Positions 1-64,000 of a stretch of DNA of 64,000 nt are shown here, one piece after another. Position 1 is the stretch's first letter; the number at the start of each line of letters is the position of its first letter. Below the pieces are notes generated by a model. That model searched no databases. It saw only the letters and a program-made list of their open reading frames with translations, and had not been told where the DNA came from. Source of the stretch: Bugula neritina (Eukaryota; Animalia; Bryozoa); the NCBI GenBank assembly GCA_964035545.1, contig OZ037772.1:4468233-4532232 (forward strand), given 5' to 3'. Position numbers and translations under genes: made by a program.

Positions 1-761
1 TATTAGACACATGGATGTAGAAGTAAACTTAGATTATAGAGTGTAGTGTGGATAAATATTATATGATTTAAAATAAAAAGTTACAGATATACATTTACTG
101 TAACTATTGGAAAACAAGAAAACAGTTCAAAAAGCTGTTCACAAACTGCTAGAAATTGTTATTTTCTGTTCTCTTCGGTAGCAGTTGCTCACTGCTCGCT
201 ACAGATTCCAGGTCGTTGAAGACGATGTGGGTTGTAACTGTGATCCCATTATCTCAATCAAATTCTTTCTAGGACATTTACAATATATTTTTATAATCAT
301 GTACTTTTTTGTATATAATACTGTTTTTTATGGTTTTATTTCCATTACTGATACTTCCCTACCTTTGTTGGAGTTATCAGAAAGTGGACTTTCTGCTGGA
401 GAGGGGGTGATAGTTGGTGAAAGTATACCCCCCAGTACCTCATGCTAAACATAACTATATACCTATAGATTATAGTGCCACGCATATCTATTTTGAACTT
501 CGCTATAACTCCGCAATGACACCGCCGGAACCCTGTCTCACCCAATAAGGATATACTCTGTGTATATATAAACGATGCCTTCAGGCGCCCAGCCCAGTCT
601 TGACATTAGTAACTAGACAATCTAGGTTAACTATGTTGTAAATCATGCGTATATATTTTGCTTTACTAAATATAGTGGTGGATTTTGGAGGTTGCTTTTT
701 ATATGTTATATTCAGTCTTGTGTGCTTCATTCAGTCTCGTACAGAGTGTGAGAAATAATTT

Positions 762-834
762 TGCTCCCACTGGGAATCGAACCCGAGTCCTTTGGCTTGC
801 AAGCAAGTGTGCTAACCATTACACCACGGAGGCC
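762..834 (-). mobile_element. tRNA-derived SINE head or tRNA pseudogene (anticodon loop reads CT-TGC-AA, Ala-like)
   Basis: The reverse complement has an A box (TGGTGTAATGG) and a B box (GGTTCGATTCC), but the acceptor and anticodon stems pair poorly. Related copies lie at ~993-1083 and ~34947-35020. Confidence 0.7.
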
Positions 835-992
835 ACTGGGTAAACTCAACACTACATCCCACCCAGTTCTCTGAACTCCACTGGCCTATTCACTACTCCT
901 TCAGTATTCAGGCTCCCTTGGCCACCCAACTCTCTCAGTGTAGGTATATACTTCACTAAAGGCCGAAATGGCTTGAAAAATAATTTTTCCTT

Positions 993-1083
993 TATTGGGA
1001 ATTGAACCCGAGTCCTTTGGCTAGCAAGCAAGTGTGCTAATATTACACCACGGGGGGGGGGGGACTGGGTAAACTCAACACTA
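993..1083 (-). mobile_element. degenerate second copy of the tRNA-derived element
   Basis: Shares GAACCCGAGTCCTTTGGCT.GCAAGCAAGTGTGCTAA and the flanking CTGGGTAAACTCAACACTA with 762-853. Confidence 0.65.
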
Positions 1084-1903
1084 TACTATATGTAATACTT
1101 TATGATTGTGTTCGTTTTTCGTTTATATTGTGATTTGTTCTATGGTATGTGATGATTTATAATACAGTTCTTCATCAAAGGATCAGCTAGTTCGGTTACT
1201 TCCATAACCTCTCAAGAAGATATGCAGTAAACACCAGCGCACAATAATACACTAATCAGTAGTGCACAAAACTACAACAATATTGTATCAATTGTTTTCC
1301 CAGTTGTACTAAGAGGGTTTACAAATCTTGTATATCGTTTGATAAGTTGAATTTCAACATGACAATGTGAATAATTATAACTCAGGAAACCTGAAGCATG
1401 GTCCAGAATTACCTCAAAAATAATATAATCTATGAATCATCATAACATAAGTGCAGCTCAGAAAAGCTATTCTCTGGTACTTGCTTTATTCTCCAGTAAT
1501 CCAACATTACCATTGCTTGAACAAAAAATAATTTACATTTCAGCAGTGACATAGACTTCAAGCAAATGATGACAATGTTCATATATATTCTGATTATTAT
1601 TGTTCCTATGGTAACCAGAAGAACCTCAATATACATTAGATCATTCTATAGTATAGATTTATTAAGAGAACAACTCCCAAATAACAGAAATATATACATA
1701 ACTTTATATTGCTGTACATGCAGAGCAACAAGAAATAAGAATGCCTGAAGTCTGTTGTATGTATCGACTAGTAACTACTGAATTAAAAATAGAGCTCAAT
1801 GGAGAAAAGTAAGAATTAAAAATCTTATAATTATTATTATACAATATCTCAAACATTATATATAAAAATAAATGAGATTAGAATAAAACAAGCCTATCCG
1901 AGA

Positions 1904-2245
1904 TTAGTCATCGAAGCTGGGAATATCTGTGTAACTATAACCATCATACCTTCTGTAGGCACACCATGCAAGGTAAGTATGGTAGGAGCCTGGTAGGAAC
2001 GCAATCACACCCAATACTAACACCGGTATAGTCCTATCAGCGTATTCTGCAGGTATTATTGTTCCAGTAACCAACAAAGAGCCCACCACTAGCAGTACTG
2101 TACCAACTGTAAACAAGGCTATGGCTAGCAAAATAGATTTACACGGAACCTTTTCCTTACTACGCGACGACATACTATATTGAGCAGTTCTAAAGTCATG
2201 TCGCTCTCTGCTCCTCCCTCTCAGACGGACATCTTCAGAGGACAT
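1904..2245 (-). CDS. TMEM230: Transmembrane protein 230 homolog (113 aa, single coding exon)
   Basis: The translation KVPCKSILLAIALFTVG...ADRTIPVLVLGVIAFLPGSYH...GYSYTDIPSFDD matches the TMEM230 pattern: two TM helices, an LPG.YH motif and a GYSY.DIP.FDD C-terminus. The ATG at 2245 follows a CAG acceptor; the ORF-track start at 2314 is an alternative. Confidence 0.9.
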   Translation of the reverse strand: MSSEDVRLRGRSRERHDFRTAQYSMSSRSKEKVPCKSILLAIALFTVGTVLLVVGSLLVTGTIIPAEYADRTIPVLVLGVIAFLPGSYHTYLAWCAYRRYDGYSYTDIPSFDD

Positions 2246-4713
2246 CCTGCTGCAATGTTTAGTAGAATAGAGTAAATATTTGTTATTCACCGTAGATTTA
2301 AACATTGAAGACATTGCTTAACCAAATTATTTTAGAATAAATTGACACCTGTTAATCCTACTTAGCATAAACAATTTATATAAACAGTTCGAGTTAATCA
2401 AAAGTGTCACTGTGAGAACTCAACAAATGATAAATATCCAACAAAAGCAACTCAGGAAAGCTCATTATTAGGTGTTACTACACTGTTTTAATTTTTATGA
2501 ATTTAGTCACCTACAACTTGACGACTTTAGAATTATTAGCATCAGATTAAAACTCATAGCAGTAGTTAAGTGAACAGTACTGATAGTTTATAACTAAAAT
2601 TAATTTGAATTTCAAAAAATTAATCTCAAATGAGTAACTGTTTTACGGTTATAAGCTCACCAGAGGCTTGCTCCAATTGCTTAAGCAAATGTAATAAATA
2701 TGATTATAAAAAGAAAAAACCATCACTATGAGTGATCATTATCATTATGAGTCTTACTATTAGATTGGTTACTTTGGTTAATAAATAGGATAGTAAAAGT
2801 ATATTCACAATGACAATGAAAAGCACTTCAGAAAAGGCAAAGCCAAGGTTCAACAGGAACAAATTAATGTAAAATTGAAAATGAGATTATCAATTATTAG
2901 TTTTAACAAAGTCACCAGTTGAAAGTCAGAGTCATAGTAATTGAAAACAGTAATAATAACAATAATAAGTCAACTTTTAAAGACTAGAACTAGAAGTAGA
3001 TAATCATAATTCTTAAAGTTAATAGATAAGGTTGGTACTGATGGTGATAGATTAGTGAGTACTACTATTACTATCACAGCATTACTAATTACTATTAATA
3101 TTAGTATTACTATTAGTATTGGTGCTCAAGAAGTGATGATCTCTAAGACTAAGTTTATCATAATCATTATGATTATCATAGGGTCAGTTATTAACTTGAA
3201 GTGAATCACTATCAGAATGTCATAATTAATACCAATATGAATATCAATAGGAATATCAACTGGATAACTGTTCAATTGAAAGTGAAAATCAATATGATAA
3301 AACTAAGTTTACTCACTAACTCTAACTCTTATTCTAAGAGTAAGTTGTAAACTGAAAGTAAAACTCAAACTGTAGTAAGTCCCAGCTTTTACTTTTTAGT
3401 AATAATTAAAAACTAAAAAGAAAAAAGGCAAAACGAAATGATAGCTATCAATATCATTATCAATTATCATCATTGCCACATAATCATAATGATAATATTT
3501 CAATTCTACATACGCTGTAAATATATTTATATGTTTATGGCTATTGCATAGTATTAGCATCCTAATATTAATAATATACAACATATTAATATTTGTCCAT
3601 TTCGGTTCATTGCTATCAACATTATTTTTTAATTTTAGTAGTGATTTACAAACTGAAACTCAGTGGGATATATAATTATATATCATATTAACCACTCTGT
3701 GCAAACTGAAACTTTTAAAAGCAAAGTACTGCGAATCGCCTAATTTTTCAAGACTGTGATCTGTCACCTTATATATATCTGCTAAACTTGTTCATTAGTC
3801 TTAACGTATCAACCCGCAGAGTAATAATTTATGGTTCGTTTTGTTGCATTCAACTTGAAATAGCACAAAGTTGGTAGTCACTAGGTTAGTGGTTCATCGC
3901 ATCTTGAGAACGCTGCACCCACTGACTCCAAAATTGGTACAGCTTCTAGCGATTCTTCAAATCGCTATACGTTCACTTCTCTCTGATATGAAAGTATAGA
4001 AAATCGCTTTATTCGAAACGACGTGGTTGCTTTTTAATTGTATGTGTGTCTTGGCTCTTGCGTCAGCTTTATCATTTTCTGTATGCTTATAAGTTGAAGT
4101 ATTTCTAAATATTATTATAATTGTAGTACCAGTGTCAGTGTGTATTATACTATGCGTCAATCTTAATATAGTAAGTTATAGTGTTAATATAATTTTTCAT
4201 TCATTATTAATAATATTATTAATAATAATTATAATATCAATATGAATATGAATCAATCAATTATAATTATTGAATAAGTAAAACATGATATTGATATTCA
4301 TACTGATTATGATCAAGATTATCATTATGATTATGATTATCACTGATAAGCGATAAATGATAATAATAATCATTATGATTATGGTTTTATCACTTTTCAT
4401 TAACTTTAAGTGATTATCATTATCGTTATGAATATTGTAATGGATTTTAACGCTCTAGTAATTATATCGCGTCACTATTATAATGGACTTAGCGTAACTT
4501 TGTAAATACTGTAAATGCTGTAATTATAGCTAAGCTCCTTGCGTAGCTTTCTAATGCCTCAAATATTGTAATTATAGCTAAGCTCTTAGTGTAGTAAATA
4601 GCGTAATGATTGTGAATTGCCCTTTCTATTATTTTTGTTTGTTTACTGTAATAGTTTTTGTGAGTTGTATTCCCTGCCACTTTTCTTTTTGTTTTATAAA
4701 TAATTAACTATGT

Positions 4714-4823
4714 GAGCCGAAGCTCGTCCGAAGTCGGAACCGATGTCGGAGGAGCCTGTCCGAGATCGGACCGGATATTTCCGACATCGGTCGCCGGAAC
4801 TCCGAACTTCGTACGAACTTCGG
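4714..4823. repeat. GC-rich imperfect palindrome, probable MITE remnant
   Basis: Nested inverted arms CCGAAGCTCGTCCGAAGT/ACTTCGTACGAACTTCGG and ACCGATGTCGGA/TCCGACATCGGT in otherwise very AT-rich DNA. Confidence 0.55.
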
Positions 4824-5454
4824 ACCCCTCTGTATATAAGCGTGAGTTTTTCTAGTATGAATCAGTCTAACACTGGAGCTCACAGAGGAAACATCAATAA
4901 AGACTATTAGAATCAATATTTTACAAAGACTTTATTTCTATCACAATAACTGGCATGCAGACTACTAGTCTATTCTTATAATCCACAAAATCACAACAAT
5001 ATGATTTATGAATTTCATAAATCAAAATGATAGGCGATGAACCTAAATAAAATGATATAAATAAAATTAAATATTATTATAAAATAAAAATATAAATATT
5101 TATAATGAATATTTCATTTTGTAATAATTATATTTATTATTTTTTAATTTATGTTAACTCACCTTCAATTAGTTATACTCAAGTTATAGTTTTTTATATT
5201 CCTAGTGATAGTGATAGTCTCAGCCCTTACGGCTTACAGTTACTGATTGGGATAGACTTTCTACAGCTACTATGTCTACCTGTACTTGGGTACTCCTACT
5301 AATATTGATAGTCATGTTGATAGTCCTCTTACCCCTTACACGCATTAGAGCATGTAGCAAGAGGGACGCCTCTACAGTTGCCGATCACAGGCTAGCAAGT
5401 ATTTTCAGTATGTTGCACATATACAACTCTGGTGTATTGACTAATTTTTTAGCA

Positions 5455-5836
5455 TAGACTTAAGCTCCCGGACTGTTTTTGGAAAGAAGCTGCTGTAGTA
5501 GACTGCTGATTTTGCAAAAATGGTTGGGGGATCGCCCATGCTTGGTGCCTTAGTAAACCTAGTATTTTAGGTTTTACTGTTCATCAGTTCATATGAGTTG
5601 GTTAGAGATGCATGATTTCCCTCATTAGATAGAAGTCGTTACAGTAACTTGTGCCTCAGCTTGAAGCGTCTGTCGGGGAGAGTTTCTAGGTTTAATTTGT
5701 CACGTGCCACAGTGATACTGTCTCTGCCTTTCAATTTAGCAATGAATCTGATTGCATTATTTTGCACCTGTTCTATATCTTTGATGAGGTATTGCGAACG
5801 GGGATCTCAAATTGCTGCTGCACCTTCTAGTTGTGG
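5455..5836 (-). mobile_element. 3' fragment of a non-LTR retrotransposon ORF2 (CR1/L2-like), decayed
   Basis: The minus strand, with stops and frameshifts, gives PQLEGAAAI*DP / YLIKDIEQVQNNAIRFIAKL...LNLETLPDRRFKLR / YYSSFFPKTVRELK. These resemble the LEYxxxxWxP, LExVQxxAxR and SFFPRT motifs C-terminal to the RT domain. Confidence 0.75.
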
Positions 5837-6800
5837 CTCACTCATACTCACACTCATGTCGATAATTCATTTAGTTTACCTTATTATTTTAGTTTCAATA
5901 AATACAATTATAATAATTATATTTATAATAATATTAACTATAATATTTAATTCTATACCATGATTTGATAATTATTATTGTAATCTAAAAATCAAATATG
6001 CCTATTAATATTAATTTGATAGTTATGATAATAAAAGTGTGAATTTAAATTACTTTTAGTGTTCATTCAATGATTTAGGTTTTTGTCATTAAAAATAAAT
6101 GGTTAATTATCGTAATTGATAATTTAAAGTTGAGATAATCATAATGGTAGACATAATGATCACCTAAAGTAAAAGGTAAACCATTATCATGTTCATAATG
6201 ACTACATAAAGTTGAATATTGTTATGATAGTAAGTTATACTTGTATAATTAAATAAAAGTAATATTATTTAATTTTACATTTCAAGCTGCAATTACAAAG
6301 TTTGACCTTTGATGGTGAAAAGCAATCATCATCATCATTCTGATCACTTGCAATCTATTCATATTACTAATTAATCATTAAGCATAACCGTCAGTCATCA
6401 GACTGAGTCATTTATGGTTGACCTTGTGATTAACATTGGCACTTCGATTTTAGCAGAATCTTTCAAATGACAATATGATTATCATTATATGATAGTCACA
6501 AAGTTGAAATGCAGTATCGTTTGTCTGAAAATTTCGTGATTTTTCATTAGAATCAGAGATGAGATGTCTGTTCGTGAAAAGTCACAGTCTTTCATTATTG
6601 AACTGTATGGTTTATAGGAGTTTTATCACTGAACTCCCACGCATAACTAAGGCAATACTGAGCCATTAGTTTATATTATTAGTATTAAGATATCTGTCTA
6701 TAACGACACTGGGTCAGTAGTTTGTATGTTTAGTATTGAGATATCTATTAGTTCCATGCCGGCTGATTGTGTTTTAAGGGAAGTCTCACAATAAAAGAAC

Positions 6801-9800
6801 ATGTCGGAAGTGAACTCTGGTGATGCGCCAACTGGCGAGGTCAAGGTGAAATCTGAGAAAGAGTTGAAGAAAGAAGCTGCTAAAGCTGCTAAACTAGCCA
6901 AGTTTCAAGCTAAGCAGGCTAAACAGAAGGCAGAGTCTGCCACGACTACTGAGGTTTCTGTTTAGTTAGTTACAAGTAATATATATACTAAGGTAGGTGC
7001 AGTAATGGAAAAATTGAGAAAAGCCTGTGTTATAGATTAGAAATGTAGCATAAGAAGTTATGTTCTTGTGAGAATTTCAAGCCGCACCCCAAACCAAAAT
7101 TTGATAATAAGATTGGAGAACCTAGGCTATCTCGATTTCTACACTACTGCTCCTAAATGTATATATTTTTGTTACTTTCTATTCAGATTTATGGTTGTAC
7201 TTCTACATGAAAGTGTTACTTGAATCACATATTCGTATTGCGACTGTATGTCTGTGCTTTTACCTGGAAGTTGTCTGTGTCCGCAGCTAACAATTTCCAT
7301 TTTATTTTCTTCAAATTTGATATTGTTTTTCTTTTCTAGAAAAAAGTGAAAGAGAAGAAGGAAAAGGCTGTAGTAACGTATAACGTGGACACACCAGCTG
7401 GCCATAAGAAAGGTTCAGTTCAATTTTTCTACTCAATTAAGCTCTTCATTCTTTTACTTAATGTTTTAGTTGAAGCACTGATTTATCAGTGTACACTGCT
7501 CGGTAGTGGACACACAGTTATGTGTGTGTAAGCAGTTTAAACTGAAGTTGCGTTTCTATCTTTACTAAAAGGAGTTCAGTGTTTCCCGCCCCTCTATAGT
7601 CTTACTTAAAGTTGTTGATATCATATTGATAAGGAAGCTCACTCTGTAATACTCAAATATAACTCGCTTAATCACTATTTGATGCCTTTTGAAAATGTAA
7701 TAAATTGAGTTGACAACATAAAAGTGATAATTAAAAAAGACAGCCGATGTAATTATAAACATGAATACCCCGTATCTATAAGGAGTTATCATTTCCTTTG
7801 ATTGTTATTCTAAAATTATTCGATTAAGCATTCACAAAGCAAAAATTTTGATGATTGGCTTTTACAATGAAATGCAACTCATCAAAATTGAATTTCTGAC
7901 TGAAAATCGTGAAGGTATAAACACTGCTTTAGACTGAAGTAACAAGACATGGTATTCCAATATCCTACATTTAGGGCTGCCCTACTCATACATTGGATAG
8001 CCTCAGATTCAAATACTCCTAACAGTCTGCTGTGTATAAGTTATATAAGTTGTAGTAGTAGTGTCAGGCCACAGTCTTATTTATTCGTCCTGGTTGGTGG
8101 TTAGACTATGGGCTATGAATAGATTATTGTATTTATACATGTATTTATCATATTTGAACTGTATGGACCAGTAGAAGACAAGTCTCAACTTAGTATATCT
8201 AGATATCAGTGTATAGTCACCATCCTTGTGAGAGACTCCTGGTGGAAAGGATTTTTGTTAAAACGGGCTAAGGACTTTTTTAGATGTGGCACAGGAGCAA
8301 TTATGACTGAATGCTCTTCCTAACATCACAATGGCCTTTGTCAAACAATGACTTCGTGTTCACTAGACAAACGCTCTAACCCCTAGACCACAGCTAGTCC
8401 CCTATACTTTATAGTTTTCTGTTATTCTAGACACGACGTGTCCCATGCCTGATTCTTACTCCCCGTCCTATGTGGAAGCTGCCTGGTACTCTTGGTGGGA
8501 GAAGGAAGGATTCTTCAAACCTGAGTATAATCTCAAAGGTACACTTCTCATCCTAGTAAAGTCTATAATGTGTGATTAGTTACTTTTAACACGCAGAGGT
8601 GTGATTTGTTACTCTGTTGTAACAGGTAGTGTGATTGGTTGCTTTTTACTTTATAACCGAGGAAGATGTGATTGGTTGTTTTATAACGTGTAGATATGTG
8701 ATTGGTTGCTTTGTAACAGGTAGAGATGTGATTGGTTGCTTTATAACGGGTAGAGATGTGATTGGTTGCTTTGTAACAGGTAGAGATGTGATTGGTTGCT
8801 TTATAACGGGTAGAGATGTGATTGGTTGCTTTGTAACAGGTAGAGATGTGCTGAAACTCACACCTGAAGAGAAGTTTATCATCATGATCCCTCCCCCTAA
8901 TGTGACCGGGACTCTTCACCTAGGACACGCCCTCACGGGGGCGGTTGAGGATGCGATAGTTCGGTGGTGAGATGTTCATTCATATAGATGAGACAACTCC
9001 GTACTTACCTAGTTACTAAACTGGTGGTGTATGTAGCTTATAGCATGTAACAGTAGACACCATTCCTCTGGTGGTGACTACATGACATTTCGGCATCTTG
9101 CCAAGTCACTTTGACATATTCCACAGACAGGCTATGAACATCCCCCTGTTAATTCTTGTTGTGTTAAGTACCTGTAGGCATAAGTCATTCATTGATTATA
9201 TTGAATGCTGTTTCAACCACAGATATTTCTCTCAGCACCTGTCCAGGATATCTGCAGGTGTCTGATATGCTTGCGTTGTCAGGTGTCTGCAGGTGTCTGA
9301 TGTGCTTGCGTTGTCAGGTGTCTGCAGGTGTCTGATATGCTTGCATTGTTAGCTGTCTGCAGGTGTCAATTCTGTTGTATTGTCAGGCACCGGATGAATG
9401 GGAAGGTGACACTGTTTGTACCCGGATGTGATCACGCAGGAATAGCCACTCAAGTGGTCGTCGAGAAAAAACTCGCTAGAGAAGAGAATAAAACTCGACA
9501 CGATTTGGGACGAGATGAGTTTGTGAGACGAGTGTGGGACTGGAAGAACCAGTAAGGGAATATTTTATCTTGAAAATGCATTTCATAGCGACTTAGTATT
9601 CAGGTTTGAGTTTTTATTTTATTTTATTGGTGTGCAGTTGCTACAGTTTGATATAAGATAATATAATAGCGCTAATATGATAAAATTCTTATATATAATT
9701 AAATATACAAAAAGTTAAATATAGGTTTACTTCATCACACTCTATCATTGGACTCATTATTTAAGTTGCTAATATAACTAAGTTTTGCAGCACAACGATT

Positions 9801-12800
9801 GGTCAGTGTTATTATATAATTTCTATAGAAAAGGAGACAGAATCTACCATCAGTTGAGGAAAGTGGGCGGGTCTTATGACTGGGACAGAACTACGTTTAC
9901 TATGGATGAGGTGAGGAGTTATCCTCTCTATACATATATTATGTTTGAGTAGTGGCGTCTATATGCCGTGTCGGCTGTTTACTGACTCAGTGTGTTATCC
10001 TCTCTATGATTGGTTAATCATATGGCCTTGTTTCCAATCAGTTCACACTTGACACATGACTCATATATACTTTTTTATTAGAAATCTGTGAAAGCGGTGA
10101 ACGAAGCGTTTATCAGAATGCACGAGAAAGGTGTGATCTACAGAGCTAACCGACTCGTCAACTGGTCCTGTACTCTCAACTCTGCCATCTCTGATATTGA
10201 GGTATATCGTACAGTATCAGTCTAACTTCCGGCTGTGTGTACGTCAACTGTTTATTCACTGCGAGACTTGTGTGTTGGTGGTAACTAACCTAATAGTAGT
10301 ATTCAGACACAGCCTGATATATTACATTATGACTATCTTCGAATGAATACGAATGGATCTGCGGTTGTGGTTTAGTTCGATTGACTTGCTCCCAAACATC
10401 CAATAAAAATGTATTGTGATGTGAAGCAATCACTATGTTTCTAAGCTTTTGTGTTATGTGAAAGGATTTCTCATTCAATGTTTGGGAACAGTTACATCAA
10501 TGAGACCACAGCCACAAATTCATTCGTACGAGCATCCATTTCTTTCACACAATGTGAACTAGTGGAAAAGAATGAGAACGCAGTGACTCGGAGGCGCACA
10601 CTACAGTTTAACCTTTGACCTGAATAGTCTGAGAGAGTTGTATCACTGATTGCAGGTAGACAAAGTAGAGTTGACAGGAAGGACTATGCTCTCTGTGCCG
10701 GGCTACAAGGAGAAGGTGGAGTTCGGAGTTCTTGTTTCCTTTGCATATAAAGTAGAAGACTCTGACGAAGAGATCATTGTGGCCACAACTAGATTAGAAA
10801 CTATGTTGGGTTAGCAGACATCAATGTCACTAATAGCTTTGTTGCTTAGCAACGTAATTATGGCTGACTTTTGCTGCCAGTTGAAATAACTCCAGTAGAT
10901 CTCTCTAACTATTCTCACTTTCTCACTTAGGAGCAGTAGTGGAGAACTTGAGATAGCCTAAGTTCTTTAATTTTATTATTGCATTTTAGTTTAAGGTGCG
11001 GGTAGAAGTTTTCAAAGTCTGCTATTAGGTACGATCTATGACGCTACATTGGACATGTATATCCAATGAATTAACGCAAAAGTTTTTCTGTCCAATAGGA
11101 GTCCGCCGCAACTTATTTGAATCAAGCAGTGCTTGATCCTACCGTACCGCAACACCGTACAGGAAGCTCAGACATTTGTAAAAATGGCTGATATTTGCTG
11201 TTACGGCGTACGATACGGTAAGTGTGAATAGGGGGTTAGTGGTTAATTAGCCTAGGACCACACTGTGCGTATTTTCGCATGCGAAAATTAAAATCACAAG
11301 TACCAAAGGTGTCCACTGTAGCGTCAGTGATGCGTGATAAATAAAGCTTTCATTTTTAAATCGCACTCGCTTTCAATTAAACGCAATTTACTGGAATGTA
11401 GCACTAAATAAAGAAATTGGGCTCGCTGAATAACTACCAGCCAATTAGGTGACGACGACAGAGACGATTCGCACTTGCGTTGAAAATGCAGAGCGACAAG
11501 TGTGAATGTTTTCTCAACGCGCACAGTAGGCACCTTTGCTACTTGTGATTTCAATTTTCGCATGCGAAAATACGCACCGTGTGGCCCTAGGCTTAGCTTG
11601 GTACTAACTTACTGAGAGTTGTGTACTGTGAGTAGAGTAACTGTAAAGTTAGATCTGGTAAACACTTGGTAAATATTTAATTGTATATCAATACTCAATA
11701 CTGTGAGAGACTATAAAGTCTGGTAACTATTGTAGGTGACACTGCCGTGGCTGTTCACCCTGAAGATGGCCGATACAAACACTTACACGGGAAATTCGTG
11801 AGACATCCTTTCGCTGACAGGAGAATACCTATTGTGGCTGACGACTTTGTGGAGATGGAGTTTGGGACAGGTGCTCTGTTTCCTGTATATTCATAGCCTG
11901 TTGTCCTGTATATTCATAGCCCGTTGTCCTGTATATTCGTAGCCTGTTGTCTTGTATATTCGTAGCCTGTTGTCCTGTATATTCATAGCCTGTTGTCCTG
12001 TATATTCATAGCCTGTTGTCCTGTATATTCATAGCCTGTTGTCCTGTATATTCATAGCCTGTTGTCCTGTATATTTATAGCCTGTTGTCCTGTATATTCA
12101 TAGCCTGTTGCCCTGTATATTCATAGCCCGTTGTCCTGTATATTCATAACCTGCTGTTCTGTATATTCATAGCCTGTTTTCCTGTATATTCATAGCCTGT
12201 TCTGTATATTCATAGCCTGTTGTCCTGTATATTCATAGCCTTCAAAGACAATTAACTATCATTTCATTTAATTTGTTTCATTTAGGGCAATGCTCCCTCC
12301 ATATCTTATGTTTCTAGTTCTCACGAAATACCGCAGGTCATGAGAATGGCTTGGTCCTTTGTTTTGTGGCTTGTGTTATGTGTATTGGGACAAATTAGTT
12401 TAATTTAACAGATCCGTGTGTTAAATATGGTATTCTACTATGGTAAGATTTCTACTATGTCATGAATTGAGGTGTCAGGTCCCTCAGCTTACTGAGATAC
12501 GGAGGGAGAACTAAATTGGAGTCTATTCGTATAGCAACGAGTACTGTTTGTAATATTCATAGCCTCAGAGCTTCTCACTTCCCATCTAATTGTTGATAGG
12601 GGCGGTGAAGATAACCCCCTCACATGATCCCAAGGATTACGACGTTGGCCTCAGACACAAACTCCCCTTCCTCACAATCATTGACGATGACGGGTTAATA
12701 TGTGGAGACTCCGGCGAGTTTGTGGGAATGAAAAGGTGTGTGAATCTAGTATTCTGTGTTTCTGACAATGAGGTGGCATAACTCGTAATAGTGTAACATA

Positions 12801-14237
12801 TTTCGAAGTTGATGACACAACTCTCAGGATGGTTATTCCATACATTATAGGGGCTATTTTACTTTTCAGTACACACTGAAAGTATCCAAATTTTACCTAT
12901 TTCTCACATTTTAGCTGCTTTTGCCCAAAAACTAATAAAATACAACTAAATAATAAAGGTGATTTTTAATTTTGCCTAATTTCCTGTGTTTTTCCTAATT
13001 ATGTGGCTAATTTGGATTTTTAGACTGTCTTTTTTTCGTGACAAGCTGCAAATTCAAATTAACTATACCAATAGGAAAAAACATAGGAAATCAAGCAAAA
13101 TTAAAAAGAACCTTTTTTATTCAGTTGTATTTTTTAAATTTTTATTAGTTTAGAGCAAAAACTACAAGGTCTTATTTTTCTATTTTCGCTGTTTTATAAT
13201 TAGTCAACTTAATAGCAAAAAACTATTGATCTACATAGGTTTTAGTGGTTCAATACCCTTAGTGTACAGGTGACAAGTGTGTACAGGTGACATGTGTAAG
13301 CATGTGACATGTGTGAGTAGTTGACATGTGTGAGCAAGTGACATGTGTGAGAATGTGGCAGGTGTAAGCAGGTGACATGTGTGAGCAGGTGACATGTGTG
13401 AGCAGTTGACAGGTGTGAGCAGGCGACTTGTGAGAGCATGTGACAGGTGTGAGCAGGTGACATGTGTGAGAATGTGGCAGGTGTGGGTTGATTAGCAATT
13501 TATACTCCATGTAAGTTTCATGTGCAGGTTTGATGCCCGTAAAGCTGTCCAGAAAAGGTTGGAAGAAATGGGGCTATACAAAGGAAAGGAAGACAACCCT
13601 ATGGTAGTTCCTGTATGTAGGTGAGTCGTCTTCTCTCTACAATCCTATCCCAACTTGATAGATTTCTACAGGTTCTACAGGTTTAACTGCTAATGTGTAT
13701 AGTTTCTTACATTAAAATGATGAATTAGCAGCTAAACTGTGAACAATAGCTAAAAGCTAGAGGTATATAGCTCTGTGTAATAATTTAAATAAAGTGACTC
13801 ATAGTTACAGATCTCGATGTAATAAAAGTTTTCCTCTCTTGTTCTCCTAATTAACGCCTTCATTAACATATCCATTATATTTTACAATTCTGTTCAGTTG
13901 AACTGTTACTATGTGAGTCTGTCTGTTAACAATGACCTCCACACCGTGGTCTCTTGTGTTATAGTCGATCTAAAGATATCATTGAGCCGATACCCAAACC
14001 ACAGTGGTATGTGGCGTGTGACGATATGGCAGCCAAGGCTGTAGAGGTACTTGTATTATATATTGTGTATAGTATATAGTATATTAGTACTGTATAGTAT
14101 ATGTATTAGTACTGTATAGTATATATATATTAGGACTGTATAGTATATATATTAGTACTGTGTATAGTATATAATATATTAGTACTGTATAGTATATATA
14201 TTAGTACTGTATAGTATATATATTAGTACTGTGTATA

Positions 14238-14306
<69 letters not shown>

Positions 14307-14433
14307 AATCTGTGGACAGCAGCTGTTTCGGGATTTGTCCCCTCATCAGCACAGAACAGAGTACCATGGCCCACACCTTCGCAATAGTAAAACTTATAGT
14401 TTTACTAAAGCATATTTAAAAGGTGTGTAAACT

Positions 14434-14515
<82 letters not shown>

Positions 14516-14562
14516 GATATATATATATATATAGATATATATATATAGATATATATATATAT

Positions 14563-14595
<33 letters not shown>

Positions 14596-17500
14596 TATAG
14601 ATATATATATATATATATAGTACTGTATAGTATATCTATAGTATAGTATATCTATAGCATAGTATATCTATAGTATAGTATATCTATAGTATAGTATATC
14701 TATAGCATAGTATATCTATAGTATAATATATCTATAGCATAGTATATCTATAGTATAGTATATCTATAGCATAGTATGTATACTGCAGGTAGTAGAATCA
14801 GGCAAGCTAAAGATCATACCAGACTATCACAAAGTCACTTGGTACAAATGGCTGAGGAACTCCAGGGACTGGTGTATCTCCAGACAGCTATGGTGGGGGC
14901 ACAGAATACCAGCCTACTTTGTGCAGATCCAGGGGCAACCTAAGGCTGAGGTATGACTCATTCTCTATCCTGTCTTATGTTATTTACAGAAAGCAAGCGG
15001 GTTTAGCACAGACCTAATATTTACCACAGACTATGTTTATGTTGATAAACTATGAATTCCCTTTAATGTGGCCCTTTCTGGAATGGGTGTGGCCCTTTCT
15101 GGAGTGGGTGTGGCCCTTTCTGGAGTGGGTGTGACCCTTTCTGGAGTGGGTGTGACCCTTTCTGGAGTGGGTGTGGCCCTTTCTGGAGTGGGTGTGGCCC
15201 TTTCTGGAGTGGGTGTGGACCTTTCTGGAGTGGGTGTGGTCCTTTCTGGAGTGGGTGTGGCCCTTTCTATAGTGGGTGTGGCCCTTTCTGGAGTGGGTGT
15301 GGCCCTTTCTGGAGTGGGTGTGGACCTTTCTGGAGTGGGTGTGGACCTTTCTGGAGTGGGTGTGGACCATTCTGGAGTGGGTGTGGCCCTTTCTATAGTG
15401 GGTGTGGCCCTTTCTCTAGTGGGTGTGGCCCTTTCTGGAGTGGGTGTGGCCCTTTCTGGAGTGGGTGTGGCCCTTTCTGGAGTGGGTGTGGCCCTTTCTG
15501 GAGTGGGTGTGGCCCTTTCTTTAGTGGGTGTGGCCCTTTCTATAGTGGGTGTGGCCCTTTCTGGAGTGAATATGCCTCTTTCTGGAGTGGGTGTGGCCCT
15601 TTCTGGAGTGAATATGCCTCTTTCTGGAGTGGGTGTAGCCCTTTCTAGAGTGGGTATGGCCCTTTTTAAAGTGAATATGGCCCTTTGCAGAATAACTGCC
15701 CAGTAAAAGTGCATTTTTTCTCAGATTGAATGCCCAAAACTTGATGCACATTTTTTTACCAACTTCAACTTGAAATTTGTCCAGCATTTATTGATTTGTC
15801 GTTCAATTTTTTAATATTTTATTATCATTTAAGTTGTGTTTTGCCTCTTGACCTCTATATATTTTTCATAGTCTAGTGACAACAATTACTGGGTGACTGG
15901 CAGATCCTATGAAGAAGCGCTGTCAAAGGCAGCAATGAAGTTTAACGTACATCCAGATGTCATCAGTCTTAGCCAGGGTAAGTCTATTCCATCTGACAGC
16001 TCAAGTATATGTTGAGTAGATATTGAGTATGTATTGGGTATATATTGATAATTTATTTTCTTTTGTTCACGGACTAGACATTTCCTTTGAGTAAATTAAC
16101 CCCAGTTTCAGTTTGTCAGAGAAGACAACTCTGAACATTGTTCCATTTCCTGCCTGTTATACAGATGAGGATGTGCTGGACACTTGGTTTAGTTCTGGAA
16201 TATTCCCTTTCTCAACTATGGGGTGGCCAGATAACACCCCCGACCTGCAAGCCTACTACCCGGGTACTCTGCTAGAGACTGGACTGGATATCCTCTTCTT
16301 CTGGGTGGCCCGCATGGTCATGATGGGACAATTCCTACTCGGGGAGCTTCCCTTCAAAGAGGTACGTCTGATGGTAGAAAGTGTCTTTTGCTTCTTCTGA
16401 TGTCTGTGGTTACCATTCTATATCTATACCCTTTAGATGACTCTATTCTATATACTTATTCTATATCTATACCCTTTAGATGACTCTGTTTAATTAACTT
16501 ATTCTATATCTATACCCTTTAGATGATTCTCTTCAATTAACTTATTCTATGTCTATACCCTTTAGATGACTCTATTCTATTAACTTATTCTATATCTATA
16601 TTCTTTAGATGACTCTATTATATTAACTTATTCTATATCTATACCCTTTAGATGATTCTATTCAGTTAGCTGATAACTTTATAGTTTTTTTTCGATTTAG
16701 AGTAACGCTGCTATTATTGGTGAAACAATCTCTTGTATAACCAATGAATGTGAAATGTGCTGTTTGACAGTCATGGGACTGAAGATCAAATGCAGTTGTG
16801 TCTAAATTGATAAACTTAAACTAAATGGCAAGAGGTTTTAATGGCTGTATGTGTATGCAAGATTATATACTTGTATATAATAACAGAGTAGCAAAATTTA
16901 ACTGATTTAAAGCTGGACTTGAGTTAAAGCAGCTGTCCTACTATGTCACTAATTGTGGGGTTTTTGGCGCCTCGCTTATTGAGATATGCAATGAGCACAG
17001 TGCACCTGTGTGTGTGACCCGGTGACCTTTGTATGACCTCGTGACCTTTGTATGACCTCTTTCCCCACACTTCCAGGTGTTCCTGCACGCCATGGTGAGA
17101 GATGCACACGGCAGGAAGATGTCCAAGTCACTCGGCAACGTCATTGACCCTCTGGATGTGGTGAACGGCATCTCCCTCGAAGATCTCAATAAGACTTTAG
17201 ATAATGGTAACCTTGACCCCAAGGAGGTGGCTAAGGCTAAACAGGGACAGGTTGGTGTGATATGTAATATAATTGATTATTGATTATATGTTGATTATTC
17301 CATCATCAGTTATATTGCGTAATTTATAAAATCTTTACACTTTTCAAATCATAGTTATATGGGATGTATGATGTATAGGAATTGTCTCATCATTTTGATT
17401 TATCTATGGAAAAGTCAATTACAGTTTTCAATCAAATAGTAATATATGTGTGTTAATAGGAATATTAGTATCTCCTATCAGTCTATTCAGTCTAATTAGC

Positions 17501-20500
17501 CTGTGATCTAACTGATACATTCTCATTTTTTTGAAACAGAAAGAAGACTACCCTCAGGGTATCCCTGAGTGTGGAACAGATGCTCTCAGGTTTGCTCTCT
17601 GTGCTTACACTGGCAAAGGTAGAAGTATTAACCTAGGTGAGTCTACACTCTGTACTCTACACTCTACTCTACCCTCTATTCTACTGTATCCTCTACTCCA
17701 CTCTACTCTACCCTCTACTCTACCCTCTACTCTACTCTACTCTACTCTACTCTACCCTCTACTCTATACTCTACTCTACCCACTACTCTACTCTACTCTA
17801 TACTCTACTCTACTGTATCCTCTACTCCACTCTACTCTACCCTCTACTCTATACTCTACTCTATACTCTACTCTACTCTATACTCTACTCTACTGTATCC
17901 TCTACTCTATCCTCTACTCTACTCTACCCTCTACTCTACTCTATCCTCTGCTCTACTCTACCTTCTACTCTACCCTCTACTCTACCCTCTACCCTTTACT
18001 CTACCCTCTACTCTATCTTCTACTCTACCCCCTACTCTACCCTCTACTCTACCCTCTACCCTCTACTCACATACTCTATATTCTCATGTGTTTGCTCTTA
18101 CAGATGTATTGAGAGTCCAAGGGTATCGGTTCTTCTGCAATAAGCTGTGGAATGCGACTAAGTTCGCTCTCGGAGCCCTCGGGGAAGGCTACACTCCCCC
18201 TCCCTCTCAGAAGGTACTTAGACTATGTTTCTATAAACTCTAGCTGGTCTCTCCATACACTCGGCCATCTACTTCTGAGTCACTGCTTTGCCTTACACCA
18301 GCCCTCTGTAACTAATGGCCTCGTGTGGTCTGTGTCCCCCCCCCCCTTGACTGTATAGAAGAAACTCACCGGGTTTATATTCACCACCCATGTGATAACT
18401 CTGATAAAATGCGCTTTTTGTTGAATCTGGCTAAGAATTTATTCATCTGTGTGGGGCACAGGAGCAATTGTGATTGGATGTTCTTTATAACAGCACCAAT
18501 GCTCTCTACTTGGGTTTGAACCTATGACCTCACGTCAGCCAAGCCATCACTTTACCCCCTAGACCCATACTGCTGCCCATCTCCAATGCTATATGCCATG
18601 TGTTATGATTTAATAGTTTCTCAATGCTATACAGTGATAGCTGTGTTGATTGCTGCGTTGCTATGTACACCTGTTGCTATGGTTACAGTTGCAATGCGTG
18701 TACCTGTTGCTATGGTTACAGTTGCTGGGCACAGAGTCCCTCCTCGACCAATGGATATTGAGTCGTCTCTCGGAGGCCGTGGTGTCGTGTAATCGGGGAT
18801 TCTTAGACTACGACTTTCCCGTGGCCACCACCGCCTGCTACAACTTCTGGTTGTACGACCTCTGTGATATTTATCTGGTAAGTGTGGTACTGTGTAGGGA
18901 CATGTGTCTGGTAAGTGTGGTGCTGTATAGGGGCATGTGTCTAGTAAGTGTGATACTGTATAGGGACATTTATCTGGTAAGTGTGGTGCTGTGTTGGTAC
19001 ATGTGTCTGGTAAGTGTGATACTGTGTTGGCACATGGCAGAGTTTTATTTAGGCTTGTCTCCACCTTTTCAATAAATAGAACTTCTGCTTTTCATAGGAA
19101 GGAATAAAGCCTGTGATATATAGTACAGATGAGGAAGCTAAGGCTGTGACCAGAGCCACCCTCTACACGTGTCTAGATTCTGGGCTACGTTTGATTCACC
19201 CTTTCATGCCTTTCGTCTCTGAGGAGTTGTTCCAACGACTTCCGCGGCGTGACGACGTCTCTCCTCCCAGTTTATGTGTCACGTCCTACCCTACCCTCTC
19301 TCAGGTGAGTGAATATACCCTACCCTCTCTCAGGTGAGTGAATATACCCTACCCTCTCTCAGGTGATTTATCAAAGTTGTCTCCCTCTGATTTGTAATAT
19401 TATTCGGCATCCATATAACTTTTGCATGGATTTTGATATCCTCTCCTGGATTGGTTTCATGTATTGAGATGGGATAACTCCAAATTACCTGACATTATTA
19501 TTGCCTTTTAGTTTGGTGACTTGAGGCAGACAGAGTTGGAGAATGACTTGACCAGCGTGTACGAGTGTATCAAGACTGTCAGGTCTATGAAAGCTACTTA
19601 CCAACTTCCTAGTAAAACTAAAGTCGAGAGTAAGTATTGTATAGTGTAATAGTATTATATAGTGTAATAGTATTGTATAGTGTAATAGTATTGTATAGTG
19701 TAATAGTATTATATAGTGTAATAGTATTGTATAGTGTAATAGTATTATATAGTGTAATAGTATTATATAGTGTAATAGTATTATATAGTGTAATAGTATT
19801 GTATAGTGTAATAGTATTATATAGTGTAATAGTATTGTATAGTGTAATAGTATTATATAGTGTAATAGTATTATATAGTGTAATAGTATTGTATAGTGTA
19901 ATAGTATTGTATAGTGTAATAGTATTGTATAGTGTAATAGTATTATATAGTGTAATAGTATTGTATAGTGTAATAGTATTGTATAGTGTAATAGTATTGT
20001 ATAGTGTAATAGTATTGTATAGTGTAATAGTATTATATAGTGTAATAGTATTATATAGTGTAATAGTATTATATAGTGTAATAGTATTGTATAGTGTAAT
20101 AGTATTATATAGTGTAATAGTATTATATAGTGTAATAGTATTATATAGTGTAATAGTATTATATAGTGTAATAGTATTGTACAGTGTAATAGTATTATAT
20201 AGTGTAATAGTATTATATAGTGTAATAGTATTGTATAGTGTAATAGTATTGTATAGTGTAATAGTATTGTATAGTGTAATAGTATTATATAGTGTAATAG
20301 TATTGTATAGTGTAATAGTATTGTACAGTGTAATAGTATTGTATAGTGTAATAGTATTATATAGTGTAATAGTATTATATAGTGTAATAGTATTGTACAG
20401 TGTAATAGTATTATATAGTGTAATAGTATTATATAGTGTAATAGTATTGTATAGTGTAATAGTATTGTATAGTGTAATAGTATTATATAGTGTAATAGTA

Positions 20501-22870
20501 TTATATAGTGTAATAGTATTATATAGTGTAATAGTATTATATAGTGTAATAGTATTATATAGTGTAATAGTATTGTATAGTGTAATAGTATTATATAGTG
20601 TAATAGTATTATATAGTGTAATAGTATTGTATAGTGTAATAGTATTGTATAGTGTAATAGTATTGTACAGTGTAATAGTATTGTATAGTGTAATAGTATT
20701 ATATAGTGTAATAGTATTATATAGTGTAATAGTATTGTACAGTGTAATAGTATTATATAGTGTAATAGTATTATATAGTGTAATAGTATTGTATAGTGTA
20801 ATAGTATTGTATAGTGTAATAGTATTATATAGTGTAATAGTATTATATAGTGTAATAGTATTATATAGTGTAATAGTATTATATAGTGTAATAGTATTAT
20901 ATAGTGTAATAGTATTGTATAGTGTAATAGTATTATATAGTGTAATAGTATTATATAGTGTAATAGTATTGTATAGTGTAATAGTATTGTATAGTGTAAT
21001 AGTATTGTACAGTGTAATAGTATTGTATAGTGTAATAGTATTATATATTATGTAACATTGTTGTTCCCCTCCAGTCTGGTTCAGATGTCACGACGTCGTG
21101 TCCTCGCAGCGTCTCCACAAGTTCCGGCAGCTCATACAACTCATGTGTAACGCTGCCGCTCTCACAATCCTCCAGACGGATGACGTTCCGTCAGGCTGCG
21201 CTGTCAACACCGTCGGCTTTGGGGTGGAGGCTCACCTCATGTTGAAGGTGATTGCTCTACTCTGTACTGTGACTCAGTCACATGACTAGTGGTCACATGA
21301 GTCTTAGTCACATTAGTATTCGTCACTTGATTTCCATCACATGACTTCTGGCTTCATGACTGATGGTCACATGACTTGTTGCATCGTCCTCTACATAATT
21401 TCACTATTATTGTTGTTACCCTGACTAACCAACTGTTGACACTTTGCCCATATAAGGAGTGTGACATACTCATATACACACACGTACTATTAGTCATACT
21501 ATGAGTCATAGTATGAGTCATTCTCTCTCCTCTGTGCAGGGAATGATAGACCTGGATAAGGAACTCAGTCAGTTGGCGCAGAAGTTGAAGCAGATCTCTG
21601 AGAAGAGAGACAAGCTGGAGGAATCCACGAGGAAACCTGACTACGTAACCAAAGTTCCTGAGGGTGTGAGAGCAGACAACTCTCAGAAGGTGAGTTTTAC
21701 AGTGTACCACCTTCCAGTACCAGCTACCTTGTACCACCTTCTAGTACCAGCTACCTTGTACCACCTTCTAGTACCAGCTACCTTGTACCACCTTCTAGTA
21801 CCAGATACCTTGTACCACCTTCTAGTACCAGCTACCTTGTACCACCTTATAGTACCAGCTACCTTGTACCACCTTCTAGTACCAGCTACCTTGTACCACC
21901 TTCCAGTACCAGCTACCTTGTACCAGCTACTTTGTACCACCTTCTAGTACCAGCTACCTTGTACCAGCTACTTTGTACCACCTTCTAGTACCAGCTACCA
22001 TGTACCACCTTCTAGTACCAGCTACCTTGTACCACCTTCTACTACTAGCTACTTTGTACCACCTTCTAGTACCAGCTACCATGTACCACCTTCTAGTACC
22101 AGCTACCTTGTACCACCTTCTACTACCAGCTACCTTGTACCAGCTTCTAGTACCAGCTACCTTGTACCACCTTCTAGTACCAGCTACCTTGTACCAGCTT
22201 CTAGTACCAGCTATCTTGTACCAGCTACCTTGTACCACCTTCTAGTACCAGCTACCTTGTACCACCTTCTAGTACCACCTTCTTGTACCACTTTCTAGTA
22301 CCAGCTACCTTGTACAATTCATCTCTCCATATATATTTTCCTGTATTATCAACGTAATCGAGATGTTGTACTATAGCATTGTTACTATACAAGCTTTCAG
22401 AGAACGGTTTCAACAAAATAGCGTATGTTTCATGTGTATGGGTCGTACACATGAAACATCAAGTAATACAAGTAACAATGTCTTTTGCATCCATTATTAT
22501 GATACTGCTTGGATTTGAAAACATCTCAACTGATGAAATTATCTCGTATCTTTAATGATAATGTCGGGAGGGTGGGGCTAGTTGAACCAAACATTGCGAT
22601 TTTGAGCACAAGTTTTGAAGAATTGTTTAGCCAACACAAAGACGAGCACCATGAAGTTCAGCCATATGTATATACTGCCTTCACCCTCTGCGTACTACTC
22701 AGCTATCTAACATGTTCTCTACACAGTATAGCATATAACTCATACACCACAGTCCGATACTTCTCACATCTTCTCTCTGTCTCCAACAGGTGGAAGACCT
22801 TAGCAAGGAGTCCTCCAGGCTACAAGAAGCCATACAGAAGTTGGAGAAGATGAAGCTGGATGACATCTGA
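6801..22870 (+). CDS. VARS1: Valine--tRNA ligase, cytosolic type, ~1052 aa, 24 coding exons
   Basis: Exons: 6801-6953, 7340-7412, 8431-8538, 8840-8966, 9387-9551, 9829-9910, 10082-10201, 10656-10809, 11736-11870, 12600-12735, 13528-13620, 13965-14046, 14789-14950, 15872-15977, 16165-16361, 17077-17250, 17540-17636, 18104-18213, 18722-18877, 19098-19304, 19512-19629, 21075-21247, 21540-21689, 22790-22870. All introns are GT-AG and phases are consistent (3159 nt). Motifs: [14 protein letters not shown] (HIGH), [39 protein letters not shown]. The N-terminus is Lys-rich with no GST-like domain. Confidence 0.97.
8214..8396 (-). mobile_element. tRNA-headed SINE, family B (~200 bp)
   Basis: Homologous to copies at 18361, 36128, 45728 and 46008. 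The shared consensus includes GCTGTGGTCTAGGGGTTA, GAAGAGCATCCAGTCATAATTGCTCCTGTGCC and GTCCTTAGCCCG. Confidence 0.8.
8630..8850. repeat. 30-bp minisatellite (60-bp dimer) that includes the ValRS exon 4 acceptor
   Basis: Unit ATTGGTTGCTTTGTAACAG|GTAGAGATGTG; CAG and CGG copies alternate. Confidence 0.95.
9245..9386. repeat. 35-bp minisatellite abutting the ValRS exon 5 acceptor
   Basis: Unit TCTGCAGGTGTCTGATATGCTTGCGTTGTCAGGTG, about 3.5 copies. Confidence 0.9.
11250..11592. mobile_element. PIF/Harbinger-type (Tourist-like) MITE
   Basis: ~60-bp TIRs (GCCTAGG.CCACAC.GTGCGTATTTTCGCATGCGAAAATT...) with a TTA target-site duplication (TSD) on both sides. A second, inverted copy lies at 40359-40690. 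Confidence 0.9.
11876..12240. repeat. 23-bp minisatellite directly after the ValRS exon 9 donor
   Basis: Unit CCTGTTGTCCTGTATATTCATAG. Confidence 0.95.
12920..13160. repeat. AT-rich imperfect inverted repeat (old MITE-like)
   Basis: Left arm ...AAACTAATAAAATACAACT...TTTTTAATTTTGCCTAATTTCCTGTGTTTTTCCTA pairs with right arm TAGGAAAAACATAGGAAATCAAGCAAAATTAAAAA...AGTTGTATTT...TTTTATTAGTTT. Confidence 0.65.
13262..13485. repeat. ~17-bp minisatellite
   Basis: Unit CAGGTGACATGTGTGAG, degenerate copies. Confidence 0.9.
14065..14780. repeat. compound AT-rich repeats: ~22-bp unit, two (TA)n tracts and a 15-bp unit, interrupted by a 133-bp unique island
   Basis: TATTAGTACTGTATAGTATATA units; (TA)n at 14239-14303 and ~14437-14620; TAGTATATCTATAG(C/T)A units. 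Confidence 0.9.
14309..14355 (-). ncRNA. minimal type I hammerhead ribozyme
   Basis: The minus strand reads TCTGTG-CTGATGA-GGGG-ACAAA-TCCC-GAA-ACAG-CTG-CTGT-C^CACAGA. It has a perfect 6-bp stem I, intact CUGAUGA and GAAA core, a 4-bp stem II, a short stem III and a GUC cleavage triplet (cut between 14315 and 14314). Confidence 0.85.
15065..15687. repeat. 21-bp minisatellite
   Basis: Unit GTGGCCCTTTCTGGAGTGGGT, about 29 copies. Confidence 0.95.
16414..16662. repeat. ~43-bp minisatellite
   Basis: Unit TTATTCTATATCTATACCCTTTAGATGACTCTATTCTATTAAC, about 6 copies. Confidence 0.9.
17640..18075. repeat. pyrimidine-rich (CTCTA/CCCTCTA)n degenerate repeat filling ValRS intron 17
   Basis: Visible directly; starts immediately after the GTGAGT donor. 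Confidence 0.9.
18361..18576 (-). mobile_element. SINE family B, diverged copy
   Basis: GGGGCACAGGAGCAATTGTGATTGGATG...GGGTTTGAACCTATGACCTC...CCCCTAGACC matches the other copies. Confidence 0.75.
18872..19035. repeat. 33-bp minisatellite duplicating the ValRS exon 19 donor
   Basis: Unit GTAAGTGTGGTACTGTGTAGGGACATGTGTCTG, 5 copies. Confidence 0.92.
19289..19366. repeat. 29-bp repeat duplicating the ValRS exon 20 donor
   Basis: CCCTACCCTCTCTCAG|GTGAGTGAATATA, about 2.7 copies. Confidence 0.92.
19630..21048. repeat. 18-bp minisatellite filling ValRS intron 21
   Basis: Unit GTAATAGTATT(A/G)TATAGT, about 79 copies, running from the donor to near the acceptor. Confidence 0.98.
21703..22315. repeat. 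27-bp minisatellite after the ValRS exon 23 donor
   Basis: Unit TGTACCACCTTCTAGTACCAGCTACCT. Confidence 0.95.
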
Positions 22871-22940
22871 TTTCAGTGAACACCCTTCGCTATTTATATT
22901 CTAACTATTTTAGCATTTTTTAATTTTTATTGTTTGATTG

Positions 22941-23060
22941 CTAATAAACCTCGTAATATTATCAAATACTGAGCCTTTGCCTAATAAACCTCCTAATATT
23001 ATCAAATACTGACATTTTCTCTAATAAACCTTGTAATATTATCAAATACTAAGGTTTTGT
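22941..23060 (+). promoter_or_regulatory. triplicated 40-bp unit, each copy with AATAAA (ValRS poly(A) signals)
   Basis: CTAATAAACCT..TAATATTATCAAATACT starts at 22941, 22981 and 23021, about 70 nt after the stop codon. Confidence 0.75.
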
Positions 23061-23297
23061 CTGAGTGAGCATGTGCAGCTACTTGCTAGTCGTTTCCTGT
23101 TATCACCTTTCCAAGACTTCTGCCATAAGAGGTGTGAGTAAGTTCATTAAACTATGTTTATTTGCTAGTGGCTTGGCTGTTACAGATTTATACTAGAGAG
23201 GTGTGGCACTATATTTAACACTGTATCTTGGTGTCAATTTGACAAACCAGTTCTCGAACCATGAAACGAATTTTCATAATACGAGTATATACAATAT

Positions 23298-23412
23298 TAG
23301 GGGTGGACAACTGGGGGTCCCACACTACAAATTTAATTTAACAACCGTGTGGCTCTTCGTTTTGGCAGACTTCTGGACTTGGCCCTCATGAAATAGAAGT
23401 TGCTCACCCCTG
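23298..23412. mobile_element. short hAT-like MITE remnant
   Basis: Termini TAGGGGTGGACAACT and AGTTGCTCACCCCTG, with internal TGGCCC/TGGCTC motifs. Confidence 0.55.
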
Positions 23413-23438
23413 CCCTTGAAACATCTCTATAAAATCAT

Positions 23439-23541
23439 TCTATAAGCAGCTCTCAGTTGGAGGTGACTGAGTGCAGTAGAATGAAGTTCTTGACCTTACA
23501 CTATTACTCTCAGTAACATTCAACTCAGAGCTGCTTATAGA
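23439..23541. mobile_element. small inverted-repeat element; related diverged copy at ~25072-25252
   Basis: TCTATAAGCAGCTCT...AGAGCTGCTTATAGA termini. The internal GGTGACTGAGTGCA is shared with the 25.1-kb copy. Confidence 0.55.
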
Positions 23542-24563
23542 CTGATTCCTCTCTATAACATGCAAGGTGTGACAACTTCATATTGTAAATATATTTTGCA
23601 ATGAAAGGTTAACATAAGCTATATTGACAATTCTCAAGTATGACTCTAGTCCCTAGTGCTTATTGTACTTTGGTTTGGTGTGTAGGTTATGACGTACCTG
23701 CATAAGAATATTCCTCTTTCCATACAAATTAGGAAACAGTATTTTATAATGGTGGTCAAAGCACAATTACTGCTCAGCATTGCGGGTGACAGAATGAACC
23801 TAGCTACAATTGCATGCTGAATTTTTATACTCTGAGTCTATAAATAAGCCAAGTCTATTCCTAAGTATAAACAGCATATGCATTGTAAGAAATAACATGT
23901 AAAGGAGTATTGAGACTTGAAATATCTTCATATCAGCCACTTCTCAAGTCATGATGTGGAAATACACTTGACCTATTTATTGTGTGTACTTCTCAACATT
24001 GAGGCATTGCTGTTAGTATGTAGTTATATAGTGTATAGGCCATAAGGTGTTGGTATTTCGGTTATCTCAACTGTAAGATAAGAACAGTCTCATTTATCTG
24101 AATTGAAAAGGAAGTCTTTTCAAACAAAGTGTTAAATTCTTCTGCTGAAACCAACCAACTCTCTATTGAATAGAAATGTGGCCTAATATTTGTTTATGCT
24201 TGGTTACATAACTACTAAACAACCCACTTGCATTTTTTCATTTCTGATAAAGGAAATGGTTGAAGTTCCAGCTTTCTAATGCAATTAGCTCATTTCCTTC
24301 AATTATAATAAAATAAGTAAATACATGACATGAGATTTTGACTGATTCACAAGGCAATGCAATGTTTTTGAAATATAATCAATACATGTGATTTTAATAA
24401 TTCATAGTGACACAAACTTGAATAAAATTCTAATGCACTGTTTTCACGTGTATTCATATAAATACATAGGAGGTATGTTGGTGCATATGACTCTGATATT
24501 GATTTTATGTCATGTTCTGATATTTAGCTGCTCAGTCGAAGGGTTTGCTCAGAGAAACACACA

Positions 24564-47666
<23,103 letters not shown>

Positions 47667-47989
47667 GTGCAACGTAGAACCATATTTTATCATTCAAATG
47701 TCTACTCTGTGAATCATTTACAATTTACTTTTTAAAGTAGATAAAATAAATGACATGAACTGTAAACTAATCTTTTCTCTCACAAACTGTTATTGGTTCA
47801 TCAGATGACAAGTTTTAATGGAGCCCACAACTCCACAGAGCATTTGACTTTACTACGCTTTATGAATGATAAACACACTTGTTTTGTTGTGACCAGAGTA
47901 GATTATATTTAAATTTATTAATGAGTAAAAAATTATATAATATAACACATTGAAAGGGCATTAAAATGATCATTAATATTTGGTGGCTA

Positions 47990-48328
47990 ACTGAGTAGAG
48001 TACACAGTATAACTATAGAGTATACAGTATAACTGTAGAGTATACAGTATAACTGTAGAGTATACGGTATAACTGTAGAGTATACGGTATAACTGTAAAA
48101 TATACGGTATAACTGTAGAGTATACAATATAACTGTAGAGTATACGGTATAATTGTAGAGCATACGGTATAACTCTAGAGTATACGGTATAACTGTAGAG
48201 TACACAGTATAACAATAGAATATACGGTATAACTGTAGAGTATATGGTAAAACTGTAGAATATACGGTGTAACTGTAGAGTATACGGTAAAACTGTAGAG
48301 TATACCGTATAACTGTATACACTGTAAC
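47990..48328. repeat. 20-bp minisatellite in the DDX10 3' region
   Basis: Unit GTAGAGTATACGGTATAACT, beginning about 15 nt after the DDX10 stop codon. Confidence 0.93.
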
Positions 48329-48343
48329 CATTGAATATCGCTA

Positions 48344-49522
48344 CTACGAAGTAGAGGATGTGAGAAGACGCAGAGCAAATGCCTCGTCATCTTGGAGGTC
48401 ATGTGACGCGCATTTAGAGTCAGACTCATCCTCAGAATCTCTAGAATGTTCCGAATCATCAGCCTCGCTTCCGTCTGATTGGCTGCCTTCATTTTCACTT
48501 GACTCTGATTGGCTGTGTTGCTGATTCTCGGCCTCTGATTGGGTAGAGTCGTTGTCGTCTGAATTCGGACCGAGTACCACTTCAACTTCATCCTGTAAGA
48601 CAAGATTGTATAGAACTCAGACTAGAAAGCTAGCTAAACTGAGGCTATGCCACTAGCACACACATTCTTGCTTAGAGCACAGCTAGGTGAATACTAATCA
48701 GGAAATTTAGAGCCAGTAAAGAAATGGGTGATGTAAACTTCCTTTTGGAAGAGTTGAAAATATCTGAAATTAAAAAGGTTGAAACAAAACGGCACTATCG
48801 AAACTATATGCTGAATAATGATTTGCGTTTCGCTGTAAAAATTTAAATCTTGTTGAATACTTATTTAGACACTAATTTTTAAAAATTGTATCAAATTAAA
48901 ACAAAGAAAATCTTTGAATTGTCTTTCAGGAAAACTGATGAAGTGAGTCAGCATAGTAACTATGGAAACCAAATAAACAAATGGCTACCTCATCAGTTTT
49001 GACTCTTTTAGCTGCTCGTCTTTCTTCATTGGCCTTCCATCTTCTCTCCTGGTGTTTCCTTTTCACTCTGGCTCTGTCGGCCTGCATTAATTATTATATA
49101 TTATAGATAAGAGTAACTATTACTATATATATACTAGAGTAGCTATTACTATATATATACTAGAGTAGCTATTACTATATATATACTAGAGTAACTATTA
49201 CTATATATATACTAGAGTAACTATTACTATATATATATACTAGAGTAGCTATTACTATATATATACTAGAGTAACTATTATTGTATATATACTAGAGTAA
49301 CTATTACTATATATATACTAGAGTAACTATTACTATATACAGACTAGAGTAACTATTACTATATATACAGACTAGAGTAACTATTACTATATATATACTA
49401 GAGTAGCTATTACTATATATATACTAGAGTAGCTATTACTATATATATATACTAGAGTAACTATTACTATATATATATACTAGAGTAACTATTACTATAT
49501 ATATATATACTAGAGTTACTAT

Positions 49523-49578
<56 letters not shown>

Positions 49579-52500
49579 GTAACTATTGCTATATATATAC
49601 TAGAGTAACTATATATATATATACTAGGGTTAATGCTATCACATATACAATAAGAGACGAGAGATATTACCTCCTTATCCAAAGCATCCTGCTGCTGGAG
49701 GCGGAGACGTGCTGCCTGTAAATCTAGAATATTCTCTTCTTCCTCGTCAAAACTTTCTTCTGCAGACGACTGGAAATACACACGAGATTAGCATTGTGTC
49801 ACATTGTAATTACTTGACTACTTTTCATTACATTACGGTACACATCTTACACACACCGTATACACCTTACATTATATTATATGGCATTACCACACATTAC
49901 TCCATCACACATTACATCACACTATATTGCATTAGAATAAATCACAGGAAATGACATCACACAGGATATTTGCTCTCTAAACTAAACACAAGGGAGTTGA
50001 AGTAAGGACTAGGCTGACTGGAGAACTATTGAGCTGATAGACTGCAGCTCCAACAAAACCTGCACTGATGACATAGCTAGCCTGAGGTGATATTGTCAGC
50101 TCTACCTCATTCTCATTAAACTTTGTGTGCTTAGCCTTGATTCCTTTCTTCTTCATGGCCACAGCCAAGTCTCTCTTAGATATAGCCCGACTTTTCAACT
50201 TTGACTTCAGTTCCAGCTCTTGCTGAAGCTGAAACAGACAACAATAAGCCTCTTTATTGTACCGGCAGGCATTCATTACGTTTGCATTGTCGCAGAGTGT
50301 TTTTTGCATTAGGCTAATGGAAATAGTTACATCTATTAAACCACAGTTATAAGTTACTGCAAACCACAATTAATATGTATAGGCAGTCATAGCAATGCAG
50401 TCATTGAGATATTAATATTCCAGCCTGGTTTCCCAACAGTAGAGCAGACAACTCCGAACATAACAAACTCTAAACTGAAACGTACCGTTAGTTCGTCTGG
50501 TTTGGGTTGCTCCGTGGTAACAGCTTTCACTGTGAGTAAACCTCCGACAGCGTCAGTCTCCTCATCTGATTCGCTGGCTGAATTAAAGTGAACTTTTGAT
50601 TGGACGGGTTTACCAGACACCTTTTTTGATTGGCTCTCTCCCTCTGAGCTGTCACCTGATTGGCTAGCTTCAGAATCTGACTCATCACTACTTCCAGCGT
50701 CCTCCTTGTTCTGAGACTTCAACTTGGCAGCAGCTAAAAAGAAAGTTGTGATCTCATTATTACATTAGATTCCTTGTTATTACATAATACCAGCTGTTAT
50801 AGCATGATGTTTCCTCTTATAACATAATATTGATTATAATTGCATAACATGTGCAGTGAATTCAACAGTAACAAGGGGGAAAAGCAACCCATCTCAAAGC
50901 TACCTCCTACTGGACCACAGTACACAGTATCACAGTACATAGTATCACAGTACACAGTATCACAGTACATAGTATCACAGTACATAGTACCACAGTACAT
51001 AGTATCACAGTACATAGTACCACAGTACATAGTATCACAGTACATAGTACCACAGTACACAGTACCACAGGCTGGCTATACAAACCTCGCTGCTGCTTCA
51101 TCTCTCTCTCCTTCTGTAATTTCTCTTGTCTCTGAAGGAAGCGAATGCGGGGCGCCAGAACGAGGCCCAGAGACTGAGCGTACAACTCCAAGTTCAACTT
51201 CTTGAGGTCAAACAGAGCCTTGTTGCTCATGAGAAAGTAACCCTTGACGTAGGCTATGAAACACTGCAAGGGAGACAACACACAAGTCATGGTTAGTTAC
51301 TCAACTATATTATATATAAAACATTGCAGCTCATTGAATGTAGACTACTGTGTATAATATCGAGTAGCCAGGGTTCATTACATGTCTTTAGAAGTGCAGT
51401 TAGGGTCACAGATTGATGATACCACAAAGCACATTCTAATACTTCATATCACGTGCTACATTGTAAGACACACACTGTGTGATACAGGCATGTTCAACAG
51501 GCTTTAGTGTGCGATGCTGTGAAGAGATTAGTTCCTCTGTGCTATTATTGGTTTCCTGAGATGTTATTAGATTGAGCAGGTAAGTGTGAGGTATTATTAG
51601 ATTGAACAGGTAAGTGTGAGGTATTATTAGATTGAGCAGGTAAGTGTGAGGTATTATTAGATTGAGCAGGTAAGTGTGAGGTATTATTAGATTGAGCAGG
51701 TAAGTGTGAGGTATAATTAGATTGAACAGGTAAGTGTGAGGTATTATTAGATTGAACGGGTAAGTGTGAGGTATTATTAGATTGAACAGGTAAGTGTGAG
51801 GTATTATTAGATTGAACAGGTAAGTGTGAGGTATTATTATATTGAACAGGTATGTGTGAGGTATTATTATATTGAACAGGTATGTGTGAGGTATTATTAG
51901 ATTGAACAGGTAAGTGCGAGAAGATAAACCCGACATAGCATCTGATACAGAAGAGAAGGTATGCTGTATGCAGGAGGTGGTATGTGGCACTCTCAGTAGT
52001 CAGTACTGTTGATTGGTGAATAGTATACAGAGGTCAAGGTTAACATGATAGAAGGTCAAGGTTAACATGATAGAAGGATGAGGTTAACGGGGTTGACAGA
52101 CTACAGTCAAAACTCGACTGTGAACGCTGAGCGTTGAACTCTGTGACGTCACAACTGTCTGATTTCTGAACGCAACTGTCAGTTGCTCGGATGCTTCATA
52201 GTTCGACATGTCCAACGCTCAACTTCGGCGTTCAGCGATCAGCCAATCACCGACTGGACAGGCAAGCCCTGATTGGTTAAGTGATTTTACTTATTCCACG
52301 TGCTACTAGCAAGCATTATTATTTGATTTGGTTCTATATTATTTTACTTAATAAGAATATGATAAAGTTATGTATGCAAATATGATAAAGTTATGTATGC
52401 AAATCTTAATAAAAATTAATTATGAAAATCAAAATTTAGTAGATAAGTTTGGCTGAATTTTATCAGCATATTTAGTTCTTTATGCTAGTGATTGCGATTG

Positions 52501-55500
52501 AATAAAGCTAGCAAATCTCATTAAATGAAAATAGTAATTTTGAATAAGTGAAACTAGTAAAATAGGATAAAAATAAAAAGCAAATGCTATTGAATTATGC
52601 TGGTAAATCTCAATAAATTTGATTTTTGGTTGCTGTGGATACTGCAGAAACTAAGCTATAAGATTCCTATTGGTTAAAGTTTACTGCGGGACTAGAGACA
52701 GTTAGCTTTCAGCGTTTGTAGTGAACTGTAGTGTGACCAGCAAAAAGTTAGAAGTGACGTTGAAGGTATGCGCGAGCAGCTTCAAAAACGGTTCACAGTC
52801 GAGTTTCGATTGTAGTCTGTCAGCCCCATAACATGATAAAAGGTCAAGGTTAACATGATAGAAGGTCAAGGTTAACATGATAGAAGTGGACTCACTGCTT
52901 TAGCAAACTCCTTCAGACTGGGGTCAGCCACCAGTTGGTACTCGAGCTTTTTCTGGATAGTTCCTAATTTCTGTGGATTCACTCTAAACAGGAAATGAGT
53001 CAGTTTACTAATTTAGCAGACACTGTATATCGCTAGTGTTCAACTATGTTTCAGAGTTTAGCAGCTAATGCACAGTACTTAGTTTCTTGCATTAATTTGA
53101 TAAAATATTAACAATGAATGAGCGAGTGTTTTTCTACTGTTACTTACTTTATCTTTTGCGTTTTCTATCTTAAGTTTTATTAGTAAATCTGGTTGCGTGG
53201 GCGTGATGCTTTTTCATCACACCCACGCACTCAAGTTTACTGACAAACAGCATAAAGTATCACCACCTTATCTCTTCTATGGGAATTTTCCTCTCGGCCA
53301 GGAGTCTCAGCATTTCCTGTCTCTCGGAAGGAAGGAGGAAGATTAGACTCTCTCCCTCTGAGTCGTACCTGGCGGTTCTACCAACTCGGTGGATGTAAGT
53401 GTCTGCATCCTCCGGGGCATCATACTGCACCACCCAGTCCACTCCTGGAAAGTCTGGGAGGAGAGAGAGAAATATCTGGTGAACTAAGTAGAGTCAGTTA
53501 GCTTTACACATACTCCCAAGGCTGCCTCAAACACCACTTTACAGGGTTGTGAAAATATAATTCTTGATCGTAACAGAAAACAATACCTAAATTAAATTTT
53601 TAGCCTACACTACGGAAACTACAGTATGTACAGCGCAAGGAAAAAGTAAGTATATAGTAAGTAAGTATACAGTAAGTATACAGTGTAGGTATATAGAGTA
53701 ATTAGATATATAGTAAGTATATAGCCTGTTTATAGTGAGTGCAGAATAAGAACATACTACAGAGTAGATTCAGAGTAAGTACACTAAGTACAGAGTAAGT
53801 ATAAAGCAAGTATAGAGTGAGTATATAGAGTAGGTATAGACTAAGTATATATTAGGCATGTAATAAGTACACAGTAAGTACAGAGAGAGTCTAAAGTAAG
53901 TATAAAGTAAGTACAAAGTAAGTATATAACAAGTATACAGTAAGTACAGAGTAAGTATATAACAAGTATACAGTAAGTACAGAGAGAGTAAACAGCAAGT
54001 ATAAAGTATCTATAGACTAAGTACATAATAAGTATATAGTAAGTATACAGAGTAAGTACAGAGTAAGCACAGAGTAAGCACAGAGTAAGCACAAAGAAAG
54101 TACACGCTGACTCACCGAGCCCCCGAGCAGCCACATCTGTAGCGAACAACACGACGTTCTGTTTCCTGCAGAACTCCTCGTACGTCTTCACTCTCTTGAT
54201 CTGTTTCATGGTGCCGTAGAGGGAGAGCAGAGTGCTGCCGGGCCTCAGTCTTTGGAATGACTCGTAGATATATCTCACCTACATGGGCAGATAACTCTAA
54301 TATGCTACTTCACCTGCATGGGCAGATAACTCTAATATACTACTCACCTGCATGGGCAGATAACTCTATTATACTACTCACCTGCATGGGCAGATAACTC
54401 TAATATACTACTCACCTGCATGGGCAGACAACTCTAATATAATACCTCACGTACATGGGCAGACAACTTTAATACAATGCTTTACCAGTGTGGGCAGACA
54501 ACTCTAATGTAAAACTTTACGAGTGTGGGCAGACAACTTTCAATATATCACATATAACGATAGACTAGGGTTCATATGGATAGACTGAGAGCATATATCC
54601 ACCCACCTGTTTGGCCGTCTGAACAAAGACTAAGATCTTAGACTTAAGGTGATTCTTGATGAAGAACCAGAGAGTATTGATCTTGTCCTCGAGCTTACAC
54701 ACCATGTATGACTGCTCCAGTGTGGCCGGTGTGCTGTGCTCAGCTCGCTCGTGTACGGACACGTAGTGGGGCGACTTGAGACCCACCCTTGCAAGGTCCT
54801 TCACTGACCTTCAATACAGAACAAAAACTAGACAGGAGTTGGACACTTGCCAAAATAATAAATTTAAATTAAACAGTAAAAAGTGACAATTCATGAAATG
54901 AAAGATGGTTTGATTTTCAAATGAGATAGAACTGGCATGATCTGGAAACTACTTATTTCAATAGCTGACAACAAGTCACAGTAACCCAAACTGAGTCACA
55001 GTAACCCAAACTGAGTCACAGTAACCCAAACTGAGTCACAGTAACCCAAACTGGGTCACAGTAACCCAAACTGAGTCACAGTAACCCACACTGAGTCACA
55101 GTAACTCACACTGAGTCACAGTAACTCACACTGAGTCACAGTAACTCACACTGAGTCACAGTAACCCACACTGAGTCACAGTAACCAACACTGAGTCACA
55201 GTAACCCACTCTAAGTCACAGTAACCCACTCTGAGTCACAGTAACTCGCACTGAGTCACAGTAAACAAAGCTGTGGAAAGTGACACAAATATTTATGAAA
55301 TGAAACACATTTTAATTTTTCAACAACATGGACATGAAAGGATGTTGAAGATTACTTATTTCAATAGCTGACAATAGGTCACAGTAAGTCACAGCGCAAC
55401 TTATAAACTAAAAGTTTCAGTGTTACGAGTAACTACGATGTAAGTCAATGCATTGCAGAATAATTTTGTTTCAGGATATATGAATAATTATGGGAGTAGA

Positions 55501-58500
55501 GAAAAAGCCAACAGGTGAAATATAGAGAAATAAACAAAATATACAGGATGAAAAGAAAATGATTAAATAGAGAAGGGGAGATAATGACTTAGTCTGAGTG
55601 GCAGAAAACATCAGCGTCTGTCTTTCCGCAGGTAAATATTCCAGTATAGCATTCATAGTGTCGGCAAACCCCATGTCTAGGATTCTGTCACATTCGTCTA
55701 GAACTGTAACACGCAATATACTATATAGAGTAAATACTACATAACAATATACTATATAGAGTAAATACTGCATAACAATATACTATATAGAGTAAATACT
55801 ACATAACAATGTACTATATAGAGTAAATACTATATAACAATATACCATATAGAGTAAATACTATATAACAATATACTATATAGAGTGAATACTACATAAC
55901 AATATACTATATAGAGTAAATACTACATAACAATATACTATATAGAGTAAATACTACATAATATACTATATAGAGTAAATACTACATAACAATATACTAT
56001 ATAGAGTAAATACTACATAACAATATACTATATAGAGTAAATACCACATAACAATATACTATATAGAGTAAATACTACATAACAATATACTATATAGAGT
56101 AAATACTACATAACAATATACTATATAGAGTAAATACTACATAACAATATACTATATAGAGTAAATACTACATAATATACTATATAGAGTAAATACTACA
56201 TAACAATATACTATATAGAGTAAATACTACATAACAATATACTATATAGAGTAAATACTACATAACAATATACTATATAGAGTAAATACTACATAACAAT
56301 ATACTATATAGAGTAAATACCACATAACAATATACTATATAGAGTAAATACTACATAACAATATACTATATAGAGTAAATACTACATAACAATATACTAT
56401 ATAGAGTAAATACTACATAACAATATACTATATAGAGTAAATACTACATAACAATATACTATATAGAGTAAGTACTACATAACAATATACTATATAGAGT
56501 AAATACTACATAACAATATACTATATAGAGTAATACTACATAACAATATACTATATAGAGTAAATACTACATAACAATATACTATATAGAGTAAGTACTA
56601 CATAACAATATACTATATAGAGTAAATACTACATAACAATATACTATATAGAGTAAATACTACATAACAATATACTATATAGAGTAAATACTACATAACA
56701 ATATACTATATCGAGTAAATACTACATAACAATATACTATATAGAGTAAGTACTACATAACAATATACTATATAGAGTAAATACTACATAACAATATACT
56801 ATATAGAGTAAATACTACATAACAATATACTATATAGAGTAAATACTACATAACAATATACTATATAGAGTAAATACTACATAACAATATACTATATAGA
56901 GTAAATACTACATAACAATATACTATATAGAGTAAATACTACATAACAATATACTATATAGAGTAAATACTACATAACAATATACTATATAGAGTAAATA
57001 CTACATAACAATATACTATATAGAGTAAATACTACATAACAATATACTATATAGAGTAAATACTACATAACAATATACTATATAGAGTAAATACTACACA
57101 ACAATATACTATATAGAGTAAATACTACATAACAATATACTATATAGAGTAAATACTACATAACAATATACTATATAGAGTAAATACTACATAACAATAT
57201 ACTATATAGAGTAAATACTACATAACAATATACTATATAGAGTAAATACTACACAACAATATACTATATAGAGTAAATACTACATAACAATATACTATAT
57301 AGAGTAAATACTGCATAACAATATACTATATAGAGTAATACTATACCACACTATATAACATAGTACCGAGGACTTGAAGATTGTCAGCATCGAACCCCCA
57401 CGTCTGCTCCATGTGCTGCTGGAGTCGTCCCGGTGTGCAGATGACGACATGAGTTCTGCTGATCCTGTCTTTCTCTTCTTTCAGGTCCTGATATACGGTA
57501 TGATATATGATAATACAGTGTATAGTAATACGGTATATAGTAATACAGTATATAGTAATACAGTATATAGTAATACAGTATATAGTAATACAGTGTATAG
57601 TAATACAGTATATAGTAATACAGTATATAGTAATACAGTATATAGTAATACGGTATATGGTAATACAGTATATAGTAATACAGTATATAGTAATACAGTA
57701 TATAGTAATACAGTATATGGTAATACAGTATATAGTAATACAGTATATAGTAATACAGTATATAGTAATACAGTATATAGTAATACAGTATATAGTAATA
57801 CAGTATATAGTAATGCAGTATATGGTAATACAGTATATAGTAATACAGTATATAGTAACACAGTATATAGTAATACGGTATATAGTAATACGGTATATAG
57901 TAATACGGTATATAGTAATACAGTATATATAGTAATACAGTATATAGTAATACAGTATATAGTAATACAGTATATAGTAATACAGTAGATAGTAATACAG
58001 TATATAGTAATACAGTATATAGTAATACAGTAGATAGTAATACAGTATATAGTAATACAGTATATAGTAATACAGTATATAGTAATACAGTATATAGTAA
58101 TACAGTATATAGTAATACAGTATATGATATGTGGGATGACTTCAACCAATCAGGTTACCTTTCCTCCAATGATTAGTCCCGCAGAGAAGTCATGGAACTG
58201 ACCAACCTTCTTCAGCACACTGTACGTCTGGTACGCGAGCTCTCTTGTGGGGGAGACAATAAGAGCAGACATGCCGTCCAGGAAACCAACTTTATTCCGA
58301 TAAAGCAACTCCAAAACCTAGAAGAGATGAGACATGTAACTGCGCAAACTACAACACAGCTGCGGCTGACAGGGCACTGGCTAACATATGTTATCATTAG
58401 GGAAATGAAACCAATAATATCGTATATAAGATAAAAAATTAGTTCTTAAAGGATTGCTCTATCTTGTCTAATAAATGGCCATTTAGGTCAAACACGCATA

Positions 58501-59318
58501 ATATTGTGTTTTTCTAAGCATGCATTGACAAAAAGCATTTGACCAAAGGTAGAAAAAGTTAGTTGAAGTTGAGGGTGTAGATTGGTAACAGCCAAAACGC
58601 TGATTTTGAAATGAGCTGGGAAATGTGACGTAACAGCGCCAGCATTCCTGCTGGTCACGTGACTATACAAATGAATAACTATAGAAATATGACTGTGAGA
58701 TGTGATCTTTCAGCTCGTAATTTGTATATTTATTGAAGTGCAAATGTGAATTATCTCAATCTATAGTTTTTTGACATGTTAAATAACATGTATGTGATAA
58801 CATTAGGCCATATTTTGCTTGTAAACATAGAAAAAAGCATTGCAAAAACATGCATTCTTTAGGATGAATGCCTGCGATCGATCTAAACTAGGTCAGATTG
58901 TGCAATATTACGGGCGCACCAAAGCTGACCTATATAGCGCACTGTAACTGCTTGAGCGTTATTGGTTGATATTGCGCTCAGCAACCTTGAATACTAGCGT
59001 TATAGTTAGCACGTGCAGCAAAGTTACTGGCGTTCACACGTCAATTATTAGGCTATTCTTTTTCATGGCTGAAAATTTTACCTCCCTCAAAATTGGAATT
59101 TTGAAAAGCTGTTTTCTAGGCATATATCCCTTTGCAAAGTCAAAATTGTTTGCATACACATTAGATTATAGTTCATAATTATAATGTGATTGTAATAAAC
59201 TAAGATAGAGCAATCCTTTAACTGAATATCACGCTCGGAGTTGGAGTTGCAAGCCCTCATCACTTTGATATAGATTCTATTCAACATGAGTTTATACAGA
59301 GTAAGGAAACCAACATTT

Positions 59319-59356
<38 letters not shown>

Positions 59357-61809
59357 ATATTACTACTAATATTACTACTACCACTGCTACTACCACTGCT
59401 ACTACTACGAGTATTGAAGTATTGATACGTGTGCTAGTAGCACAGCATTTCTCTTACAAACCCTATGGCTAAGAGTCAAGCTAGAGATCTCGCCTTGACA
59501 ATCTAAAAGCTACTATTTATCTGGTTTACGTATGACTTATGTCTCAAAATAAATTCCAAATCAAGTTACCAGCAAATTATCTGATAGCCGCTAAGTTACC
59601 AAAGTATTTAATTATGGAAGTATTCTAATAGTCAAGTCATCAAGTAGTCTGACAGTCAAGTCATCAAGTAGTCTGATAGTAAAGTACTTGAATAGTCTCC
59701 ACTTACCGGCACAAGGAAGGCAAGAGTTTTACCAGATCCTGTTTTTGCTGCCCCCAGAATGTCGTGACCTTGAAGAGCTAGCCCGATACTCTGTCTCTGA
59801 ATATCGGTGGGTACTGTGAAGCCACCCTCATCCAGACCTGTGAATGACTCGACAATGCAGTTAAATTGAATAGACAACTCTACTAGCTGATGCCTCATCA
59901 GAACAGGAAACGGTGATGACTCACAATAGCACAACGACAGACGACTGATGGCAACGAGCATCTTAATAAAACAACTTGGGAGGATAGAGTGTTATTTCTG
60001 CTCCGATGAATTACTGACACTGAAAATACCAACAGTTGCCCCTAACTATAGAATAAGGAATCGTCCCACAGTAGAATAAAATTACCTGTAATCAGTAAGT
60101 TGACCAGTTATAGAAAATACTTAGTAGTAACAACTAACCTTTCTGAGTATACTGGCTGAGTGGAAAGTCTTTGAATGTGTTGATATCCTCAACTTTTATC
60201 TAATAAATTCAACAATAAAAGTAAAATTTATATAATTAAATAAATTAGTGTGTAATTTCTTCTCTAACACATTCATTATGTGTGAGACAATAAATGAAAC
60301 TGGAGTGAATCGGCAATATTGAAGATTGAATTAATAGTAATAACTACTACTTAGTAATACTCATAATGAGTTTGATTTAGAATAGGAGTCCAAATTAATT
60401 CTGGATGTAGTATTGAATACTGAATTAATAAAACATTATTCATCGGCTCGTCGAAATATTTATTATTTGTTGAAAATTGACTAAGTATAATGTATAGATT
60501 AAAACAGATTATAGCATAAATTATAATGAAATTATCATTAAATTGGCCTACATAGTTTTATTAGTCATCTTCACACTGAATGTGATTTACAAAAATGCAC
60601 ATTGGTAGCCTAATGGTTATGGTTGTTATGAAGAATGATGGTCACATTCACAGTTTGAATTATTCAAATTCATATCTCATTGTCATTATGAAACTGCGTA
60701 TTAAAATACATTATAAAGTCATAAGAATACAATATTGAGTCTGATGACATTCAACCATTTTGCAATCATACCGATTATAGACAAAAACTTTTAAATGACC
60801 AGTGTGATACTATGACTCACTATGACTATGAGCAGCTATAAATCACTGTGAGTGTGAGTCTAACCAGAGTACTACTAATATCTTCACAGTAAATCATGCT
60901 GATTATTTTGAAGCCCATAAACTACTATAAGAGGTAAAACAAATATCATTATTTATACCCTAATTCATCCGAATCTAGGACACTAAACGAAGAGTGAAAC
61001 TAAGATTAAGAGTAAGAGTGTGGCTATTAAGTATTATATTTATGTTGATACTATAAGTTCAAGCTATAGTAACACAAATCATTTAGTTTTTTGCCATTGC
61101 ATTGTGACTCCTCACTATTACATTTACTAGTCTTAGTAATAATATACTAATGATTATAATGATGATGATGCTCATATTTCTTTTCAGAGTACAAATAGTA
61201 ATACCATATCATTATTATTATCAATTAAATAATAATCCTAATAATAATACTTATAACAACCATTATTATTACTATCCGTAATACTGTATTAGTATTATAT
61301 TTACTATTATACTTAATCTTATTATTATGCTAATTTCATTTAATAATAATAATCGTTACTTCAACGCATTATGATTAGATTAGTATTACTATTAGTATTA
61401 GTATTACTATTAGGACTGATTATCACTACAAATATAAGTATACATTATTATTATTATATTTATTAATTTTAATGATATTAATTCAATTTTGTAATACTAT
61501 TAATACTTATAGTCATAGAGTTATACTAATACAAGTTCATTACAAGTTGAAGTAGTAGTACAACGAGAACCGATGGCGACACGGACACCGATAGATCAGC
61601 TTGTTATAAAAATAACTTACAGTAGGATACTTCGAAGTCAGATCGTTGATTATTTTGTCAACTCTAAATCCTTGGTTATCTGACGAGCGTGATTTGTTTG
61701 CTTTAAGTTTAGATATTCTTTTATGATGAACTTTTTGAGCGTTGTTACTGTTAGTGTTATTAGAGTTTTTAACTTTATTCTTGTAATTGTCGCTGTTGCC
61801 AGTTTCCAT
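48344..61809 (-). CDS. DDX10: ATP-dependent RNA helicase DDX10/Dbp4, ~801 aa, 16 coding exons
   Basis: Exons (5'->3'): 61809-61621, 60199-60139, 59837-59707, 58317-58159, 57487-57367, 55703-55589, 54808-54607, 54278-54116, 53453-53267, 52983-52896, 51263-51086, 50733-50486, 50228-50106, 49769-49671, 49081-48989, 48592-48344. All GT-AG, 2406 nt in frame. Motifs: Q motif [104 protein letters not shown]. Confidence 0.95.
49108..49630. repeat. ~25-bp minisatellite with (TA)n, filling DDX10 intron 14
   Basis: Unit TACTAGAGTA(A/G)CTATTACTATATATA. Confidence 0.93.
50915..51070. repeat. 15-bp minisatellite next to the DDX10 exon 11 donor
   Basis: Unit CACAGTACATAGTA(T/C). Confidence 0.93.
51563..51917. 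repeat. 30-bp minisatellite carrying CAGGTAAGT on the + strand
   Basis: Unit ATTATTAGATTGA(A/G)CAGGTAAGTGTGAGGT, 12 copies. Confidence 0.95.
52088..52828. mobile_element. PIF/Harbinger-like MITE (~740 bp) inserted in a 22-bp tandem repeat
   Basis: TIRs GGGGTTGACAGACTACAGTCAAAACTCGACTGTGAAC and GTTCACAGTCGAGTTTCGATTGTAGTCTGTCAGCCCC. TAA is duplicated relative to the empty neighbouring units GGTTAACATG. Confidence 0.85.
53645..54095. repeat. degenerate AGTAAGTA(T/C)-based repeat
   Basis: Visible directly in DDX10 intron 8. Confidence 0.75.
54272..54545. repeat. 34-bp minisatellite duplicating the DDX10 exon 8 acceptor
   Basis: Plus-strand unit CTCACCTGCATGGGCAGATAACTCTAATATACTA; the minus strand reads ...CCCATGCAG|GTGAGT. 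Confidence 0.92.
54975..55265. repeat. 20-bp minisatellite
   Basis: Unit GTCACAGTAACCCA(A/C)ACTGA. Confidence 0.95.
55713..57345. repeat. 31-bp minisatellite filling DDX10 intron 5
   Basis: Unit AATATACTATATAGAGTAAATACTACATAAC, about 52 copies. Confidence 0.98.
57510..58125. repeat. 15-bp minisatellite filling DDX10 intron 4
   Basis: Unit TAATACAGTATATAG, about 41 copies. Confidence 0.98.
58450..59217. mobile_element. non-autonomous DNA transposon, Kolobok-like (TTAA TSD)
   Basis: Perfect 16-bp TIRs AGGATTGCTCTATCTT and AAGATAGAGCAATCCT, flanked by TTAA on both sides. AG..CT termini fit Kolobok better than piggyBac (CC..GG). Confidence 0.85.
59320..59410. repeat. (ACT)n microsatellite
   Basis: Visible directly. 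Confidence 0.9.
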
Positions 61810-63221
61810 ATTAGTATTGAGTAAAAAGACGTGGCAATGAAGAATGATAAACTAACAAAATTTCCTCAGCCTGAAAAGTCTCATGAAAGAACATTAAATT
61901 TAATTAGTATTAGCAGTTGCCGCTAGTGTTGTGTTCGTTAGCAAGAGCGTGATGAGCGTTGAATTTCCCCCATGTTTAGGATATCGTTAATATGAAGAGA
62001 AAATGTTGCAGCTGTTTCGGCTGAAAACAAACCTAAACAGTACGCAGAAATTATCTGTACTGAACGAAAAAATTAGCGGCGGGGAAAAGCACTGCGTGCA
62101 CATAATAATATGATTATACAGTTTCTAAACTGATACATTGCTATAGTGATGAGAAATCGCTTAAAACAGCTCTGAGTGGGTAGTCACTGAGTGCATTGAT
62201 TTGAGGGTAGTCAGTTTAGAATCCGGAAAAACATGCCTACACATACTCTGCACTTGGTCATTACTGAATTGATGCTGCTTCTAACGATTTCCATAACAAC
62301 AGTGAGAGCAACTCATGATTGTACGATTAATCTGTAATTTTATATATTTAAATTGTTTGTAGATAGTGCTAGTATAGTACTAGCGATGCATTGATTTGTA
62401 ATTATGTTTTATTGTTATACTAATATTTATAGTATATACGTATAAATATATAATAATTAACATAAACATTAGCACTATGATTATTGATGTTTATTTTTAG
62501 TATATTCAATTTCATATTCAAATTGATATTGGCTTTAACTTTATTTGTTTAAGTACTTTAGGCCTTACTTTTTTATTGGTAAAGTTTTTATTTTTTTTAA
62601 ACAAGTTTACTTTTCTTAAAGGTGAAAACTGCAAGCTCATTTAGGAGCAGAACACTTAAATTGCCTATGTTTTTTTTATTTTCAAAATAAGTTTTGGTTT
62701 GAGGCATGGGTTAAGAGTCTCACAAAAACATAACTTCTTTTGTTATCTTTCTAGTCTAAAACACATACTTTCTTTTATTTTTCAAAAGCTCTACTAGTTC
62801 AACCACCAAACCAAAATTTATTAGGAAAATCAATGGACTTGGGCTACCAAAACTGCATGGTTCACTGCTGCAAATTAATATTCGTCTCAACATCTGTTCC
62901 ACTTTTCAGAATAGTGTGGGCAATACTACAGAACCTTTCTCAGGCCTTACCCTAGCTGGCTCGGACCTGGCTGAAGTACCTGAAAAATTAGTAAGTTCTA
63001 ACGTACATATATAGTAAGTGGCAAATTGTTGTTAGCGCACAAAGCTAAAATGAGAAAACATTCACTCTAGTAGTATACAATGCTATAATGTAATTTTGTA
63101 CAATGTTATACTGTAGTGCTATACAATGTTTGCAATACTGTGTTGGTATACAATATTTTTTTAGATTACAAGAACAATCTTCCTTATTGTGTACATCAGA
63201 AGAGTGCTGAGACTGATTAGA

Positions 63222-63894
63222 ATGCAAGGAATTCATGCTCCATCACCTTCTGCTACTGGTGAGTCAGTCATTATAGAATGTTCTAGATCAGACCTAAGCC
63301 TATACTCAACTACAGTAACTTAAAATATGCCACAAACTACAGCACAGAGTGTACTAGGTGCTACCACATGAAGTGGATTATCCCACAGATTGCTAATTTG
63401 CAAAACTTCTCTTGAGGGAAGTATTGTATTAGCATGGAAAACTGGGCAAAATTTGTGGAATTCATGAAGTAAAAATGTTAAGCGAATAATGCAAAAAATT
63501 TCTGCACATACCAGTCATCCAATAGGTCGATCTCTATCAAGGTCAAATAGTTGATAACATGGCAGGAAAACTAGTTGAATATTACATAAAGTAAATATCT
63601 AGTGAACTGTTACTCAATGATTGTTGGGAGCGACTTCAACTCTATCTGCAACTCTTCAACAATACGGCTGCTTTCTGTACAATACTGTCTCGTGCTCTCT
63701 GTCAAACAATAGATTAGCACTGCTACAAGTCATAGCAAGGCTAGTAGTAAGAATATTATTTTAGCAGCTGGTCAAGAAGCAAAGACATTAACAGATAATC
63801 TAGAGAAAAGTTGCTCAACGGAGAACACAGAAGATGATTCTAGAGACATGCTTCCTGATTACTGTGACTTTGGTACAGCAGAGTATAGGGCAAG
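63222..63894 (+). CDS. probable 5' coding exons of an unidentified gene divergent from DDX10 (continues beyond the window)
   Basis: 63222-63258 (ATG...ACTG|GTGAGT) splices in phase to 63765-63894 (TTTTAG|...AAG|GTGGGC). This gives MQGIHAPSPSATAAGQEAKTLTDNLEKSCSTENTEDDSRDMLPDYCDFGTAEYRA. Further exon-like segments lie at 62910-62989 and 63165-63221. No family was recognised. Confidence 0.45.
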
Positions 63895-64000
63895 GTGGGC
63901 ACAACTTCTCAATATCAGATATAAATAGGTTAACTGAAGGTTCTTCACTGATTAATGTTAAACTGTGAAATAACTTAACTAATATAAATCTTGTGTGTAA

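What the first reader, a model, noticed from the sequence alone, without database searches (positions are those of the whole stretch)
14304..14436. Intact hammerhead ribozyme in a 133-bp island between (TA)n tracts inside a ValRS intron
Seen: the minus strand gives a complete type I hammerhead. Stem I is UCUGUG/CACAGA, extendable by CUC/GAG across a small internal loop. It is followed by CUGAUGA, stem II GGGG/UCCC with an ACAAA loop, GAAA, stem III ACAG/CUGU around a 3-nt loop, and a GUC cleavage site. Stem III contains the palindrome CAGCUG, and the island sits inside (TA)n. Known: minimal hammerheads with a very short, palindromic stem III are typical of Penelope-like retroelement terminal repeats and of non-autonomous retrozymes, and often cleave as dimers. 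Inference: this is a solo terminal repeat or monomer of a (TA)n-targeting, ribozyme-bearing retroelement family. Its antisense orientation would spare the essential ValRS pre-mRNA.
Basis: partly seen in the sequence, partly recalled or inferred. Interest (0 to 1): 0.8.

Follow-up and report, generated by a model that had tools for sequence, protein, structure and literature searches.

The report
Truncated hammerhead retrozyme copy in (TA)n
The 133-bp island is a real, intact hammerhead ribozyme, but it is only the 3' half of a 271-nt non-coding "retrozyme" retroelement that has recently spread to about 570 places in this genome, nearly always into (TA)n repeats; this is a new member of a kind already described in animals.

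Summary
The minus strand at 14304-14361 holds a complete type I hammerhead (HHR) that cuts between 14315 and 14314. A descriptor scan finds exactly this one in the window and none in 200 shuffles. No Rfam model reaches its cut-off (best 19.1 bits).

The island is not a whole element. It is the 3' 133-137 nt of a 271-nt unit. That unit occurs as 5'-truncated copies, exact monomers and seamless tandem arrays of up to 4 units.
- **Copy number:** the HHR core occurs 199 times exactly and 569 times with up to 3 mismatches.
- **Insertion ends:** of 64 sampled insertions, 62 end at one point, 12-14 nt past the cleavage site (...GAGAUAU).
- **Flanks:** 59 of 64 are followed by (TA)n. 5' ends scatter, with a peak at one exact unit.

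This is the signature of target-primed reverse transcription on a circular or multimeric RNA. The unit is non-coding, 43% GC and highly structured. It is present in RNA libraries.

The genome also holds hundreds of recently active Hydra-clade Penelope-like elements (PLEs). They carry their own HHRs and also end in (TA)n, so they are the likely mobilisers.

Verdict: a 5'-truncated, dead-on-arrival copy of a metazoan non-LTR retrozyme. Self-cleavage, circularity and the partner are inferred. Two first-reader notes from this scan flag similar tandem HHRs elsewhere in this genome.

The parts
14300..14436 (-). 5'-truncated retrozyme copy: unit positions 149-270 plus 0-14 of a 271-nt unit. The last ATAT (14303-14300) cannot be told apart from the (TA)n flank.
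   Evidence: 100% identical over 133 nt to at least 30 other copies. Aligned to the 271-nt array unit of L029.
14304..14361 (-). Complete type I hammerhead ribozyme: distal helix, internal loop, stems I-III and the catalytic core.
   Evidence: only descriptor hit in the window; 0 of 200 shuffles. One search gives sub-threshold matches to hammerhead models.
14343..14349 (-). CUGAUGA box (C3-A9).
   Evidence: U7, the one free core position, is the only core position seen to vary among copies.
14326..14329 (-). GAAA box (G12, A13, A14, A15.1).
14314..14315 (-). Predicted self-cleavage site: after C17 (14315) and before C1.1 (14314).
   Evidence: Follows from the position of GUC in the motif. Cleavage itself was not tested.
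14316..14326 (-). Stem III ACAG/CUGU with a CUG loop. It contains the palindrome CAGCUG, which could form a 10-bp intermolecular helix III in a double hammerhead.
   Evidence: Cofolding two copies of this segment gives -15.5 kcal/mol.
14163..14303 (.). (TA)n tract joined to the element's 3' end; the target microsatellite.
   Evidence: 59 of 64 sampled insertions have (TA)n at this junction.
14437..14640 (.). TA-rich microsatellite joined to the element's truncated 5' end.
   Evidence: 44 of 64 sampled insertions have (TA)n at this junction.
12590..12781 (+). ORF that holds an upstream ValRS exon (valS profile positions about 263-314). The exon's own bounds were not set.
16113..16400 (+). ORF that holds a downstream ValRS exon (valS profile positions about 435-521). 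The exon's own bounds were not set.

Best explanation
The island is a dead-on-arrival, 5'-truncated insertion of a 271-nt non-coding retroelement of the metazoan non-LTR retrozyme kind.

Likely life cycle:
1. Tandem genomic arrays are transcribed.
2. The type I hammerhead in each unit cuts after GUC and releases 271-nt monomers.
3. A host RNA ligase closes the monomers into highly structured circles.
4. A Penelope-like element's GIY-YIG endonuclease nicks a (TA)n microsatellite.
5. The freed TA-repeat 3' end anneals to the AUAU that lies 11-14 nt downstream of the cleavage site.
6. The PLE reverse transcriptase copies the circle or multimer from there.

Stopping early gives 5'-truncated copies such as this one. 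Joining again at AUAU after one turn gives exact monomers. Further turns give seamless multimers.

What is shown: the motif, the family, the junction pattern, the (TA)n target, RNA presence, and the co-resident (TA)n-targeting Hydra-clade PLEs with hammerheads.

What is inferred: self-cleavage, circularisation, which reverse transcriptase does the work, and microhomology priming.

The window copy has one ribozyme and no partner site, so it cannot release a monomer. It has no evident role for ValRS.
For: **Motif.** It is complete and is not a chance match.

**Family size.** There are 199 exact cores and 569 with up to 3 mismatches, against 0 for the reversed-pattern control. At least 31 copies are 100% identical over all 133 nt.

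**Tandem arrays.** The 271-bp period is seamless; the L029 array has 3.1 units at 100% identity.

**Junctions in 64 insertions at 60 sites chosen only by the core.**
- 62 have their 3' end at unit position 12-14.
- 59 are followed by (TA)n and 44 are preceded by it.
- 18 have their 5' end at position 8-15 (p = 3e-13 against a uniform spread).
- 37 are truncated, 14 are unit length and 13 are longer.
- Median identity is 98.6%.

**Variants inside the ribozyme keep it intact.**
- Stem I C-G becomes U-G.
- Stem II G-U becomes G-C, and G-C becomes G-U.
- U7 becomes G or C, and C17 becomes A.
- There are also loop changes.

**A divergent copy.** L088 is 78% identical overall but keeps about 75 nt around the ribozyme unchanged.

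**Three HHR families.** Families A, B and C in this genome share the core but differ in every helix. 7 of 10 predicted pairs show compensatory changes.

**RNA.** The unit is in an oligo-dT metatranscriptome (X10). In run X1, labelled RNA-Seq, summed word depth averages about 27,000. That is about 3% of the run's letters, against about 0.05% of the genome. Contigs in all four runs carry the unit-to-unit joint.

**Unit properties.** It has no ORF over 45 codons and is 43% GC. As a circle it folds to -99.6 kcal/mol with z = -9.7.

**PLEs.** The ORFs in L091, L081 and L007 carry RT motifs, a CxCX5C linker and a GIY-YIG domain without CCHH. That matches the Hydra clade as defined in PMC8557442. The genome gives 927 candidates, many 99-100% identical, with open frames up to 740 aa. 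These elements carry their own hammerhead followed by a short tail that runs into (TA)n.
Against: - No Rfam hammerhead model reaches its threshold.
- The hammerhead fold of the monomer (-12.7 kcal/mol) is not the minimum-energy fold (-15.6), and stem III is short. A single copy may therefore cleave poorly.
- All runs are assembled contigs, so no RNA ends, strand or circular junction can be shown. The unit-to-unit joint also exists in tandem DNA.
- The unit has no significant sequence similarity to the 3' regions of the three PLE or HHR families sampled. No autonomous element with this ribozyme was found, so the partner is inferred only from the shared target and architecture.
- The family is so young that identity among its copies says little about selection.
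Confidence: 0.85

Rival explanations
1. The 271-nt unit is not a separate non-autonomous family. It is the pseudo-LTR or terminal region of an autonomous Penelope-like element, and the window holds a solo fragment of that element.
For: PLE pseudo-LTRs carry hammerheads and form partial tandems and inverted pairs (PMC8557442). Inverted pairs of this unit exist in L071 and L073.
Against: None of the 64 sampled insertions is joined to an ORF. Arrays consist only of seamless 271-nt units. The PLE ORFs nearby are separate insertions with different hammerheads, separated from the unit by (TA)n. There is no similarity to the sampled PLE 3' regions.
Confidence: 0.08
2. It is a satellite or minisatellite that spreads at the DNA level, by unequal exchange, rolling-circle DNA or a Helitron-like mechanism. 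The hammerhead would be a passenger.
For: Tandem arrays exist. Hammerhead-bearing satellites such as newt satellite 2 were long described this way (PMC7229834).
Against: Copies are dispersed over all large contigs as singletons. A constant 3' end with graded 5' truncation is the signature of reverse transcription from the 3' end, not of unequal exchange. No Helitron-type termini were seen. The RNA level is far above the DNA share.
Confidence: 0.04
3. The copy has been taken over by the host, for example to process an antisense transcript or to tune ValRS expression.
For: It is an intact ribozyme inside an essential gene's intron.
Against: It is 100% identical to dozens of copies elsewhere, so it is very recent and there is no sign of locus-specific conservation. 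The orientation is antisense and no promoter evidence was found.
Confidence: 0.02
4. It is a chance match to the hammerhead consensus.
For: No Rfam model reaches its threshold.
Against: 0 of 200 shuffles give a hit. There are 569 copies. Variants are structure-compatible, and helices covary between families.
Confidence: 0.01

Closest known systems
Metazoan non-LTR retrozymes (Cervera and de la Pena 2020, NAR, PMC7229834)
   Same: A type I hammerhead in every unit. Short tandem units: 271 bp here, within the published 150-450 bp range. Low GC (43%). No LTR, PBS or PPT and no coding capacity. A highly structured RNA that is abundant in RNA libraries. Co-occurrence with PLEs.
   Different: That paper's text does not mention microsatellite targets (0 occurrences of the word). 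Here the insertion signature is explicit: a fixed 3' end 12-14 nt past the cleavage site, a (TA)n target, and graded 5' truncation with a peak at one unit. Arrays sampled here are short (up to 4 units), and most copies are dispersed singletons. Circularity and cleavage were not shown here.
Hydra-clade Penelope-like elements (Craig et al. 2021, MBE, PMC8557442)
   Same: The same (TA)n target. A hammerhead near the 3' end followed by a short tail. 5'-truncated, tandem and inverted insertions. Such PLEs are abundant and recently active in this genome.
   Different: The 271-nt unit encodes nothing and shows no significant sequence similarity to the PLE 3' regions sampled. Its ribozyme helices differ from those of the PLE families seen here.
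Retrozymes as derivatives of PLE pseudo-LTRs (Li, Clavereau and Pollet 2026 preprint, 10.64898/2026.07.22.740005)
   Same: Co-occurrence of retrozymes and PLEs, and a mix of monomers, dimers and multimers.
   Different: The preprint shows pseudo-LTR homology in Xenopus, where it classified PLEs as Neptune or Poseidon. It found Hydra and Naiad only in a coral. Here homology to a pseudo-LTR was not found, and the candidate partner is a Hydra-clade PLE. The preprint reports depletion from introns; this copy is intronic.
Minimal hammerheads of PLEs, and the satellite hammerheads of newts and Schistosoma
   Same: Type I topology, a short helix III with a palindromic sequence that permits a double-hammerhead dimer, and an internal loop in stem I opposite loop 2.
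   Different: Helix III here has 4 bp and a 3-nt loop. That is longer than the 1-2 bp of minimal PLE variants, so monomer activity is plausible but untested.

Membership tests
Hammerhead ribozyme, type I | Conserved core: C3 U4 G5 A6 N7 G8 A9, G12 A13 A14, the A15.1-U16.1 pair, and H17 (not G). | tested here: met
   CUGAUGA, GAAA, A-U and C17 are all present. The descriptor gives one hit and 0 of 200 shuffles do.
Hammerhead ribozyme, type I | Three helices around the core, with stem I open. Helices are supported by covariation. | tested here: met
   Stems are 6 (+3), 4 and 4 bp. Variants within the family are wobble or compatible changes. Families A, B and C differ in all helices but share the core, and 7 of 10 predicted pairs are compensatory.
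Hammerhead ribozyme, type I | A match to the curated covariance models (Rfam RF00163 and its relatives) at the gathering score. | tested here: not met
   The best scores are 19.1 bits (RF03152; cut-off 56.3) and 12.8 bits (RF00008; cut-off 48.5). RF00163 gives no hit to this family. This is a database criterion, not a biochemical one.
Hammerhead ribozyme, type I | Self-cleavage after H17. | not testable with these tools
   All available runs are contigs, so no RNA ends can be seen.
Metazoan non-LTR retrozyme | Type I HHR inside short (150-450 bp) head-to-tail repeats, from dimers to multimers. | tested here: met
   The period is 271 bp. Arrays of 2 to 4 units were seen.
Metazoan non-LTR retrozyme | Non-coding, low GC, and no LTR, PBS or PPT. 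| tested here: met
   The longest open frame is 45 codons. GC is 43%. Arrays abut (TA)n directly.
Metazoan non-LTR retrozyme | Expressed as abundant monomer-length circular RNA. | tested here: inconclusive
   The unit is present in an oligo-dT RNA library. It reaches about 3% of the letters of a run labelled RNA-Seq. The unit-to-unit joint is present. Circles cannot be told from tandem transcripts or DNA with contigs.
Metazoan non-LTR retrozyme | A compact, highly base-paired RNA. | tested here: met
   The circular MFE is -99.6 kcal/mol against -56.6 +/- 4.4 for shuffles. 72% of bases are paired.
Metazoan non-LTR retrozyme | Retrotransposed: dispersed copies with the signs of reverse transcription. 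| tested here: met
   Fixed 3' end in 62 of 64 insertions, graded 5' truncation, and 569 dispersed cores.
Hydra-clade PLE (the proposed partner, not the island itself) | A C-terminal GIY-YIG endonuclease without CCHH. A CxCX5C linker. CxxC and CxH motifs near the C-terminus. | tested here: met
   L091 has CNCKQPSHC, and L081 has CNCRKKESC. The GIY-YIG stretch reads VIYQATV...YIGL, with no Cys between the two motifs. L091 also has CNLC and CRH near its C-terminus (compared). Pfam itself is blind to these ORFs. The protein atlas places them with GIY-YIG / RVT_1 / PF26215 clusters.
Hydra-clade PLE (the proposed partner, not the island itself) | Canonical HHR present, insertion into (TA)n, and a short element with a single ORF. 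| tested here: met
   The family B HHR lies 3' of the L081 ORF. In 4 of 5 copies a tail of about 40-47 nt runs into a TA run, which is only about 10 nt long in L034 before (GT)n. Open frames reach 740 aa.
Hydra-clade PLE (the proposed partner, not the island itself) | N-terminal RWK motif, DKT motif, and phylogenetic placement of the RT. | not tested

The most novel reading that the evidence does not exclude
The junction statistics of this very young family may be the clearest genomic footprint yet of how animal retrozymes integrate. On this reading, a Hydra-clade PLE nicks (TA)n. The TA-repeat end primes on an AUAU 11-14 nt past the ribozyme site of a circular 271-nt RNA. Rolling-circle reverse transcription with microhomology-guided 5' joining then gives truncated copies, exact monomers and seamless multimers. 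That would tie retrozymes to a specific PLE clade and target, and it would offer a tractable pair for a retrotransposition assay.
Probability: 0.45. Interest if true: 0.55.

Novelty: new member of a known kind. Interest (0 to 1): 0.4.

Why it matters
Hammerhead retrozymes are the animal counterparts of viroid-like circular RNAs, and how they move is still inferred rather than shown.

This family is unusually young: median identity is 98.6% and dozens of copies are identical. It is also unusually legible, with one 3' end, one target and a clear 5' truncation spectrum. It sits beside many intact Hydra-clade PLEs that share the target.

That makes it a good natural system for testing three things: whether PLE enzymes mobilise retrozymes, whether the template is a circle, and whether sense-oriented ribozymes are purged from introns.

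For the annotation of this window it is an ordinary, probably neutral intronic repeat.

Tried and rejected
- **Rfam.** The gathering threshold on the whole window gave only a tRNA-like hit. The E-value threshold on 301 nt gave only AT-rich noise. On 71 nt it gave sub-threshold hammerhead matches. RF00163 over the genome gave one sub-threshold hit (25.4 bits), which belongs to a different, PLE-linked hammerhead.
- **Thermodynamics alone.** It does not support the ribozyme: z = -0.3 for the 66-nt stretch, and the MFE is a competing fold.
- **Pfam GIY-YIG over the genome.** One hit only, which I did not look at further. Pfam does not see the PLE endonucleases or their homologues.
- **Pfam RVT_1 over the genome.** The list was saturated by elements with intact ORFs of about 930-1100 aa and about 1500 aa. 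I take these for LINE-like and LTR-like elements, but they could not be fetched.
- **Fetching more loci.** Only 60 unbiased sites were analysed, and no full-length PLE was read.
- **Similarity between the unit and PLE 3' regions.** None above shuffles.
- **ORFs at 29.1-31.3 kb.** The long ORFs on both strands have no Pfam hit and overlap a 33-bp tandem repeat.
- **Read laying.** Only contigs were available, so no starts, ends or strand could be read.
- **Not tried.** Orientation bias in introns needs gene annotation. The organism name is coded in the run table.

Full report
**Observation**

On the minus strand of 14304-14361 the sequence reads as a full type I hammerhead:
- A distal CUC/GAG helix and a UGU/UU internal loop.
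- Stem I UCUGUG/CACAGA.
- CUGAUGA.
- Stem II GGGG/UCCC closed by ACAAA.
- GAAA.
- Stem III ACAG/CUGU around CUG.
- C17 at 14315.

It finds none in 200 dinucleotide-preserving shuffles.

(TA)n lies on both sides. The neighbouring + strand ORFs match valine--tRNA ligase models in colinear order. The island is therefore intronic and antisense to ValRS.

The proposed covariance-model test does not pass:
- Nothing reaches the gathering score.
- With 71 nt searched, RAGATH-1-hammerhead reaches 19.1 bits and Hammerhead_3 reaches 12.8 bits.
- RF00163 does not report this family in the genome.

Folding energy alone is also unremarkable. The ribozyme fold is -12.7 kcal/mol against -15.6 for a competing fold.

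**What the island belongs to**

The 133 nt recur in the window's own 216-Mb genome. At least 31 copies are 100% identical over the full length, among 837 candidates. The 35-nt catalytic stretch occurs 199 times exactly and 569 times with up to three mismatches. A reversed-pattern control gives none.

Some copies lie 271 bp apart. L029 holds 3.1 head-to-tail units at 100% identity, embedded in (AT)n. The island is therefore the 3' part of a 271-nt unit, not a unit in itself.

I took 60 sites chosen only by the exact core, so they are unbiased for length, and aligned each to a natural array copy. Positions are counted from the first base after the cleavage site. Among 64 insertions:
- 62 end at position 12-14 (...CACAGAUUGAGAUAU).
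- 59 are followed by (TA)n and 44 are preceded by it.
- 5' ends fall all over the unit, with a sharp peak at position 8-15 (18 of 64, p = 3e-13).
- 37 are shorter than a unit, 14 are one unit long, and 13 are longer (up to 601 bp in this sample; 1084 bp in L005).
- Median identity is 98.6%.

The window copy starts at position 149 and ends at position 14.

A constant 3' end with graded 5' truncation is the mark of reverse transcription primed at the target. Copies that run from AUAU through the cleavage site to the next AUAU cannot come from a cleaved linear monomer. They need a circular or multimeric template.

**Is the ribozyme under constraint?**

Identity within so young a family proves little, so I looked at variants.

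Variants seen in genomic copies and in public contigs at 5% or more:
- Stem I C-G to U-G.
- Stem II G-U to G-C, and G-C to G-U.
- U7 to G or C. This is the one free core position.
- C17 to A, which is still allowed.
- Loop changes.

None disrupts the motif.

One divergent relative, L088, is 78% identical overall with two deletions. It keeps about 75 nt around the ribozyme unchanged and sits in (GT)n.

The fetched loci also hold two other hammerhead families, B and C. They have the same core and entirely different helices. RNAalifold on the three families recovers stems I and II, with compensatory changes in 7 of 10 pairs.

**RNA**

All available runs are assembled contigs, so ends, strand and level cannot be read directly.
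- The unit is present in an oligo-dT metatranscriptome (X10).
- In X1, labelled RNA-Seq with 260 M letters, summed word depth averages about 27,000 across the unit. That is about 3% of the run, against about 0.05% of the genome. This is some 40-fold more than genomic DNA could give at that run size, which points to abundant RNA.
- Contigs in all four runs carry the unit-to-unit joint. That fits circles or tandem transcripts, but also tandem DNA.

The unit has no open frame over 45 codons and is 43% GC. As a circle it folds to -99.6 kcal/mol (z = -9.7, 72% paired). The palindromic helix III can pair between two copies (-15.5 kcal/mol), so a double-hammerhead mode is possible.

**Likely mobiliser**

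Several fetched loci contain ORFs next to the same (TA)n tracts. The ORFs of L091, L081 and L007 show these features:
- RT motifs: YRDD, FLDVT and a thumb with S(D/N)HP.
- A CxCX5C linker.
- A GIY-YIG domain without the CCHH cysteines.
- C-terminal CxxC and CxH motifs.

These are the features that define the Hydra clade of Penelope-like elements. That clade is also described as carrying canonical hammerheads and inserting almost always into (TA)n (PMC8557442).

Pfam does not see these ORFs. The protein atlas places them with GIY-YIG / RVT_1 / PF26215 clusters. A protein search finds 2197 relatives, and the few named ones are cnidarian.

The genome gives 927 candidates, many 99-100% identical, with frames up to 740 aa. 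These elements are therefore recently active.

In L081 the family B hammerhead lies about 260-310 nt 3' of the ORF's end. Its 47-nt tail ends in (TA)n. The same end is seen in L031, L085 and, with a shorter tail and a short TA run, L034. L085 also shows the inverted 5'-truncated pair typical of PLEs.

L022 holds a second PLE type, which matches RVT_1 and has a Penelope/Poseidon-like endonuclease.

The retrozyme shares the target and the layout [hammerhead]-[short tail]-(TA)n with these PLEs. It has no significant sequence similarity to the 3' regions I could read. The partner is therefore inferred, not shown.

**Comparison with the literature**

All tested features fit the metazoan non-LTR retrozymes of Cervera and de la Pena (PMC7229834). 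They also fit the view that these retrozymes depend on PLEs (PMC8557442; 2026 preprint).

What this family adds is a clean insertion signature and a link to the Hydra clade and its (TA)n target. That is incremental, so I file it as a new member of a known kind.

Two first-reader notes from this scan flag tandem hammerheads elsewhere in this genome. One describes a 208-nt unit in (TA)n. The other describes sites 272 nt apart. Neither locus was examined here.

**Verdict**

The copy is a 5'-truncated, probably inert insertion. Its antisense orientation may matter for tolerance in an essential gene, but that was not tested. Cleavage, circularity and the identity of the reverse transcriptase remain to be shown at the bench.

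Noticed in passing
L081:1830-1880 (-), L085:1361-1411 (+) and 1237-1287 (-), L034:1845-1895 (+), L031:1499-1549 (+): A second hammerhead family (B: CUGAGGA core, stem II GUGCC/GGCAU, helix III ACU/AGU). It lies 3' of a Hydra-clade PLE ORF and ends about 40-47 nt after its cleavage site in a TA run. L085 shows a head-to-head inverted pair. The L031 copy is the genome's best RF00163 hit, at 25.4 bits, below the cut-off.
   Followed up: partly
L078:911-965 (+) and 390-442 (-): A third hammerhead family (C: CUGACGA core, 7-bp stem II). It is present as two copies in opposite orientation, each followed by a tail that ends in (TA)n.
   Followed up: no
L091:2207-3325 (-), L081:2140-3033 (-), L007:274-642 (+); genome-wide list: Hydra-clade PLE ORFs invisible to Pfam. 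The genome gives 927 candidates in several sub-families (99-100%, about 50% and about 47% identity to the L091 ORF), with open frames up to 740 aa. The closest named relatives are cnidarian proteins at about 55% identity.
   Followed up: partly
L022:2035-3133 (-): A different PLE type, with a frameshift between the RT part (RVT_1, E 6e-8) and a Penelope/Poseidon-like GIY-YIG part that has cysteines in the core.
   Followed up: no
L088:1325-1548 (+) and L043:1486-1548 (+): Copies of the retrozyme joined to (GT)n rather than (TA)n. L088 is a divergent sub-family, 78% identical with two deletions, but its ribozyme region is unchanged.
   Followed up: partly
L081:1690-1740 (-): A roughly 45-nt fragment of an unidentified element, flanked by (TA)n on both sides. 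It lies in the same tract as a PLE end and a retrozyme copy, which suggests that (TA)n tracts collect repeated insertions.
   Followed up: no
window 762-833 (-): Rfam tRNA match at 38.2 bits (cut-off 29) with several non-standard pairs. ARAGORN reports no tRNA there, so it may be a tRNA-derived repeat or a pseudogene.
   Followed up: partly
window 15037-15714, 17531-18143, 19637-21055, 21683-22245, 29149-31000: The ValRS introns and nearby DNA are full of minisatellites that give long spurious ORFs on both strands. One example is a 33-bp unit repeated 56 times at 29149-31000, which has no Pfam hit.
   Followed up: partly
window 14066-14293: A 22-24-bp tandem repeat (TGTATAGTATATATATATTAGTAC, about 10 copies) directly adjoins and overlaps the (TA)n tract next to the insertion.
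   Followed up: no
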